A stretch of DNA of 64,000 nt, taken from Alphaproteobacteria bacterium (lineage in GTDB: Bacteria > Pseudomonadota > Alphaproteobacteria > CALKHQ01). The stretch spans positions 3,840,001 through 3,904,000 of the forward strand of contig CBDDFZ010000001.1 of assembly GCA_965227515.1 (NCBI GenBank), read 5' to 3'. Positions within the stretch are counted from its first letter, which is position 1; the number at the start of each line of letters is the position of its first letter. The notes under the pieces were generated by a model. It was given only the letters and a program-made list of their open reading frames with translations. It was not told the origin of the DNA and did no database searches. Of the stretch, positions 1 through 64,000 are shown piece after piece. The translations under genes were made by a program, and so were the position numbers.

Positions 1-1722
1 CAGCTGCAACCGGCGGTCGGCGAAGTTCAGCAGCGACGGGCGGTGGCTGGCGACGACCATCGTCACCGTGCCCCGCATCTCCAGCAGCAGGTTGCGCAGC
101 AACTCGTCGCTGTCCTTGTCGAAACCGCTGTTGGCCTCGTCGAACAGCACGATGCGCGGCTCGCCGACAAGCGCGCGGACCAGGGCGATCTTGGTTCGCA
201 CGCCGCCCGGCAGCGCGTAGGTCATGTTGTCGCCGATCCAGGTATCCAGGCCATCCGGCAGGCGCGCGATGGTCTGCTCCAGCCCCAACTTGCGCGACAG
301 TTCCAGCGCGGACTCCATCGCCTCCTGACCGCGGAACATGGTCAGATTGTCCAAGAGCGTCCCCCTGAACAACGACGAGTATTGCGGCAGGTACGCGATC
401 TGGTCGCGCAACAGCCGCGGGTGCAGTTGATCGGAGGGATAGATGTCGAACTTCAGCGTGCCGCTGCTTGGCTGGATCAGCCCGCTCATCACCCGCAACA
501 AGGTGGACTTGCCGCTGCCATTGTCGCCGGCGATGCTCACGGTCTCGCCCGGCGCGATGTCCATGCTGACGTCGCGCAGGATCGGTGCGTTCCGGTCACC
601 GCCATAGGCATAGGTGACATGCTCCAGCCGGATCGCGCCGGCAAGCTTGCCCGGATCGCGGAACTCGCCCGCCGTTTCGGAGGGCATGTCGGCGATGCCG
701 CTGATGCGGTTTTCCGCGACCTCGATGCTCTGGAACTGGGTCCAGATGCTGACCGCGCGCAGCAATGGCTGGATTGCGCGACCACCCAACAGGGTGCACG
801 CGGCCAGCGCGCCCATCGTCATCTGCTGGTCCAGCACCAGCACGGCGCCGAACGCGGCCAGCGCGATCATCGACACGTTCGCCGACATCGCGCTGATGGT
901 CTGCGACATGCCCGAGTGGTAGGCCACCCCGGAAGCCGCCTGGGCCGAGCTGGCCTGCAGGCGCTCGTAGCGGCGGACCATCAGCTTCTCGATGGCCAGG
1001 CCCTTGATGTTGTGGATGCCGTTCAGCACCTCGATGATGAAATTATAGCGCCGGTCGTCCAGCGTGGCGCGCTCGCGCAGCGCGCGGCTCAGGTTGCGAC
1101 CAACCGCCACGGTAAGTGCCGCGCTGATCACCATGACCACCACCGGTACGATGATCAGCGGTCCGCCGATGAACCCGATCAACATCAGGAAGATGACGAC
1201 GAACGGCAGGTCAACCAGATGCAGGATCGCCTGGCCGCCATAGAAGTCGCGCAACGTGTCGATGGCGCCGAACCGATCCAGGTGGACGCCGACCGCGTCG
1301 CGCTCGAAGGCCGTCAGCGGTGCGTCGAGCATGCGGTCGATCAGCCGCTTGTTCAGCGCATGCTCGAAGCGGGCTGCACTCCAGGCGGTTACTCTGGCGC
1401 GCACGATCCGCAACACAGTGTCCAGGACAACGGTCAAAGCCAGGCCGGCCATCAGAAGACTGAGCGTGTCGGTCGCCTGGTTGGGGATGATCCGGTCGTA
1501 GGCCTGCAACATGACGATCGGCAGCCCGAGGGCCAGGAGATTGCTGCCGAAACTTGCGGCCAGAATGTCGGGACGGGAGAAGGCGAGCCCGGGAAGACGG
1601 CGGAGGATATTGGACTTGCCGCTGGGCACAGCACGGCCCTTGGCGGCGGGGGTGGTCCCCGCGCCCGCATTGCGAGCCCCACCAATGGGCCCGATCTGGC
1701 TCGGTCGCGCAGCGATGCTCAA
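1..1722 (-). CDS. Type I secretion ABC transporter (HlyB-like permease/ATPase), runs off the left edge
   Basis: Minus frame mirrors the 43..1788 + ORF: NLLALGLPIVMLQAYDRIIPN transmembrane motif, Walker A AGDNGSGKST, Walker B IVLFDEA, H-loop ASHR; TTG start at 1722 preceded by AGAGGA. Confidence 0.85.
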   Translation of the reverse strand, partial: MSIAARPSQIGPIGGARNAGAGTTPAAKGRAVPSGKSNILRRLPGLAFSRPDILAASFGSNLLALGLPIVMLQAYDRIIPNQATDTLSLLMAGLALTVVLDTVLRIVRARVTAWSAARFEHALNKRLIDRMLDAPLTAFERDAVGVHLDRFGAIDTLRDFYGGQAILHLVDLPFVVIFLMLIGFIGGPLIIVPVVVMVISAALTVAVGRNLSRALRERATLDDRRYNFIIEVLNGIHNIKGLAIEKLMVRRYERLQASSAQAASGVAYHSGMSQTISAMSANVSMIALAAFGAVLVLDQQMTMGALAACTLLGGRAIQPLLRAVSIWTQFQSIEVAENRISGIADMPSETAGEFRDPGKLAGAIRLEHVTYAYGGDRNAPILRDVSMDIAPGETVSIAGDNGSGKSTLLRVMSGLIQPSSGTLKFDIYPSDQLHPRLLRDQIAYLPQYSSLFRGTLLDNLTMFRGQEAMESALELSRKLGLEQTIARLPDGLDTWIGDNMTYALPGGVRTKIALVRALVGEPRIVLFDEANSGFDKDSDELLRNLLLEMRGTVTMVVASHRPSLLNFADRRLQL

Positions 1723-1910
1723 CCGGCTATTCCTCTATGTTGCTCATGGCCTTCCCCCCTACGACCTAGGCAATGCTGCTTTATTTAGGGTTAATCCCGC
1801 TGCCGGCTCAGTAATCCAAAAAGACTGATGTTGCCGAATTGGCCGCAAAAACTAGGCTGTGGCGGGATAGTTTTAGGCACACGCGAAACTTGTCCTTGCG
1901 GGATCAAAGA

Positions 1911-1926
1911 TTAACGCGGGATTAAC
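1911..1926 (+). promoter_or_regulatory. CtrA-type binding site
   Basis: TTAA-CGCGGGA-TTAAC is an exact TTAA-N7-TTAAC match in an AT-rich divergent intergenic region. Confidence 0.6.
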
Positions 1927-2099
1927 GCAAAACTATTGAGAACGTTATTGCGAAACAGGCACTAGTTGCGGCGTGGGTGGTTGTGTCGGATTTGACGAAT
2001 CGTCGCGCGAAATCCTTGAGACCGATGGCCGAATAGTTGCGCCGCGTCATGGAACCGAGGATAACCGTTTGCCTCGGGTGGCAAGAGCGGCGGGGAACC

Positions 2100-3227
2100 A
2101 TGCCTGAAATCAACTACTTGACGCGCATTATCTTCGACTCAGGTGCGGTCGCGCAGACCGGCGACCTGCTGGCGGCGCGCGGACTGACGCGGCCGATGGT
2201 GGTGACCGATGCCGGCATCGTCGCCGCCGGTCTGGTGGCCAAGCTGATGGACGCGCTGCCGAACGAGGCCGTGGTGTTCGACGGCACGCCGCCCAACCCC
2301 ACCGAGAGCGCCGTTCACGACGCCCTCGCGCTGTTCCGGGAGAATGGCTGCGATGCGCTGGTCGCCATCGGCGGCGGCTCGTCCATCGACCTCGCCAAGG
2401 GCGTCGGCCTGCTGGCCACCCACCCGGCGCCGCTGGCGCAATATGCCGCCATCGACGGCGGCATCGCGCGGATCGCCAAGCCGACCACGTTCCTGATCGC
2501 GGTGCCGACCACCGCCGGCACCGGCAGCGAGGTCGGCCGCGCCGCCCTGATCACGCTGGACGACGGGCGAAAACTCGGCTTCATCAGCCCGCACATGATC
2601 CCGGATATCGCGCTCTGCGACCCGGACCTGACGCTGGGCCTGCCGCCGGGCCTGACCGCCGCCACCGGCATGGACGCGCTGACCCACTGCATCGAGACCT
2701 TCCTGTCGCCGCGCATCAACCCGCCGGCGGACGCCATCGCGCTCGACGGTGTGGCGCGCGCCAGCGCCTGGATCGGCCGCGCGGTGGCCGACGGGTCCGA
2801 CCCGAAGGCGCGCTGGGAGATGATGATGGCCTCGCTGCAGGGCGGGCTCTGCTTCCAGAAGGGCCTGGGTGCCGTGCATTCGATGTCGCACCCGCTGGGC
2901 GGGCTGAAGGACCCGGTGCTGCACCATGGCACCCTGAACGCTGTCATCCTGCCGCCGGTGCTGCGCTACAACGAGGATCATGTCGGCGACAAGTACGAGC
3001 GGCTCTGCGCCGCGATGGGGCTGGCCGCCAACGACGACCCCGCCGATGCCATCGCCCGGTTGAACCAGGAGCTAGGCCTGCCGGCCAATTTGCGGGCGAT
3101 GGGCGTGCCGGAGGCCGTGGTGCCCGCGATGGTCAAAGGCGCGGTGGCCGACCATTCCACCGCCACCAATCCGCGCCCGTTGCAGCAGCCGGACTTCGAG
3201 CACCTGTTCGAAGCGGCGATGGGGTAG
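2100..3227 (+). CDS. Iron-containing alcohol dehydrogenase (4-hydroxybutyrate dehydrogenase-like)
   Basis: GGGSSID, PTTAGTGSE, GMDALTHCIE, HSMSH and HHG metal motifs. Confidence 0.92.
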   Translation: MPEINYLTRIIFDSGAVAQTGDLLAARGLTRPMVVTDAGIVAAGLVAKLMDALPNEAVVFDGTPPNPTESAVHDALALFRENGCDALVAIGGGSSIDLAKGVGLLATHPAPLAQYAAIDGGIARIAKPTTFLIAVPTTAGTGSEVGRAALITLDDGRKLGFISPHMIPDIALCDPDLTLGLPPGLTAATGMDALTHCIETFLSPRINPPADAIALDGVARASAWIGRAVADGSDPKARWEMMMASLQGGLCFQKGLGAVHSMSHPLGGLKDPVLHHGTLNAVILPPVLRYNEDHVGDKYERLCAAMGLAANDDPADAIARLNQELGLPANLRAMGVPEAVVPAMVKGAVADHSTATNPRPLQQPDFEHLFEAAMG

Positions 3228-3352
3228 CGCAGGAATTCGTAGATGGGCTAACGGCCCTTGTTTGGTGGCGTGCATGAGTGGTCGTCCCTCAAGATGTCGG
3301 TGTCATACACGGAGTCGGGTTTGCCGCTCCAAGACATCGAGGAGAGACGACC

Positions 3353-4396
3353 ATGAACTACTATGCCGGGATTGACGTTTCTTTGGAATGGTCATCGGTG
3401 TGCGTTGTTGACGGCGCGGGCGGGATTGTCTGCGAGGCTCGTATTGCGAGCACGCCGGCGGGTTTGTTGTTGTGGTTTGGGTCTTTGGGGATTTCGGTTG
3501 AGCGGATTGGTCTTGAGGCGGGGCCGTTGTCGCAATGGCTTGTGCGGGAGTGCGCGCAGGGCGGTCTTTCGGTTGAGTTGCTGGAGACGCGTCATGTTGC
3601 GCGGGCCCTTTCGACGATGCCGGTGAAGTCGGACCGCTCGGACGCACGCGGGATTGCTCAGCTGATGCGTGTGGGCTGGTTTCGTCCGGTTCACTGCAAG
3701 TCTTTGGCGGCCCAGGAGATGCGGGCCCTTTTGAAGGGTCGCGACCAGCTCCGCGCGAAGCTGCACGATCTTGAGATGCACCTTCGTGGTCAGCTGCGGA
3801 ACTTCGGGCTGAAGGTAGGGCACACCACCAGGCGCAGCTTTTCGACACGTATTTCGGAGCTTGTGGCGGGGCATCCGGTACTGGAGGCGGTGGCGGGGGC
3901 GCTGCTGTCGGCACGCGATGGCCTGTTGCTATCGTTCACGGCGCTGGACCGGCAGGTCCGAGCGGCATCGCAGGCGGACGATCGCGCTCGCCTGCTGATG
4001 ACGGTGCCGGGCGTGGGGAGCATTGTCGGACTGACCTACTTGTCGGGAGTGGACGACCCCGGGCGGTTTGCCTCGTCGCGCCTGGTGGGGGCGCACTTCG
4101 GCCTGACGCCGACCAAGCGCCAGTCGGGCGAGAGCGAGATGACGGGGCGGATCTCGAAGGTGGGCGATGCGGACGTGCGTGCAGCGCTTTACGAGGCGGC
4201 GCACGTAATCCTGACCCGGCCGATCAAGGGCGGGTGGTTGAAGAGCTGGGCGATGAAGCTGGCCAGGCGAGCCGGCATGAGGAAGGCGAAGGTCGCGCTG
4301 GCGCGCCGGCTGGCCGTGATCATGCACCGGATGTGGGTTGACGGCACCGCGTTCAACCATGCCGGACCGGTGCGCCCGGCGATGGCAGCGGCCTAA
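3353..4396 (+). CDS. IS110-family transposase/recombinase
   Basis: GIDVS, GLEAG, KSDRSDA (RuvC-like DEDD), VPGVG, GLTP..QSG catalytic Ser, ISKVGD. Confidence 0.95.
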   Translation: MNYYAGIDVSLEWSSVCVVDGAGGIVCEARIASTPAGLLLWFGSLGISVERIGLEAGPLSQWLVRECAQGGLSVELLETRHVARALSTMPVKSDRSDARGIAQLMRVGWFRPVHCKSLAAQEMRALLKGRDQLRAKLHDLEMHLRGQLRNFGLKVGHTTRRSFSTRISELVAGHPVLEAVAGALLSARDGLLLSFTALDRQVRAASQADDRARLLMTVPGVGSIVGLTYLSGVDDPGRFASSRLVGAHFGLTPTKRQSGESEMTGRISKVGDADVRAALYEAAHVILTRPIKGGWLKSWAMKLARRAGMRKAKVALARRLAVIMHRMWVDGTAFNHAGPVRPAMAAA

Positions 4397-4399
4397 TGG

Positions 4400-4645
4400 C
4401 AAAGACGACCGCCGCATAGGGAGAACCAGCACACGAGCTTCGGCGGGCGCAGACACCGGCCCGTCAAGCGCCGTCCCGCGCCGGGACGATGGATCAGGTC
4501 AGGCCGCCATCCAGGATGTCGCCTCGCACGAGAGCACGCTTCCGTAGATTGGACCGACCGATCCTCGCATATCCATCTTGGTGGCGGCCGTGCGCCGACC
4601 CCGTACAGAAGCATGACCCAGGCGCCGGGACGACGAAAAAGGGAT
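4400..4645 (+). ncRNA. Putative bridge/seek RNA of the IS1111-type element
   Basis: Structured 3' non-coding region with stem-enclosed loops that carry matches to both target arms and both donor ends (see findings); boundaries approximate. Confidence 0.7.
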
Positions 4646-4671
4646 TGACCAACAATGGCCCGTTACAGAAG

Positions 4672-4754
4672 CCTGGGTGGAGCGCAGCGGAACCCGGGTT
4701 TCGGCAATCCGCAAACAAGGTCCCCGGGTTTCGTTTCACGTCACCCGGGCTACG
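4672..4754. repeat. GTAG-type REP doublet; first unit split by the IS110 insertion
   Basis: Reconstructed CGTAG-CCTGGGTGGAGCGCAGCGGAACCCGGG pairs with the inverted copy CGTAGCCCGGGTGACGTGAAACGAAACCCGGG (about 4723-4754, minus strand). Confidence 0.75.
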
Positions 4755-4763
4755 GTGCGAAGC

Positions 4764-5162
4764 CTACCCCGGCACCACCGCGGTGCACTCGATCTCGACC
4801 TTGGCGCGGTCTTCCAGCAGGCTCCTGACCTCGACCAGGGTCATGGCCGGGTAGTGCGCGCCGAAGCGCAGCCGGTAGACGGCGCCGATCTCCGCCGTGC
4901 GGGCGGCATAATCGGCCTTGTCGACGACGTACCACGTCATCCGCGCCACATGCTCCGGGCCCGCCCCGTCGCAGGCCAGCACGGCAAGCACGTTGTCCAG
5001 CGCCTGGCCGACCTGGTCGACCAGATCATCCGACGCGAAGGTCCCGTCCGCCTGCCAACCGATCTGGCCGGCGACGAACACCATGCGGCCCTGCGCCGAG
5101 ATGCCGTTGGCGTAGCCGCGTGGCGTCGGCCAACCATCCGGCTGCAGTGTCTTTTGTGTCAT
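4764..5162 (-). CDS. RidA/YjgF-family protein
   Basis: GYANG, FVAGQIG, YPAMTLVEV, KVEIE motifs. Confidence 0.92.
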   Translation of the reverse strand: MTQKTLQPDGWPTPRGYANGISAQGRMVFVAGQIGWQADGTFASDDLVDQVGQALDNVLAVLACDGAGPEHVARMTWYVVDKADYAARTAEIGAVYRLRFGAHYPAMTLVEVRSLLEDRAKVEIECTAVVPG

Positions 5163-5177
5163 CGCTCCGTTGCCCCC

Positions 5178-5609
5178 CTATCCAGTAGGCTCCGTGTCCA
5201 TGTAGCCAAGCAGCTTATCGCGCATGTCCGGTTCCAGCGGCACCGGCCTGTGATCCTCCAACGAGGTGGAAACGATGGCAAGCCGGCCGGTCAGGCAATG
5301 GGTGCCATCGACCTCCCCGACGATCTCCACCTTGAAGCTGGTCCGGCCGACTTCGGTGACCCGCAGCGACAGCGTCAGCACGTCGCCCATGGTCGCCGGG
5401 CGCACGAAGTCGCACGACGCGTGCGCGCGCGGCATGCCCCGGCGCCGGTTCTCGATCATGTCGCGATAGTCGATGCCGAGGCCGTCGGCGAACCACGCTT
5501 CCGTCGCGTCGTTAAACATGGAGAAGTAATGCGGGAAGTAGACTATGCCCGCCGGGTCGCAATGCGAGAAGCGGATCGGCACGGTGAAGACGTAAGGCAC
5601 GGTCGGCAT
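5178..5609 (-). CDS. Acyl-CoA thioesterase (4-hydroxybenzoyl-CoA thioesterase family)
   Basis: IRFSHCDPAGIVYFPHY hot-dog fold motif; ATG at 5609. Confidence 0.9.
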   Translation of the reverse strand: MPTVPYVFTVPIRFSHCDPAGIVYFPHYFSMFNDATEAWFADGLGIDYRDMIENRRRGMPRAHASCDFVRPATMGDVLTLSLRVTEVGRTSFKVEIVGEVDGTHCLTGRLAIVSTSLEDHRPVPLEPDMRDKLLGYMDTEPTG

Positions 5610-5689
5610 TGGCGATGAGTACGCCACCCCGCCGCCGCCGGCAACCTGATGGTGGCTGGCGATTGCCATATGTGCAGAGGACGGCAGAG

Positions 5690-5896
5690 ATGAGCGAGCA
5701 ACCCGCGGTCGAGCTTCGCGAAGTGCTCTACGAGTTCCACCAGGTCGGCAACAGCGTGCGCGTCGCCGCCATCGACCCGTACACGCGGACCGAGGTGACC
5801 ATCGTCGGCCCGGCGAACGCTGGCGCTGAAACGCTGCAGAGCACGGCACGGCGCAAACTCGCCTACGTCATCGGCAAGGCACGCGCGCAGGGTTGA
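5690..5896 (+). CDS. Small conserved protein (DUF6898-like)
   Basis: EVLYEFHQVGNSVRVAAIDP..TEV pattern typical of small Rhodospirillales proteins. Confidence 0.7.
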   Translation: MSEQPAVELREVLYEFHQVGNSVRVAAIDPYTRTEVTIVGPANAGAETLQSTARRKLAYVIGKARAQG

Positions 5897-5934
5897 GCAA
5901 CCCACCCTCAGCGTCCGCTCATTGCATTTAATCG

Positions 5935-6047
5935 TTTGATCTGCACCGGCCCGCCCCCCACCCGGCCACCCAGACAGGATACTATCGTTGGGCGGCCGGG
6001 TGGGGGTGTGGGCTGGTGCCGGTTCAGCGTCAGCGGGAAACAATCTA
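5935..6047 (+). repeat. Divergent copy of the TA-flanked palindromic MITE-like repeat
   Basis: Same core GCACCGGCCC..CCCCCACCCGGCC..GGCCGGGTGGGGG..GGGCTGG as 10839-10966; right end TTCAGCGT..ATCTA has the same length; left end unclear. Confidence 0.75.
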
Positions 6048-6173
6048 ACGCGCATTTGATCGCCTGCCCCCGCATATTGCGGGCTTGTTACAGGCCATGG
6101 GCTCGGCTAAACGTGGACTGGAGACGCACGCACCTCTGGCGTGCGCCCCGCCCGCCGCCAAGCTCGGATTTCA

Positions 6174-7181
6174 ATGGAAAATTTCATCCAGCAGCTGATC
6201 AACGGGACCACCCTCGGTGCGTTCTTCGGCTTGGTCGCGATCGGCTACACGATGGTCTACGGCATCATCGGGATGATCAACTTCGCCCATGGCGACATCT
6301 ATATGTCGGGCTCGTTCATAGCGCTGATCGCCATAGCGCTGGTCGGCACCATCGGCCTGCTCGACGGCTTCGACGTGGTGGAGGTCGCCGAGACCGCTGA
6401 AGCGGGAGGGGCAGCCGCCATGGGCTTCGGCGACATTGTCGTCGGCGTCGGCGGCATGATGCTGGCATTAGGCATCGTCGCGGTCATATCAATGTTCTTT
6501 ACCGCCGTTTACGGCTGGTCGGTGGAGCGGATCGCCTACAAGCCGCTGCGCGGCTCGTTCCGGCTGGCACCGCTGATCTCGGCCATCGGCATGTCCATCG
6601 CGCTGCAGAACTACGTGCAACTCGTGCAGGGCGCACGCCCGCGCGCGGTCCAACCGGTGATCGAGGGCAATCTGGTGCTGATGACCCGCGACGACGGGTT
6701 CACGGTCGTGCTGAGCTACCTGCAGATCTTCATCGTCGTGCTGACGGTGCTGCTGATGACGATCTTCACCCTGATCATCACGCGCACCGCGCTGGGCCGC
6801 GCGCAGCGTGCGTGCGAGCAGGACAAGACGATGGCCGCCCTTCTGGGCGTCAACGTCGACCGCACCATCTCCATCACGTTCATCATGGGTGCCGCGCTCG
6901 CCGCGGTCGCCGGCATGATGGCGGTGCTCTACTACGGCGCCATCGACTTCTACGACGGCTTCCTGATCGGCCTGAAGGCGTTCACCGCCGCCGTACTGGG
7001 CGGCATCGGCTCGCTGCCGGGCGCGATGCTGGGCGGGCTGTTGATCGGCCTGACAGAGGCATTCTGGTCGGCCTATGTTTCGGTGGAATACAAGGACCTC
7101 GCGGTCTTCTCAATCTTGGTGGGCGTGCTGATCTTCCGTCCCAGCGGCCTGCTAGGCCGGCCCGAGATCGAGAAGGTCTAG
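6174..7181 (+). CDS. livH: Branched-chain amino acid ABC permease
   Basis: QQLING, GYTMVYGIIGMINFAHG, KAFTAAVLGGIG. Confidence 0.95.
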   Translation: MENFIQQLINGTTLGAFFGLVAIGYTMVYGIIGMINFAHGDIYMSGSFIALIAIALVGTIGLLDGFDVVEVAETAEAGGAAAMGFGDIVVGVGGMMLALGIVAVISMFFTAVYGWSVERIAYKPLRGSFRLAPLISAIGMSIALQNYVQLVQGARPRAVQPVIEGNLVLMTRDDGFTVVLSYLQIFIVVLTVLLMTIFTLIITRTALGRAQRACEQDKTMAALLGVNVDRTISITFIMGAALAAVAGMMAVLYYGAIDFYDGFLIGLKAFTAAVLGGIGSLPGAMLGGLLIGLTEAFWSAYVSVEYKDLAVFSILVGVLIFRPSGLLGRPEIEKV

Positions 7182-7184
7182 CCG

Positions 7185-9712
<2,528 letters not shown>

Positions 9713-9714
9713 CC

Positions 9715-10434
9715 ATGGCCGAGATGCTGCAAGTCACGGGTCTCCACACCTTCTATGGACGCATCGAGGCGCTGCGCGGTGTCGACCTGACCGTGGGCGC
9801 CGGCGAGATCGTCACCCTGATCGGCGCCAATGGCGCCGGCAAGACCACCCTGCTGATGACGCTGTGCGGCAGTCCCCGCGCGGCGACCGGCGCCATCGCG
9901 TTCGAGGGCACCGACATCACCACCATGCCGACCCACGAGATCGTCAGGCTGGGCATCGCGCAGTCGCCGGAAGGCCGGCGCATCTTTCCGCGCATGACGG
10001 TCTACGAGAACCTGCTGATGGGCGCGACGCTGGGGGACGCGGAGAATTTCGACGCCGATATCGGACGCGTCTACGACCTGTTTCCGATCCTGAAGAACCG
10101 GCAGAACCAGCGTGGCGGCACGCTTTCCGGCGGCGAGCAACAGATGCTGGCCATCGGGCGCGCGCTGATGAGCCGGCCGCGCCTGCTGCTGCTCGACGAG
10201 CCGTCGTTGGGCCTGGCCCCGATGGTCGTGAAGCAGATTTTTCAAGTCATCCAGGAGATCAACCAGCAACAGAACGTCACCATCCTGCTTGTGGAGCAGA
10301 ATGCGTTTCACGCTCTCAGGCTGGCGCATCGCGGCTACGTCATGGTCAATGGCCGCATCACCATGAGCGGCTCCGGCGCCGATCTGTTGGCCGATCCGGA
10401 AGTGCGCGCCGCCTATCTGGAAGGGGGGCACTGA
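9715..10434 (+). CDS. livF: Branched-chain amino acid ABC ATPase
   Basis: GANGAGKTT, PEGRRIF, LSGGEQQMLAIGRAL, LLDEPSLGLAP. Confidence 0.96.
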   Translation: MAEMLQVTGLHTFYGRIEALRGVDLTVGAGEIVTLIGANGAGKTTLLMTLCGSPRAATGAIAFEGTDITTMPTHEIVRLGIAQSPEGRRIFPRMTVYENLLMGATLGDAENFDADIGRVYDLFPILKNRQNQRGGTLSGGEQQMLAIGRALMSRPRLLLLDEPSLGLAPMVVKQIFQVIQEINQQQNVTILLVEQNAFHALRLAHRGYVMVNGRITMSGSGADLLADPEVRAAYLEGGH

Positions 10435-10439
10435 CACCG

Positions 10440-10841
10440 ATGTTCGATGCCCCGTTCTATTTCGACCTTGGCGCGCTGATCGCGTTCACCATCGGCCTGT
10501 TTGGCTTCCTGTCGTTCATGACCGGGATGTCGGTGGCGCGCAGTTGGCAGTCGATCCGCGCAATCCTGGCCTATAGCCTGTTGTTGGCAGTTGGCGAGCG
10601 CTTCATGGTGCAGGCGATCGTCTTCGACCGTTTCTACATGATCATCGACATCTTCTGGTCGGCCGAGGACGGTTTGAGCCTGGCCTTCGACCTGCACTAT
10701 TTCGTCTCGCTGGCGATTTGCGCCACCATCGGTTCGGTCGCCTATTACGCGACCCGCGCCTCGTTGATGGTGCGCCAATACCCGTGGCTTTACGAGCGCG
10801 CGGGGGTGTTCGGCTGGCGCCTGCGCAAGGGCCACGGCTAG
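10440..10841 (+). CDS. Small membrane protein of alphaproteobacterial liv operons (DUF6867-like)
   Basis: Hydrophobic; C-terminal MVRQYPWLYERAGVFGW; lies between livF and livK. Confidence 0.8.
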   Translation: MFDAPFYFDLGALIAFTIGLFGFLSFMTGMSVARSWQSIRAILAYSLLLAVGERFMVQAIVFDRFYMIIDIFWSAEDGLSLAFDLHYFVSLAICATIGSVAYYATRASLMVRQYPWLYERAGVFGWRLRKGHG

Positions 10842-10966
10842 AGCATGATCACTTAAGTCGGCACCGGCCCTCTCCCCCACCCGGCCGCCCAGACATCATA
10901 CTGGAGTTGGGCGGCCGGGTGGGGGAGAGGGCTGGGGCAGATTCAGCGTAAGCTGATCCCGATCTA
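10839..10966 (+). repeat. TA-flanked palindromic MITE-like repeat
   Basis: Ends TAGAGCATGATCACTTAAGTCGGC and GCAGATTCAGCGTAAGCTGATCCCGATCTA are shared with the 28605 and 30857 copies; long internal hairpin. Confidence 0.9.
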
Positions 10967-11123
10967 GCCCCGGAAAACCGGCCAGCCTTGCGGCGTCGCG
11001 GGCGTTCGTATAAGAGCACAACAGGGGCATACGGGGTATGACCGCATGCCGCGCGGGCGGGCCGGCGTGTGTTCTTGCTGGCTTGCCAGCCACGATTTCC
11101 AACGAAACAGGGAGCGAGATTTG

Positions 11124-12221
<1,098 letters not shown>

Positions 12222-12254
12222 TTCCCAGCAACCTGATCCAGGTTCGCAAGAAAG

Positions 12255-12286
12255 AAGCCCCGGGCAAAACTGCCCGGGGCTTTTTC
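12255..12286 (+). terminator. Rho-independent terminator
   Basis: AAGCCCCGGGCA-AAAC-TGCCCGGGGCTT followed by a T run after livK. Confidence 0.9.
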
Positions 12287-12407
12287 GTTCGGTAAGCTCT
12301 CTAGGATCGTTGGTACGTCCGTACCAGGGCCGGCATCCCGCCCGGCCGATCGACATGGTGACGCCCCCTACAGGCTGCACTCCCAGTACGCGAGCGAACC
12401 TTGGGCG

Positions 12408-12878
12408 TCAGGCCGCCGCTGCGGCCTTCTTCCGGCCACGGCCCTTGGCAGCCGGCTTGCGGCCCAGGCCAATCTTCTTGGCGAAGTCGGAACGTTGCGC
12501 AGCGTAATTGGGCGCGACCATCGGATAGTCGGCCGGCAGGCCCCACTTCGCGCGATACTCGTCCGGAGTCATGCCATAAGTGGTGCGAAGATGGCGCTTC
12601 AGCATCTTCAACTTCTTGCCGTCTTCCAGGCAAATAATAAAGTCGGGCGTCACCGACTTGCGCACGGAGACCGCGGGCTTCGGGGGCTCCGCAGGTTCGG
12701 CAGACTTCTCGTCACCCAGTTCGCTAAGTGCGCCGTAGACCGACCGTATCACTTCGGCGATCTGAGATGCAGGCAGAACGTTGTTGCGCAAATACGACGA
12801 CACGACGTCGGTGGCCATTCGCAAATTCTCGTTGTGCGAAGGGGCCGGACTTGGTTGCTCACTCAATCTCGTCTCCAT
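12408..12878 (-). CDS. mucR: MucR/Ros transcriptional regulator
   Basis: PAVSVRKSVTPDFIICLEDGKKLKMLKRHL, YRAKWGLPADYPMVAPNY; start could be 12818. Confidence 0.95.
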   Translation of the reverse strand: METRLSEQPSPAPSHNENLRMATDVVSSYLRNNVLPASQIAEVIRSVYGALSELGDEKSAEPAEPPKPAVSVRKSVTPDFIICLEDGKKLKMLKRHLRTTYGMTPDEYRAKWGLPADYPMVAPNYAAQRSDFAKKIGLGRKPAAKGRGRKKAAAAA

Positions 12879-13425
12879 GTCTTGGAACTTACAACGCCCC
12901 CAGTACCACCAACATGCACGACTTTGCCGTCTTGTCAATAACTGCACGGTTAAAATGAGTAATTACGGTGTTAGTAACTGTAACTCGAGGCCAAGCGAAA
13001 CGAAATTTAGCGAAGCCTTCCGGCGCAGAACCGACAGTTTGTTGCGTCGCCTAATGATAAAGCGAAGTCTGGCGTCGTGTTTGGGAGTTTATGGGGGACC
13101 TGAGCGGTACATGGTCCCAAATTGGCCCATGTCAAGTGCGGCAATGCATTCACCCGACCATTTGGGATACCATTCTCTTGCACTGATCGGACCATTGCTT
13201 CTGAGTCTTGCCGGCGGGTGGATGCGCCCACTGCGTGACGGCTCGCACCGGGATGCAGGCATGCGCACGCTCGCGGTCGCGCGCCACCATCCGCTTTCGG
13301 GGCATTTTCCGCTATATAGGGAGCCAACGACTCGCACCCAGCCGATGCACGCGACCGGTGGCCTCCATGGTCACGCCATCGCATCGGGCTCATGTCCATG
13401 TGCGACCACCGCTTGGAGATCGTGA

Positions 13426-13890
13426 ATGCGCTGTCCGTTCTGCGGCCATCTGGATACGCAAGTTAAGGACTCCCGGCCTACGGAAGACAACGCCGCCATT
13501 CGGCGGCGACGCTTCTGCGTCAATTGCGGGGCGCGCTTTACCACGTTCGAGCGCGTTCAGTTGCGTGAATTGACTGTCATCAAGTCCGGCGGTCACCGTG
13601 CGCCGTTCGAGCGCGACAAGCTGGAGCGATCGATCATGATCGCCCTGCGAAAGCGCCCAGTGGAGCAGCAGCGCATCGACCGCATCGTCAACGGTATCGT
13701 CAGGCGGCTGGAAAGCTCCGGCGAATCCGAGATCCGCTCGGAGATGATTGGCGAATGCGTCATGGATGCACTGCGCAGCCTCGACCCGGTCGCCTATGTT
13801 CGCTTCGCCTCGGTCTATCGCAACTTCCGCGAAGCGCGGGACTTCGAAGACTTCATCGATACCGAGCTGGCCGCCGCCGAACAGGACTGA
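13426..13890 (+). CDS. nrdR: Transcriptional repressor NrdR
   Basis: MRCPFC..DSR..RRRR.C..C..RFTTFE, ATP cone, [10 protein letters not shown]. Confidence 0.97.
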
Positions 13891-13896
13891 CGACCG

Positions 13897-15036
13897 ATGT
13901 CGTCCGAGGGTGCTCCGTCGGCCGCGTTAAACGACGCCGACCGTCGTTACATGACGTTGGCCCTGCGCCTCGGCAGGCGCGGCCTGGGCGTGGTGGCGCC
14001 CAATCCGGCCGTCGGCTGCATCGTCGTCAACGATGGACGGATCGTCGGCCGCGGCTGGACCCAGCCCGGCGGGCGCCCCCATGCGGAGACCGAGGCGCTG
14101 GCCCGGGCCGGCGCTTCCGCCAGAGGTGCCACGGCCTATGTCACGCTGGAACCGTGCAGTCATCATGGCCAGACCCCGCCATGCGCGGACGCGCTGATCG
14201 CGGCTGGCGTGCGCCGCGTGGTGGTGGCCGTGGAGGACCCCGATCCGCGGGTCAGCGGCAGTGGGCTAGCCAAGCTGCGCGACGCCGGCATCGCGGTCGA
14301 TTGCGGCCTGATGGCGGACGAGGCCCGCGCCGCCAATGCAGGTTTTCTGTCGGCAATCTCCAACGGCCGTCCGTGGGTGACCGCCAAGGTCGCGTCGTCG
14401 CAGGACGGCGGCATCGCCACCGCGGGCGGCGAGAGCCAGTGGATCACGGGACCGGCGGCGCGGCGCGAGGGCCATCTGCTACGCGCGCGACACGACGCCA
14501 TCGCCGTCGGCAGTGCGACGGTGGCCGAGGACGACCCGTCATTGACGTGCCGCCTGGAAGGCTTGTCCTCCGCCTCGCCGATACGGGTGGTGTTCGACAG
14601 CCAGCTCCAAATCTCGCCGGACGCGACGCTGGTGACGACCGCGGCCAGCGTGCCGACCTGGATCGTCTGCACCGAGCGGGCCGACCGAGATCGTCATGCC
14701 AGGCTCGCCGGCGCCGGCGTCCGCGTGTTGCCGTGCGCGGCGCATGGCGCCCGCCCCTCCATACCGGATGCGCTGCGCCGTCTCGCCGCCGAGGGCGTGA
14801 CACGCCTGCTAGTGGAGGGTGGCGGCCGATTGCTGGCGAGCTTCCTGGCGGCCGACGCCATCGACGAGATCGTTTGGCTGCGCGCGCCGATGCTGTTGGG
14901 CGGCGATGCCCGGCCAGCGGTGGCAGCGCTGGCCCTGCCCACCCTGGCGGCGGCGCCCGCGTTCGAGCGCGTTTCGGCCCGTTCGGTGGCGGCCGACATC
15001 ATGGAGACCCTGCGCCGATTGCGCACGCCCGGTTGA
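13897..15036 (+). CDS. ribD: Riboflavin biosynthesis deaminase/reductase
   Basis: PNPAVGC, HAE, TLEPCSHHGQTPPC, SQWITG, LLVEGG. Confidence 0.96.
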   Translation: MSSEGAPSAALNDADRRYMTLALRLGRRGLGVVAPNPAVGCIVVNDGRIVGRGWTQPGGRPHAETEALARAGASARGATAYVTLEPCSHHGQTPPCADALIAAGVRRVVVAVEDPDPRVSGSGLAKLRDAGIAVDCGLMADEARAANAGFLSAISNGRPWVTAKVASSQDGGIATAGGESQWITGPAARREGHLLRARHDAIAVGSATVAEDDPSLTCRLEGLSSASPIRVVFDSQLQISPDATLVTTAASVPTWIVCTERADRDRHARLAGAGVRVLPCAAHGARPSIPDALRRLAAEGVTRLLVEGGGRLLASFLAADAIDEIVWLRAPMLLGGDARPAVAALALPTLAAAPAFERVSARSVAADIMETLRRLRTPG

Positions 15037-15078
15037 GCGGACTTTCCACGCCGCGGACAAATCGACTAGAACCCGGCC

Positions 15079-15699
15079 ATGTACACTGGCCTGATCACAG
15101 ACATCGCGCGTGTGCGCGCCATCGTACCCGGCGGCGTCACCCGTATCGAAGTCGCCTTCGACCACCCGATCCAGGGCATCGACCTGGGCGCGTCCATCGC
15201 GTTGAGCGGACCGTGTTTCACCGCGACCGAACTCGGTCCCGATTGGCTGGCCGTGGACGCCAGCAACGAGACCGTCGCGCGCACCACCATTGCCGGTTGG
15301 CAGGTTGGCACCAGGGTGAACTTCGAGCGCTCGCTGCGGATCGGCGACGAGTTGGGCGGGCATCTGGTCTCCGGCCACGTCGACGGCATCGCCGAGGTCG
15401 CGGACATCCGGCCGGACGGCGACAGTCACCGTTTCCGGTTTCGACTGCCCCGCGCGCTCGGCATCTTCGTTGCCGAGAAGGGCTCGATCACGGTCGACGG
15501 CGTCTCGCTGACCGTCAATGAGGTCGCCGACGACGGCGACCGGACGGTATTTGGCGTCAACATCATTCCCCACACCTTCGCCCACACCACATTCCCTGAC
15601 CGCAAGCCGGGCGATCCGGTTAACATTGAAATCGACATGGTTGCGCGTTACTTGCGACGTTGGCAGGACGCCGTCGACGCCCAGGCCGCCAATAGCTGA
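15079..15699 (+). CDS. ribE: Riboflavin synthase
   Basis: MYTGLI, GGHLVSGHVDG, KGSITVDGVSLTVN, VNIEID. Confidence 0.95.
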   Translation: MYTGLITDIARVRAIVPGGVTRIEVAFDHPIQGIDLGASIALSGPCFTATELGPDWLAVDASNETVARTTIAGWQVGTRVNFERSLRIGDELGGHLVSGHVDGIAEVADIRPDGDSHRFRFRLPRALGIFVAEKGSITVDGVSLTVNEVADDGDRTVFGVNIIPHTFAHTTFPDRKPGDPVNIEIDMVARYLRRWQDAVDAQAANS

Positions 15700-15713
15700 C
15701 CCAGAAAGCCCGC

Positions 15714-16169
15714 ATGGCCGAAAATCCAAAGATCCTGATCGTCGAGGCCCGTTTCTACGACGATATCGCAGACGACCTCGTTGCCGGCGCCATGCGCGTG
15801 CTGGAGGACGCCGGCGCCGAAGTGGAAAGATGCAGCGTGCCAGGCTCGTTCGAGCTGCCCGGCGCCATCTCCATCGCGTCCGCCAGCAACGAAACGCGGT
15901 TCGATGGCTACATCGCCCTTGGCTGCGTCATCCGTGGCGAGACGGACCACTATGACTATGTCTGCGACGCCACGGTGCGCGGGCTGCAGGACCTGGCGGT
16001 CAACAGCCGGCTCGCCATCGGGTTCGGCGTGCTGACCTGCGAGACGCGCGCCCAGGCGGAGGCGCGCGCCCGGCCCGGCGACCGTGACGCCGGCGGGAAG
16101 GCGGCCAAGGCGTGCCTGCGCATGATCAAGCTGCGCGATCTGTTCGGCGCGACACGGGCAGCGCAATGA
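15714..16169 (+). CDS. ribH: Lumazine synthase
   Basis: VPGSFELP, LGCVIRGETDHYDYV, GFGVLT. Confidence 0.96.
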   Translation: MAENPKILIVEARFYDDIADDLVAGAMRVLEDAGAEVERCSVPGSFELPGAISIASASNETRFDGYIALGCVIRGETDHYDYVCDATVRGLQDLAVNSRLAIGFGVLTCETRAQAEARARPGDRDAGGKAAKACLRMIKLRDLFGATRAAQ

Positions 16170-16738
16170 GCCACGACGACACGCCCACCCCCGCACCCAA
16201 GCGTCCGGCCGGCCGCAAGGGCGGCGCGCGTGCCCGCTCGCTGGCGCGGCTTGCCGCCGTGCAGGCCCTCTATCAGATCGACATCAACGCCGCACCCGTG
16301 GAGCGCGTGGTGTCGGAATTCCTGCTCGGCCGGCTGCAGGAGGATGTCGACGGCATCGCCTACGGTCCTGCGGACAAGACTCATTTCCTGGCCGTGGTGC
16401 GTGGGGTCAGCGGCGACCGGGCCGCCTGCGACGACATGATCCAAGCGGTCCTGAGCGATGCCTGGACGGTGGAGCGCCTGGAGCCGCTTGTCCGCGCGGT
16501 GCTGCGTGCCGGTGTTTATGAGATTGCCGAAATGAAGGCGGTGCCCACCCGCGTTGCGATCACCGAATATGTCGATATCGCCCACGCGTTTTTCAGCCAG
16601 CGCGAGCCGGCTCTGGTCAACGGCGTGCTCGACAAGGTGGGGCACGCCCTGTGGCCGGAGGCGTTCGAGCCTTCGTCCGGCGGTGGCTCGGAGTCGGGCC
16701 GAACCGACGGCAAGACCAGCGCACCGGCGGCGTCCTGA
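16166..16738 (+). CDS. nusB: Transcription antitermination factor NusB
   Basis: ARLAAVQALYQ, LRAGVYE, ITEYVDIAHAF, VNGVLD. Confidence 0.96.
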   Translation: MSHDDTPTPAPKRPAGRKGGARARSLARLAAVQALYQIDINAAPVERVVSEFLLGRLQEDVDGIAYGPADKTHFLAVVRGVSGDRAACDDMIQAVLSDAWTVERLEPLVRAVLRAGVYEIAEMKAVPTRVAITEYVDIAHAFFSQREPALVNGVLDKVGHALWPEAFEPSSGGGSESGRTDGKTSAPAAS

Positions 16739-16756
16739 CCCAGCCGCGCCAGCCGC

Positions 16757-17743
16757 ATGGCTTCCCCGCCGCATGAATTCGACCTGATCTCGACCTTCCT
16801 GGCACCGCTGGCCGGAGCGCCGGGCCTCGGCCTGCGCGACGATGCGGCGCTCTTCACGCCGCCACCGGGACACGACCTGGCCATGACCACCGACAGCCTG
16901 GTCGCAGGGCGGCACTTCTTCGCCGACGACCCGCCCGATGCCATTGCCGAGAAGGCGCTGGCCGTCAATCTGTCCGACCTGGCCGCCATGGGCGCGCGGC
17001 CGCTGGGCTACCTGCTCGCCGCGACCTTCCCCGCGCCGCCCGGCCGGGACTGGCTGACGGCGTTCTGCGACAGCCTGCGGGCCATGCAGCAACGCCATGC
17101 CGTCGAGCTGTGGGGTGGCGACACCACCACCGGAACCGAGAAGCTGGTGCTGGGCGTCACCGCCATCGGGGCGGTGCCCACGGGGTGCGCGCTCACCCGC
17201 TCGGGCGCGCGGCCGGGCGACCGGGTGTTCGTCTCCGGCACCATCGGCGACGCCTGCCTGGGGCTGGACCATCGGACCGGCAAGCTGGCGATCGACGACA
17301 CGGCAACGGCGCAGGCACTGGCACTGCGGCTGCATCGCCCGACGCCACGGCTCTCGGTCGGACAGGCGCTGCAGGGTCTCGCGACCGCGGCCGCCGACGT
17401 GTCCGACGGGCTGGTCGCCGATTTGGGCCACATCGCAAGCGCCTCCGCCGTGTCGATCGTCGTCGATGGCGACGCGGTGCCGCTGTCCGATGCCGCACGC
17501 GGCATCGTCGGCGACAACGACGCCATTCTGGCGCGCGTGCTGGGTGGCGGCGACGATTATGAGCTGGTGTTCTGCGTACCCCCCGCGCGCGCCGATGCGG
17601 TCGGGGCACTGGCACGTCGTCTCAACGTGCCGCTGACTGAAATCGGCCGGGTCGAGGACACCAAGGCGCAAGCGGGCACGGTTCGGGTGGTCCGCAACGG
17701 TCACCCCTTCACGATTGACGCCCCGGGCTTTCGGCACTTCTAA
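16757..17743 (+). CDS. thiL: Thiamine-monophosphate kinase
   Basis: EFDLI, DDAA, AVNLSDLAAMGA, GGDT, DVSDGL, GGDDYEL. Confidence 0.96.
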   Translation: MASPPHEFDLISTFLAPLAGAPGLGLRDDAALFTPPPGHDLAMTTDSLVAGRHFFADDPPDAIAEKALAVNLSDLAAMGARPLGYLLAATFPAPPGRDWLTAFCDSLRAMQQRHAVELWGGDTTTGTEKLVLGVTAIGAVPTGCALTRSGARPGDRVFVSGTIGDACLGLDHRTGKLAIDDTATAQALALRLHRPTPRLSVGQALQGLATAAADVSDGLVADLGHIASASAVSIVVDGDAVPLSDAARGIVGDNDAILARVLGGGDDYELVFCVPPARADAVGALARRLNVPLTEIGRVEDTKAQAGTVRVVRNGHPFTIDAPGFRHF

Positions 17744-17829
17744 AGTTTCTCGCGTCGCTCAGCTTCGACTTAACGGAACCTTGAGCGTCGCCCGGCATAC
17801 TGAGGCCCACGCCCAGCGGGTCAGGTCGG

Positions 17830-18288
17830 ATGAAGAAGAAGAAGCTCATTTTGATTGGTGGACTGGTGCTCGCGCTCGGCGGCGGCGGCGCCTATATGTC
17901 CGGCGTTCTGGGCGGCACCGACACGACTGAAGAAGGCGCCGTTGAGGAAGTGGTGGAGGAAGCGCCGCCGGAAACCACCTTCGTTGAGCTGGACGAGATC
18001 TCGCTCTCGATCATTCGTCGCGGCAAGCTGACCGACATTGTCCACCTGGACCTGACCCTTGAGGCGAACCTCGAATCGGCGGCACTGGTCCTTCAGAACA
18101 TGGCGTTGCTGCGCGATCGCATCCAGCTCGCGCTGATGGCCAACCTGGAGCAGCGGATCGGCCAGGACGTCCCGCTGGTCGATATTCCGGAGATCAAGTC
18201 GACCATCATGGGCCTGGGCGCTCGCATCTTCGGCGAGGGCGTGATCCTTGACGTCCACCTGCTGGAAGACTGGCACGAGCATTTCTAG
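17830..18288 (+). CDS. FliL-like single-pass membrane protein
   Basis: KKKKLILIGG..GGGGAY N-terminal anchor, acidic linker, TFVELDEISL, LLRDRI. Confidence 0.6.
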   Translation: MKKKKLILIGGLVLALGGGGAYMSGVLGGTDTTEEGAVEEVVEEAPPETTFVELDEISLSIIRRGKLTDIVHLDLTLEANLESAALVLQNMALLRDRIQLALMANLEQRIGQDVPLVDIPEIKSTIMGLGARIFGEGVILDVHLLEDWHEHF

Positions 18289-18306
18289 CTCGCCGACCAC
18301 GACAAC

Positions 18307-18798
18307 CTACCGTTCCTGTATTCGCGCGTAGGCCAGCGACGCATAAAGCGCCTCGACCGCATCCTGGAATGACAGGTTCGGGTTGCCGATGCACCAGTCG
18401 CGCAGGAATTCCAGCTGCTGGCCGTGGTCGAACGTGTCGGGTTGCAGGTCCGCCACCCGCCCACCGGTTTGGTCAAGCGCAAGGTTGCGGTGGCTCATAT
18501 AGCCCTGGGCCCAGTGCAGCATGCCCTGGAAGGTCGTCCAATAGGCCGACTCCGAGTCCAGCCCCAGTGACTGATAGAACCGGAAGTTCTCGTTGAACCG
18601 GCGGGTGATCGCCAGGCACGACATGGTGCCCAGGCCGACGACCCGTTGCGGCGGCTGCACGGTCGGTGGCGGCGTCACCGGCGCTGCTGGCTGATCGGCG
18701 CCCTCCTCCTGCGCCTCGGCATCCGGCGCATCGCCGTCTTGCGCGACCGCGACCGGCACGGCGGCAAACCAGAGCCCGACGGCCGCACCCGCGACCAT
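18307..18798 (-). CDS. Secreted hypothetical protein (two-Cys helical domain)
   Basis: Signal-like N-terminus; GLGTMSC..WAQGYMS..WCIGNP..AV pattern; start uncertain. Confidence 0.6.
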   Translation of the reverse strand: MVAGAAVGLWFAAVPVAVAQDGDAPDAEAQEEGADQPAAPVTPPPTVQPPQRVVGLGTMSCLAITRRFNENFRFYQSLGLDSESAYWTTFQGMLHWAQGYMSHRNLALDQTGGRVADLQPDTFDHGQQLEFLRDWCIGNPNLSFQDAVEALYASLAYARIQER

Positions 18799-19216
18799 GC
18801 CGCTGGCCCGCGCCCAACGCCTGCGTGGCGCAGCCTGTCGCGCCGCCTGCTGGCGAACCTTTTCCAGGTCCTTGTCCTCCCAATTTGCGCCTGCCGCGCG
18901 GGCGCGACGCAGTATGAACTGCAAAATGCAAAATTACAGGCCCGCGTGGCCGCCTCTCAATAAATTGCAGCGCCGGAATGGGCCGTTTTCAAGGCGTTGG
19001 CGGCCTGGCCCGGGCTGGCACACCCGTTGCTCATGGAACTCCAACGTGCGGGACAAGGCAGACCCACACTATCGGCCGTTGCCCCCCTCTGACTCCATTA
19101 TTAGGAGTCCGGCCGAGCGGCGGTCGCACTGGCCCAACCGGTGCGGCCGCCACCCCTCCCCTGCCTGCTCAATTGCCCTATATGTCGCGGTGCGATTATT
19201 GGCATCGGGGCACCTC

Positions 19217-20059
19217 ATGAGTACGTCACCGGCATTGACCGATTGGGACACCGATCGCGGCCACAAGTGGCGCGCCCAGTTGATCCCCATCGAGGCCACG
19301 CTGGCCCCGGTCGACGGGCCGCTGATCGAGGCCCTGTCTTTGGACGTGCCGTGCCGGATTGCCGACATCGGCTGCGGCAGCGGCGGGACCACCCGCGCGA
19401 TAGCGCAGCGCGCGCCCGCCGGCAGCGTGGTGCATGGTCTCGACATTTCCCCGGACCTGATCGAGGCCGCACGCGCCCGCACCCCGGCCGAGGCCGGAGA
19501 TATCGCGTTCCACGTGGCCGACATGGAGACCGCCGCGCCCCCGCCGGTGCCCTACGATCGGCTGACGTCGCGCTTCGGCATCATGTTTTTCCAGAACCCC
19601 ACGACCGCGTTTGCGAACGTCGCGCAATGGCTGGCGCCAGGCGGCCGGTTCGCGTTCGCCGCCTGGGCACCGCCGAAGGACAACCCGTGGATGGCGTGCA
19701 TGCGCGAGGCGGTGGCCAAGGTCGTGGAGGTGCCGAAATCCGACCCCGACGCGCCGGGTGCGTTCCGCTATGCGTCGGCGGACGGCCTTGTCTGCCTGCT
19801 CGAGACAGCGGGATTTGGCAACGTTCAGGTCATCGACTGGCGGGGGGACGTGCCGGTGGGCGGGTCACTGCCGCCGGAAGACGCTGCCGCGTTCTCGCTG
19901 GCCGCATTCTCCATCGGCGAGGCGCTGCACGGCGCCGACGACGATGCCCGCCGGGAAGCGCACCGCCTGCTGGCGGCGCACTTCGCAGGCCACTACCGCG
20001 ATGGCGCGGTGCGCATGGGCGCGCGCGTGCACCTGGTCACCGGCACCCGTCCGCAATAG
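19217..20059 (+). CDS. Class I SAM-dependent methyltransferase
   Basis: ADIGCGSG, GLDIS, SRFGIMFF, LAPGGRF. Confidence 0.92.
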   Translation: MSTSPALTDWDTDRGHKWRAQLIPIEATLAPVDGPLIEALSLDVPCRIADIGCGSGGTTRAIAQRAPAGSVVHGLDISPDLIEAARARTPAEAGDIAFHVADMETAAPPPVPYDRLTSRFGIMFFQNPTTAFANVAQWLAPGGRFAFAAWAPPKDNPWMACMREAVAKVVEVPKSDPDAPGAFRYASADGLVCLLETAGFGNVQVIDWRGDVPVGGSLPPEDAAAFSLAAFSIGEALHGADDDARREAHRLLAAHFAGHYRDGAVRMGARVHLVTGTRPQ

Positions 20060-20087
20060 ACAAACGAACTGCCGAGCGCGCCGGCGG

Positions 20088-20606
20088 CTATTGCTGCGCG
20101 AGCCGCTCCAGTGGCGGATAGCCCTTGTAGGCCCAACGGATGATCGCCTCGTTGGTCGCCGGGCCCTGCAGCCCGTCGATGCTGGCGGAGTAGAAGCCGA
20201 GCTGGTTCATCCAGCCTTGCCATTTGGCCACCATCTGGTGGTCCATCGACATCGACGTCGCCGCATCCTCGATCGCCAGTTCGGATTCGCCGATCTCGCG
20301 ATACGCCATCGACCGGTTGGCATAGGCCGTCGCCAGGTGCGGTGCGAGCTCGATCGCCGCCGAGTACTCGTCGATCGCCGGCTGGTAATAGCCGAGGCGC
20401 GCGTACGCATAACCCTGGTTGTGATGCCGGAGCGCATTCTGCAGGGAATCGCCCGCAGCACCGTAAACGCCCAGAGGGGCGTGGTTTTCCTGGGCCAGCA
20501 CAGGCGTGACGCCAGCCAGCCCGACACCGGCGATCAGCGCAAACGCCGTAACCCGCGACCAAGCAAAGCTTCGCCCGTCGCGCCGCCGCGAAACAAATGT
20601 ACGCAA
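20088..20606 (-). CDS. Secreted TPR-repeat protein
   Basis: Signal peptide; TPRs HNQGYAYARLGYYQPAIDEYSAAIELAP and AYANRSMAY; TTG start after GGAGG. Confidence 0.75.
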   Translation of the reverse strand: MRTFVSRRRDGRSFAWSRVTAFALIAGVGLAGVTPVLAQENHAPLGVYGAAGDSLQNALRHHNQGYAYARLGYYQPAIDEYSAAIELAPHLATAYANRSMAYREIGESELAIEDAATSMSMDHQMVAKWQGWMNQLGFYSASIDGLQGPATNEAIIRWAYKGYPPLERLAQQ

Positions 20607-20640
20607 GGCCCCCCTCCGTACTTCCGTTGTGATTCGTTCG

Positions 20641-20656
20641 GTTAACATGACCTTAG
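20641..20656 (-). promoter_or_regulatory. CtrA-type site (1 mismatch)
   Basis: GTTAA-CATGACC-TTAG upstream of the TPR gene. Confidence 0.45.
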
Positions 20657-20833
20657 TGCGACATATCGTCAATTCCTGACCCAGAAATTAAGGTCGCCGC
20701 ACCAGACTTGCCGGTCCGGTTGCGTCCCACATCGCTTTCTGGCAATGTCCGCGCGCTTCACGTCAGGGCCGGCACCGCAATTGGCGCGGATTGCCGTGCG
20801 TCGCATGCTCAAGCAATCAGGAGATATAGAAGA

Positions 20834-22963
<2,130 letters not shown>

Positions 22964-22981
22964 CAGGGATCCCACTTCGCG

Positions 22982-23023
22982 AAACGACGGCCGCCGGCAC
23001 ACCACCGGCGGCCGTTTTCGTTT
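22982..23023. terminator. Probable bidirectional terminator
   Basis: AAACGACGGCCGCCGG-CACACCA-CCGGCGGCCGTTTTCGTTT after hppA. Confidence 0.75.
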
Positions 23024-23268
23024 CCGCGGTCGGCCGATGTACCCGCAAGAGGCCCAATAGCCAGCGGCACGTTCGGCGCAGCCGGGGGAACATCGGCTGG
23101 CCCAGCGCATACAGCTCGTCCTCCGACATCGTCCTGGCGTTGCGCGCCCTGGTGGCTTCGGCCACCACATATCCCAGCATCACATCCATGTGCAGCTCCG
23201 TTGTTTTGCGAAACTGCATGTTAGGGGCGTCCAATGGTCGGTTGCAGCGGCCGGGTTTCGAATATATC

Positions 23269-23282
23269 TTTCAAAAATGAAA
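23269..23282. promoter_or_regulatory. LysR-type T-N11-A palindrome overlapping the lysR start
   Basis: TTTCA-AAAA-TGAAA. Confidence 0.5.
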
Positions 23283-24161
23283 AACCTGCCGTGGGATGGC
23301 TTGCAGGCCTTCGCGCTGGTCGCGCGGCTGGGCGGGCTAACCGGCGCCGCCAAGGCGCTCGATGTGAGTCCCGCCACCGTCGGCCGCCGCATGCTGAAGC
23401 TGGAGACGCAGGTCGGCCGCCACCTGTTCGTGCGCAGCCAGACCGGCTACACGCTGACCGACGATGGCGCGGCGCTGTTCGCCCACGTCCGGGCGATGGA
23501 GGCCCAGACCCACCCGATCGGCGCCTGGCTGGGCGAAGAGGGCAGCCAACCGCTGGTGCGGCTTTCCGCCGGCAGTTGGACCGCGCGGTTCTTCACCACC
23601 AATTTCAGCCGGCTCTGGTCGCGCCGGGATCCGTTCCGGATCGCGCTGAAGACCACCGAGGCACGCCTGGACATCGCGCACCGGGAGGTCGAGATCGGGG
23701 TCCGGAACCTGCGCCCGGACACACCGGGGCTCGCCGCCCGCCGCGCCGCCGAGGTCGCATTCGCGCCGTTCCGGGCACGCGGCGGCCGACAGGGCGCGGA
23801 CGACGACTGGGTCGCCATCGGGTCGGACGAGGCCGTGACCCGCTCGTCGCGCTGGGTCAACCGCCAGCCGGGGCTCAACATCGTCGCCTGGGCGAACTCG
23901 CCGCGCACCCTCTGCGACCTGATCCGTGCCGGCGTCGGCAAGAGCGTGCTGCCCTGCTTCGCCGGCGACATCGACCCGCTGCTGGAGCGTGCCGGCGACA
24001 CCATCGACGAGCTGCAGGAAACCCAGTGGATCGTGATGCACAACGACGACCGCCACCGCGCGGAAGTGCGCACGGTCATCGACCGTGTCGCGGCGCTGGT
24101 GGAGGAGCACACCGCCCTGTTCGCCGGCCAGCGGCCGATCGGCGGCGCGGTCGCGCGCTGA
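23277..24161 (+). CDS. LysR-family transcriptional regulator
   Basis: WDGLQAF..GGLTGAAKALDVSPATVGRR..LE HTH; REVEIGVR. Confidence 0.93.
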   Translation: MKNLPWDGLQAFALVARLGGLTGAAKALDVSPATVGRRMLKLETQVGRHLFVRSQTGYTLTDDGAALFAHVRAMEAQTHPIGAWLGEEGSQPLVRLSAGSWTARFFTTNFSRLWSRRDPFRIALKTTEARLDIAHREVEIGVRNLRPDTPGLAARRAAEVAFAPFRARGGRQGADDDWVAIGSDEAVTRSSRWVNRQPGLNIVAWANSPRTLCDLIRAGVGKSVLPCFAGDIDPLLERAGDTIDELQETQWIVMHNDDRHRAEVRTVIDRVAALVEEHTALFAGQRPIGGAVAR

Positions 24162-24283
24162 TCGCTTACACCCAGCAACACACCGGCACGAAAATGTCCC
24201 AGTGCCCCAACGGTTTGGTCACATTCTTTCGATAGACCTGCACGCCATTGGGAACATCTGGCAGCAAGCAGGGGCATCGCGGC

Positions 24284-24721
24284 ATGGCGCGCTACAACGA
24301 CGACCTGGTGGTCGAGAAGCTTCGGGAACACTTGGAACCCGGCGAGGAACTGAAGAACTACGCCTATGGCGTGAAGCAACCCGATATGTGGCTGCTGGTG
24401 CTGCTGATCGCGCTGGCGATCCTGCCGGGCCTTATCGCCGTCGCGTTGATGACCAAGGAATACATCGTCGGCCTGACCGACCGGCGCTTCATCGTGCTCC
24501 GCGTCAAGGGTGGCAAGGCCGAGGTGCAAGAGGTGCAGTCCTTCGACCTGTCGAACCTGCCGGCCGTGAAGGCCAGCACCGGCGGCATCTTCACCCACAT
24601 CCGCATCAACGGCGCGCCCAAGCCCTTCATCGCCAAGTTCCACCGGATGGGCATGAAGGAGAACCGGCGCAACGGCCAGGAGATCGAGGCCGCGCTGATG
24701 GCGGCCGCGCCGGCAGCGTAA
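24284..24721 (+). CDS. Hypothetical membrane-anchored protein (bacterial PH-like)
   Basis: LEPGEEL, hydrophobic hairpin, IVGLTDRRFIV; host-like codon usage. Confidence 0.7.
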   Translation: MARYNDDLVVEKLREHLEPGEELKNYAYGVKQPDMWLLVLLIALAILPGLIAVALMTKEYIVGLTDRRFIVLRVKGGKAEVQEVQSFDLSNLPAVKASTGGIFTHIRINGAPKPFIAKFHRMGMKENRRNGQEIEAALMAAAPAA

Positions 24722-24821
24722 TGCTGCAGGCTCCGAAGCAAAACGTGATCCGCCGATGGCTTGCGGCGGCTCCGGCGTTGGCGCATGTTCGCGCATCGTC
24801 ACATTGGTTGGGGGACTCGCC

Positions 24822-26504
24822 ATGGTGGTGCGGCTGACACTGCTGGTTGCCGGCGCTTGGCTGGCGCTGAGTGCAGTGGCTTTCTCGGCGGAGCCGACTG
24901 GCGTCGTCGGCGGGCCGCATGCAACGCGCGCCCACGAGCCGCTGTTCTACGACAATCTGGTCCTGAACTGGAACGAGACCATGCTGGCGGCGGTGCGCGC
25001 CAACCCGCCCCGCCCCACCGTGACCGCGCGCAACCTGCACCTGGTGCACAACGCCATTTACGATGCGTGGGCGGCCTATGACGCGGTCGCCATCGGCACC
25101 CGTTATGGCGATGCCCTGCGGCGCCCCGCGGACGAGCACACCGAGGCCAACATGGCGCTGGCGGTGAACTATGCCGCGCACCGCACCGCCTCCGCGCTCT
25201 ATCCCCAGAACAGCGACCTTTTCGATGCCGTCATGCAGGCACAGGGCCTGCCGATCGACTGGGACGACCACGACCCGGCGAGCCCGGTCGGCATCGGCAA
25301 CCTGGCGGCCGAGGCGGTGCTGGCCTATTGGGCCGACGACGGCTCGAACTGGCAGGCGAACTACGCCGACACCATCGGCTACCAGCCGGTCAACGCGCCC
25401 GACGTGGCGCCCGGCAGCGACGCCTTCGACGCCAATGCGTGGCAGCCTCTGACGGTGCCGACCGGCGCGGTGCTGGACGAGCACGGCAATCCGGCGATCA
25501 CCGACGACCCCGACTCTTACACGGTGCAGTCCTACCTGACCCCGCATTGGGGCCTGGTGCGCACCTTTGCGATGCCCAGCGGGGACGCGGTGCGCCCGGT
25601 GGGCCCGCCGGTGTTCGGCGACCACAGCGAATATGTCGATGCCCTGGGCAACGTCACCACCAACCACGAGGCATGGCTGGACCAGTTCGGCGAGGTGCTG
25701 GTGCTGACCGGCAGCCTGGCCGATCCCGAATATGGGGCCGTCCGCCGTTGCATCGCAGAGTTCTGGGCCGATGGCCCGCGGTCCGACACGCCGCCGGGCC
25801 ACTGGAACCAGATCGCCCAGGGCATCGTGCTGCGCGAGGGGTATGGCATCGGCGACACGGCCAAACTCTACCTGGCGCTGACCGGCGCCCTGCACGACGC
25901 CGCGATTGCGGCGTGGGATGCCAAGCTCACCTACAACTTCAACCGTCCGGTGACCGCGATCCGCCATGCCTGGGCCGGGCAGCTCGTGATGTCGTGGGTG
26001 GGGCCCAACCGGGGCGTGCACGTGATCCCGGCCGAAGACTGGCAGCCCTACCAGCAGTCCACCTTCGTCACCCCGCCGTTCCCGGAATACGTCTCCGGGC
26101 ACAGCACCTTCAGCATGTCGGCGGCCACCGCGATTGCCGGCTACGTGGGCAGCGACGTGTTCTACGACCATGCCAATCCGGTCACCATCGGCCTGGACCT
26201 TGACGACTGGCCGGGGCCTGACACGCTGGGCCGCTTCGTCGACACGTCGCTGACCTTCGAGAATTATGACGGCCCGCCGATGGTGCTGCGCTGGCCGACA
26301 CTGTTCGACGCCGCGCGGCAGGCCGGCTTCTCGCGCCTATACGGCGGTATCCATATCCAGGATGCCAATCTGCGCGGTGGCGAAATGGGGGCGGCCATTG
26401 GCGAGATGGCGCTGGCCCACGCCGCAGCGTATTTCGACGGCACCGCCGCCATCGGCAACCCCGCTGACCTGGGCGCGCCACCGGTTCCGCCGGCACCGCT
26501 CTGA
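24822..26504 (+). CDS. Secreted vanadium-dependent haloperoxidase-like / PAP2 protein
   Basis: AKLTYNFNRP (K..RP), PPFPEYVSGHS, SRLYGGIH vanadate/phosphate motifs; signal peptide. Confidence 0.88.
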   Translation: MVVRLTLLVAGAWLALSAVAFSAEPTGVVGGPHATRAHEPLFYDNLVLNWNETMLAAVRANPPRPTVTARNLHLVHNAIYDAWAAYDAVAIGTRYGDALRRPADEHTEANMALAVNYAAHRTASALYPQNSDLFDAVMQAQGLPIDWDDHDPASPVGIGNLAAEAVLAYWADDGSNWQANYADTIGYQPVNAPDVAPGSDAFDANAWQPLTVPTGAVLDEHGNPAITDDPDSYTVQSYLTPHWGLVRTFAMPSGDAVRPVGPPVFGDHSEYVDALGNVTTNHEAWLDQFGEVLVLTGSLADPEYGAVRRCIAEFWADGPRSDTPPGHWNQIAQGIVLREGYGIGDTAKLYLALTGALHDAAIAAWDAKLTYNFNRPVTAIRHAWAGQLVMSWVGPNRGVHVIPAEDWQPYQQSTFVTPPFPEYVSGHSTFSMSAATAIAGYVGSDVFYDHANPVTIGLDLDDWPGPDTLGRFVDTSLTFENYDGPPMVLRWPTLFDAARQAGFSRLYGGIHIQDANLRGGEMGAAIGEMALAHAAAYFDGTAAIGNPADLGAPPVPPAPL

Positions 26505-26677
26505 TCCGCACACACGCGGGGGGCCGCGCCCCGCACCCGATGCCCCTGCCCGGCATGCGGCCGCCGATGACGCGCATCTGAATTCAGAATGCGTCTATAG
26601 GTTGCTAGACGACCACACTACCTCGTGTAATCCTGGCGTTACGAGATCGCTGATGATCTTATTCGGGGGGTTACACG

Positions 26678-27385
26678 ATGATATTGCATACATATTTACG
26701 TCAAAACCACACGATAGTACGCGTTTCGAGTGCATTTGTATGCGGCCTGATAGCGCTTGTTGTGGCCATCCCCCAGGTGGAAGCCATGGTCATCTTCGGT
26801 GTCGCCGAGCACGATGCGGCGAACCCGGGCCCGTACCCGCAGTTCGCTGACGTCATGGCACGACATGCCGAGGAGACCGCACGGCAGTCGGCGGACTGCC
26901 CCGGCGGCGGCGACGCGTTCTGCCGCGCCGCGACGGTTTGGAGCGACACGACACGTGCCTGGTCCGGCCTGTCGTGGCGGCGGAAGCTGGATCTGGTCAA
27001 TAGCCACTTCAACCGCATGCCCTACAGCGCCGACGAGGCCAACTGGCAGCAGACCGACTACTGGACCACGCCGCATCAGTTTGTGCAGCATGGCGGCGAC
27101 TGCGAGGACTATGCGATTGCCAAGTACTTCGCGCTGCGCCAGTTGGGCTTCGATGCCGATAGTCTGCGCATCGTGATCGCGGTCGACGAGCGGCGGCGGG
27201 TGCTGCATGCGGTGCTGGTGGTGCATGTGCAGGGCGAGACGTTTCTGTTGGACAGCCTGCAGCCGGATGTGGGGACGCCCGAGGACGCGACGCAGTACAC
27301 GCCGCTGATGTCACTCAATGAGCACGGCCGCTGGTATTTCTTCGAGGCCCGAGGCGCCGCCAATCTGGCGCTCTCGCCGGAATAG
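26678..27385 (+). CDS. Transglutaminase-like cysteine protease (BTLCP/LapG, peptidase C93)
   Basis: DYWTTP..GGDCEDYAIAKY, HAVLVV, LLDS catalytic triad. Confidence 0.92.
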   Translation: MILHTYLRQNHTIVRVSSAFVCGLIALVVAIPQVEAMVIFGVAEHDAANPGPYPQFADVMARHAEETARQSADCPGGGDAFCRAATVWSDTTRAWSGLSWRRKLDLVNSHFNRMPYSADEANWQQTDYWTTPHQFVQHGGDCEDYAIAKYFALRQLGFDADSLRIVIAVDERRRVLHAVLVVHVQGETFLLDSLQPDVGTPEDATQYTPLMSLNEHGRWYFFEARGAANLALSPE

Positions 27386-27468
27386 TGGCACCACGCCGAC
27401 GCTCGAACATGGCCGGGCACTTGATATCATCTCCCATATTTGTAAGTATATACTTACATAATTGGGAG

Positions 27469-27774
27469 ATGGCGATGCTGGCTTTTCACATCCGCTACAG
27501 GGTGGCGCCGGAGCGCGCGGACGAGAATGCGGCGGCAGTGGCGGAATTCGTTGCCACTATGGCGAAGGAAGGCGACCCCGGTGTCAGCTACACGTCCTAC
27601 CGGCTGAACGAGACCGCGTTCGTCCATGTCGCCCACTTCGCCGACGAAGACGCCAAGGCGCGGTTCCAGGCGCATCCGGCGTTCGCCGGCTTCGCCGCCG
27701 GGCTGAAGGACCGCGCGGTCGACGGGCCGACGGCCACCCAGATCGACGTGGTGGCGACCACCACGCCGCTGTAG
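27469..27774 (+). CDS. Small ABM/dimeric alpha-beta barrel-like protein
   Basis: IRYRVAPE..YTSY..FVHV..F..HPAF pattern; GGGAG RBS. Confidence 0.7.
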   Translation: MAMLAFHIRYRVAPERADENAAAVAEFVATMAKEGDPGVSYTSYRLNETAFVHVAHFADEDAKARFQAHPAFAGFAAGLKDRAVDGPTATQIDVVATTTPL

Positions 27775-27783
27775 CGCGCACTA

Positions 27784-28604
27784 AGGCCTGTTGAGATTCA
27801 GGATTCCTCTCCGTGCTTGGTTGTGATTCAAGCTTCGGATGGAACGATTCGTACTGAGTGACGCCCAATGGGCGAAGATGGAACCCCATTGCTTGGGCAA
27901 GCCGAGCGATCCGGGCCGCAGTGGCGCTGACAACCGGCGCTTTGTCGAAGCCGTGCTGTGGGTGGTGCGTACGGGCAGCCCGTGGCGTGATCTCCCGACA
28001 TCTTTTGGCCCTTGGAACACGGTCTTTAAGCGATACCGCGACTGGGTCAAAGCAGACGTCTTCGTGCGGCTGTTCGAGGCCTGCTTGGACGAGCCGGACA
28101 TGGAATACGCCATGGTTGATGCCACCATTGTCAAGGTGCACCGCCACGGCCAGGGCGCAAAAGGGGGACTCAAAGCCAGGCCATCGGCCGCTCCAAGGGC
28201 GGGATGACGACGAAGATCCTCGCGCTGTGTGATGCGCTTGGCAATCTGGTGCGTTTCGTGCTCCTGCCCGGCCATCGCTACGATACGGTTGGCGTGCCGC
28301 CGCTCATCGACGGACTCTCCTTCAAGGCGATGATCGCGGACAAAGCGTTCGACACCAGCGCCATCGTTGCTGACCTCAACGAGCGCGGTGCCAAGATCGT
28401 CATATCCCAGCATCCGCGCCGCGCCAGCCCGCTGCAAATCGACGCCGAGATGTACAAATGGCGTCATCTGATCGAAAACTTCTTCTGCAAACTCAAAGAG
28501 TTCAAGCGAATCGCCATGCGTGCAGACAAAACCGACACAAGCTTCAACGCCATCATCCATCTCGCAGCAGCTGTCATAAACTCGCGATGAATCTCAACAG
28601 GCCC
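27784..28604 (+). mobile_element. IS5-family element (IS427-like, two frameshifted ORFs)
   Basis: Perfect 16-bp IRs GGCCTGTTGAGATTCA / TGAATCTCAACAGGCC; TA on both sides. Confidence 0.92.
27839..28590 (+). CDS. IS5 transposase orfA (27839-28207) plus orfB, joined by a probable -1 frameshift
   Basis: LSDAQW, RTGSPWRDLP, VDATI; slippery AAAAGGGGG near 28159; ADKAFD, YKWRHLIENFFCKLKEFKRIAMRADK. Confidence 0.9.
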
Positions 28605-28778
28605 TAGAGCATGATCACTTAAGTCGGCACCAGCCCTCTCCCCCACCCGGCCACCGCCCATACTCCACGGGGAGAGTATCCTGCTGGGTGGCCGGGTGCC
28701 AAAAGGGAGCGCGGATGCGCGACCGCATGGAAATGGGAGAGGGCTGGCACAGATTCAGCGTAAGCTGATCCCGGTCTA
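28605..28778 (+). repeat. TA-flanked palindromic MITE-like repeat (longer cargo)
   Basis: Same ends as 10839-10966 with an extra internal segment. Confidence 0.9.
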
Positions 28779-29378
28779 ACGGCGGTACCAGAAGCGCGCC
28801 GGGCCGGTGTCCATGTGTACGAACTGGCTGCGCCAATAGATGCCCAGCCCCCCTGCCCCGATGCGCTGTGCCTGGTTGGCCAGGATGTGGATGCCATAGC
28901 CCTGCACCGCCACGTCCACGGCCATTCCCTCCTTGTGGTAGCTGTTGAGCGCCGCGCCCTCGCTACGCAACGCCTCGTTGGTCGCCTCGGTGCGGAAGCC
29001 TGAGAGCACGCTGAGCGTCACCAGATGGCCGCGCGCTACCATGTACCGGCTGGTCAGCGCCCACATCAGGTCATAGACGCCGGGGTCCATGGCCACCGCC
29101 ACCCCCTCGCGAAAGTCGCGGGTCAGCCAGTCCAGCGCGTCCAGCGCTTCCGGCTGGTAGTCGGTGCCGTCATGATAGATGTCGTCAAACCGGTCGCCGG
29201 TGTGCACATTGTGCAGACGCAATCGACGCTCGCCAGCGGCCAGCGCCGGCCGGTGAGGCACCGCCGCCGCCACGCCCAGCGCTGCCGCGCCGGCCAGGAA
29301 GCGGCGCCGTCCGGTGCGGGCCCGGGAGGTGTCGACCGGGGAGCTGTCGTCCGATGCTGTGCGCGTCATCACATTCAT
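28776..29378 (-). CDS. YcbK/DUF882 (peptidase M15) protein with Tat signal
   Basis: GRRRFL Tat motif; SGFRT..TN..LR, NSYH..GMAVD, GLGIY..FVHMDTG. Confidence 0.92.
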   Translation of the reverse strand: MNVMTRTASDDSSPVDTSRARTGRRRFLAGAAALGVAAAVPHRPALAAGERRLRLHNVHTGDRFDDIYHDGTDYQPEALDALDWLTRDFREGVAVAMDPGVYDLMWALTSRYMVARGHLVTLSVLSGFRTEATNEALRSEGAALNSYHKEGMAVDVAVQGYGIHILANQAQRIGAGGLGIYWRSQFVHMDTGPARFWYRR

Positions 29379-29460
29379 CCATGAACCCGTTCATTAGACA
29401 GCGCGACCGATATCCCGCAGCCCATACCCCCCTCAATCAAAGACCAGGGAGAAACCCGAC

Positions 29461-30834
29461 ATGACCCACGATAAATGGGGTGAACCGGTATCCAACGCCA
29501 GCGCTTCCGCCATCGAGCAATACAACGAAGCCGTCGGCAGCATGCTGCGCTACGTCGGTGATCCGACGGAACCGCTTAGCATTGCGTTAACCGAAAGCCC
29601 CGACTTCGCCCTCGCCCGCTGCTTCACCGCCGAGATCTGCGCCGTGATGACCCAGCCGGAGCTGATGGACGACGCGGCCAAGGAGGTCGCGGCCGCCGAA
29701 TCGGTCGCCACCGCCAATGAGCGCGAGCGCGGCCACATCGCCGCCGCCAAGGCGCTGGTCGCCGGCGACTACGACGACGCGGCCGACAAGTTCGAGCGCA
29801 TCCTGATCGATCACCCCCACGACATGCAAGCGCTGCAGATGGCGCACCTGATGGATTTCTACCGGGGAGACGCGGTGAACCTGCGCGACCGCATCGCGCG
29901 GCGCCGCCCGTACTGGTCCGCCAGCGACCCGGACTACGGGTTCGTGCTGGGCATGCAGGCATTCGGCCTGGAGGAATGCAACCAGTACGCCGAGGCCGAG
30001 GAGGCCGGCCGCGCAGCGCTGGAACAGGCCGCGGAGGATTGCTGGGCGACTCACGCCGTGACCCACGTGTTGGAGATGCAGGGGCGCCACGCGGAGGGCA
30101 TTCCCTTCCTCGCCGGCAGTGAGGCGAACTGGGCGCAGGACGGCAACGCCTTCGCCTATCACAATTGGTGGCACCTCTCGCTGTTCCACCTGGAGCAGGA
30201 GTCCTTCGACGAGGTGCGCCGGCTCTACGACGAGAAGATCCACCCTGGGCAGACCGACATCGCGCTGGAGCTGATCGACGCCTCGGCCATCCTGTGGCGA
30301 CTGCACCTGATGGACCAGCCCGTCGGCGACCGCTGGAACGAGATCGCCGATGCCTGGGAAGCGCGGGTCCAGGACGGCTACTACGCCTTCAACGATGCCC
30401 ACGCGATGATGGCGTTTGTCGGCGCCGACCGCCCGGCCGCGGCCAAGGCTTTGTTGCGGCGGATGACCGAGGCGACCGACGGGTCGTCCACCAACGCCAT
30501 GATGACCCGCGATATCGGCTTGCCGGTCGCGCGCGCCATCCAGGCGTTCGGCAATGGTGATTATGCGACCGCGACCGACCTGTTGCTGCCGGTGCGGGCC
30601 TACGCCAACCGCTTCGGCGGCAGCCATGCCCAGCGCGATGTGCTGACCCGCACCTTGATCGAGGCGGCGCTGCGGGCCGGGCAGTACTCGGCCGCCCGCG
30701 CGGTGTGCAACGAGCGGACGGCCGCGAAGCCGAAGAGCCCGTTCCTGTGGAAGCAGATGATCCGCGCGACCCGCGGACTCGGTGACACGGCCGCGACCGA
30801 GACGGCCGAGGCAAAGCTGGCGGCGGCGGCCTGA
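29461..30834 (+). CDS. TTC38-like tetratricopeptide repeat protein
   Basis: AFGLEE, WATHAVTHVLEMQG, HNWWH, DASAILWRL, GGSHAQRD. Confidence 0.9.
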   Translation: MTHDKWGEPVSNASASAIEQYNEAVGSMLRYVGDPTEPLSIALTESPDFALARCFTAEICAVMTQPELMDDAAKEVAAAESVATANERERGHIAAAKALVAGDYDDAADKFERILIDHPHDMQALQMAHLMDFYRGDAVNLRDRIARRRPYWSASDPDYGFVLGMQAFGLEECNQYAEAEEAGRAALEQAAEDCWATHAVTHVLEMQGRHAEGIPFLAGSEANWAQDGNAFAYHNWWHLSLFHLEQESFDEVRRLYDEKIHPGQTDIALELIDASAILWRLHLMDQPVGDRWNEIADAWEARVQDGYYAFNDAHAMMAFVGADRPAAAKALLRRMTEATDGSSTNAMMTRDIGLPVARAIQAFGNGDYATATDLLLPVRAYANRFGGSHAQRDVLTRTLIEAALRAGQYSAARAVCNERTAAKPKSPFLWKQMIRATRGLGDTAATETAEAKLAAAA

Positions 30835-30856
30835 CCGCAGGCCTCCCCGTTGGATC

Positions 30857-30974
30857 TAGATCGGGATCAGCTAACGCTGAATCTGCCCCGACCGTCTCCG
30901 CCACCGCTACAATAACCGCAGCGGCCACAAAATGAGATACAAGGGCCGGGGCCGACTTACGTGATCATGCTCTA
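30857..30974 (-). repeat. TA-flanked MITE-like repeat, inverted copy with different cargo
   Basis: TAGATCGGGATCAGCTAACGCTGAATCTGC and GCCGACTTACGTGATCATGCTCTA are reverse complements of the family ends. Confidence 0.88.
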
Positions 30975-31238
30975 CGCGAGGGATCGAGGACCGGCCAGAA
31001 CGGCACCGGGCGCCTCATCCCTCGCTTCACAGGCCTGCCCGATCTCCCAAATGGCATGTTCCAGCATCGTGGCGGACTGACCGATGCCCATGCCGCGCAA
31101 ATCTTCGGCCAGATAGGCCAGGCAGTGTTGAATCGCCGCGGCCTGGCGCTCCCAGTCCTCGTCCTGACGAATCACCGCCTCGAGCAACGCGGCGCTATTG
31201 CGAGCTGTCATTTCAAGATTTCTCCCTGAAAACACCAA
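30972..31238 (-). CDS. Small hypothetical protein
   Basis: Helical ORF (CLAYLAEDLRGMG); TAG stop provided by the repeat end. Confidence 0.55.
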   Translation of the reverse strand: MVFSGRNLEMTARNSAALLEAVIRQDEDWERQAAAIQHCLAYLAEDLRGMGIGQSATMLEHAIWEIGQACEARDEAPGAVLAGPRSLA

Positions 31239-31374
31239 CTACGTGTCGTGACGTCGCGGTGTCGGACCTTGGGGATTCGATCGTGCTGCGGCCAAATGCC
31301 GTAGAAACAAACTCGTCATTTGAGGTAACTTGCCGTCTTCGCTGCAACGTGCCGCCCAACTGACGAGAGGTTGC

Positions 31375-31992
31375 ATGGCCAGGATTGGCTGGTGGCGCAT
31401 TTGTTTCCTTGCGGGCAATGCTCACCGAACCATCACGAGAAAAGAATTTCTCGATCTCAAATCCGGTGTTGAAACGCTGCCCGAATTCGCGGGCCAACAT
31501 TGGCGTGTCGCCCATGTCTTCGCGATCTGTAAGGATCAAGTGCCTGTCGATATCGTCGCGGTAGAAGGGATTGTCTGGCGCTTCGACCGGCTCGGGGCGG
31601 TCGATCATGGCGTGCCCCCCTTCGACATGGCCGCCTTCAATCGCAGATTGCGCGGCCTGCGCGACCGGCCGACGCCGTTCAAGACAGGCGACCGTTGGCA
31701 TCCGACGCCTGCCGAAATGGCGGTCGTGGAGCGCGTCGTCTGGCCTGGAGGACGCGGTGCGACGATGCCGGCGCGCGAAGAGCGGGACTGGGTGCCGAAC
31801 TCGCCCCTGTCGCGCGCCTTCAAGGCCGTCGACGATGCCGCGCAATGGCACGAACTCACCGGGATATCCCAGTTGGTGCAATTGACGCCCAAGGTCACAC
31901 GCCAGATCGCCACCGCCTTGCGGCTCGACCCCGATGCGATCAACGCGCTGATCGCGGCAAATGCCGGCGACGCACACGGCGCTCGTCATTGA
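31375..31992 (+). CDS. Hypothetical protein
   Basis: 205-aa ORF with GAGAGG RBS; no recognised motif. Confidence 0.6.
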   Translation: MARIGWWRICFLAGNAHRTITRKEFLDLKSGVETLPEFAGQHWRVAHVFAICKDQVPVDIVAVEGIVWRFDRLGAVDHGVPPFDMAAFNRRLRGLRDRPTPFKTGDRWHPTPAEMAVVERVVWPGGRGATMPAREERDWVPNSPLSRAFKAVDDAAQWHELTGISQLVQLTPKVTRQIATALRLDPDAINALIAANAGDAHGARH

Positions 31993-32088
31993 TTCGGTCT
32001 GGCGTAGCAATTTCTGGGGCAATTCTAGGGCTTCCTGCGAGGTGGGCGGTTGCCCGGCAATTGCCGGGCAACACACCTTTCGTTGGCC

Positions 32089-32553
32089 TCAGGCCGCCAA
32101 CGGCGGCAGTGGCGTGCGGCTGGGCATGAAGCAGCACAGCGGCGCCAGGCCCGGGTCGACAGCCGTTTCTTCGTCGGCTTCCAGCGAGATGCCGTGACGG
32201 TCCAGGAAGTAGGCGCGGGTGAAGTCCCACGCTTCCTGCCATTCCTCGGTCAGATAGGCCTCGGGATCGTGGTGCAGATAGGCACCGAAGACATTGCGGC
32301 AATCGTTGAAATACTGCTCCGTCATCAGGATGTGACGGTGCCAGCACTTGTCCACGTCCACCGCCGGCGCAACGCGACGATCCGGGTGCTCCACGCACAT
32401 TTCCAAAAAGACACGATAAAGCTTGATCGCACGCTCGGCGCGCGCCGGATCCAACCCATCCTTCTTGATAATGTGCTTGTGAATAATCGAAAGGTCCATC
32501 TCGCGGACGGCCTTGATCTGACGAGCTAATTCAAATTCATTGACCTGGGTCAT
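32089..32553 (-). CDS. GRDP/DUF1399-like (glycine-rich-domain family) protein
   Basis: YRVFL..P..DVDKCWHRHILMT..Y..DC..VFG.YLHH.P motif; AAGGAGGT RBS. Confidence 0.8.
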   Translation of the reverse strand: MTQVNEFELARQIKAVREMDLSIIHKHIIKKDGLDPARAERAIKLYRVFLEMCVEHPDRRVAPAVDVDKCWHRHILMTEQYFNDCRNVFGAYLHHDPEAYLTEEWQEAWDFTRAYFLDRHGISLEADEETAVDPGLAPLCCFMPSRTPLPPLAA

Positions 32554-32614
32554 TTTGATCACCTCCTTGGTTGCGGCAATATTGCCTAATGAATCGCGAT
32601 CATTTTCTTATTGT

Positions 32615-33706
32615 TTATTTCTCGAATACCTCCGCCAAATGGCCGATCACGCGCACCAGCTCCGACTGGCCCCGCACCCCGACTTTGGCGTAGACGCTGG
32701 TCAACTGGTTGCGCACCGTCTTGAGGGCCGACCCACGCTGCTGCGCGACTTCGCGCAGGCTGTAGCCGGCGCCCATCAGGCAGGCGACCTCGGCCTCGGC
32801 GTTGGACAGCTTGAACAGGTCGATCAGGTGCTGCTTGGGCGGCATCGGCCGCCGGCTCGGGTCGAACACCGACAACAGCGATCCGCTGGGCCCGTCCGAG
32901 ACCACTGGCCCCAGATCGGCCAACGCGCGGACCGTGAACAGGTAGGGCGGCAAGCCGCTGCCCCGCCGCACCGAGAAAGTCGTCGCCCCCCAGTCGCCAT
33001 CCGCCGTGGCGCACTCGGCGATCGCGGTCTCGTAGCGGGTCTGGCAGCTTGAGTGCTCGAAATGGAACTTGCCGCGACGCAAGCTGATGCCATCGTCGGC
33101 AAACACCACGCCCAACATGGCCGGGTTCAGATACTGGATGCCGCCCTGGGCATCGGTTATCGCAACCGGGGTGCGCACGGCCGCGAAAGCACGCACCATC
33201 TTCGACATCAAGCTGTTGGCAAGGTTTAGCGAGTACATCGGCAGCGGCGACAGTGCCCGCCCGAGGTCGCGCAGTGTCGTCGCATCGAGTTGGGAGTGCG
33301 TCGCAATTTCGGCTGTTTCCGACGCGAGCCGGGTCCGAACCTGATACTGTCCGCCAGACGGCAGTGGTCGCTGCTGAACCAAGAACACGGACCCGTCGGA
33401 ATGCCGCCGCACGAAGTCTTCGGCGGAGAAGACCGACCGCCACTTCTTGGTTTCGGCGAGGACGTTGTCCAAGTCCTCGTAGATATCTGGGTTGTCAAAA
33501 ATCCTGTGGACCACGCATTGTCGATAAATGGTGTCGTAATCCAGCTCATCGTCATAGTTCAGAAACGAGAAATATTTACGGAATGCGCTGTTCGCTGCGG
33601 TCACCTTGCCCGCATCATCGAACGCCACAAACATTTCTTTTGATTTTTCATAGCGCTGCATAAGTACAGCTAGTTCCCGCGCTGCCATCGCCCCCATGCT
33701 CCCCAT
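32615..33706 (-). CDS. PAS-domain LuxR-family regulator
   Basis: Two PAS-like segments; C-terminal LSNAEAEVA..GYSLREVA..TVRNQLTSVYAKVGVRGQSELV. Confidence 0.88.
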   Translation of the reverse strand: MGSMGAMAARELAVLMQRYEKSKEMFVAFDDAGKVTAANSAFRKYFSFLNYDDELDYDTIYRQCVVHRIFDNPDIYEDLDNVLAETKKWRSVFSAEDFVRRHSDGSVFLVQQRPLPSGGQYQVRTRLASETAEIATHSQLDATTLRDLGRALSPLPMYSLNLANSLMSKMVRAFAAVRTPVAITDAQGGIQYLNPAMLGVVFADDGISLRRGKFHFEHSSCQTRYETAIAECATADGDWGATTFSVRRGSGLPPYLFTVRALADLGPVVSDGPSGSLLSVFDPSRRPMPPKQHLIDLFKLSNAEAEVACLMGAGYSLREVAQQRGSALKTVRNQLTSVYAKVGVRGQSELVRVIGHLAEVFEK

Positions 33707-33871
33707 TTAGATTTAGCGTCGCTCCCCGAGAGAGAACCATGGGCGATTATTCCTAACGGCGGTGAACCTTTTGTGACAGTTAGGTAGCCTCCCCTGACCT
33801 ATATGAGCCCACCGACAGGGCCGCGCCGCGTTTGGGCGCGGAACCTTGGGACGAATGGCCCAAAACTACTT

Positions 33872-33889
33872 TGTGTACAACTGCATACA
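33872..33889. promoter_or_regulatory. Putative GntR/FadR-type operator
   Basis: Tandem TGTGTACA and TGCATACA about 20 nt upstream of gntR. Confidence 0.5.
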
Positions 33890-33908
33890 ATCTAACTATG
33901 TTGTGCCC

Positions 33909-34661
33909 ATGTCAGCCGAAGTTGCGGGTCCGAACGCTGCGAATTCCGAGATCGATTGGGAAGCCATCCGGCTGAGCGGCAGATCGGAGGTCTCCGAGCG
34001 CGCCGGCCACGGCGAACGGCTGCACGACATTCTGCGTCACGCTGTCATGACCGGCCTGTTGGCACCGGGCGACCGCTTGCGCGAAACACAGATGGCGAAG
34101 GCCCTGCACGTCAGCCGCACGCCGCTGCGCGAGGCTCTGCAACGGCTGCGCAATGCCGGGCTAGTCACGCAGTCGCCGCACGGCGGGTGGCACGTCGTGA
34201 AGCTGAGCCATGCCGAGATCGTCGACCTGTACCAAATGCGCGCGGTGATCGAGGCGGCCGGAGCCGGCTTCGCGGCCAACCGCGCGTCCTATGCCGAGCG
34301 CGAGCGCCTGAAAGGCATGCTGGTCGAGGAAGCGACGCTGCAGGCTCGGGGCGACCCGGACGCGATGGCGCGCCACAACCGGGCGTTCCACGCCGCCATT
34401 CACCAGGCTGCGCACAATCCATTCCTGCTCAACGCCGTGGAAGGCATGCGCGCGGCCCTGGTGCTGGTGGGCCCCACCACGTTCATATTGCCGGAGCGCA
34501 TGCAGTCGGTGACCCAGGAGCATCGCGCGATTGCCGAAGCGATCATCCGCAACGATGCCGATAGCGCCGAGAAAGCTGCCCGCCAGCATATTCGCAATGC
34601 CGAGGCTGCACGGCTGGCTTGGCGCGCACAACAGGCAACGGACCAGCCGGAATGGGACTGA
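33909..34661 (+). CDS. GntR-family regulator (FCD domain)
   Basis: PGDRLRE..VSRTPLREAL; NRAFH, EHRAI. Confidence 0.93.
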   Translation: MSAEVAGPNAANSEIDWEAIRLSGRSEVSERAGHGERLHDILRHAVMTGLLAPGDRLRETQMAKALHVSRTPLREALQRLRNAGLVTQSPHGGWHVVKLSHAEIVDLYQMRAVIEAAGAGFAANRASYAERERLKGMLVEEATLQARGDPDAMARHNRAFHAAIHQAAHNPFLLNAVEGMRAALVLVGPTTFILPERMQSVTQEHRAIAEAIIRNDADSAEKAARQHIRNAEAARLAWRAQQATDQPEWD

Positions 34662-35764
34662 ACCGGCGCACAGCCGACCTGGCCGGCTACGCCGGGCGCA
34701 TTGCGGTCACTCTGGCGGTCGCTTTGGTCGGCGGCTTCGTGTTCTGGCAGATCGGCATACCGGTACCGTTCATGCTCGGCGCGATGATGGCCTGCTGGCT
34801 GACAGGCGCGCTTGTGGTGCCGCTGCGCCCGACGCTGCGCATCCCGAACGAGCTTCGCATCCTGTTCGGCGCCATCCTCGGCGCGCTGCTCGGCACCGGC
34901 TTCTCGCCGGAAACCGTCGACCACGCCGCATCCTGGTGGCCCACCGTACTGGTCCTTGTCGTGGTCACCGCCGCAATCATGCTCGGCGCCACATGGTACC
35001 TGACCCGCGTACGCGCCTACGACCCGCTGACGGCGATCTTCTGCTCCGCACCCGGCGGCTTTTCCGAGGTGCTGTTGCTGGCGTCCATGAACAAGCGCAA
35101 CGAACAGGTTGTCGCCATCTTCCATCTCATGCGGGTTGCCACCGTCTTCCTGATCACGCCGTTCCTGTTATGGGTGACGGAGGACGCCGGGCACGCAGCC
35201 ATCGCCGCGCCCCGGATCTCGCTGCTGGATGCCGCGCCGGCCGACGTCGCGCTGTTCGCGGCCATCGCCGGCGGCGGATATCTGCTTGGCCGGCTGGCCA
35301 GGGTGCCGAGCGCCAGCTTGTTCGGGCCATTGTTCCTCAGCGTCATCCTGCACAGCGCCGGGTGGATCGCCCTGCCCCGCTATGACGAGCTGGTGATCCT
35401 GGCCCAGGTGGTCATCGGCTCGGCGATCGGGTGCCGCATGGCCGCCGCCCCGTTCTCGACCCTGCGCCGGCCTTTCGTCGATGCCACCGTGGTCGCATTG
35501 GTCATGGTGGCCATCGCCGCCGCCGTCTCCGTGGTGGTTGCCCTGACGATGGGCGATTCCATCGTCAAGATGTTCCTGTTGTTCGTGCCCGGCGGCATCC
35601 ACGAGGTCGCCGTCATGGCGCTTGCCTTCGGTTTCGAGGTCGCGATGGTGTCGGTACACCACACCTTGCGCATCCTGCTGATATTTGTGAGCCTGCCGTT
35701 CGTCCTGCGGTTCTTCAGCCGCCGCACGACACCGCAGCCCGCATCATCGAGAGGTTCCTCGTGA
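34652..35764 (+). CDS. AbrB-family (ammonia monooxygenase-like) membrane protein
   Basis: PFMLGAM, APGGFSE, H..R, duplicated PGG..E..HH.LR. Confidence 0.88.
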   Translation: MGLNRRTADLAGYAGRIAVTLAVALVGGFVFWQIGIPVPFMLGAMMACWLTGALVVPLRPTLRIPNELRILFGAILGALLGTGFSPETVDHAASWWPTVLVLVVVTAAIMLGATWYLTRVRAYDPLTAIFCSAPGGFSEVLLLASMNKRNEQVVAIFHLMRVATVFLITPFLLWVTEDAGHAAIAAPRISLLDAAPADVALFAAIAGGGYLLGRLARVPSASLFGPLFLSVILHSAGWIALPRYDELVILAQVVIGSAIGCRMAAAPFSTLRRPFVDATVVALVMVAIAAAVSVVVALTMGDSIVKMFLLFVPGGIHEVAVMALAFGFEVAMVSVHHTLRILLIFVSLPFVLRFFSRRTTPQPASSRGSS

Positions 35765-36177
35765 CGAAACGGCGCCATCCGCCCACCGGGCTTGATCTGA
35801 GCGAGACCTATGTCGACCTGGCGGACGGCGGCGGCGCGGAAACCGTCACCAACGATGCGGCGTTCTGGCAGGACCTGATGTCCGGGCGGCGCGACATCGA
35901 CCGCCTGATGGGCGTGGCGCCCATCGACAAGGACTGGACGTTTTGGGAGCAGCACCCGAACGGCGAGGAAGTGCTGGTTCTGCTGGCGGGGGCCGCGACC
36001 CTGGTGCTGGACGACGGCACCGACGACCCGCGCGAGGTGTCATTGGAAGAGGGTCAGGCCGTGGTGGTCCCGCGCGGCACCTGGCACCGCATGATCGTCC
36101 ACCGCCCGGGACGCATGGTGTTCGTCACCGCTGGCCGCGGCACCACGCACCGCCCGCACGAGGCGACAGCCGAATAA
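35761..36177 (+). CDS. Cupin-domain protein
   Basis: WEQHPNGEEV and VVPRGTWH. Confidence 0.9.
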   Translation: MTKRRHPPTGLDLSETYVDLADGGGAETVTNDAAFWQDLMSGRRDIDRLMGVAPIDKDWTFWEQHPNGEEVLVLLAGAATLVLDDGTDDPREVSLEEGQAVVVPRGTWHRMIVHRPGRMVFVTAGRGTTHRPHEATAE

Positions 36178-36206
36178 CTCAATCGTTCCAGTATCAGCAG
36201 ACCGAG

Positions 36207-36467
36207 CTACTGTAGCAGGCTCGGCGCGCGATCCTGCCAGGTCGTGGCGAGGTCCATCGCGTCGTCCAGCAGATCGAGCACGCCCTCGGCCCTCTCGCTC
36301 GGCTCATCGGACAACTCGGTCGCCAACGCATCGCGGCACGCGGGCCAGTATTCGCGCTTGACGCCGCCATTGACCATCTCGGCCCAAAGGTAAGCCGCGA
36401 TCTCCCGAACCACCTCGTCGCGGGGGCGGTTCATATCAAGTCCGCCGGTTGACTTTCCTGCCATCAT
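36207..36467 (-). CDS. Small hypothetical protein
   Basis: Helical acidic ORF; start uncertain. Confidence 0.5.
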   Translation of the reverse strand: MMAGKSTGGLDMNRPRDEVVREIAAYLWAEMVNGGVKREYWPACRDALATELSDEPSERAEGVLDLLDDAMDLATTWQDRAPSLLQ

Positions 36468-36802
36468 TCTCCGTTCCCCCAAACTATCCTACCTGCTGGT
36501 GCCCGCCGTCCCATCAGGCACCTGCCGCCGGTCAAGCGCCGATCGATCCCCACCCATCGCGCTCAATGCGCATCATCGGGGTTTCCGCCCCGTGCGTGCA
36601 AGGTTGAACTATGGTTAAGCGACGATTGTGAACGCGCCGGCGCGGTCACGCGGGCGGAATTCCGACACAATGACATGAGAGCTTGATCGGGCCAGAAGGT
36701 ATCGCCAGGAACCGATGGCACCCCGGAAACGCCAATTGGCCGCCGCCTCAATTTCGCCTTCGTACACGACAAGGCCCTGAAATCGTGCTAAATTCAGCTG
36801 CC

Positions 36803-36817
36803 TTAAAGATTCCTTAA
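36803..36817. promoter_or_regulatory. CtrA-type site
   Basis: TTAA-AGATTCC-TTAA about 75 nt upstream of the 36893 gene. Confidence 0.55.
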
Positions 36818-36892
36818 ACCTTTTTGATCGGTGGCGCGACCACACTGGCATACGGACAAAATGTCCGGAAGCTCAAGACCAGGAGATAAAAA

Positions 36893-37366
36893 ATGAAGAC
36901 CAACACCCTTAAGGCGCTGACCACGGCGTTGTTTGCTACCGCGGCGATCGCAACCTCGACCACCGCGAGCCAGGCCGAAGTTCTGCCGGAGTTCGAGGGC
37001 TACCTCGAGGCTGGCCAGGATTGCCTGCCCTATCAGTATGACTCTTATGCGGCCGCCGTCGTCGACAACGACGCAGCCGGCCTGATGGACTTCATCAGCT
37101 CGCAGGGTCCGTCCTGCACCATGCTGCGGGCGACCGCCACCGTGCTGCTGTGCGACATCAGCCCGGCTGACTGCGAGCCGGCCGGCAGGCCGCCGATCGA
37201 CATCATCGAGCTCGATCGCCCGCCGTTCATGGGCGAGGAAAAGCCGGACAACGACGACCCGAACGGTCCCGATGACGGCCGCGATGGCCCGGGCCTGTCC
37301 AATGTCGACGTGCCGGATGCGCCGTCGGACGACAATGGCCGCACCGGTGCCACTGGCCCCACTTGA
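36893..37366 (+). CDS. Secreted acidic Cys-containing hypothetical protein
   Basis: AGGAG RBS, signal peptide (ASQA), four Cys, D/P/G-rich tail. Confidence 0.8.
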   Translation: MKTNTLKALTTALFATAAIATSTTASQAEVLPEFEGYLEAGQDCLPYQYDSYAAAVVDNDAAGLMDFISSQGPSCTMLRATATVLLCDISPADCEPAGRPPIDIIELDRPPFMGEEKPDNDDPNGPDDGRDGPGLSNVDVPDAPSDDNGRTGATGPT

Positions 37367-37421
37367 TCGCGGCTAGGTTCGGCGCCCCAGGCACCGAACA
37401 CCCGGACTGACACACAGGCTG

Positions 37422-37452
37422 AGGCCGGCGCCCCGAAAGGGTGCCGGCCTTT
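37422..37452 (+). terminator. Rho-independent terminator
   Basis: AGGCCGGCGCCC-CGAAA-GGGTGCCGGCCT followed by TT. Confidence 0.7.
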
Positions 37453-37563
37453 CGCTGTCTGGCCGCCCGCAGTGCCGGCGTGCCCCGCTAGCCCCCCTCC
37501 CCGGCGTCTGCGTATACTCCGCCCCTCTCCCCGCCATACAACGCAGCCACCGGACACCGCCCC

Positions 37564-39477
37564 ATGAATGCCACCAAGAACCTGGACGTCATCTGCATCG
37601 GGCGTTCGTCTGTCGACCTTTATGGAGAGCAGGTCGGCGGGCGGCTGGAGGACATGGCCAGCTTCGCCAAATATGTCGGCGGGTCACCCACCAACACCGC
37701 CATCGGCGCTGCCCGCCTGGGCCTGAAACCCGGCCTGATCACCGCAGTGGGCGACGAGCACATGGGCCGCTTCATTGCGGAAACCGCAGCCGGCGAGGGC
37801 GTGGACATCGCAGGGGTGAAAATCGACCCGCACAGGCTGACCGCGTTGGTCATCCTGGGCATCCGGGACAAGGAGACCTTCCCGCTCATTTTCGTGCGCG
37901 AGAATTGCGCCGACGCGGCCCTTGAGGAGGACGACGTCGACGAGGCCTATATCGCCTCGGCGCGCGCGGTTCTGGTGTCGGGCACCCATTTCTCACGGCC
38001 CAACCTGGACGCCATGAGCCGCAAGGCGATGCGGATCGCCAAACAGAATGGCGGCAAGGTGATCTTCGACCTGGACTACCGCCCGGTGCTGTGGGGGCTG
38101 ACCGGGCACGGCCTGGGCGAGGAGCGCTTCATCGCCTCAGACAGTGTGTCGGCCCACCTGCAAACCATCCTGCCTGCCTGCGACGTCATCGTCGGCACCG
38201 AGGAGGAGATACACATCGCCGGCGGCACCACCGACACGCTGGCCGCCTGCCGGATCGTCCGGACCGCCGCGCCGGACGCGCTGATCGTGGTCAAGCGCGG
38301 CCCCATGGGCTGCACGGTGTTCGACGGCGAGATCCCCGACGACCTGGACAAGGGCATCAGCGGACCCGGGTTTCCGGTCGAGGTGTTCAACGTGCTCGGC
38401 GCCGGCGACGCCTTCATGAGCGGATTCCTGCTCGGCTACCTGAACGATGCGCCGATCGAGACCTGCTGCAAGTACGCCAATGCCTGCGGCGCGTTCGCGG
38501 TGTCGCGGCATGGTTGCGCGCCGGCGGTCCCCAGCCGCTACGAGTTGGACCATTTCCTGGCCAATGGCAGCCCCCACCATGCGTTGCGCCATGACGCAGC
38601 GCTGGAGCACCTGCATTGGGCCACCAACCGCCGGGCCGACTGGCCGCAGGTGCTGGCCCTGGCGTTCGACCACCGGGCACAGTTCGAAGCGATGGCGCAG
38701 GAGGCTGGCGCCGGCCCGGAGCGCATCCCGGCATTCAAACGCCTGTGCTTCGATGCGGCGCATCTGGTGGCCAGCGGGCGGCCCGACTTCGGCATCCTGC
38801 TCGACGGCCGCTATGGACAGGACACTTTGGATCTGGCGACCGGGACCGGCTGCTGGATCGGCCGCCCGATCGAGGTGCCCGGCACCTCGCCGGTCGCGTT
38901 CGAGGGTGGGGCGGATGTCGGCTGCACCCTGCGGGAATGGCCGGTGGGCCACACCGTGAAGTGCCTGGTTCACTACCACCCCAGCGATCCGGACGACCTG
39001 CGCGCGGCCCAGGAGGCGCAGGCGCTGCGCCTGTTCGATGCGGCCCGCCGTACAGGGCACGAACTGCTGCTGGAAATCATTCCGACCAAGGGCGCCGGCC
39101 CGGTGACCGACACCATGTTGGCCGAATGCCTGGCAAGGTTCTACGCGCTGGGGATCTGGCCGGACTGGTGGAAGCTGCCCGACCCGGGCAGCGACGCGGC
39201 GTGGGCCGCGATTGCCGACACCATCGCGAAACACGACCCGCTGTGCCGTGGGGTTCTTCTGTTGGGGCTGGATGCGCCACCGGATGAGCTGGAGGGCAGC
39301 ATCGCACGCGCCGCCGCTCATCCGATCTGCAAGGGATTCGCTATTGGCCGCACCATCTTCGGCCAGGCTGCCCGGCAGTGGCTGGCCGGGGAGATTGACG
39401 ACGCGGGCGCCCAGGCCCAGATCGGCGGCGCTTATCGGCGATTGATCGAGTGCTGGGACGCTGCCAGGGCGCCTTGA
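37564..39477 (+). CDS. iolC: 5-dehydro-2-deoxygluconokinase with DUF2090 aldolase-like domain
   Basis: IGRSSVDLYGEQ, KYVGGSPTN, NVLGAGDAF, LAFDHR, WWKL, GFAIGRTIF. Confidence 0.95.
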   Translation: MNATKNLDVICIGRSSVDLYGEQVGGRLEDMASFAKYVGGSPTNTAIGAARLGLKPGLITAVGDEHMGRFIAETAAGEGVDIAGVKIDPHRLTALVILGIRDKETFPLIFVRENCADAALEEDDVDEAYIASARAVLVSGTHFSRPNLDAMSRKAMRIAKQNGGKVIFDLDYRPVLWGLTGHGLGEERFIASDSVSAHLQTILPACDVIVGTEEEIHIAGGTTDTLAACRIVRTAAPDALIVVKRGPMGCTVFDGEIPDDLDKGISGPGFPVEVFNVLGAGDAFMSGFLLGYLNDAPIETCCKYANACGAFAVSRHGCAPAVPSRYELDHFLANGSPHHALRHDAALEHLHWATNRRADWPQVLALAFDHRAQFEAMAQEAGAGPERIPAFKRLCFDAAHLVASGRPDFGILLDGRYGQDTLDLATGTGCWIGRPIEVPGTSPVAFEGGADVGCTLREWPVGHTVKCLVHYHPSDPDDLRAAQEAQALRLFDAARRTGHELLLEIIPTKGAGPVTDTMLAECLARFYALGIWPDWWKLPDPGSDAAWAAIADTIAKHDPLCRGVLLLGLDAPPDELEGSIARAAAHPICKGFAIGRTIFGQAARQWLAGEIDDAGAQAQIGGAYRRLIECWDAARAP

Positions 39478-39512
39478 CAGGCTGTTGAAACGGCCGCCCG
39501 TGCCGCCGGTCC

Positions 39513-39932
39513 TTACCCTTGGGCTTGGCCGTGCGCGTCGCGCAGGAGCTTGGCGATATTCTGCAGATCCTCGCCGGTCAGCGGCTTGTTCATGAATGCC
39601 TTGACGACCTGGAAACTCTTGGCGCGCTCCACGTCGCTCGGATCGAGCGAGGTCGTCAGCATGACGACGACGATATGCGCAAACATGTCGCCGAACTCGG
39701 TGCTGGCCGCTTCCAGAAAATCGAACCCCGACATCCTGGGCATGTTGATGTCCAGGAGAATGACATCGATGCCTTCACCGCGATTTTCGCGCATGAATTC
39801 CAGAGCCTCTTCCGCGTAGAAGAAGCTGTAAACGTTGTCCACCAGCTCCGACTGGTTGACCACTCGCCCGTACAGCAACTGATCGACGGAATCGTCGTCA
39901 ATCAGCAACATTGTTCGTATCGGTTTTCCCAC
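39513..39932 (-). CDS. Single-domain response regulator
   Basis: LIDDD, ILLDINMP.MSGF, MLTTS, NKP. Confidence 0.92.
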   Translation of the reverse strand: MGKPIRTMLLIDDDSVDQLLYGRVVNQSELVDNVYSFFYAEEALEFMRENRGEGIDVILLDINMPRMSGFDFLEAASTEFGDMFAHIVVVMLTTSLDPSDVERAKSFQVVKAFMNKPLTGEDLQNIAKLLRDAHGQAQG

Positions 39933-40366
39933 CGTTTGCTCGCCCTAAAAAAGCAATCGGCACTCAGGCCCGTTGCGCATATTCCGGCCGCGCGACAACA
40001 GGGCCGCGAAGGCACGCAAATAGCAATAAGCCCGTCTGCATCGTCAAGCTACCTGGGTCATCCAAACCAAACATTAATATGATGAACCTAGCGCGCAGGC
40101 GAAGCGTCGCACCCGCACGGCCCAGATTTGGCAACTTTAATCGAAAACTACGACGTGACGGCCACGGACAAGGCCACACACGGCTACGGAACGATTTTGC
40201 CCACTTTCCCGCGAAACATCCAGCCAAGCCACCTGCGGCAAACGGCTGTCAGGCGAAATTCCGGCACCTGCATGAGTGCACGGCAGATACGCCCCATCGC
40301 CATCGCTGTGGCCATTTGTGCCGGGTCAGAAGACGAACGCCGGCTCGCCAACCGGACCGCCCGGGC

Positions 40367-41185
40367 TCATCTAAGGCGCTCAATGAATGCCGTGAGTTCG
40401 TCTTCCGGCAAGCCAGCGATTTCCGCCTCTCCCGGAAAGCCACCGGACCGGATGTCAGCGCGGAAGGCGGTCATCGCGGCAGTCCGCTCGGTTCGGATCT
40501 GCTCGTAGCGTCTGGCGAGATCGCCATACTTGCGTGCGTGACGAGGCACGGTCTGTGTCTCGCCACAGATATCGCTGGTGAACAGGAACATCACCTCGGC
40601 GGCCGGCCCTGACCCCAATGACACGGTCACCAGGCCGGTGCGTGGCATGATCTCAGCCATAATAGGCGCTGGCACCAACTCGGCCTCGACCGCAAAAGCA
40701 CCGGCTTCCTCCAGGCGTCGAAAGCGGTGATACAGTTCCATTGCCTCGTCTGCGGTCTTGCCGAAGGCGCGGACCTTGCCAACCCAGGTCGACTTGCGCG
40801 GCACGAAACCGAGATGGCCCATCACCGGGATATCCTCAGAGGCCAGTAACGACACCACTTCCAGCCGCCGCGCGGTGATGACCGCGTCCGCGCCGTCGGT
40901 CAGCGCCTTGAAGGCGGTGCGCAGGATCTCGTCGTTGGTCACCGCCTCCGCGAAGCCGAGCGCAGCCGTCACGAAGACGCGGGCGGAGCCGCGCCGCACC
41001 TCGCCGACATTGCGCGCGCGGCAGACCACCATCTCGATGCCGGCCGCCTCGGCTGCCGCCGCCTCGTCGGCGGTGTCGGCGGTCGCCTGCGCGAACGCGC
41101 CGGCCTGTCCCTTGGCCGCCCTCAGCGATCCGACCGTCGCCATGCGCTCGGCCGGTTGTGCGGCCCAACTGAAGATGCGAGGCAT
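40367..41185 (-). CDS. PanB-like (ketopantoate hydroxymethyltransferase fold) protein, degenerate metal site
   Basis: IPVMGHLG, GKTADEA, AGAFAVEAELVP, SLGSG, PRHARKY, GGFP; lacks GDS, AD.PF and VK.EG. Confidence 0.8.
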   Translation of the reverse strand: MPRIFSWAAQPAERMATVGSLRAAKGQAGAFAQATADTADEAAAAEAAGIEMVVCRARNVGEVRRGSARVFVTAALGFAEAVTNDEILRTAFKALTDGADAVITARRLEVVSLLASEDIPVMGHLGFVPRKSTWVGKVRAFGKTADEAMELYHRFRRLEEAGAFAVEAELVPAPIMAEIMPRTGLVTVSLGSGPAAEVMFLFTSDICGETQTVPRHARKYGDLARRYEQIRTERTAAMTAFRADIRSGGFPGEAEIAGLPEDELTAFIERLR

Positions 41186-41198
41186 CGCCGCCTTCCTC

Positions 41199-41663
41199 TC
41201 AGCCCTTCTTCATCTTCGCCGCATAGTAGGGCGGCGGCACCGTGCCGGGCTTGTCGAACCAGTCCGGCACCTCAACGCCGGAATAGAGCAGGATGTTGCC
41301 CCACGGGTCGAACGCGCCGGTGCGCACGATCACCTTCGCCTTCGCCGCCATCTCGCCCAGGATGGTCTCGTGCGCGATCATGTCGTGCTCGGCATCGGTG
41401 AAGATGCGTTTCACCGTGTCCAGAAGGACCGGGTTGTGGTCCGGCAGGGTGTCGGCATAGGCGACCTTCTCGGCGATGAAGTGCTCGTCGATCAGGCCAA
41501 GGATGGTGGCGAGGTCCGGCAGGTCGGGCGCAATTGCCAGGTCGACCCGCCAGGCATCCTTCGGGATCGGGAAGCCCGCGTCGCACACGATCATCAGGTC
41601 GCCATGGCCCATCGCGGCGATGGCATGGCTCAGGTTGGCATTCAGCAGTCGGCCCCGTTTCAT
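41199..41663 (-). CDS. rbsD: D-ribose pyranase / RbsD-FucU mutarotase
   Basis: LLNANL..MGHGD..CDAGFPIP..VDLA, HE, VRTG..PWGNIL. Confidence 0.85.
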   Translation of the reverse strand: MKRGRLLNANLSHAIAAMGHGDLMIVCDAGFPIPKDAWRVDLAIAPDLPDLATILGLIDEHFIAEKVAYADTLPDHNPVLLDTVKRIFTDAEHDMIAHETILGEMAAKAKVIVRTGAFDPWGNILLYSGVEVPDWFDKPGTVPPPYYAAKMKKG

Positions 41664-41682
41664 CCCGGCCCTCCCCTCGTTT

Positions 41683-42603
41683 TCAGGTGTCTTTGCCCAG
41701 CAGCGCCGCCACGTCGTCGCGGCGCGCGAGCGACGGCACGACGCCGAGCGTGGTGCAGGCATGGCCGCCGCAGGCAACGGCGTACTCGACCGCGCTTTCC
41801 AGCGGCCGGCCCTTGCCCAGCGCCACCGCCAGCCCGGCATTGAACGCATCGCCGGCACCGGTGGTGTCAACCACATCGACGTCGTGTGCCGGCACCACCC
41901 GGTCGATGTTGTCGCCCAGGATCAGCGCGCCGTTCTCGCCCATGGTGACGATGACGGTACCGACACCGCGTCCGCGCAGCGATGCCGCGAGTTCGCGGGT
42001 CGGGCTCGGGTCGTCGGGCCTCAGGCCCATGAGCACGCGCAGCTCGCTCTCGTTCGGCGTCAGATAATCGATGTGCCGGAAGCACTCCGGCGGCACCTCG
42101 GTCGCCGGCGCCGGGTTCAAGATTGTGCGTGCGCCGGCGGCCTTACCCAGTTCCATCGCACGCACCGCGGCCACCACCGGGATCTCGAGCACGGCCATCA
42201 CGATGTCGCTGGCGGCGATGCGGTCGCGGGCGCGGTCCACGAAGGCGGCATCCATCAGCTCGTTGGCGCCCATGTCCAGGATGATGAAGTTCTCGCCCAC
42301 CGGATTGAGCACGATGAAGCCGACACCGGTGGGCCGCGTATCGGTACGCTCCAGATTGGTCGTGTCGACGCCCTCGGCCGCATAGAGATTGTGGGCGACC
42401 TCGGCCAACTCGTCCGTGCCAACGCACGAGACGAGCGCGGAATTGGCGCCCAGCCGCGCCACGCCGACCGCCTGGTTGGAGCCCTTGCCCCCCGGGCCGA
42501 AGTCGAAGTCCGAGCCGATCAGCGTTTCGCCGAACACCGGCATCTTACCGGTACGGATGGTCAGCCCGACGGCAAAGCTGCCCACCACCGTGATCGTCGT
42601 CAT
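41683..42603 (-). CDS. Ribokinase-family (PfkB) kinase
   Basis: PGGKGSNQA, LNPAP, PNESE, VDTTGAGDAF; atypical GSFAVG. Confidence 0.88.
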   Translation of the reverse strand: MTTITVVGSFAVGLTIRTGKMPVFGETLIGSDFDFGPGGKGSNQAVGVARLGANSALVSCVGTDELAEVAHNLYAAEGVDTTNLERTDTRPTGVGFIVLNPVGENFIILDMGANELMDAAFVDRARDRIAASDIVMAVLEIPVVAAVRAMELGKAAGARTILNPAPATEVPPECFRHIDYLTPNESELRVLMGLRPDDPSPTRELAASLRGRGVGTVIVTMGENGALILGDNIDRVVPAHDVDVVDTTGAGDAFNAGLAVALGKGRPLESAVEYAVACGGHACTTLGVVPSLARRDDVAALLGKDT

Positions 42604-42622
42604 CGCCCCTGCTCCCGTGCGT

Positions 42623-44152
42623 TCACGCCGCTTGGCGCGTTTGGGTGCGCGTGGCCAGCGCCATGATCGCCTCCTCGGTGATGTCGGCGCCCGAGAGCTG
42701 GCCCATCAATGCGCGGTCGGCCATCACCAGCACCCGGCTGGAATGCAGCGTGATCTCGGGCAGCTCCGACGAGATCATCAGGATCGCCATGCCCTCAGCC
42801 GCCAGCTCCTTCAGGATGGCGTAGATCTCCGCCTTGGCACCGACGTCGATGCCTCGGGTCGGCTCGTGCAGGATCAGCACTTTCGGCGCGGTCACCAGCC
42901 CGCGGGCCAGGATGATCTTCTGCTGGTTGCCGCCGCTCAGTGTGCCGATGGTTTGGCGCAGACTGGCGAAGCGCGCGTCGAGCTTGCTGGCGAAGGTTGA
43001 TGCGGTGCGACGGATCGGCCGGCGCTGTAGCACGCCGAAGGGGCTGAACCGTTTCAGCGCGGCGGAGATCGCGTTCTCCATCACCGACATGGTCAGCAGC
43101 GCGCCGGCGCCGCGCCTGTCGGCCGGGATGAATGAAACACCGGCAGCGATGGTGTGGGAGGGCCGGCGGGGCGCCAGCCGGATGCCGGCGACCAGAACCT
43201 CGCCCCCGCGCGCAGCCAGCCCGAAGATCGCGTCGGCCAGAATGTCCTTGCCGCTGTCGGGAAGGCCGGCAACGCCGACGATCTCGCCGGCCGACACATC
43301 GAAACTGACGTCGTCCACCATTCCGGGCACGTGCAGGTGGCGCACCTGCAGCACCTCGTCGCCGATGTTGGCGTGAGCCTCGGGCGTCAGCGCGTACTGG
43401 TGCGCAGTGTCCATCGCCCTGCCCACCATGTGGCGCACCAGGTCGTCGACCGCCACGGTGCCGTCGTTGTCCAGGGTGGTCACGAGCTGGCCGTCGCGCA
43501 TGACGCTGATGCGGTCGGCGAGGCCCAGCACCTCCTCCAGGTGATGGGAGACGTAGATCACCGTCACGCCGTCGTCGCGCAGCGCGCGGACCACGTCGAA
43601 CAGGCGTGCGCTCTCGCGAGGCGAGAGCGCCGAGTTGGGCTCGTCGAGCACCAGGATGCGTACGTTCTGGGAGATCGCGCGGGCAATCTCCACCATCTGT
43701 TGTTGCGCGACGCTGAGGTCGGCCACCGGGCGGGCGGGGTCGAGATCGCCCATGCCCAGCCGCGCCAGCGGCTCGCGGGCCGCGCCGACCGCCCGGCCCC
43801 GGTTCAACAACGACAGCGGCCGGCGACCGGCGAGCGCCGGCAGCAGCACGTTCTCGCCAACGCTGAGGTTGCGGCACAGCGACAGTTCCTGGAACACCAT
43901 GCCGATGCCCTGGGCCTGGCTGGCCAGCGGGCTCGGAAAAATCGTGACCTTGCCGTCGACCGCGATCTCACCCGTGACCGGCTGCAACTCGCCGGCCAGG
44001 ATGTTCATCATCGTGCTCTTGCCGGCGCCGTTCTCGCCGATGACGGCATGCACTTCGCCGGGCCGGAAGTCGATGGACACCCCGTCCATCGCCACCACGC
44101 CCGGGAAGGTGCGGGTGACGTTCGTCAGCTTCAGGATCGGCTCGGGCACCAT
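42623..44152 (-). CDS. Sugar ABC transporter ATP-binding protein (RbsA-like)
   Basis: GENGAGKST, LSVAQQQMVEIA, LSGGNQQK, PTRGIDVGAK. Confidence 0.93.
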   Translation of the reverse strand: MVPEPILKLTNVTRTFPGVVAMDGVSIDFRPGEVHAVIGENGAGKSTMMNILAGELQPVTGEIAVDGKVTIFPSPLASQAQGIGMVFQELSLCRNLSVGENVLLPALAGRRPLSLLNRGRAVGAAREPLARLGMGDLDPARPVADLSVAQQQMVEIARAISQNVRILVLDEPNSALSPRESARLFDVVRALRDDGVTVIYVSHHLEEVLGLADRISVMRDGQLVTTLDNDGTVAVDDLVRHMVGRAMDTAHQYALTPEAHANIGDEVLQVRHLHVPGMVDDVSFDVSAGEIVGVAGLPDSGKDILADAIFGLAARGGEVLVAGIRLAPRRPSHTIAAGVSFIPADRRGAGALLTMSVMENAISAALKRFSPFGVLQRRPIRRTASTFASKLDARFASLRQTIGTLSGGNQQKIILARGLVTAPKVLILHEPTRGIDVGAKAEIYAILKELAAEGMAILMISSELPEITLHSSRVLVMADRALMGQLSGADITEEAIMALATRTQTRQAA

Positions 44153-44225
44153 GGCGTCAGCGTGAGGCAACGGAAGGCGGCGGGCGCCCCGGAACACGAG
44201 GTCCCGAAGCGCCCGGTCTTGCCGC

Positions 44226-45197
44226 CTACTGGACTTCGGCGATGTTGTCGGCGGTGTAGATGCCGACGCCGGTGTCCATGTCGTCGATGGTCTCGCCGTT
44301 CAGGAACTGCACCAGCAGGTTGACGGCCTCGAAGCCCTGGCGCTCGGGCGCCTGGTCGATGGTCGCCTGCACCACGCCGTCGGCCACCAGCTCGACGGTC
44401 TGGTCCAGCAGGTCGAAGCCGACCACCTTGACCTCGCCGGTGCGGCCGTTGCGGTCCACCCACTCGCCGGCGGCCGGGGTGGAGCAGCACTCCAGCGACA
44501 GAATACCGGTGATGTCCGGATCGCCGAGCATGGCGTTCTCGATCGCCGCATAGATCTCCTGCGGATCGGTGCCGGTGTTCAGGGTGCGCGCCACTTCGAT
44601 GCCGTCATGCGCCTCCAGCGCCTCGCGGGCGCCGCCCTCGCGGTCCAGCGACCACTGTGCCGCGGCGTCCAGCGTGGTGATCAGCACCCGGCCCTCGCCG
44701 CCCAACACCTCGGCCATCAGCATGCCCGCCTCGCGGCCCGACTGCACCAGATCCTGGCCGGCGAACACCAGCCGGTCGCTGTCCGGATTGTCGGTGTTGT
44801 AGGTGATGACCGGAATACCCTCGGCCACCACGCGGTTGATCAAGGGCGCCAGCGCGTCGGTCGACACCGACGAGATCGCCAGCCCGTCGATCGTGCCCAT
44901 CAGCGTCTCGATCTCGGAGATCTGAGCGTCGGCATCTGCACCGACCGGCCCGATCATCCGCGCGCTAACCCCGTCCATCTCGTTGCCGCGTTCGACGCCG
45001 GCACGGATGAACGGCGCGAACTCGTTGGAAACGTCATGGTAGGAGACCAGGATGGTCAGTTCCTCGCCGGCGGCCACCTTCTCGGCGATGCGCGGTGCCA
45101 GTTCGAAATCGGACACGTTGACCGGGTCCGCCAGAGCGGCGGCCGGACCGGCGAACAGGGCCAGCGCGGCGGCGGCCCCCAGATACTGCTTCTTCAT
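44226..45197 (-). CDS. Sugar ABC substrate-binding protein
   Basis: Signal peptide; GIPVITYNTD, VVGFD, ATIDQAP. Confidence 0.92.
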   Translation of the reverse strand: MKKQYLGAAAALALFAGPAAALADPVNVSDFELAPRIAEKVAAGEELTILVSYHDVSNEFAPFIRAGVERGNEMDGVSARMIGPVGADADAQISEIETLMGTIDGLAISSVSTDALAPLINRVVAEGIPVITYNTDNPDSDRLVFAGQDLVQSGREAGMLMAEVLGGEGRVLITTLDAAAQWSLDREGGAREALEAHDGIEVARTLNTGTDPQEIYAAIENAMLGDPDITGILSLECCSTPAAGEWVDRNGRTGEVKVVGFDLLDQTVELVADGVVQATIDQAPERQGFEAVNLLVQFLNGETIDDMDTGVGIYTADNIAEVQ

Positions 45198-45262
45198 GCG
45201 CGTTCCTCCTCAGGTTTGGTTGTTGGTTGGAGTTGGGTTCGGGTCGTGGGTTTCGGCGGCGC

Positions 45263-46321
45263 TCAGGTCGCCCTGATGCGCGTGCTCCACTTGTCGATGG
45301 CGACTGCGATGATGATGACGAGGCCGATCATGACCTCCTGCATGAACGGCGAGACGCCCAGCAGCACCAATCCGTTCCTGAGCACGCCGATGATCAGCAC
45401 GCCCAGCACGGTGCCGAGAACGGTGCCGATGCCGCCGGCGAGCGACGCGCCGCCGACCACCACGGCGGCGATCACGTCGAGCTCCAGCCCCAGCCCGGTG
45501 CGGCCGGCCTGCCCGCTTGGCAGGAAGGCGAGCGAGAGGATGCCGGCCAGTGCCGCCAGGACCCCCATAACAATCAGCGACCAGATCTTGGTGGTCTCGA
45601 CATGGATGCCGGACACCCGCGCCGCCTTGGCGCTGCCGCCGACCGCGAAGATGCGGAAGCCGAACGAGGTGCGGGCGAGCACGAACCAGCCGATCAGCGC
45701 GACTGCGATGAAGAAGACGAGCTGCATCGGGATCGCACCGAACAAATAGCCCTGCCCCATGGCCTCGAAGCTGGCCAGCGTGTCCGGGTCGGCGCCATTG
45801 CGCTCGTTGACCGTCACCGGTTGACCATCGGTCATCAACAGCGCCGTGCCGCGGATGATCGACATCATGCCCAGGGTGGTGATCAGCGAGGGCAGACGGC
45901 CGTAGGTGGAGAGCGCCCCGTTTATCGCGCCAATGATCGCACCACAGACCAGGCCCACCGCAACCGCGGGCACCAGGCCCCAGCCGTCGACGATCAGCAT
46001 GCCGGTGGACAACCCGGCCAGCGCATAGGTGGAGCCGACCGAAAGGTCGATCTCGCCGGAAATCAGCACGAAGCTCATGCCGACCGCCATGATGCCGAGC
46101 AGTGATATCTGGCGGCCGACGTTCAGCAGGTTGCCGGTGGTGAGAAAGCTTTCGGTGGCGATCGCCAGGAAGATGCACATCACCACCAGCGCCAGGAACA
46201 CGCCGGTCTCCTTGGCCGAGAAGAAGCGCACCAGCAACGGAACACGCCGCTCCGGCGCTCGCGCCCCCGCACCTTTGGCGCCCAACCGCGCCATCCCGGC
46301 CTCTTCAGTCCCGCTGGTCAC
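45263..46321 (-). CDS. Sugar ABC permease (RbsC-like)
   Basis: GEIDLSVG, AVGGS..AA.VSGI, ELDVIAAVVVGG.SL.GG.G. Confidence 0.93.
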   Translation of the reverse strand: MTSGTEEAGMARLGAKGAGARAPERRVPLLVRFFSAKETGVFLALVVMCIFLAIATESFLTTGNLLNVGRQISLLGIMAVGMSFVLISGEIDLSVGSTYALAGLSTGMLIVDGWGLVPAVAVGLVCGAIIGAINGALSTYGRLPSLITTLGMMSIIRGTALLMTDGQPVTVNERNGADPDTLASFEAMGQGYLFGAIPMQLVFFIAVALIGWFVLARTSFGFRIFAVGGSAKAARVSGIHVETTKIWSLIVMGVLAALAGILSLAFLPSGQAGRTGLGLELDVIAAVVVGGASLAGGIGTVLGTVLGVLIIGVLRNGLVLLGVSPFMQEVMIGLVIIIAVAIDKWSTRIRAT

Positions 46322-47082
46322 TCGGCGGCCATGAAGCTTCCGGCCGCCACGGGCTTCATTTCATGGTAGGCGCCGTAATCTCGCACCTGCATGAACGGCG
46401 CGTTGGCAACCGCGTTGTAGGAGCAGATATAGCCCCACCGGTAGGTATCGCTGGGGTTGGCGTCGGAGCGGTGCAGCAGGTTGCAGTGGAACACCAGCGC
46501 ATCGCCGGCCTCCATCTCGACATAGACGCGCTCGTAACGCTCGATCGCCGCGTCCAGGTATGCCTGGACCACGTTGGTCTGGCCGTTCTCGCGCACATGG
46601 TCGAGGCGGCCGAGCTGGTGCGAACCCTTCAGAACCTGCAGGCAGCCATTGGCTTTGTTCGAGGGATCGAGTGCGATCCAGATCGACAGCATGTCGGGCG
46701 CCAGGCAGCCGTAGTTGTGCCAGTAGCCGAAGTCCTGGTGCCACTCCCAGGCGCCGCCATCGCGCGGCTGCTTCATCGTCATCTTGTGGCTGTAGAGATA
46801 GGCGTCGCTGCCGATCAGCGCCTCCGCCATGTAGACCAGGCGCTCGTCGCGGGCGAGCATGCCGAACTTGTCGTCGCCGGCGGTGTTCCACATCTTCAAC
46901 AGCGTCTTGTTGCCGGCCCCGTCACCCTTCTCCATCACCCCGCCGGCCGCGCGCGCGGCCTCGAGATAGCGCCGGGAGGCATCGCGGAAGTCGGTCACCT
47001 CGACCTGACTCAAGAAGCCCGGTCGGACGAAATACCCGTCGGCCGCGTAGGCGAGGGTCTCCGACTTGGTGGGAACGAGCAT
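46318..47082 (-). CDS. PhyH-family Fe(II)/2-oxoglutarate dioxygenase
   Basis: WEWHQDFGYW (HxD), NGCL, GSH, FHCNLLHRS..N.S..R. Confidence 0.92.
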   Translation of the reverse strand: MLVPTKSETLAYAADGYFVRPGFLSQVEVTDFRDASRRYLEAARAAGGVMEKGDGAGNKTLLKMWNTAGDDKFGMLARDERLVYMAEALIGSDAYLYSHKMTMKQPRDGGAWEWHQDFGYWHNYGCLAPDMLSIWIALDPSNKANGCLQVLKGSHQLGRLDHVRENGQTNVVQAYLDAAIERYERVYVEMEAGDALVFHCNLLHRSDANPSDTYRWGYICSYNAVANAPFMQVRDYGAYHEMKPVAAGSFMAAE

Positions 47083-47281
47083 CGAAGTCTCCGTGTGAAA
47101 CCGGGTGGTGTTGCGGGCGCGGCGGCGGCCATCGGGCGGTTCGGCGGCCCTCGCCCAAGACCTGTCGCGGAACAGGATCATGTTCCGGGTGCGCATCCCC
47201 GCGCCCCGTGAGGCACGAGTTTATGCCAAGCGTGCGGCGAAATGAATGCAAGCGACAATCATTTGCATGTATAGAACGCGC

Positions 47282-48133
47282 ATGAAGCAAGCCCTCTCAG
47301 AACCGCGCATCCGCGCCTCCTATCACCGGCCGCCGAGCCCGGCGATGGCGGCGGCCGGGGCATGCATACTGCGCGCCGGTTGGCTGGACGCGGCGCCGGG
47401 CGGCGGCATCCGCCGCGAGACCTGCCCCGGCGACGACGTGCTCTACTGCGTGTCCGGCCACGGGCGGATCGACGTGTGCGGGCGGCGCTTCGCGGTGGCA
47501 CCCGGCGAGATGGCGTGGATCGCGGGCGACGGTCCGCATGGCCACGTGGCCGACAGCAAGTCGCCCTGGTCGGTGATGTGGTTTCGCATGCAGACCCCCG
47601 ACACACCGGCATTGCGACGTCGGTTGCTGATGTCGGACACCCCGGTGATCGCGGTCGGCGAAGCGGCGCAGTTGGTCGCGTGGTTCGAGAACCTGTTCGA
47701 CACCATGGCGGCGCCGGGCGACGACATCGACCTGCGCCTCAATGCCGCCGTCGGCGAGTTCCTGATGCTGGTCGGGCGTCAGCAGCGGCCGGGTGCGCTG
47801 GCGCAATCGCCGGCGGGCTTCGACCGCCTGCGCCGGGCCATCCGCGCCAATCCGCAGCAGCGCTGGAGCGCCGCCGACATGGAGGTGACCGCTGGCCTCA
47901 GCGCCTCGCAGTTGCGGCGCCTGTTCCGACGCCACATGGCCACGACGCCACGAGGTTACCTGCGCCGGGAGCGCATCTCCCGCGCGCAGTTCATGATGCT
48001 GGACACGACAACCCCGATCGGCGAGGTCGCGATCGCGTGCGGGTTCTCGGACCCTTATCACTTCAGCCGCGATTTCGCGCGCGTGGTGGGCACGAGCCCG
48101 TCGGCGTGGCGTCGGGCCGAGCGCCAGATCTAA
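47282..48133 (+). CDS. AraC-family regulator
   Basis: Cupin N-domain; LS.SQLRRLF, GFSDPYHFSRDF..VG.SPS.WR. Confidence 0.93.
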   Translation: MKQALSEPRIRASYHRPPSPAMAAAGACILRAGWLDAAPGGGIRRETCPGDDVLYCVSGHGRIDVCGRRFAVAPGEMAWIAGDGPHGHVADSKSPWSVMWFRMQTPDTPALRRRLLMSDTPVIAVGEAAQLVAWFENLFDTMAAPGDDIDLRLNAAVGEFLMLVGRQQRPGALAQSPAGFDRLRRAIRANPQQRWSAADMEVTAGLSASQLRRLFRRHMATTPRGYLRRERISRAQFMMLDTTTPIGEVAIACGFSDPYHFSRDFARVVGTSPSAWRRAERQI

Positions 48134-48235
48134 CCGGCTGCTACCCTCGCAGTGGAGAGATCACCAACGGCGATCTCTCCAAGGCCGCTCGCATTGCTTG
48201 GGGTCCGGTTCATTGGGCCAGGACCGAAACTGCAC

Positions 48236-49333
48236 TCATCCATCGGTCGCTTCGGTTGCGGCTTGTTTCCGGTTCTCGCCGTTCAGGTAGTCTTCGACAT
48301 AGACCATGCGCGTCAGCGTCATGCAGGCCGCGGCGATCGGTGTCGCCAGCATCAAGCCAAAAATCCCAAACAGGATGCCGAACAGGATTTGGACCGTGAT
48401 CGTCAGTGCCGGAGGCAGGGAGACCATCTCGCGTTGCACAATTGGCGTGACGACGTAGGTCTCGATCGCCTGCACCGCCAAATAGACGCCAATCACCCAG
48501 ATGACGGTCTCGGTCCCGAAGGCCAACGCCAGAAGGATGCCCGGCACCATGGACAGGATCGGGCCGATGTTGGGAATGAAGGCAAAGAATCCGGCAATCA
48601 GGCCCAGCATCGGCGCCAGCGGGATGCCGAGGATCCACATGCCGATCCAGGTCAGGACGCCGACCGTCGTCATCGCCAACAATTGGGCGGCAAGCCAGCG
48701 CCGCAGCGTCGACGCGGTCGCGTGCATGACCTCTTCCGCCCGGTCGCGAATGGACGGCGCGAAAAGAAGGCGGATACCGCGTACATACAGACCCGGGTTG
48801 ATGGCCATGTAGATACCGACGATCAGAATCACGACGACATGGCCAAACGCGCCGAATGTTGCCGCGGCAGCCGAAGCGACGCCGCTGCCGCCGCTTTGCA
48901 GCAACCCCTCGGGTCTAAGCTGGTCCAGCAGGTCCGGACCCCAACTGTACTTTCTGATCTCGTCGGCGATCGCATTGGCCGCCTGAGGGATGCGGATCAT
49001 GATCTCGTCGAACTGCTCCGATATGAACGGAACCGCGACGAAACCGATGACGACCCCTGTCGCTGCAATCGCAACGGCGAAGGCCGCCATGCCCCACATG
49101 GCGCCAATCTTGAGCTTGTTTGCAATCCAGTCGCCGCCACCACGCAGGAACAGGCCGAGCAGGATTCCGGCGAATACGACAAGTGGAACGTCCGGCGCGA
49201 TAATGAGGACTGCAACCAGCACACCACTGGCGACAGCGAGCGATACGGATCGACGGGTCACTGCGCTCAACTCGGTAACTGCATGCGTCGGTAGCCCCCT
49301 TTGGTCGACTGCTACCGACGATGTTCCCACCAC
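48236..49333 (-). CDS. AI-2E family transporter
   Basis: FIPNIGP, VQAIETYVVTP, G..GLMLATP; start uncertain. Confidence 0.88.
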   Translation of the reverse strand: MVGTSSVAVDQRGLPTHAVTELSAVTRRSVSLAVASGVLVAVLIIAPDVPLVVFAGILLGLFLRGGGDWIANKLKIGAMWGMAAFAVAIAATGVVIGFVAVPFISEQFDEIMIRIPQAANAIADEIRKYSWGPDLLDQLRPEGLLQSGGSGVASAAAATFGAFGHVVVILIVGIYMAINPGLYVRGIRLLFAPSIRDRAEEVMHATASTLRRWLAAQLLAMTTVGVLTWIGMWILGIPLAPMLGLIAGFFAFIPNIGPILSMVPGILLALAFGTETVIWVIGVYLAVQAIETYVVTPIVQREMVSLPPALTITVQILFGILFGIFGLMLATPIAAACMTLTRMVYVEDYLNGENRKQAATEATDG

Positions 49334-49546
49334 GTGCACCGAATGGCAAGCGAGGGGCCGTACAGGGCGTACCGCGATGCATCTCGACTCCTGACAGCGC
49401 GGGACGCTATCGCGCGGCAATGGCATGCATCGTGATTATCGCCATTGGGCCGCGATACCAACTGCAGCTCCGCGACCTCGGCGCCTTCCACCGGCAGAGC
49501 GCTGTCTGCCTGTCATGCCGTGACGAGCACATCATCCGGCCGAACG

Positions 49547-49588
49547 CGCCGCCCGGTGCGCTACGCCAACCAGCTACCGGCTGCAGTC
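49547..49588 (+). pseudogene. Relic fragment of an IS481 transposase
   Basis: 39/42 nt identical to 51426-51467 (RRPVRYANQLPAAV); differences at third codon positions. Confidence 0.75.
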
Positions 49589-49805
49589 ATCATGAACCCG
49601 CCATCAAGCTACAACGGCGGGCAGCAGCACCCGATTCAGGGCGGCGGCAGGCAACGCCGCTTGTCCGCGCAGGTAAGATTGATGACGGCGGAAGAGGAGT
49701 TGCAAGGCCTGGAACGGCACTTCGTCGGTGCGAGCTGGCCTTCTCACGCTGCGCCTCCTGGCAGCGGGAACACCGCACCGGAATCGTCCGGCCTGGCCCT
49801 TGCGA

Positions 49806-50831
49806 TCACAGTTTCTTCAGGAAGGGGAGAAGATCGGTGGAGTCCGGCCGGGAGGCGATCGAGATATCGCCGGAAGCGCGGTCCTGCGAGCGTGTCCCGA
49901 CGATGCTTCCCGGGCTGAAGCCGAATTTCCTCTGGAACTCGCGGCTGAAATGACTGACCGAGGAGAAGCCCCAGGCATCCGCGGCGCGGCTGACGGCCCC
50001 GCGGGGCGCCTCGGTGAAGGCGAGTGAGGTCAGCGCCGCGTTCAGGCGCCGCGCGGTGATGTAGCGATGGAGCCCGCCATCTGGCTCCAGCTCTCGATAG
50101 AGGGACGACCGCGACAGCCCGAACTCGGCGCAGATGGCATCCGCGGTCAGCTGGTCAGACTGCAGATTCTGCGCAATGTGGTCGCGTATCGCCTGTCGCC
50201 GCGCAGCGACGAACGCCGGGGCGGTGGGGTCGCTGGCCGCGGCGAAGAACGCCCCGCGCAGCAGCCCGACCAGTCCGCCGGCGATGGCCGACTGCTCCGC
50301 CTTGGTGATGGTCTCGACTTGCCGGAAGATGCCGATGAGCGTGTTGCGCAGGACGCGGCCCATGACCCCGTCTTGCGAGATGCTCATATATGCAGGATGC
50401 CGGCTTCGGTCGTAGCCGACGAGATCGTGGGCAACGAGCACGCTGACGACTTGAATGTTTGTCCCACGGGCCTGGGACGGGCGCGAGAAGTCCCGGATGC
50501 ACATATCGCCGGGTCTCGCGATGAACGACTGCCCATCCATCTCCAGGTGATGCTCGCCGGCCCGAAACAGCTGGACCAGCAGGCAATCGGACACGTGGTT
50601 GTCGATGTGTTTCTTGTCGCGGACAAACAGCACGCTTTCGTACGCAACCCTGGTGAGGACCAGATTGTCCAGCAGCCAGGCGTCCGCCATGTCCACCACC
50701 GCCTTGCCATTGGCGAGCGGCGAAACATTGTACATCGGGCGCACGAGATCGGCCCACATGTCGAGCCGCTGCTCGTTCGAGACCCCGTCCAGAACAAGCC
50801 CTACCCGGTCGAGCTTTGGCGTTTCCGTCAT
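49806..50831 (-). CDS. AraC-family regulator
   Basis: LSRSSLYR, GFSSVSHFSREF..FG.SP. Confidence 0.92.
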   Translation of the reverse strand: MTETPKLDRVGLVLDGVSNEQRLDMWADLVRPMYNVSPLANGKAVVDMADAWLLDNLVLTRVAYESVLFVRDKKHIDNHVSDCLLVQLFRAGEHHLEMDGQSFIARPGDMCIRDFSRPSQARGTNIQVVSVLVAHDLVGYDRSRHPAYMSISQDGVMGRVLRNTLIGIFRQVETITKAEQSAIAGGLVGLLRGAFFAAASDPTAPAFVAARRQAIRDHIAQNLQSDQLTADAICAEFGLSRSSLYRELEPDGGLHRYITARRLNAALTSLAFTEAPRGAVSRAADAWGFSSVSHFSREFQRKFGFSPGSIVGTRSQDRASGDISIASRPDSTDLLPFLKKL

Positions 50832-51123
50832 CTGCGATCCGTCGTCACCTATCGACGACAGGCCGAAGCGGCGCGCCACTTTCGGGGCCGCAGATCATGC
50901 GCGAGGTGTTGTGGAAGGCTTGCATGGGCAAACGCTCCCGCTTCGAAATGGCGCCTTTGTTGGATGCGGACAAGCCGCAGCAAATTCGATTGCCCAAATA
51001 GCTGTCGGCCCTGCGAATACAACCCAGGGGCAGTAAATGTACCAATCGCCAAACCGATAAGTCTAGTCCGGGCAACATGGTCGGCGCGCCCGGCGGCGCT
51101 ACAAGGCCCCGGGCATGGGGATA

Positions 51124-51172
51124 TCACCGATGTCTTGGGTACAAATCGCCGCCCATGCGTGCGGGCCGGACA
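51124..51172 (+). repeat. Degenerate IS481 right end
   Basis: TCACCGATGTCTTGGGTACAAA..GGGCCGGACA resembles 52422-52470. Confidence 0.65.
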
Positions 51173-51174
51173 AT

Positions 51175-52470
51175 TGAGCGGTCGGAGAGATAGGTGACGG
51201 ATCGTACCGGAGACATGGGTAACACTTTTGGCCTTTTGGCCGGGGGTGTTGATGCCGTGGAGACGGAGTACGGTTATGGAGGAACGCCTGCGGTTTGTGG
51301 CCCGTTTGCTGGAAGGCGAGAGCATGAGCGCGGTTTGTCGGTCTTTCGGGATATCCCGGAAGACCGGCTACAAGATTTTCAAGCGGTATCAGGCGGAGGG
51401 TGTGCATGCGCTGAGCGACCGGTCTCGCCGCCCGGTGCGCTACGCCAACCAGCTGCCGGCCGCGGTCGAGCGGCTGATCGTCGCGACGAAGAAAGAGAAG
51501 CCGCACTGGGGCGCACGCAAGATCCGGGAGGTGTTGGTGCGCCGTCTTGCCGGCGACGTGCGCATTCCCGCCAGGAGCACGGTGCATGCGGTGCTCGACC
51601 GCCACGGCCTGGTCCAGCGCGCCCGGCGCCGGCGCCACAAGGCGGCGGGCACGCCGCTGTCGACGGCCCATGTCCCCAATGCGCTGTGGTGCACCGACTT
51701 CAAGGGCGAGTTCAAGCTCGGCACCGGCCGCTATTGTTACCCCCTGACGGTGACCGACCAGGCCTCGCGCTTCATCCTGGGCTGCGAAGCCCTTGAGACG
51801 ACCAAGGAGGCGCATGCCTTCCCGGTCTTCGAGCGCCTGTTCCAGGAGTTCGGCCTGCCCGATGCGATGCGCTCCGACAACGGCCTGCCATTCGCCAGTC
51901 CGAACGGGCTCTACAACCTCTCCAGGCTCGCGGTCTGGTGGCTGAGGCTGGGGATCGCGATCGAGCGCATCAAACCCGGCCATCCGCAGCAGAACGGCCG
52001 CCATGAACGCATGCACCTGACCCTGAAGAAGGAGACCACCAAGCCGGCCGGCGCCAACATCCTACAGCAGCAGGCCCGCTTCGACGCCTTCGTCGCCGAG
52101 TTCAATACCGAGCGCCCGCATGAGGCGCTCGCCATGAAGTGCCCGGCAGAGGTCTACACCCCCTCAGCCAAGCCCTATCGCGGCTTGACCGAGCTCGACT
52201 ATCCGTTCCACGACCGGGATGTCGTCGTCACCTCATGCGGGCGGCTGTGCCTGCACCGAAAGAAGATCAACATCTCAACCGTCATGGCCGGACAGCGCCT
52301 GGGAATCAAAGAGGTCGACGAGGGCATATGGCTCGTCAGCTTCATGCACTACGATCTCGGATACATCGACCTGGAGCAGAAAACACTGCAGACACTCGAC
52401 AGCCCGTTCGGCACGAGGTTGTCACCCATGTCTTAGGTACAAACTGTTACCTATGTCTCCGGGTCGGACA
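51175..52470 (+). mobile_element. IS481-family element
   Basis: TG..ACA ends with repeated GGAGA(C/G)AT(A/G)GGT(A/G)AC sub-terminal motifs; single DDE ORF; left end approximate. Confidence 0.85.
51252..52436 (+). CDS. IS481-family DDE transposase
   Basis: HTH FGISRKTGYK, WCTDFKG, SDNG.PF, PQQNGRHERMH, ERPHEAL. Confidence 0.93.
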   Translation: MPWRRSTVMEERLRFVARLLEGESMSAVCRSFGISRKTGYKIFKRYQAEGVHALSDRSRRPVRYANQLPAAVERLIVATKKEKPHWGARKIREVLVRRLAGDVRIPARSTVHAVLDRHGLVQRARRRRHKAAGTPLSTAHVPNALWCTDFKGEFKLGTGRYCYPLTVTDQASRFILGCEALETTKEAHAFPVFERLFQEFGLPDAMRSDNGLPFASPNGLYNLSRLAVWWLRLGIAIERIKPGHPQQNGRHERMHLTLKKETTKPAGANILQQQARFDAFVAEFNTERPHEALAMKCPAEVYTPSAKPYRGLTELDYPFHDRDVVVTSCGRLCLHRKKINISTVMAGQRLGIKEVDEGIWLVSFMHYDLGYIDLEQKTLQTLDSPFGTRLSPMS

Positions 52471-52480
52471 AATCAGGATC

Positions 52481-52573
52481 TGGCGGAGGGGATGGGATTC
52501 GAACCCACGATACGGCTAATCACCGTATAACGGTTTAGCAAACCGCCGCCTTCAGCCACTCGGCCACCCCTCC
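52481..52573 (-). tRNA. tRNA-Ser(GCT)
   Basis: Minus strand GGAGGGGTGGCCGAGTGG..GGTTTGCTAAACC..long variable arm..GGTTCGAATCC..CCTCCGCCA. Confidence 0.97.
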
Positions 52574-52898
52574 GCGCCAAGCGCAGATCACACGGCGTAT
52601 GCGTCCGCTGCTATACCCGCGCCGGTTCGCCAGTGTCAAACGGCATCGGTGCCGCGCGGGTCGCGTTGTTGCATTCACATGGTGCTGCCCCCCGACAGCC
52701 GCAACCGTCCGCCGCGCCCCAAGGCGTCAGTGCGTATCGGCAACAGGTCCTGTGGAACCTGCGTTTCCCCGGATCGTTTCATGAAAACGCGCTTGTGCGG
52801 CATGCCCCCAATGTGCATAACCGCCGATCTTCCCAACATGGCGACGACGCTGGCTCCGACAGCGATGTCGCGCGACCTGCGCAGAGGAGCCTCGGCCC

Positions 52899-53383
52899 AT
52901 GGAAGGCCTTGCCCCCCGTGAGTTTCGTACGTCCGGCGACGACGTGGACAGCACCGCCCATGCGCGCGCGAACCCGCCCCGCGCGGTTTCGCCCGTCACG
53001 GACGATCAGTTCGCCGACGATCATTTCGCGGAGCGCGATGGCGTGCGCTATGCCGGCACCCACCTGATCGTCGACCTATGGGGTGCGCAGGGCCTGAACG
53101 ACGTGGCGTTCGTCGAGGCGACGCTGCGCGAGGCTGCGGCCGCCGCCGACGCCACCGTGCTGGACGCCAACATTCATCACTTCCAGCCCGGCGACGGCGT
53201 CACCGGCGTGCTGGTATTGGCGGAGAGCCACATCTCCATCCACACGTGGCCGGAGCACGACTATGCCGCCATCGACGTCTTCATGTGCGGCAAGGCCGAC
53301 CCCGCGCTGACGGTGCCGGTGCTGCGCGCGGCCCTGCGCCCGAAACGTGTGGAGGTGTCGGAAATCCGCCGTGGCGTGATGCG

Positions 53384-53387
<4 letters not shown>
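52899..53387 (+). CDS. speD: S-adenosylmethionine decarboxylase proenzyme
   Basis: GTHLIVD, GVTGVLVLAESHISIHTWPE, DVFMCG. Confidence 0.95.
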
Positions 53388-54231
<844 letters not shown>

Positions 54232-54235
<4 letters not shown>

Positions 54236-55416
54236 GCGCTTTCGGTTGCGGTCGCTTCGCGCTGCGGCGCCAACAGCCGCAGCAACGCATAGCCGATGAC
54301 GGCCGCGATCACCGAGCCGCCGAGCACGCCCAGGCGCACGCCCGCCGCCGCCTCCGGCGTCGAGAACGACAGCCCGCCGATGAACAGACTCATCGTGAAG
54401 CCGATGCCGGCCAGGAAGCCGACGCCGGCGATGTGCGCCCACTGCACGCCCTCCGGCAGGCGCGCGACGCCCAGCGCCGTCGCCAGCAGGCACGCGCCGA
54501 CGATGCCGATGGGTTTGCCCAGCACCAGACCGGCGGCGATGCCCAGCGGCAATGGGTCGATCAGGGTGTCGAACGTCAGGCCGGTCAGCGGCACGCCCGC
54601 GTTGGCGAACGCGAAGATCGGCATCACGCCGAACGCCACATATGGCAGCAACGCATGCTCCAGGATCTTCAGCGGCGAGCCGCCCTTGGGATCGCGCATC
54701 GGCACCGCCAGCGCCACCACCACGCCGGCCAGGGTGGCGTGCACGCCCGATTTCAGCACGAACACCCACAGCACGATGCCGACCAGCACGTAGGGCGCGA
54801 TGCGCGTGACCTTCAGGCGGTTCAGCGCGATCAGCACGGCGACGGCAATGGCCGCCATGCCGAGCGATTCCAGTGACAGATTGGCGGTGTAGAACAGGGC
54901 GATGATGACGATGGCGCCAAGGTCGTCGATGATCGCCAGCGCCAGCAGAAAGACCTTCAGCGCCAACGGCACCCGCCTGCCGAGCAGCGCCAGCACGCCG
55001 AGCGCGAAGGCGATGTCGGTGGCGGCCGGGATCGCCCAACCCTGCAGATTGTCCGGCGAGTCCAGGTTGATCAGCACGAAGAACGCCGCCGGCAACGCCA
55101 TGCCGCCCACGGCCGCGACGCCAGGCAGCACGATCTGCGAGGGCGTCGACAGTTCGCCCTCCAGCACCTCGCGCTTGATCTCCATCCCGACCAGGAAGAA
55201 GAACACCGCCATCAGCCCGTCGTTGATCCACAGCAGGATGGGCTTGTCGATGGCGAAAGCACCAATGCTGACCACGGCGTGGGTGTCCAGCCCGTCGAAG
55301 TACATCGGCGCCAGGGCCGAGTTGCTGATGATCAGCGCCGCCACCGACGTGACCAGCAGGAAGATGCCACCCGTCGCCTCGTGTTGAATGAACGCTCGAA
55401 TTGCCCGAACTGGCAC
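54232..55416 (-). CDS. nhaA: Na+/H+ antiporter NhaA
   Basis: WINDGLM, GWAIPAATDIAF, LAIIDDLGA, SGVHAT, GIGFTMSLFI. Confidence 0.96.
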
Positions 55417-55516
55417 CGCCTGCTCCCTGATCCAGTTTCTCCGCCAGCCCTCTAGGTAGGGCGTGGGCATCGGCTTCGCCACCCGCTGGCCGGTCAACGG
55501 GCCTTCGGGTGGATAT

Positions 55517-56128
55517 TCAGCGGCAGCGGTCGCTTGTCGGGTCCGCCGCGCAGCACTGGTCGAGGGTCCAGTCCTCGAACGGCATGTGCCCCTGCAAGTC
55601 GTCCAGCGCCGCGGCAAACCCGTCGAGCCCGTACGTGGCGATCCAGTTGTCGCCACCGACGGCGACCCAGAGGGTCAGGTCTTCGCTCTCACGCAATCCG
55701 GGAAGGAACCCGGTTAGGATGTTGTTCTTGATCCAGATGTCTCCATCCACCCCCTCCACACCCCAAGCGCGTCGCTCGATGACGAGCGCTTCCGTATCGT
55801 CAAGCGCGACCCGCAACGTTGCGTCGGTGAAATTACCCGGGCTGACCGGGCCAGTCGCGCTGTCGAGCAGGCCTCCGGACAGGGTGATGTGCGATTCGCC
55901 GAAAACCGAGACGCCAAGGGCGTCGGAACGCAACTGGCATGCCGCTTGCCGCTCCAGATGCCGGCAGTGATTGCAGGTGACGGTCCAGGCCTGGTAGGTG
56001 CGCGCGTATTCGATATCGCCGTCGATCTTACCCGGCGGAGGAACATCGTGCTCCCCTTCCGCCCAGGCCGGTGTCGCCAGGCAGACAACCGCAGCAATGT
56101 AGCCAGCGAGAGCGATCACACGTTGCAT
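55517..56128 (-). CDS. Secreted hypothetical protein (IalB-like beta fold)
   Basis: Signal peptide; YQAWTVTC..C and YGLDGFAAAL patterns. Confidence 0.6.
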   Translation of the reverse strand: MQRVIALAGYIAAVVCLATPAWAEGEHDVPPPGKIDGDIEYARTYQAWTVTCNHCRHLERQAACQLRSDALGVSVFGESHITLSGGLLDSATGPVSPGNFTDATLRVALDDTEALVIERRAWGVEGVDGDIWIKNNILTGFLPGLRESEDLTLWVAVGGDNWIATYGLDGFAAALDDLQGHMPFEDWTLDQCCAADPTSDRCR

Positions 56129-56231
56129 GGCACAGTTCCCATCGACGACCTTAGCGCCATGCGAGGAGTTTGTCGCCGTTCGGCGCACCGAACCGCTGTC
56201 GGCTAGAACTCTCAGACCTTGCATTATCGCC

Positions 56232-56257
56232 ATGTGACGACTATTTCATTGTCATAT
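56232..56257. promoter_or_regulatory. Putative antitoxin operator
   Basis: ATGTGAC-N12-GTCATAT inverted repeat overlapping the first ATG. Confidence 0.4.
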
Positions 56258-56690
56258 GGCGAAATCCAGGGCGATCCAGATGGCAAGAACGATAGCGGGT
56301 ACCGAGCCGGCCTCGATACGGCACGATGACAACCGGACAGACACGGTTGCCGCCAAGGCGTTCAAGCGCATCGCCGGCTTCTGGCGGTTGAGCAACGACG
56401 AGGCGGCCGCGCTGATGGGCGTTTCGCCCAGGACATGGAGCCGGGTCAGATCGGGCACCTGGCAGGGCCGGCTGTCGCAAGACCAGTTACTGCGCCTCAG
56501 CGCGCTGACCGGCCTCTACAAGGCGCTCCACCTCTATTTCAGCGACCAGTTGGCGGACGCGTGGCCGCGATTGCCCAATGCCGGGGAGGCGTTTCGCGGC
56601 CGCACCCCTGTCGAGACGATGATAGATGGCGGATTGCCGGCGATAATGGGCACCCGCGACCTGGTCGATGCGCTGCGGGGCGGCGCGTGA
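56256..56690 (+). CDS. Xre/MbcA/ParS-type antitoxin
   Basis: HTH (AAALMGVSPRTW) plus LY.ALH..F..W...PN..F.G.TP C-domain; GTGA overlap with the toxin. Confidence 0.9.
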   Translation: MAKSRAIQMARTIAGTEPASIRHDDNRTDTVAAKAFKRIAGFWRLSNDEAAALMGVSPRTWSRVRSGTWQGRLSQDQLLRLSALTGLYKALHLYFSDQLADAWPRLPNAGEAFRGRTPVETMIDGGLPAIMGTRDLVDALRGGA

Positions 56691-57367
56691 GACTGCCCAC
56701 CACCGCGATTGCCGAGCCCGCGACCGTCCGCCTGATCCCGACCGCCTACTACAAGCCCCCGGTGCTGCGTGCCCTGGTGGACGACGACACCGAACTGGAA
56801 ATCCTGGAACAGCTTGAGGGCCTGACCAACGCCCGCCTGCGCGCCCAGGACACCGGCCTGCCCGACCTCGACGCGCGCGAGTTGGCATTCAAGGCCTGGG
56901 GCCACACCCACATCAACGCCGCGTTCGCCTACACCCGCCCGGATGGCAACCGGTTCAACGACGGGGATCGTGGCGCCTGGTATTGCGCCTTCGACGAACT
57001 GACGGCCATCGCCGAGGTCGGCTTTCACCGCACCAGGGAACTGCACAATATCAACGTCTTCGAGGACGAGGCGGTCTATCAGGCACTGATGGCCGGCTTC
57101 ATGGGCGACTTCGACGACCTGCGCAAGGCGTCGGGGACGCACCCATGCCTGTCGCCGGATACGGCCGTGGGCTACCCCGCCGGCCAGCGATTGGCGCGAG
57201 ACCTGCGCCAGGGCGGTGCCCGTGCGCTGATCTATCCCTCTGTGCGGCGCGACAAGGGCGTCTGCTTGGTCGCTTTCGAGCCGCATTTGGTGCAGAACGT
57301 ACGGCCCGGTGCGCGATGGAAACTGGCCTGGACGGGCACACCGGACTATATGGTCACCACGGCCTAG
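56687..57367 (+). CDS. RES-domain toxin (NAD+-degrading type)
   Basis: R (VRLI), RF..GAWYCA, E (AIAE), S (YPSVR). Confidence 0.9.
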   Translation: MRLPTTAIAEPATVRLIPTAYYKPPVLRALVDDDTELEILEQLEGLTNARLRAQDTGLPDLDARELAFKAWGHTHINAAFAYTRPDGNRFNDGDRGAWYCAFDELTAIAEVGFHRTRELHNINVFEDEAVYQALMAGFMGDFDDLRKASGTHPCLSPDTAVGYPAGQRLARDLRQGGARALIYPSVRRDKGVCLVAFEPHLVQNVRPGARWKLAWTGTPDYMVTTA

Positions 57368-57417
57368 GACAGGCGCACGGCATATGCCGGCATCCGGGCC
57401 GATCCAGAGAAGGCTAC

Positions 57418-57744
57418 ATGACAGCAAGGAACGCCAAGTACGTTATCGGCGACATCGTCAAGCACCGGTTCTTCCCGTTCCGGGGCGTGATCTTCGATGT
57501 CGACCCGGTTTTCGACAACACCGAGGAATGGTGGCTGTCGATCCCGGAGAACGTACGTCCGCGCAAGGACCAGCCGTTCTATCACCTGCTCGCGGTGGGT
57601 GAGGAAGGACCGTACGTCGCCTATGTCTCGGAACAGAACCTGCTGCCCGATGCCGAGAACGGCCCGGTCAAGCACCCGGCGGTGACCGAGGTGTTCAGCG
57701 AACTCTCCGACGGGCGCTACGTTTCGCGGATGACGCTTAATTAA
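57418..57744 (+). CDS. hspQ: Heat shock protein HspQ
   Basis: AKY.IG.IVKH..F.FRGVIFDVDP, DQPFYHLL, AYVSEQNL. Confidence 0.93.
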   Translation: MTARNAKYVIGDIVKHRFFPFRGVIFDVDPVFDNTEEWWLSIPENVRPRKDQPFYHLLAVGEEGPYVAYVSEQNLLPDAENGPVKHPAVTEVFSELSDGRYVSRMTLN

Positions 57745-57802
57745 CGCCGGTCTTTTTTGGCCACTCGCCGTGATCATCGCGCCTCAAGGAAAATGCCAAA
57801 CC

Positions 57803-57892
57803 CGTCATGCCCGCACTTGTTGCGGGCATCCACGAATTGGCGGCTTAGCCGCCAGGAAGACGTGGATGGTCGGGACAAGCCCGACCATGACG
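57803..57892. repeat. CGTC-type REP doublet
   Basis: CGTCATGCCCGCA-CTTGT-TGCGGGCATCCACG and inverted CGTCATGGTCGGG-CTTGT-CCCGACCATCCACG. Confidence 0.85.
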
Positions 57893-57927
57893 AATTGATG
57901 ACGGGACGTTTCCTGCCCTTGGCGTGA

Positions 57928-58908
57928 CTACCCGCCGCCCGCCTGCGCGCGTTCGGCGTGGTGGCAGGCGACCATGTGCGCGCTGCCATTGGCGCCCTTC
58001 AGCCCGCGCAGCTCAGGCACCTCGGCGGCGCAGCGGTCGTCGGCCAGCGGGCAGCGCGGGTGGAAATGGCAGCCGGGCGGCGGCGCCTCCGGGCTCGGCA
58101 TCTCGCCCTTCAGGTTGATGCGCGCGCCACGCGACTTGGGGTCGGGCACCGGGATCGCGGAGATCAGCGCCTGGGTGTAGGGATGCGCCGGCGCGGCGTA
58201 GAGCGCCTTGGCGTCCGCCATCTCGACGATGCGCCCAAGATACATCACCGCCACCCGGTTGGAGATGTACTCCACCACCGACAGGTCGTGCGAGATGAAG
58301 ATATAGGCGAGCCCCATCTCGCGGCGCAGCTCGACCAGCAGGTTCAGGATCTGCGACTGGATCGAGACGTCGAGCGCGGAGACCGGCTCGTCGGCGATCA
58401 CCAGCTTGGGCTTCAACGCGATGGCGCGCGCGATGCCAATGCGCTGGCGCTGGCCGCCGGAAAATTCGTGCGGATAGCGGCTGGCGGCGTCCGCGCCCAG
58501 GCCGACGCGTTCAAGCAGGTCCGCCACCATCTGGCGCCGCTCCGCCCGGTTGCCGACGCCGTGCACCGCGAGCGGCTCGCCAATGATGGACCCGACCTTG
58601 AGCCGCGGGTCCAGCGACGCGAACGGATCCTGGAAGATGAGCTGCATGTGGCGGCGCAACCGGCGCAAGCCGGGCGACGACAGCGCGCGCACGTCGGCCC
58701 CATCGAACATGATGCTGCCGTCGCTGGGCTCGACCAGGCGCAGGATCAGCCGGGCAAGCGTGGACTTGCCGCAGCCGGACTCACCGACGACGCCCAGCGT
58801 CTCGCCAGCCGCCACGGTCAGGCTGGCGCCGTCAACCGCGCGCAACTGGCCGCCGTCGCCGGTGGCGAAGTCCCGGACCAGGCCCTGCACTTCCAGCAAC
58901 GGCGTCAT
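57928..58908 (-). CDS. Peptide ABC ATP-binding protein (OppF/DppF-like)
   Basis: [33 protein letters not shown]. Confidence 0.94.
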
Positions 58909-59945
58909 GTAGCCGGGTTCCAGCATGCAACGGGGTGCGCGGTGCCCTCATCCAAACGCGCCAGTGGCGGGCGTTCGGTGCGGCAGCGGTCCTGCCGGCG
59001 GCTGCAGCGCTCGTAGAAGTGGCACCCCGCCCCTCGGTCGCCGGGGCTCGGCACCATGCCGGGAATACTCGGCAAAACGTCGCCCGATGCATCCGGCCGC
59101 GGGATCGAGGCCAGCAGGCCACGGGTATAGGGATGGCGGGGAGCGGCGAACAGCGTCTCCACCGCGCACTGTTCCACCACCCGGCCGGCGTACATCACCA
59201 CCACCTCGTCGCAGAACCGCGCCACTAGCCCCAGGTCGTGGGTGATCAGCAGCATCGACATCGATTGCTCGGTACTGAGGTCGGCCAGCAGTTCCATGAT
59301 CTGGGCCTGGATGGTGACGTCCAGCGCCGTGGTCGGTTCGTCGGCGATCAGCAGATCGGGGCCGCAGGCGATGGCGATGGCGATCATCACGCGCTGGCGC
59401 AGTCCCCCGCTCAGCTCGTGCGGATATTGCCTCAGCCGGCGCTGGGCGGCGCCGATGCCGACCTGGTGCAGCAGCGCCTCGGCCTGTTGCAGCGCCTCGC
59501 CGCGCGAGATGTCGCGATGCAGCCTCAGCGCCTCGGAAATCTGCGCGCCGACCGTGTAGACCGGGTTCAGGCTGGTCATCGGCTCCTGGAAGATCATGCC
59601 GATGCGGTTGCCGCGCATGCGGCGCATCTGGCTGGCGCTCAGACGCAACAGATCGGTGCCGTCGAACATGACGCGGCTGCCGCGCTCGATCCGCGCCGGC
59701 GGCATCTCCAGCAGCCGCAGGATCGACATGGCGGTCACGCTCTTGCCGCAGCCGCTCTCCCCCACCAGCCCGATGGTGTGCCCGCGCGGCACCGCGAACG
59801 AGACGTCGTCCACCACGCGCACGTGGCCGCCTTCGGTGTTGAAGCCGATCGAGAGGTTCTCGATGGAAAGGAGGGGTGCGGTTGCGGTGGCATCGGTGCC
59901 GGTTGGCACTTCCGCTCGATCGCTATCCTCCAGACCTATACTCAT
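58905..59945 (-). CDS. Peptide ABC ATP-binding protein (OppD/DppD-like)
   Basis: [34 protein letters not shown]. Confidence 0.93.
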
Positions 59946-60123
59946 TGTCGTCCTCGCCCTTGTGGCGAGGACCCATCGCGGTGCGCGGCGGCGGAGCGTC
60001 CCAAGTACATGCCCATTGCATTTGCATGCACTATGAGGCGATCCCATAAACAGCGATAGACATGGGTCTAGGCAGAGTCCTTGGCCACAAATGGACCCTC
60101 GCCACAAGGGCGAGGGCGACAAT
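59944..60123. repeat. GTC-headed hairpin doublet (non-autonomous relative of the GIY-YIG unit)
   Basis: 33-nt inverted repeats (3 mismatches) with a CTTGT loop around a ~115-nt spacer. Confidence 0.85.
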
Positions 60124-60135
60124 TGAGTTTGAAAA

Positions 60136-61077
60136 CTACTCCAGCACCTGGCGCGGGAAGTAGGCCGAGACCACCCAGTTCGGTACGTCGACGATGCAGC
60201 TGATCTTCAGGTCGACGCAGGTGCTGGTCAGCATGTAGGCCTCCACCGGCGCCATGCCGGTCTGCTTGGCCAGCAGGTCGACCATGCCCGAGAGCGCATC
60301 GCGCGCGCCGGTCATCAGGTCGGGGCCGATGCCGGTGGTCACCTCATAGCCCGCGCTGTCGATGTGGTTGGACACCGATCCTGGTACCGTGAAACGCGGA
60401 AACTTCAGGTTGGCGTCCTTCACCAGGTCCAGGCGCACCGCGATGTCCATCGGGCTCTCGATTGCCGTACCGCAGACCTCGCCATCGCCCTGCGCCGCAT
60501 GGGTATCGCCGATGGAAAACAGCCCGCCGGGCACCTCCACCGGCAGATAGAGCGTGGTACCGGCGGTCATGTCGCGAATGTCGATATTGCCGCCGACGCG
60601 GCGCGGCGGCACCACGCTGTGGTGGCCGGGCTCGGCAAGTGCGAGCCCGATGGTGCCGGCGAACGGCCGCAGCGGGATTTTTGCACCCGGGCCATAGAGC
60701 GCCGGGGTCTTGCCGCTGGGGTCGTACTTCCAGATATGCAGCGCCGGGTCCTTGAACTGGTCGGCCAGCAGCCCGAAGCCGGGGATGTTGGCGGTCCAGC
60801 CCCAACCCGAGGGGCCATAGTCGAGCAAGGTGACGGCAATCGCGTCACCCGGCTCCGCCCCGTCGACATAGACCGGGCCGGTGACCGGATTGACCAGCCC
60901 GAAGTCGATGCCCGGCACATCGGCCACCGTCGACGCCGGGGAGAGTTGTCCCCCCGACGCATCGACGGTTTCGAACGCGATCTCGGTGCCCGGCGCCACC
61001 GTCAGCTTGGGCGGGAACGTGTTGTCCCAGCCGTGATGGTGATCATGGGCGTGGATCGTGTGCGCAGCGCTCAGCAT
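60136..61077 (-). CDS. Acetamidase/formamidase family protein
   Basis: [38 protein letters not shown]. Confidence 0.93.
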
Positions 61078-61079
61078 CG

Positions 61080-62723
61080 CTATTCAGCTTCGCACAGGTG
61101 CACGTAGTCGTAGTGGACCGGGATGTGCACCGGGTCGACGAAGATCTCGTCCGGGCCGCAGATCCGCTCCGACTTGAAGGTGAAGCGCTGCTCGTTGAAC
61201 ACCGGCACCCACGGTGCGTCGTCCAGGACGGACATGAAAATGTCCTCCCATTCCTGCAGCCTGAGCTCGGCCTCGTCCGGGTTGGTCATGGCATCCGCCG
61301 CGGCGGCACGCGCGTCCAGTTCCTCGTTGCAGTACCAGGCCCAGTTCCAACCGCCCTGCACCGCGCCACCGCAGCCCAGGATCGGGCCGTAGAAGTTCGA
61401 CGGATCGGGGAAGTCGGCGATCCAGGCCATGCCGCCGGACCAGATCATCGGCGCCTGGTCGGGCTCGCCGCCGGCCGCGATCACCGTCGATTGCGCCAGC
61501 GAGTTGATCTCTGCGTTGATGCCGATCTCAGCCAGATCCTGCTGGATCGCCTGGGCAATGCGCGGGTTGGGATCGGTGTTCATGACATAGAGCTCGGTGT
61601 CGAACCCGTCGGGATACCCCGCTTCGGCCAGTGCCTCGCGGGCCGCGTCAGGCGCATACGGATAGCCGATGTCACCCGGCGCATAGGCCGGCATGGCCGG
61701 CGGCAGCGGCTGGTTGGCCGGCACGGCGCGCCCGTTGATGATGCGCACGATGCGGTCCTTGTTGATCGCCATGTTCACGGCCTGGCGAACCAGCACGTTG
61801 TCGAACGGCGGGATGTTGACGTTCATGGTGACGTAGCCGGTGTGAAGCTGGCCGCCCTCGATCAACTGGTCCTGATAATCCGGGTTGTCGCGGACATCGA
61901 CGAAGCGGGCCGGCGGCACGCCGTCGCCCAGGATGTCGACCTCGCCGTTCTCCAGCCGTAACAGGGCCACCGAGGGATCCTGGCCGACTTCGAACACGAT
62001 CTCGTCCAGCTTCGGCAGATCGGCACGGAAATAGTCGTCGTTGCGCGCGAACACCAGGCGCTGGCCCAGGGTCCATTCGGCCAGACTGTACGCACCGGTG
62101 CCGACCGGGTTCTTGCCGAAGTCGGCGCCGAACTCCTCCACCGCCTCCTGCGGCACGGCAAAGGCGAAGTTGATCGCCAGCACGTGCAGGAACGTTGCGT
62201 CGGGACGCGACAGATGGAACACGACCGTGCGGTCGTCCGGCGTCTCGATGCCGCTCAGTCCGTCGGCTTCGCCGGCGGCGGCGGCATCGAAGCCGTCGAT
62301 CATGCCGAAGAAGCCCTGGCCGGGGCTCAAGGTCTCCGGGTTCACCGTGCGCTCGATCGAATACTTGATGTCGGCGGAGGTCAGCGCGCGGCCATTGTGG
62401 AAGGTCACACCCTCCCGCAGGACGAACGTGTAGGTCAGTCCGTCGCTGGAAATCTCATAGCTCTCGGCCAGGTCGGGGATCAGCTCGGTGCTGCCGGGCT
62501 TGTAGTCCATCAGCCCGTCGAACAGGCTCTTGATCATCGACCAGTTCTGCCAGTCGTAACCAATGGCCGGGTCCAGCGTCGACACGTCGTCGTTGTAGGT
62601 GACGATCATGCTGCCGCCCATCGGCACGTCGGCAAAGGCGGCATCGCCGTCCTGCGCGCTCGCCTGTCCGGCGACGAGCGTCAGCGCCGCAATCGCGGTA
62701 GTGGCGGCAAGGAGTTTGCGCAT
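61080..62723 (-). CDS. Peptide-type ABC substrate-binding protein (family 5)
   Basis: Signal peptide; TLDPA, PDLAES, LREGVTFHNG, PVGTG, VRQAVNMAINK. Confidence 0.94.
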   Translation of the reverse strand: MRKLLAATTAIAALTLVAGQASAQDGDAAFADVPMGGSMIVTYNDDVSTLDPAIGYDWQNWSMIKSLFDGLMDYKPGSTELIPDLAESYEISSDGLTYTFVLREGVTFHNGRALTSADIKYSIERTVNPETLSPGQGFFGMIDGFDAAAAGEADGLSGIETPDDRTVVFHLSRPDATFLHVLAINFAFAVPQEAVEEFGADFGKNPVGTGAYSLAEWTLGQRLVFARNDDYFRADLPKLDEIVFEVGQDPSVALLRLENGEVDILGDGVPPARFVDVRDNPDYQDQLIEGGQLHTGYVTMNVNIPPFDNVLVRQAVNMAINKDRIVRIINGRAVPANQPLPPAMPAYAPGDIGYPYAPDAAREALAEAGYPDGFDTELYVMNTDPNPRIAQAIQQDLAEIGINAEINSLAQSTVIAAGGEPDQAPMIWSGGMAWIADFPDPSNFYGPILGCGGAVQGGWNWAWYCNEELDARAAAADAMTNPDEAELRLQEWEDIFMSVLDDAPWVPVFNEQRFTFKSERICGPDEIFVDPVHIPVHYDYVHLCEAE

Positions 62724-62963
62724 GGTTTCGGTCCCCCGATGATGTTGTTGTGGTCCGTCATCGGGCTAGCAATCGTTGTGCCGGCCCAGGCGGAACCTTG
62801 TCGCGTGCACGGATAGTTGACCACAGCGGGCCGGGTCGCCGCAATGGCGGATAAGCTGCCCGTCCCGCTCCCTTCACGGTGCTGTCAACTCCGGCCAGCC
62901 GGTATGCGCTTGTCTCGCGGCCACGTGGCGCTATCCTCCGTTGCCAGACGATCGGAGCAGTAC

Positions 62964-63401
62964 ATGGACCTTTTGCGTGTCCGCCACTGGCAGGCCCTTG
63001 TTGTCGCCGCGCTTCTTGCGATGGTGCCGATGGCGGCCAACGCGGGCGTGGCGGTGTATGCCGGCACCTATGCCGGCACCTATCGCGCCCAGGTGGATAC
63101 GGTTGAGCGCGGCTCCTGGTGCGCGGTCGTCGATACCGACGGCAGCATTACCGGCATGGTCCATTCCGATGTGACCGGCCGGCAATATCCGTTCAACGGC
63201 ACGGTCACGCGCGACGGCGGCATGGCGATGTCGACCGGGCAGACCGGCGCCGGCAGCATCTTCGCCGGCATGATCGAGGACGACATGAGCGTCTCCGGCA
63301 CCTGGCGCAACGTCTCGGCGCCCGAGCGATTCAACGGCACCTTCGAGGGCGCGCAGGAGCCGCCGGGCACCAACCCGCTCTGCGGCGAACCGGGGGCTTA
63401 G
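62964..63401 (+). CDS. Secreted beta-rich hypothetical protein
   Basis: Signal peptide (ANA); YAGTY.GTY, SGTW, GTF.G motifs. Confidence 0.7.
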   Translation: MDLLRVRHWQALVVAALLAMVPMAANAGVAVYAGTYAGTYRAQVDTVERGSWCAVVDTDGSITGMVHSDVTGRQYPFNGTVTRDGGMAMSTGQTGAGSIFAGMIEDDMSVSGTWRNVSAPERFNGTFEGAQEPPGTNPLCGEPGA

Positions 63402-63417
63402 GCGCGCCAATAACTGC

Positions 63418-63794
63418 CGTCGCCCTCGCACTTGTTGCGAGGGCCCATCGACATGCCAGACTGACTGTCGATGAGCTGTTACGTCTACATCCTTGCGAGC
63501 CGACCGTACGGCACGCTCTATGTTGGCATGACCAACGATCTCATACGTCGTGTCTGGGAGCATCGTGGAGGTCTTGTCGCCGGCTTCACTCGCCAAAACA
63601 ACATCAAACATCTTGTCTATTTCGAGGTTCTCGATACGGCCCCCGATGCAATTCGGCGCGAGAAGAGACTGAAGCAATATCGGAGGGACTGGAAGATCAA
63701 CTTGATCGAGCGCGACAACCCTCACTGGGAGGACCTTTGGCCGACTATCGCGCGTTAGGCGAAATGGGCCCTCGCAACAAGTGCGAGGGCGACG
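63418..63794 (+). mobile_element. Candidate REP-bounded GIY-YIG element
   Basis: Perfect 31-bp inverted repeats CGTCGCCCTCGCACTTGTTGCGAGGGCCCAT (63418-63448 and 63764-63794) bracket one gene. Confidence 0.7.
63471..63758 (+). CDS. Small GIY-YIG nuclease
   Basis: YVYILAS..GTLYVG.T.DL.RR..EH, FT, A..REK.LK..R.WK..LIE..NP.W.DL. Confidence 0.93.
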   Translation: MSCYVYILASRPYGTLYVGMTNDLIRRVWEHRGGLVAGFTRQNNIKHLVYFEVLDTAPDAIRREKRLKQYRRDWKINLIERDNPHWEDLWPTIAR

Positions 63795-63815
63795 AAAATA
63801 TAGGTGCGGGTCTCC

Positions 63816-64000
63816 CTACCCCCGTCGCCGCACCAGCGAGATACGCGGGTCGATGAACGGGGCCAGGAAATCGGCCAGCAGATTGCCGACCAGGATGGCG
63901 AGCGCCGCCACCAGCGTCACGCCCATGATGATCGGGATATCGATGCGCTGGATCGCCTGCCAGGCAAGCTGGCCGATGCCGGGCCAGCCGAACACGGTCT
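63816..64000 (-). CDS. Peptide ABC permease (OppB/DppB-like), 3' end only
   Basis: TVFGWPGIG..DIPIIMG..NLLAD..DPRI. Confidence 0.9.
   Translation of the reverse strand, partial: TVFGWPGIGQLAWQAIQRIDIPIIMGVTLVAALAILVGNLLADFLAPFIDPRISLVRRRG

Follow-up and report, generated by a model that had tools for sequence, protein, structure and literature searches.

RNA-guided recombinases of the IS110 and IS1111 groups are under development for genome writing, and mechanistic work has dealt mostly with IS621 and ISCro4, which belong to the IS110 group. The bridge RNA of IS621 has two internal loops with two guides in each, and the guides of a loop read opposite strands and overlap at a 2-nt core (PMC11208160, PMC11208158). 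In the IS1111 group, the transposase is a DEDD protein of 330-350 aa with a GL-P----S/TG motif (Siddiquee 2024, PMC11187229), and each end carries a subterminal inverted repeat of 7-17 bp that a short extension separates from the terminus (Durrant 2024, PMC11208160). The seekRNAs described for the IS1111 elements ISEc11, ISPa11, ISKpn4 and ISPst6 are associated with a long 3' non-coding region, and their top-strand match lies 5' of the bottom-strand match, the two overlapping at the insertion point (PMC11187229). The short and long forms reported are 82/154, 96/172 and 82/151 nt (PMC11187229, PMC13604230). ISPa11 targets a REP sequence beginning with GTAG (PMC13604230), and ISPpu9/Ssr9 of Pseudomonas putida is an IS110-family system found in REP sequences, in which the transposase gene is followed by a gene for a small RNA (PMC12288879). 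A promoter formed at the junction has been described for these families (Siddiquee 2024, PMC11187229; review PMC13604230).

The window considered here is the whole stretch of 64,000 nucleotides that was analysed. Positions 3243-4671 are very probably an active-looking insertion sequence of the IS1111 group, whose 3' non-coding region encodes a bridge RNA (long seekRNA) on the strand of the transposase. This reading draws on the anatomy of the sequence, on the site-specific insertion of 20 copies in the genome, and on the covariation of guides and stems among relatives. The features are collected in Table 1.

Table 1. Positions in the window of the insertion sequence, its target and the parts of the predicted RNA.
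Feature	Positions	Strand	Remarks
Left target arm and core	3236-3242	+	TTCGT-AG
Insertion sequence	3243-4671	+	1429 nt; core AG assigned to the right end; 3241-4669 is an equally valid drawing
Left end	3243-3257	+	Terminal ATGGGC, then left subterminal inverted repeat TAACGGCCC (3249-3257)
Transposase/recombinase gene	3353-4396	+	347 aa; motif residues D8, E55, D94, D97, S258
P0 hairpin	4437-4469	+	Just 5' of the RNA core; relatives have a hairpin of other sequence there (by eye)
Predicted long bridge/seek RNA core	4472-4632	+	161 nt; closed by P1 (4472-4485 with 4617-4632)
P2 stem-loop	4487-4567	+	81 nt; target-binding loop; stems 4487-4506 with 4550-4567; predicted short seekRNA
5' target guide	4507-4517	+	9 nt (4507-4515), then AU at the core positions
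P3 hairpin	4518-4537	+	Variable; within the target loop
3' target guide	4541-4547	+	UCCGUAG
5' donor guide	4572-4578	+	UCCAUCU
P4 hairpin	4580-4602	+	Separates the two donor guides
3' donor guide	4604-4611	+	UACAGAAG
-35-like box	4645-4650	+	TTGACC; 21 nt from the terminus
Right end	4657-4671	+	Subterminal inverted repeat GGCCCGTTA (4657-4665), then terminal CAGA and core AG (4670-4671)
REP-like palindromic repeat	4672-4760	+	Supplies the target; right arm CCTGGGTGG at 4672-4680

The left junction reads ...TTCGTAG|ATGGGC (3236-3248), or ...TTCGTAG|ATGGGCTAACGGCCC when extended to 3257. The right junction reads ...TACAGAAG|CCTGGGTG (4664-4679), or ...GGCCCGTTACAGAAG|CCTGGGTGG in a wider view (4657-4680). 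The part that can be assigned to either junction is exactly the dinucleotide AG, and nothing else is common to the two. The element can therefore be drawn from 3243 to 4671 with AG as the crossover core. The subterminal inverted repeats agree at 8 of 9 positions, and each lies 6 nt from its terminus. A 396-aa frame at 2037-3227 looks by eye like an iron-containing alcohol dehydrogenase, and the element starts 14 nt past its stop codon.

The transposase matched PF01548 (1.6e-12) and PF02371 (1.1e-19) in Pfam, and the NCBIfam model NF033542, 'IS110 family RNA-guided transposase', with 236.5 bits (cut-off 140). Its C-terminal half aligns to the solved transposases of IS621 and ISCro4 (E ~1e-10), and the motifs GIDVS, LEAG and SDRSDA align with the ISCro4 transposase. 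Residues 250-259, GLTPTKRQSG, include S258 and fit the motif GL-P----S(T)G. The non-coding sequence measures 275 nt after the stop codon (4397-4671) and 110 nt before the start codon (3243-3352). The length of the protein, the 9-nt subterminal repeats and these unequal non-coding regions therefore place the element in the IS1111 group, as the first-pass annotation had proposed from the DNA letters. The insertions are also site- and orientation-specific, with no target duplication beyond the core, in 20 of the 20 copies of the genome, which is a further mark of that group.

The motifs and junctions listed in the first-pass annotation were all found again at their positions, and the P2 stem seen there pairs GGATC-A-GGTC (4491-4500) with GACC-GATCC (4556-4564). 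That annotation had spread the RNA over 4400-4671. The predicted RNA does lie within this span but does not fill it, since the conserved core is limited to 4472-4632, preceded by the hairpin at 4437-4469. The 5' target guide likewise stands where it had been placed, as CATCCAGG (4508-4515), but is one nucleotide longer, and in the window copy its 9 nt form 9 pairs with the right arm, one of them a wobble. The AU after this guide pairs with the A of the core only, and most relatives have CU there. The 3' target guide has the sequence of the left arm and core, and it would pair with the bottom strand. It agrees at 6 of 7 positions, and the contiguous match of the window copy, CGUAG, is just 5 bases. 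The 5' donor guide, which includes CCATCT (4573-4578), is complementary to the core and left end (AG-ATGGG) with one U·G wobble. The 3' donor guide, UACAGAAG in the RNA and TACAGAAG in the DNA of the window copy, is identical at 8 of 8 positions to the right end and core (4664-4671).

Folding of the single sequence from 4397 to 4667 was unremarkable (z = -1.43), and 20 of 200 shuffles folded equally well. The minimum-energy fold pairs two guide regions with each other and reaches -94.0 kcal/mol, compared with -81.2 kcal/mol for the comparative structure. In this alternative fold, the top of P2 and the 5' target guide (4503-4518) pair with the 5' donor guide and the 5' strand of P4 (4570-4588). 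The wider alignment of relatives gave no support to this guide-guide pairing. A fold of the region had been named as a check in the first-pass annotation; it is the stems of the comparative structure, which covary, and not the single-sequence fold, that bear out the predicted structure. No family of Rfam 15 matched window positions 3000-5000 at E up to 1, and Rfam 15 appears to have no model covering this scaffold.

Relatives were searched in one genome per species, which gave 75 loci with proteins 37-68% identical, so that the nearest relatives found have at most 68% protein identity. An iterated nucleotide profile from window positions 4470-4640 located the scaffold 3' of the gene in 56 of the 75 loci. 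The 19 loci without a scaffold match were left out of the alignment, which comprised 41 distinct sequences. RNAalifold recovered P2 and P4 from this alignment, and 14 of the 21 pairs had both partners changed. P2 has 14 pairs, 9 with both sides changed, and P4 has 7 pairs, 6 with both sides changed. When P2, P4 and three P1 pairs were taken together, 90.3% of cells were paired, compared with 37-55% when the 3' partners were slid. With these P1 pairs included, 15 pairs had changes on both sides, and the covariation score was reached by 0 of 500 shuffles. P1 is misaligned by a gap in the alignment and was tested instead by duplex energy, with the 3' strand taken from the same or from another sequence. 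The mean was -16.9 kcal/mol for the own strand and -11.0 kcal/mol for cross-paired strands (18 distinct strands; permutation 0/20000). At the place of P3, a hairpin of at least 4 pairs was present in 41 of 41 relatives. On the + strand, the stems contain many G·U pairs, for example in 35 of 41 sequences at one P2 pair. These would be C·A on the opposite strand, and the fold therefore points to an RNA of the + strand, in the direction of the gene. The AG core, which the first-pass annotation had assigned, does not vary among the aligned guides of the 41 distinct relatives.

The plasmid collection contained no match to the element, and its 90% protein cluster is confined to this genome and one short contig. 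In one relative (L044:2602-3007), a second RNA module and right end directly follow the full element, so that the scaffold occurs twice in the locus.

The right terminus of each relative was taken as the place where the 7-nt end-plus-core word of its 3' donor guide recurs with an adjacent subterminal repeat. Generic inverted-repeat searches had returned mostly spurious repeats and were replaced by this recurrence. The word recurs 60-106 nt downstream in 46 of the 55 loci having that column, and the chance expectation for recurrence of a 7-mer within 320 nt is about 2%. The end words were of three kinds, ACAGAAG, AGAGAAG and AGCGAAG, and each is found again at the terminus that belongs to it. 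Three loci with a right end set by a 6-mer only (L093, L094, L053) were dropped from the counts, as was L044, whose flank is the second copy of the RNA module; L081 was dropped in the left-arm test.

The 5' target guide and its own right flank form a mean Watson-Crick run of 7.41, compared with 3.17 for the flanks of other guide classes. A complementary run of at least 7 was present in 21 of 32 unique pairs, the other 11 being below this length, and in 5 of 892 mismatched pairs (permutation 0/20000, 12 class representatives). In L040, L041, L060 and L097, the 5' target guide did not fit its own right flank. The 3' target guide has the sequence of its own left arm at 3.58 of 6 pre-core positions, compared with 1.69 (16 classes, 0/20000). 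Two loci of one genome, L031 and L035, differ by one base in the guide and by one in the target, and a 1-nt insertion distinguishes L057 from L059 in guide and target alike. At the left end, GGCAU pairs with ATGCC in L058 and L085, and CACCAU pairs with ATGGTG in L040. The donor-guide covariation comprises only about three independent variants per side. Guide-target covariation across homologs had been suggested as a check on the four guides first read from this one sequence, and all four covary with flanks or ends in relatives.

L041 has a flank that matches the guide of L036, from the same genome; mobilisation in trans, or drift since the insertion, may account for this. L052 has AA instead of the core AG at its right junction, while its left junction and both guides have AG, and this may go back to a mismatched core when the element was inserted. 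Immediately 3' of the core, the 3' target guide has the dinucleotide AU in most relatives (4548-4549 in the window), and the left end likewise starts with AT. The corresponding dinucleotide of the 3' donor guide agrees with the beginning of the right arm in 7 of 25 unique pairs (permutation 784/20000). This signal is too weak for a claim of handshake-like positions, and no clear equivalent of the handshake positions of IS621 was found here.

The assembly of 5.5 Mb in two contigs contains 20 full copies, 93-100% identical to the query, and one deletion remnant, and a profile search of the whole genome for the RNA found nothing else. The deletion derivative, on contig 1 at 998350-999208 (L021, L022), is without the part corresponding to about 3960-4550 of the window, and has thereby lost the gene's 3' end together with the target loop. 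Frames of 345-347 aa with the DEDD and GL-P----SG motifs are open in all 20 full copies. The recombinase had been called intact and reprogrammable in the first-pass annotation. The copies agree with the former term, and the latter is in keeping with natural variation, namely a one-base guide change within the genome and other guides with other targets in relatives. Insertion of other copies at sites unrelated to the guides had been named in that annotation as a refutation, and the copies did not refute it: all 20 share one orientation and the site GTAG|CCYGGRTG, where a REP-like palindromic repeat has its edge. The left arm is GTAG in 20 of 20 copies and CGTAG in 15 of 20. The C at position -5 was not enriched (15 of 20 occupied and 74 of 105 empty sites, p = 0.79), and the reach of the left guide beyond GTAG is therefore not readable from this genome. 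Unoccupied sites in the whole genome number 105 with a strict pattern and 114 with a looser one, and an uninterrupted ...CCGTAGCCTGGGTG... is seen beside copy 20. The REP-like repeat at 4672-4760 is an inverted pair, and its minus strand offers another target that is empty, CCGT-AG-CCCGGGTG (4742-4755).

Guide base 4513 divides the copies into two sublineages, A with an A at this base and B with a G. Sublineage A has the guide CAUCCAGG and consists of 7 copies (the window copy, 5 near-identical copies and copy 20), 6 of them at CCTGGGTG and 1 at CCTGGATG. Sublineage B has the guide CAUCCGGG and 13 copies, of which 9 are at the exact complement CCCGGATG, 2 at CCCGGGTG and 2 at CCTGGGTG. The 125 available sites, occupied and empty, comprise 40 CCTGGGTG, 4 CCTGGATG, 24 CCCGGATG and 57 CCCGGGTG. 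Sublineage A occupies CCTGG (T-type) sites in 7 of 7 cases, and T-type sites are 35% of the total (binomial p = 6.7e-4). Of the 13 copies of sublineage B, 11 occupy CCCGG sites and 2 occupy G·T wobble sites. This sublineage stands at its own perfect match in 9 of 13 cases, a type that accounts for 24 of the 125 sites, or 19% (binomial p = 1.2e-4). The two sublineages differ at target position 3 with a Fisher p of 4.6e-4. Where any of the 20 copies departs from a perfect match within the 8 positions, the pair is always a wobble, U·G or G·T. None of the 81 available C sites holds a copy with the A guide, for which an A·C mismatch would be needed. The occupancy by sublineage B is 9 of 24 for perfect matches and 2 of 57 and 2 of 40 for wobble sites, a difference of about ten times.

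Site occupancy would then follow the rules of RNA:DNA pairing, including their asymmetry, in which a G guide also uses T sites and an A guide shuns C sites. It is probable, on the sequences of these copies and sites, that a single A-to-G change at 4513 gave rise to two lineages of one insertion sequence, which live in the same genome and divide the variants of one REP family between them. Contigs from four DNA runs end at the borders of the element (3238/3239 and 4673-4676) and have the letters of sublineage B at 4513, 4529, 4582 and 4590. None of these contigs spans an empty site, and none has a circle junction.

The role of the donor loop can be read differently. In ISEc11, the 82-nt short seekRNA moves a mini-IS with ends of 50 and 46 bp at least as well as the 154-nt form does (PMC11187229). 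Therefore, the donor loop may be dispensable in the IS1111 group. In that case P2, which has a comparable 81 nt here, would be the only guide, the protein would read the ends through the subterminal repeats, and the donor matches would be those of a precursor or regulatory RNA. The subterminal repeats of IS1111 elements are long and could be read by a protein, and the variants behind the donor-guide covariation are few. However, in all three classes of end word a change of the right-end word in the RNA goes with the same change at the real terminus, the left-end guide tracks the ATGCC and ATGGTG variants, and P1 and P4, which shape the donor loop, are kept with compensatory changes. Donor-complementary loops have also been reported in IS1111 members (Durrant 2024, PMC11208160). 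We therefore regard guidance by P2 alone as unlikely.

A second alternative dispenses with guide RNA altogether. REP sequences are hot spots for several IS families, according to work in the reference list of Durrant 2024 (PMC11208160), and the target might be chosen by the protein or by the DNA structure of the REP palindrome. The non-coding region would then be a 3' UTR or terminator that resembles the ends and the target because of a past end duplication, and its unremarkable single-sequence fold would be no surprise. This is strongly disfavoured, and we give it very little weight. Within one genome, a one-base difference in the guide predicts which REP variant is occupied, and the transposases of sublineages A and B have only about 8-11 differences in 347 residues. 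Where relatives use unrelated targets, their guides match these, down to the 1-nt insertion shared by guide and target in L057 versus L059, and the covariation of the stems includes G·U pairs on just one strand.

A long bridge RNA with both loops active thus remains the preferred reading, and a mechanism can be proposed for it by analogy. The outer stem P1 would enclose the target loop on P2 and the donor loop around P4. The DEDD/Ser recombinase would bind this RNA, as judged from its homology with the proteins of IS621 and ISEc11. The target loop would hold the REP-like target and the donor loop the joined ends of the excised circle, where the 5' donor guide would pair with the core and left end. 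Strand exchange would take place at the AG dinucleotide, and AG would flank both junctions because the strands were exchanged there. Transcription, RNP formation and the chemistry of strand exchange would resemble those of IS621 and ISEc11.

A scan of 3150-4800 for sigma-70-type promoters found no complete site inside the linear element. Among 33 distinct right ends of relatives, 26 have TTGAC at a distance of 21-22 nt from the terminus. At a spacing of 17 nt, a GAAGAT hexamer would straddle the junction only once the ends are joined in a circle. It is likely from these positions that a promoter is formed at the circle junction, as described in the families mentioned above.

The element described here is a bridge/seek RNA system of the kind described in 2024 (Durrant 2024; Siddiquee 2024), and the general picture of the mechanism is unchanged. 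It shares with the IS1111 seekRNA elements the DEDD transposase, the GL-P----S/TG motif, the subterminal repeats, the long 3' non-coding region and the order of the two strand matches, and its predicted RNAs of 81 and 161 nt are close to the short and long forms reported. Like ISPa11, it targets a REP sequence beginning with GTAG. Unlike the known seekRNA elements, it has a target of its own, CGT-AG-CCYGGRTG, and the nearest relatives found for it are at most 68% identical in protein. It may already have a name in ISfinder. ISPpu9 has the same setting in REP sequences and the same order of genes, but its genome has extra stand-alone copies of the RNA gene (PMC12288879), whereas this one has the 20 full copies and one remnant only. 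The duplicated RNA module of L044 recalls the separate small-RNA modules of ISPpu9 (PMC12288879).

Two internal loops, two guides in each on opposite strands and a 2-nt core overlap are shared with the bridge RNA of IS621, and the recombinases are homologous. In both systems the 5' guide of each loop is longer and the 3' guide shorter, the former having 8-10 nt here and 8-9 nt in IS621 (PMC11208160). In IS621 the RNA gene precedes the transposase gene, whereas here it follows it and is part of the right end. The order of the guides is the reverse of that in IS621 (PMC11208160). The target hairpin is nested in the closing stem of the donor loop, whereas IS621 has two tandem stem-loops, and the subterminal repeats are long (9 nt). 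When the site is read on the opposite strand, it becomes CCACCCAGG-CT-ACG, with the core CT as in IS621. We infer that in this reading the long 5' guides are bottom-strand guides and the short 3' guides top-strand guides, which is exactly the rule of IS621. The IS1111 and IS110 groups would then share one RNA-DNA geometry, and what sets them apart would be that the cassette of gene and RNA is inverted with respect to the recombination site.

Our analysis provides an IS1111-type example annotated to the base, with four guides, the core, four stems and a likely junction promoter, together with about 40 distinct natural variants of the scaffold that carry different guides. What it adds to the known kind is the one-base natural retargeting, observed over 20 insertions among about 125 candidate sites. 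Because these sites are nearly identical, the copies are a small natural data set on the effects of a guide base and of wobble pairs on target choice. For the host, the element marks those REP copies that are liable to insertion. If the division of sites between the two sublineages did arise from the change at 4513, the genome would hold a natural record of single-base reprogramming and mismatch tolerance in an IS1111-type recombinase.

Follow-up and report, generated by a model that had tools for sequence, protein, structure and literature searches.

The closest described system is that of the Ssn nucleases, single-domain GIY-YIG proteins of about 94 amino acids (CDD cd10448, GIY-YIG_unchar_3) defined as a family by Chenal et al. 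(2025, Nat Commun 16:2388, PMC11893778). According to the available part of that paper, the target of Neisseria meningitidis SsnA is a hairpin repeat with a CGTC head (NTS), to which the protein binds and a short way upstream of which it makes its cut. Four homologues, those of N. meningitidis, N. elongata, N. wadsworthii, and Wolbachia, are documented there to cleave single-stranded DNA (ssDNA) site-specifically, immediately upstream of a hairpin, the last three at repeats of their own (PMC11893778). The same source states that double-stranded DNA (dsDNA) and RNA are not cleaved, that one strand sense only is cut, that cutting is affected by the three nucleotides preceding the palindrome and binding by the C that follows, and that mutation of Y6, Y17, or E64 in N. 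meningitidis SsnA abolishes cleavage. Homology was judged there by tblastn at E < 1e-10; the SRM repeat pattern was defined from 29 genomes, Azospirillum lipoferum 4B among them, and in reference genomes it occurred in 71% of homologue regions and on both sides in 42% (PMC11893778). As given in the sections available, about half of dRS3 copies are NTS, the NTS-ssnA-NTS arrangement is likened to an insertion sequence, the analogy with RAYT/REP systems is drawn, domestication is proposed, and transposition-like propagation is put forward as a hypothesis only (PMC11893778). Literature searches on the Ssn family found no paper besides Chenal et al. 2025. The family has been proposed as a toolbox of sequence-specific, ssDNA-specific nucleases.

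Other systems resemble this one in parts. DNA cleavage by GIY-YIG enzymes is hydrolytic and passes through no covalent enzyme-DNA intermediate; HUH transposases form one through a tyrosine. In IS200/IS605 elements the HUH enzyme cuts both ends on one strand and no target duplication is left, and some other ssDNA transposons also lack target duplications. GIY-YIG is a classic fold of homing endonucleases.

Here we describe an Ssn-type locus in a 64-kb stretch of alphaproteobacterial DNA, referred to below as the window. An earlier note on this DNA had singled out a GIY-YIG gene between inverted hairpins as the candidate driver of a REP family; the system is not new, its Ssn/SRM kind having been published by Chenal et al. 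(2025, PMC11893778). We read the locus as an Ssn nuclease gene that is resident there and accompanied by its cognate repeats. Its product would cut repeat-bearing ssDNA a few nucleotides 5′ of a GTC head; we assign this reading a probability of roughly 0.8.

The cassette, its nuclease, and the surrounding operon

The cassette is 377 bp long. Its left arm (63418..63448, plus strand) and right arm (63764..63794, minus strand) form a 31-nt inverted repeat that is 100% complementary, with 315 nt between the copies. Each arm consists of a CGTC head, a 9-bp stem, a CTTGT loop, the return stem, and a CCAT tail, and each points its head outward. The only substantial content between them is a plus-strand open reading frame (ORF) of 95 amino acids, ssn (63471..63758, stop codon included), which is separated from the arms by 22 nt upstream and 5 nt downstream and matches the GIY-YIG domain PF01541 of Pfam over residues 3-77 (E=2.3e-11). 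The GC content is 0.542 for the gene, 0.568 for the unit, and 0.658 for the rest of the window. The earlier note's anatomy is thus borne out in every element: a GIY-YIG gene less GC-rich than its neighbours, identical inverted 31-mers with a CGTC head and a CTTGT-loop hairpin, and nothing else in the unit. Folded as ssDNA, the flanking arms reach −11.6 kcal/mol (z scores of −3.6 and −4.7; 0 of 200 shuffles equally stable), and the 23-nt hairpin core, with at most 3 mismatches allowed, is found 3 times in the window versus 0 times in 100 shuffles. A scan of positions 62700-64000 returned no promoter-like or terminator-like sites, Rfam gave no match across 57000-64000, and no target-site duplication was seen around the cassette.

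The neighbouring genes belong to an ABC operon and are read from the minus strand: a BPD_transp_1 permease gene (ending at 63816), an SBP_bac_5 substrate-binding protein (SBP) gene (61080-62723), an FmdA_AmdA amidase gene (60136-61077), and an ABC ATPase gene (58905-59945). The description of the cassette as lying antisense inside an ABC operon was essentially right, but it overlooked a second plus-strand ORF of 145 amino acids (62964..63401), which lies between the cassette and the SBP gene, immediately upstream of ssn and co-oriented with it. Pfam, PADLOC, and PHROG searches of this orphan ORF gave no match, and the one homologue found is 71% identical.

Two gene-less doublets, both head-out, lie in the same operon region. 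Doublet A (arms 57803-57832, plus strand, and 57863-57892, minus strand) sits just beyond the last ATPase gene; it encloses a third small palindrome at about 57838-57854. Doublet B (arms 59946-59975, plus strand, and 60092-60121, minus strand) occupies the junction of the amidase and ATPase genes, and the ATPase ATG is placed 1 nt past its SRM head. These are the related hairpin pairs that the earlier note had reported nearby, and they are dispersed copies of the cassette's repeat family. A detector for GTC, a stem of at least 7 bp, and CCA found 13 elements in the window, namely the six arms of the cassette and doublets and seven others, six of which are at the 7-bp stem minimum; shuffled windows yield 0-6 elements. 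Within the 64 kb, hairpins of the cassette and doublet type are confined to the cassette and doublets A and B.

Judged by its sequence, the window protein belongs to the Ssn family, a kind known since March 2025. In a 7.3-Gb plasmid collection, tblastn aligned it with an N. gonorrhoeae record at 49.5% identity (E=2e-22), and pairwise comparison with the N. gonorrhoeae ssnA homologue, which serves here as a proxy for N. meningitidis SsnA, gave 49% identity (E=1e-31). This locus is taken as the gonococcal counterpart of ssnA because it holds the sequence targeted by the published E64A primer and is surrounded by NTS copies. The proteins of A. lipoferum 4B and Nitrosospira are 59% and 56% identical to the window protein, respectively, and the repeats flanking the latter gene are classed as NTS by the detector. 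Residues Y6, Y17, and E64, in the numbering of the window protein, are invariant across a 43-sequence alignment that includes it; the mutant names were taken from the plasmid and primer tables of PMC11893778. Pelagibius litoralis and Chelatococcus sambhunathii, which are named among the best matches, have genomes flagged as cd10448-positive in Supplementary Data 4 of that paper, as far as the paper was available.

The AF2 model of the window protein is one compact GIY-YIG domain (pLDDT 95.6), and neither Pfam nor the model indicates a second, DNA-binding domain. The best PDB folds, from a library that holds no Ssn structure, are the GIY-YIG domains of UPF0213 proteins, Slx1, and UvrC-N, and the nearest solved structures are the UPF0213 proteins BH0048 and EF2693 (27-29% identity). 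NCBIfam, PADLOC, and PHROG gave no match for the nuclease, a phage collection gave only distant GIY-YIG matches (37-40% identity), and the top 120 results of a protein search seeded with the Nitrosospira homologue included no Neisseria-named protein. The window carries one copy of ssn; a paralogue encoding a protein 79% identical to the window protein lies on the same contig.

The locus shares with the Ssn/NTS-SRM system a single-domain GIY-YIG protein of about 94-95 amino acids that keeps Y6, Y17, and E64 (49% identity to the N. gonorrhoeae homologue), the placement of the gene between hairpins that are headed by (C/T)GTC and whose palindrome is directly followed by a C, and dispersed gene-less copies clustered around neighbouring genes. 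It differs in its repeat, whose stem is 9 bp long and whose loop is a CTTGT pentaloop, as against 8 bp and a G-first tetraloop in the Neisseria NTS; in that the published SRM search pattern excludes both of its flanking copies; and in having a single head-out pair where the nearest copies at the N. gonorrhoeae locus face the gene. With RAYT (TnpA-REP) genes and their REP or BIME repeats, it has in common a small single-copy nuclease gene flanked by an inverted hairpin repeat that is scattered through the genome, but the fold is GIY-YIG and the head is GTC, whereas RAYT proteins have an HUH/Y1 fold and their REPs are GTAG-headed. Recognition of hairpins in ssDNA is a further likeness to RAYT/REP, an analogy drawn also in the available part of PMC11893778. 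The neisserial dRS3/NIME arrays, too, are short intergenic segments bracketed by inverted hairpin repeats; they belong to another host lineage and are built of another repeat sequence. Subterminal hairpins recognised in ssDNA and the lack of target duplication recall IS200/IS605, which, however, is cut at both ends on the same strand, while the cuts predicted for an Ssn cassette fall on opposite strands.

Hairpins at homologous loci

At least 600 loci in genome contigs matched, and we compared the best 80, which have 52-63% identity and come from genomes other than the source genome. Inverted repeats were scored as the best between the two 200-bp flanks of each gene, and controls were shifted by multiples of 1 kb. 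At a score of at least 14, flanking inverted repeats were present at 51 of the 79 testable loci versus 2 of 1182 controls, and at a score of at least 20, the counts were 36 of 79 and 0 of 1182. Enrichment of hairpins at homologues had been named as a check by the earlier note, and these counts bear it out. The GTC-stem-CCA detector placed a head-out hairpin upstream of the gene at 49/80 loci, downstream at 47/80, and on both sides at 38/80; elements of this form numbered 139 in the 34.4 kb beside the genes versus 182 in 1.26 Mb of background. Oppositely oriented hairpins occur near 15 of the 80 loci upstream and near 24 downstream, and the innermost repeats of the N. gonorrhoeae and A. lipoferum loci face the gene. 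The head-out arrangement is common, not universal.

The published SRM pattern recovered fewer of these hairpins. It matched on either side at 27/80 loci and on both sides at 15/80, and upstream of the gene it matched at 20/80 loci versus 49/80 for the GTC-stem-CCA detector. The NTS consensus was found on either side at 5 of the 80 loci and on both sides at one, L079. Only one of the six window hairpins, the left arm of doublet A (57803-57833), matches the degenerate SRM pattern; both gene-flanking hairpins fail it, having GC where the pattern requires W-Y after HGTC. The pattern serves to find repeats, not to define them, and it misses many of the flanking hairpins in the 80 loci.

An alignment of 28 elements that share one geometry, of which 6 lie in the window and 22 come from 13 loci, separates fixed from variable positions. 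The GTC, the first loop base, and the CCA are invariant, and compensatory changes occur at all 9 stem pairs, with both sides varying. Stem positions are 99.5% paired, a figure that is partly circular, as the detector demands pairing; the informative contrast is between the invariant head and tail and the freely covarying stems. The invariance of GTC and CCA mirrors the published mutagenesis, in which the head matters for cutting and the C for binding.

Loops with the CTTGN pentaloop were found at 25 loci (21 in Alphaproteobacteria and 1 in a Betaproteobacterium), and the G-first tetraloop, as in Neisseria, was found at 27; the remaining loci were labelled mixed (4) or other (3) or carried no label (22). 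The loop classes cluster on the nuclease tree, with 10 changes versus a mean of 17.7 in shuffled labels and 0 of 500 shuffles as low, on a tree in which 40 of 78 branches lack resolution. Loop class also follows host taxonomy and the tree is poorly resolved, so that the clustering, which bears on the co-phylogeny check named in the earlier note, does not demonstrate co-evolution of nuclease and hairpin.

Filled and empty sites and the rival readings

The operon order seen in the window (permease, permease, SBP, amidase, ATPase) is syntenic in Skermanella, Rhizobium, Shinella, Sinorhizobium, Paracoccus, and others. All 15 of the listed syntenic replicons align with the window in two pieces and lack about 1.06-1.12 kb, their permease and SBP genes being adjacent. 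The gap between permease and SBP measures 57 bp in Skermanella rosea pSR-1 and 1092 bp in the window. The extra 1.09 kb or so comprises the cassette and the 145-aa orphan ORF, which is likewise missing between permease and SBP in 15/15 of these replicons, and no hairpin marks its left edge. The amidase-ATPase gap is 2 bp in S. rosea pSR-1 versus 190 bp in the window, where doublet B fills it. Synteny is lost past the last ATPase gene, and doublet A accordingly has no empty-site counterpart. A second case is found in Azospirillum: A. lipoferum 4B carries a doublet-ssn-doublet arrangement between sufB and sufC, which are adjacent with a short spacer in A. ramasamyi (flanks 96.3% identical), A. 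oryzae, B510, and other Azospirillum. The two spacers that were read, those of A. ramasamyi and B510, contain no hairpin or half-site. Empty sites in relatives, a further check named in the earlier note, are thus seen both for the window operon and in Azospirillum; these differences are old events between species or genera and fit deletion as well as insertion.

Orientation and composition were compared across the locus sample. Nine syntenic groups (28 loci) have conserved flanks against which the cassette can be oriented; in 3 of them it is found both ways round, and the inversion breakpoints lie at the hairpins in the two groups examined. In Bradyrhizobium, a single site is occupied in either orientation. 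Adjacent hairpin pairs in the background are head-out in 39 cases versus 16, 7, and 2 in the other orientations, and the gene-less head-out doublets span about 80-135 bp. Unit length ranges from 353 to 589 bp across the 38 loci with both arms. Gene GC content is below that of the flanks in 80/80 loci, by a mean of 10 points. Target-site duplications are absent in 34 of 38 cassettes, like the shuffled null (0.92). Among protein pairs at least 78% identical, 20 of 26 are syntenic; the other 6 have no shared flanks, and two of the loci involved (L003 and L028) sit on short contigs. No near-identical cassettes in different contexts were found among the 80 loci, a weak test with one genome per species. 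Orthologous cassettes are about 75% identical versus 78-82% for their flanks, so that divergence is about equal. Cassettes and doublets have moved in evolutionary time, and the evidence does not tie the mover to the nuclease.

These data bear above all on the reading of hairpin-ssn-hairpin as an IS-like transposon in which the GIY-YIG enzyme is the transposase, mobilises the doublets, and drives the repeats in RAYT fashion. Terminal inverted repeats around a single small gene, within 377 bp here, give the unit the outline of a mobile element, although no promoter-like site was found inside it. The comparison with 15/15 listed syntenic replicons suggests an insertion, as does doublet B in a 2-bp junction; the block of about 1.09 kb, however, is not bordered by a repeat on the left and takes in an unrelated orphan ORF. 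Presence and absence at sufB-sufC in Azospirillum, the flipped cassettes in 3/9 syntenic groups, the predominance of head-out doublets among adjacent background pairs (39 versus 16, 7, and 2), and the low gene GC in 80/80 loci are all consistent with mobility, while the absence of target duplications in 34/38 cassettes, the synteny of 20/26 close protein pairs, and the similar divergence of orthologous cassettes and flanks argue against it. The mechanism poses a further difficulty: SsnA cuts ssDNA in one sense, so inverted repeats would receive one cut per strand and neither strand would be freed on both sides, and GIY-YIG chemistry proceeds without a covalent intermediate, so strand transfer would need host functions. 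The IS-like architecture was remarked in the available part of PMC11893778. We consider this reading unlikely, if worth keeping in view; it is compatible with the resident-nuclease reading, and the two are not exclusive. About equally unlikely is its fuller form, in which SRM-ssn-SRM cassettes and doublets would be a still-active class of mobile DNA whose driver is a hydrolytic ssDNA nuclease of the GIY-YIG type, neither HUH nor DDE. They would enter tight operon junctions, leaving no target duplication, flip between their flanking hairpins, and trade hairpins from copy to copy. If true, Ssn would be the first non-HUH "REP driver".

Two further readings are given very little weight. One takes the hairpins as ordinary REP-like elements that stabilise transcripts, terminate them, or bind proteins, with a UPF0213/YhbQ-like housekeeping nuclease lying between them by chance. 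The nearest solved structures are indeed the UPF0213 proteins BH0048 and EF2693, but identity to these is 27-29% versus 49% to the Neisseria homologue; and although repeats at gene ends and between operon genes are REP-like in placement, the gene-repeat association exceeds background by far in 80 independent loci, no terminator-like sites (62700-64000) or Rfam match (57000-64000) were found, and binding and cleavage have been published for homologues (PMC11893778, available part). We regard chance proximity as highly improbable. Comparably remote, in our judgement, is a selfish gene of the homing-endonuclease type, which would cut the empty allele and be copied in by repair, the hairpins being remnants of the homing site. 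Its GIY-YIG fold, its presence or absence at a fixed Azospirillum site, and its two orientations at one Bradyrhizobium site would suit such a gene. GIY-YIG homing endonucleases, however, combine a catalytic with a DNA-binding domain and cleave dsDNA, whereas the window protein is a 95-aa catalytic core without an added DNA-binding domain; the empty Azospirillum sites (two spacers read) lack a hairpin or half-site; and the repeats are dispersed as many gene-less copies. As stated in the accessible part of the source, the published homologues leave dsDNA uncut (PMC11893778).

Proposed action and significance

The resident-nuclease reading combines claims of different kinds. The anatomy of the cassette, its family membership, the association of gene and hairpin, and the insertion relative to related operons are observed; the cleavage chemistry of the window protein and its determinants would carry over, by analogy, from the published assays on four homologues; and its role in vivo in the source organism is an inference. 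When DNA becomes single-stranded, in replication, conjugation, transformation, or repair, the repeat would fold into its 9-bp hairpin. The enzyme would bind this hairpin, recognising the C that immediately follows its stem on the 3′ side (in the CCA tail), and would hydrolyse that strand at a point a few nucleotides 5′ of it, with the GTC head governing the cut. The predicted substrate is only the strand that carries the motif in the CGTC-to-CCA sense, and the duplex would stay uncut. Cutting of ssDNA would then be expected to influence recombination near the repeat-flanked ABC transporter genes as well as their horizontal transfer, and may in addition fuel recombination between repeat copies. 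The earlier note's central idea, a small GIY-YIG enzyme tied to CGTC hairpins and cutting them, agrees by analogy with the published assays on four homologues, as far as these are set out in the available part of PMC11893778.

Within the literature searched, and as far as the available part of PMC11893778 goes, the filled and empty sites, the doublet in a 2-bp gene junction, and the cassette inversions are apparently not in print; they are modest additions. The filled and empty sites and the inversions make the question of whether these loci are domesticated or mobile more approachable. The logic of the system could be read from raw sequence alone, and its experimental description dates only from 2025. 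To the described family the locus adds a repeat variant with a CTTGN pentaloop and a 9-bp stem that is partly missed by the published search pattern and is common in Alphaproteobacteria (21 of the 25 such loci in the 80-locus sample). As an enzyme-repeat pair with a distinct hairpin, it is a candidate for a new specificity in the toolbox of ssDNA nucleases.

Presence and orientation of ssn cassettes and possible hairpin exchange

Azospirillum lipoferum 4B carries, between sufB and sufC, a block of ~530 bp consisting of a hairpin doublet, an ssn gene (encoding an Ssn-family GIY-YIG nuclease), and a second hairpin doublet (locus L082, 1354 to 1972). The block was compared with two sufB-sufC spacers, those of A. 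ramasamyi (L083) and strain B510 (L084), and was missing from both, with no hairpin remnant. The A. ramasamyi flanks are 96.3% identical to those of A. lipoferum 4B. Another A. lipoferum assembly is listed without an ssn homolog in Supplementary Data 4 of the paper describing the Ssn family (Chenal et al. 2025, PMC11893778).

The cassette, an ssn gene enclosed by hairpins, lies in the opposite orientation relative to conserved flanking genes in three of nine syntenic groups of loci. Inverted cassettes were located by comparing L023 with L031 and L070 and L018 with L040 and L052, at about positions 9940 to 10480 in each locus. The inversion breakpoints coincide with the flanking hairpins in the two Bradyrhizobium cases examined, which suggests that the cassette flips by recombination between inverted repeats.

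Two further syntenic loci, L027 and L034, encode nucleases that are 96% identical. One flanking hairpin differs between them by a doubly compensated stem change, and the other arm is identical. This difference looks like replacement of the whole hairpin from another copy rather than point mutation.

Composition, copies, and start codons of ssn genes

The GC content of ssn is below that of its flanks in all 80 loci compared, the best 80 of at least 600 matches in genome contigs. Mean GC contents of the gene and its surroundings are 0.549 and 0.653, respectively, in 54 high-GC hosts; in 8 low-GC hosts they are 0.32 and 0.396. This offset follows host GC content and is no pointer to recent transfer. 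Records for the 4.07-Mb contig that encodes the window protein include a paralog 79% identical to it; the source genome therefore contains at least two ssn genes.

In the Neisseria gonorrhoeae record (L081, 1500 to 1779), the frame homologous to ssn runs uninterrupted from approximately residue 3 up to its stop codon. The only listed open reading frame (ORF) begins at an internal TTG and spans 71 amino acids, and the nearest upstream ATG is out of frame. The homolog may lack an in-frame start in this record.

Neighboring ORF and hairpin doublets in the window

Directly upstream of the window ssn gene, on the same (+) strand, is a 145-amino-acid ORF (62964 to 63401) whose start resembles a signal peptide. 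It has no match in Pfam, PADLOC, or PHROG and a single homolog (71% identity) among 5.8 billion clusters, and it belongs to DNA missing from related operons.

Two hairpin doublets in the window contain no gene. Between the two hairpins of doublet A (57803 to 57892) lies another small palindrome, the third in the doublet (57838 to 57854), and the whole 106-nucleotide stretch gives a three-hairpin fold of −35 kcal/mol (z, −7.3). Doublet B (59946 to 60121) abuts an ABC ATPase gene with zero spacer (59937 to 59975). The ATPase ATG lies 1 nucleotide past the hairpin head and its sole Shine-Dalgarno-like run, GAGGA, falls within the stem; a hairpin forming in the mRNA could therefore affect ATPase translation.
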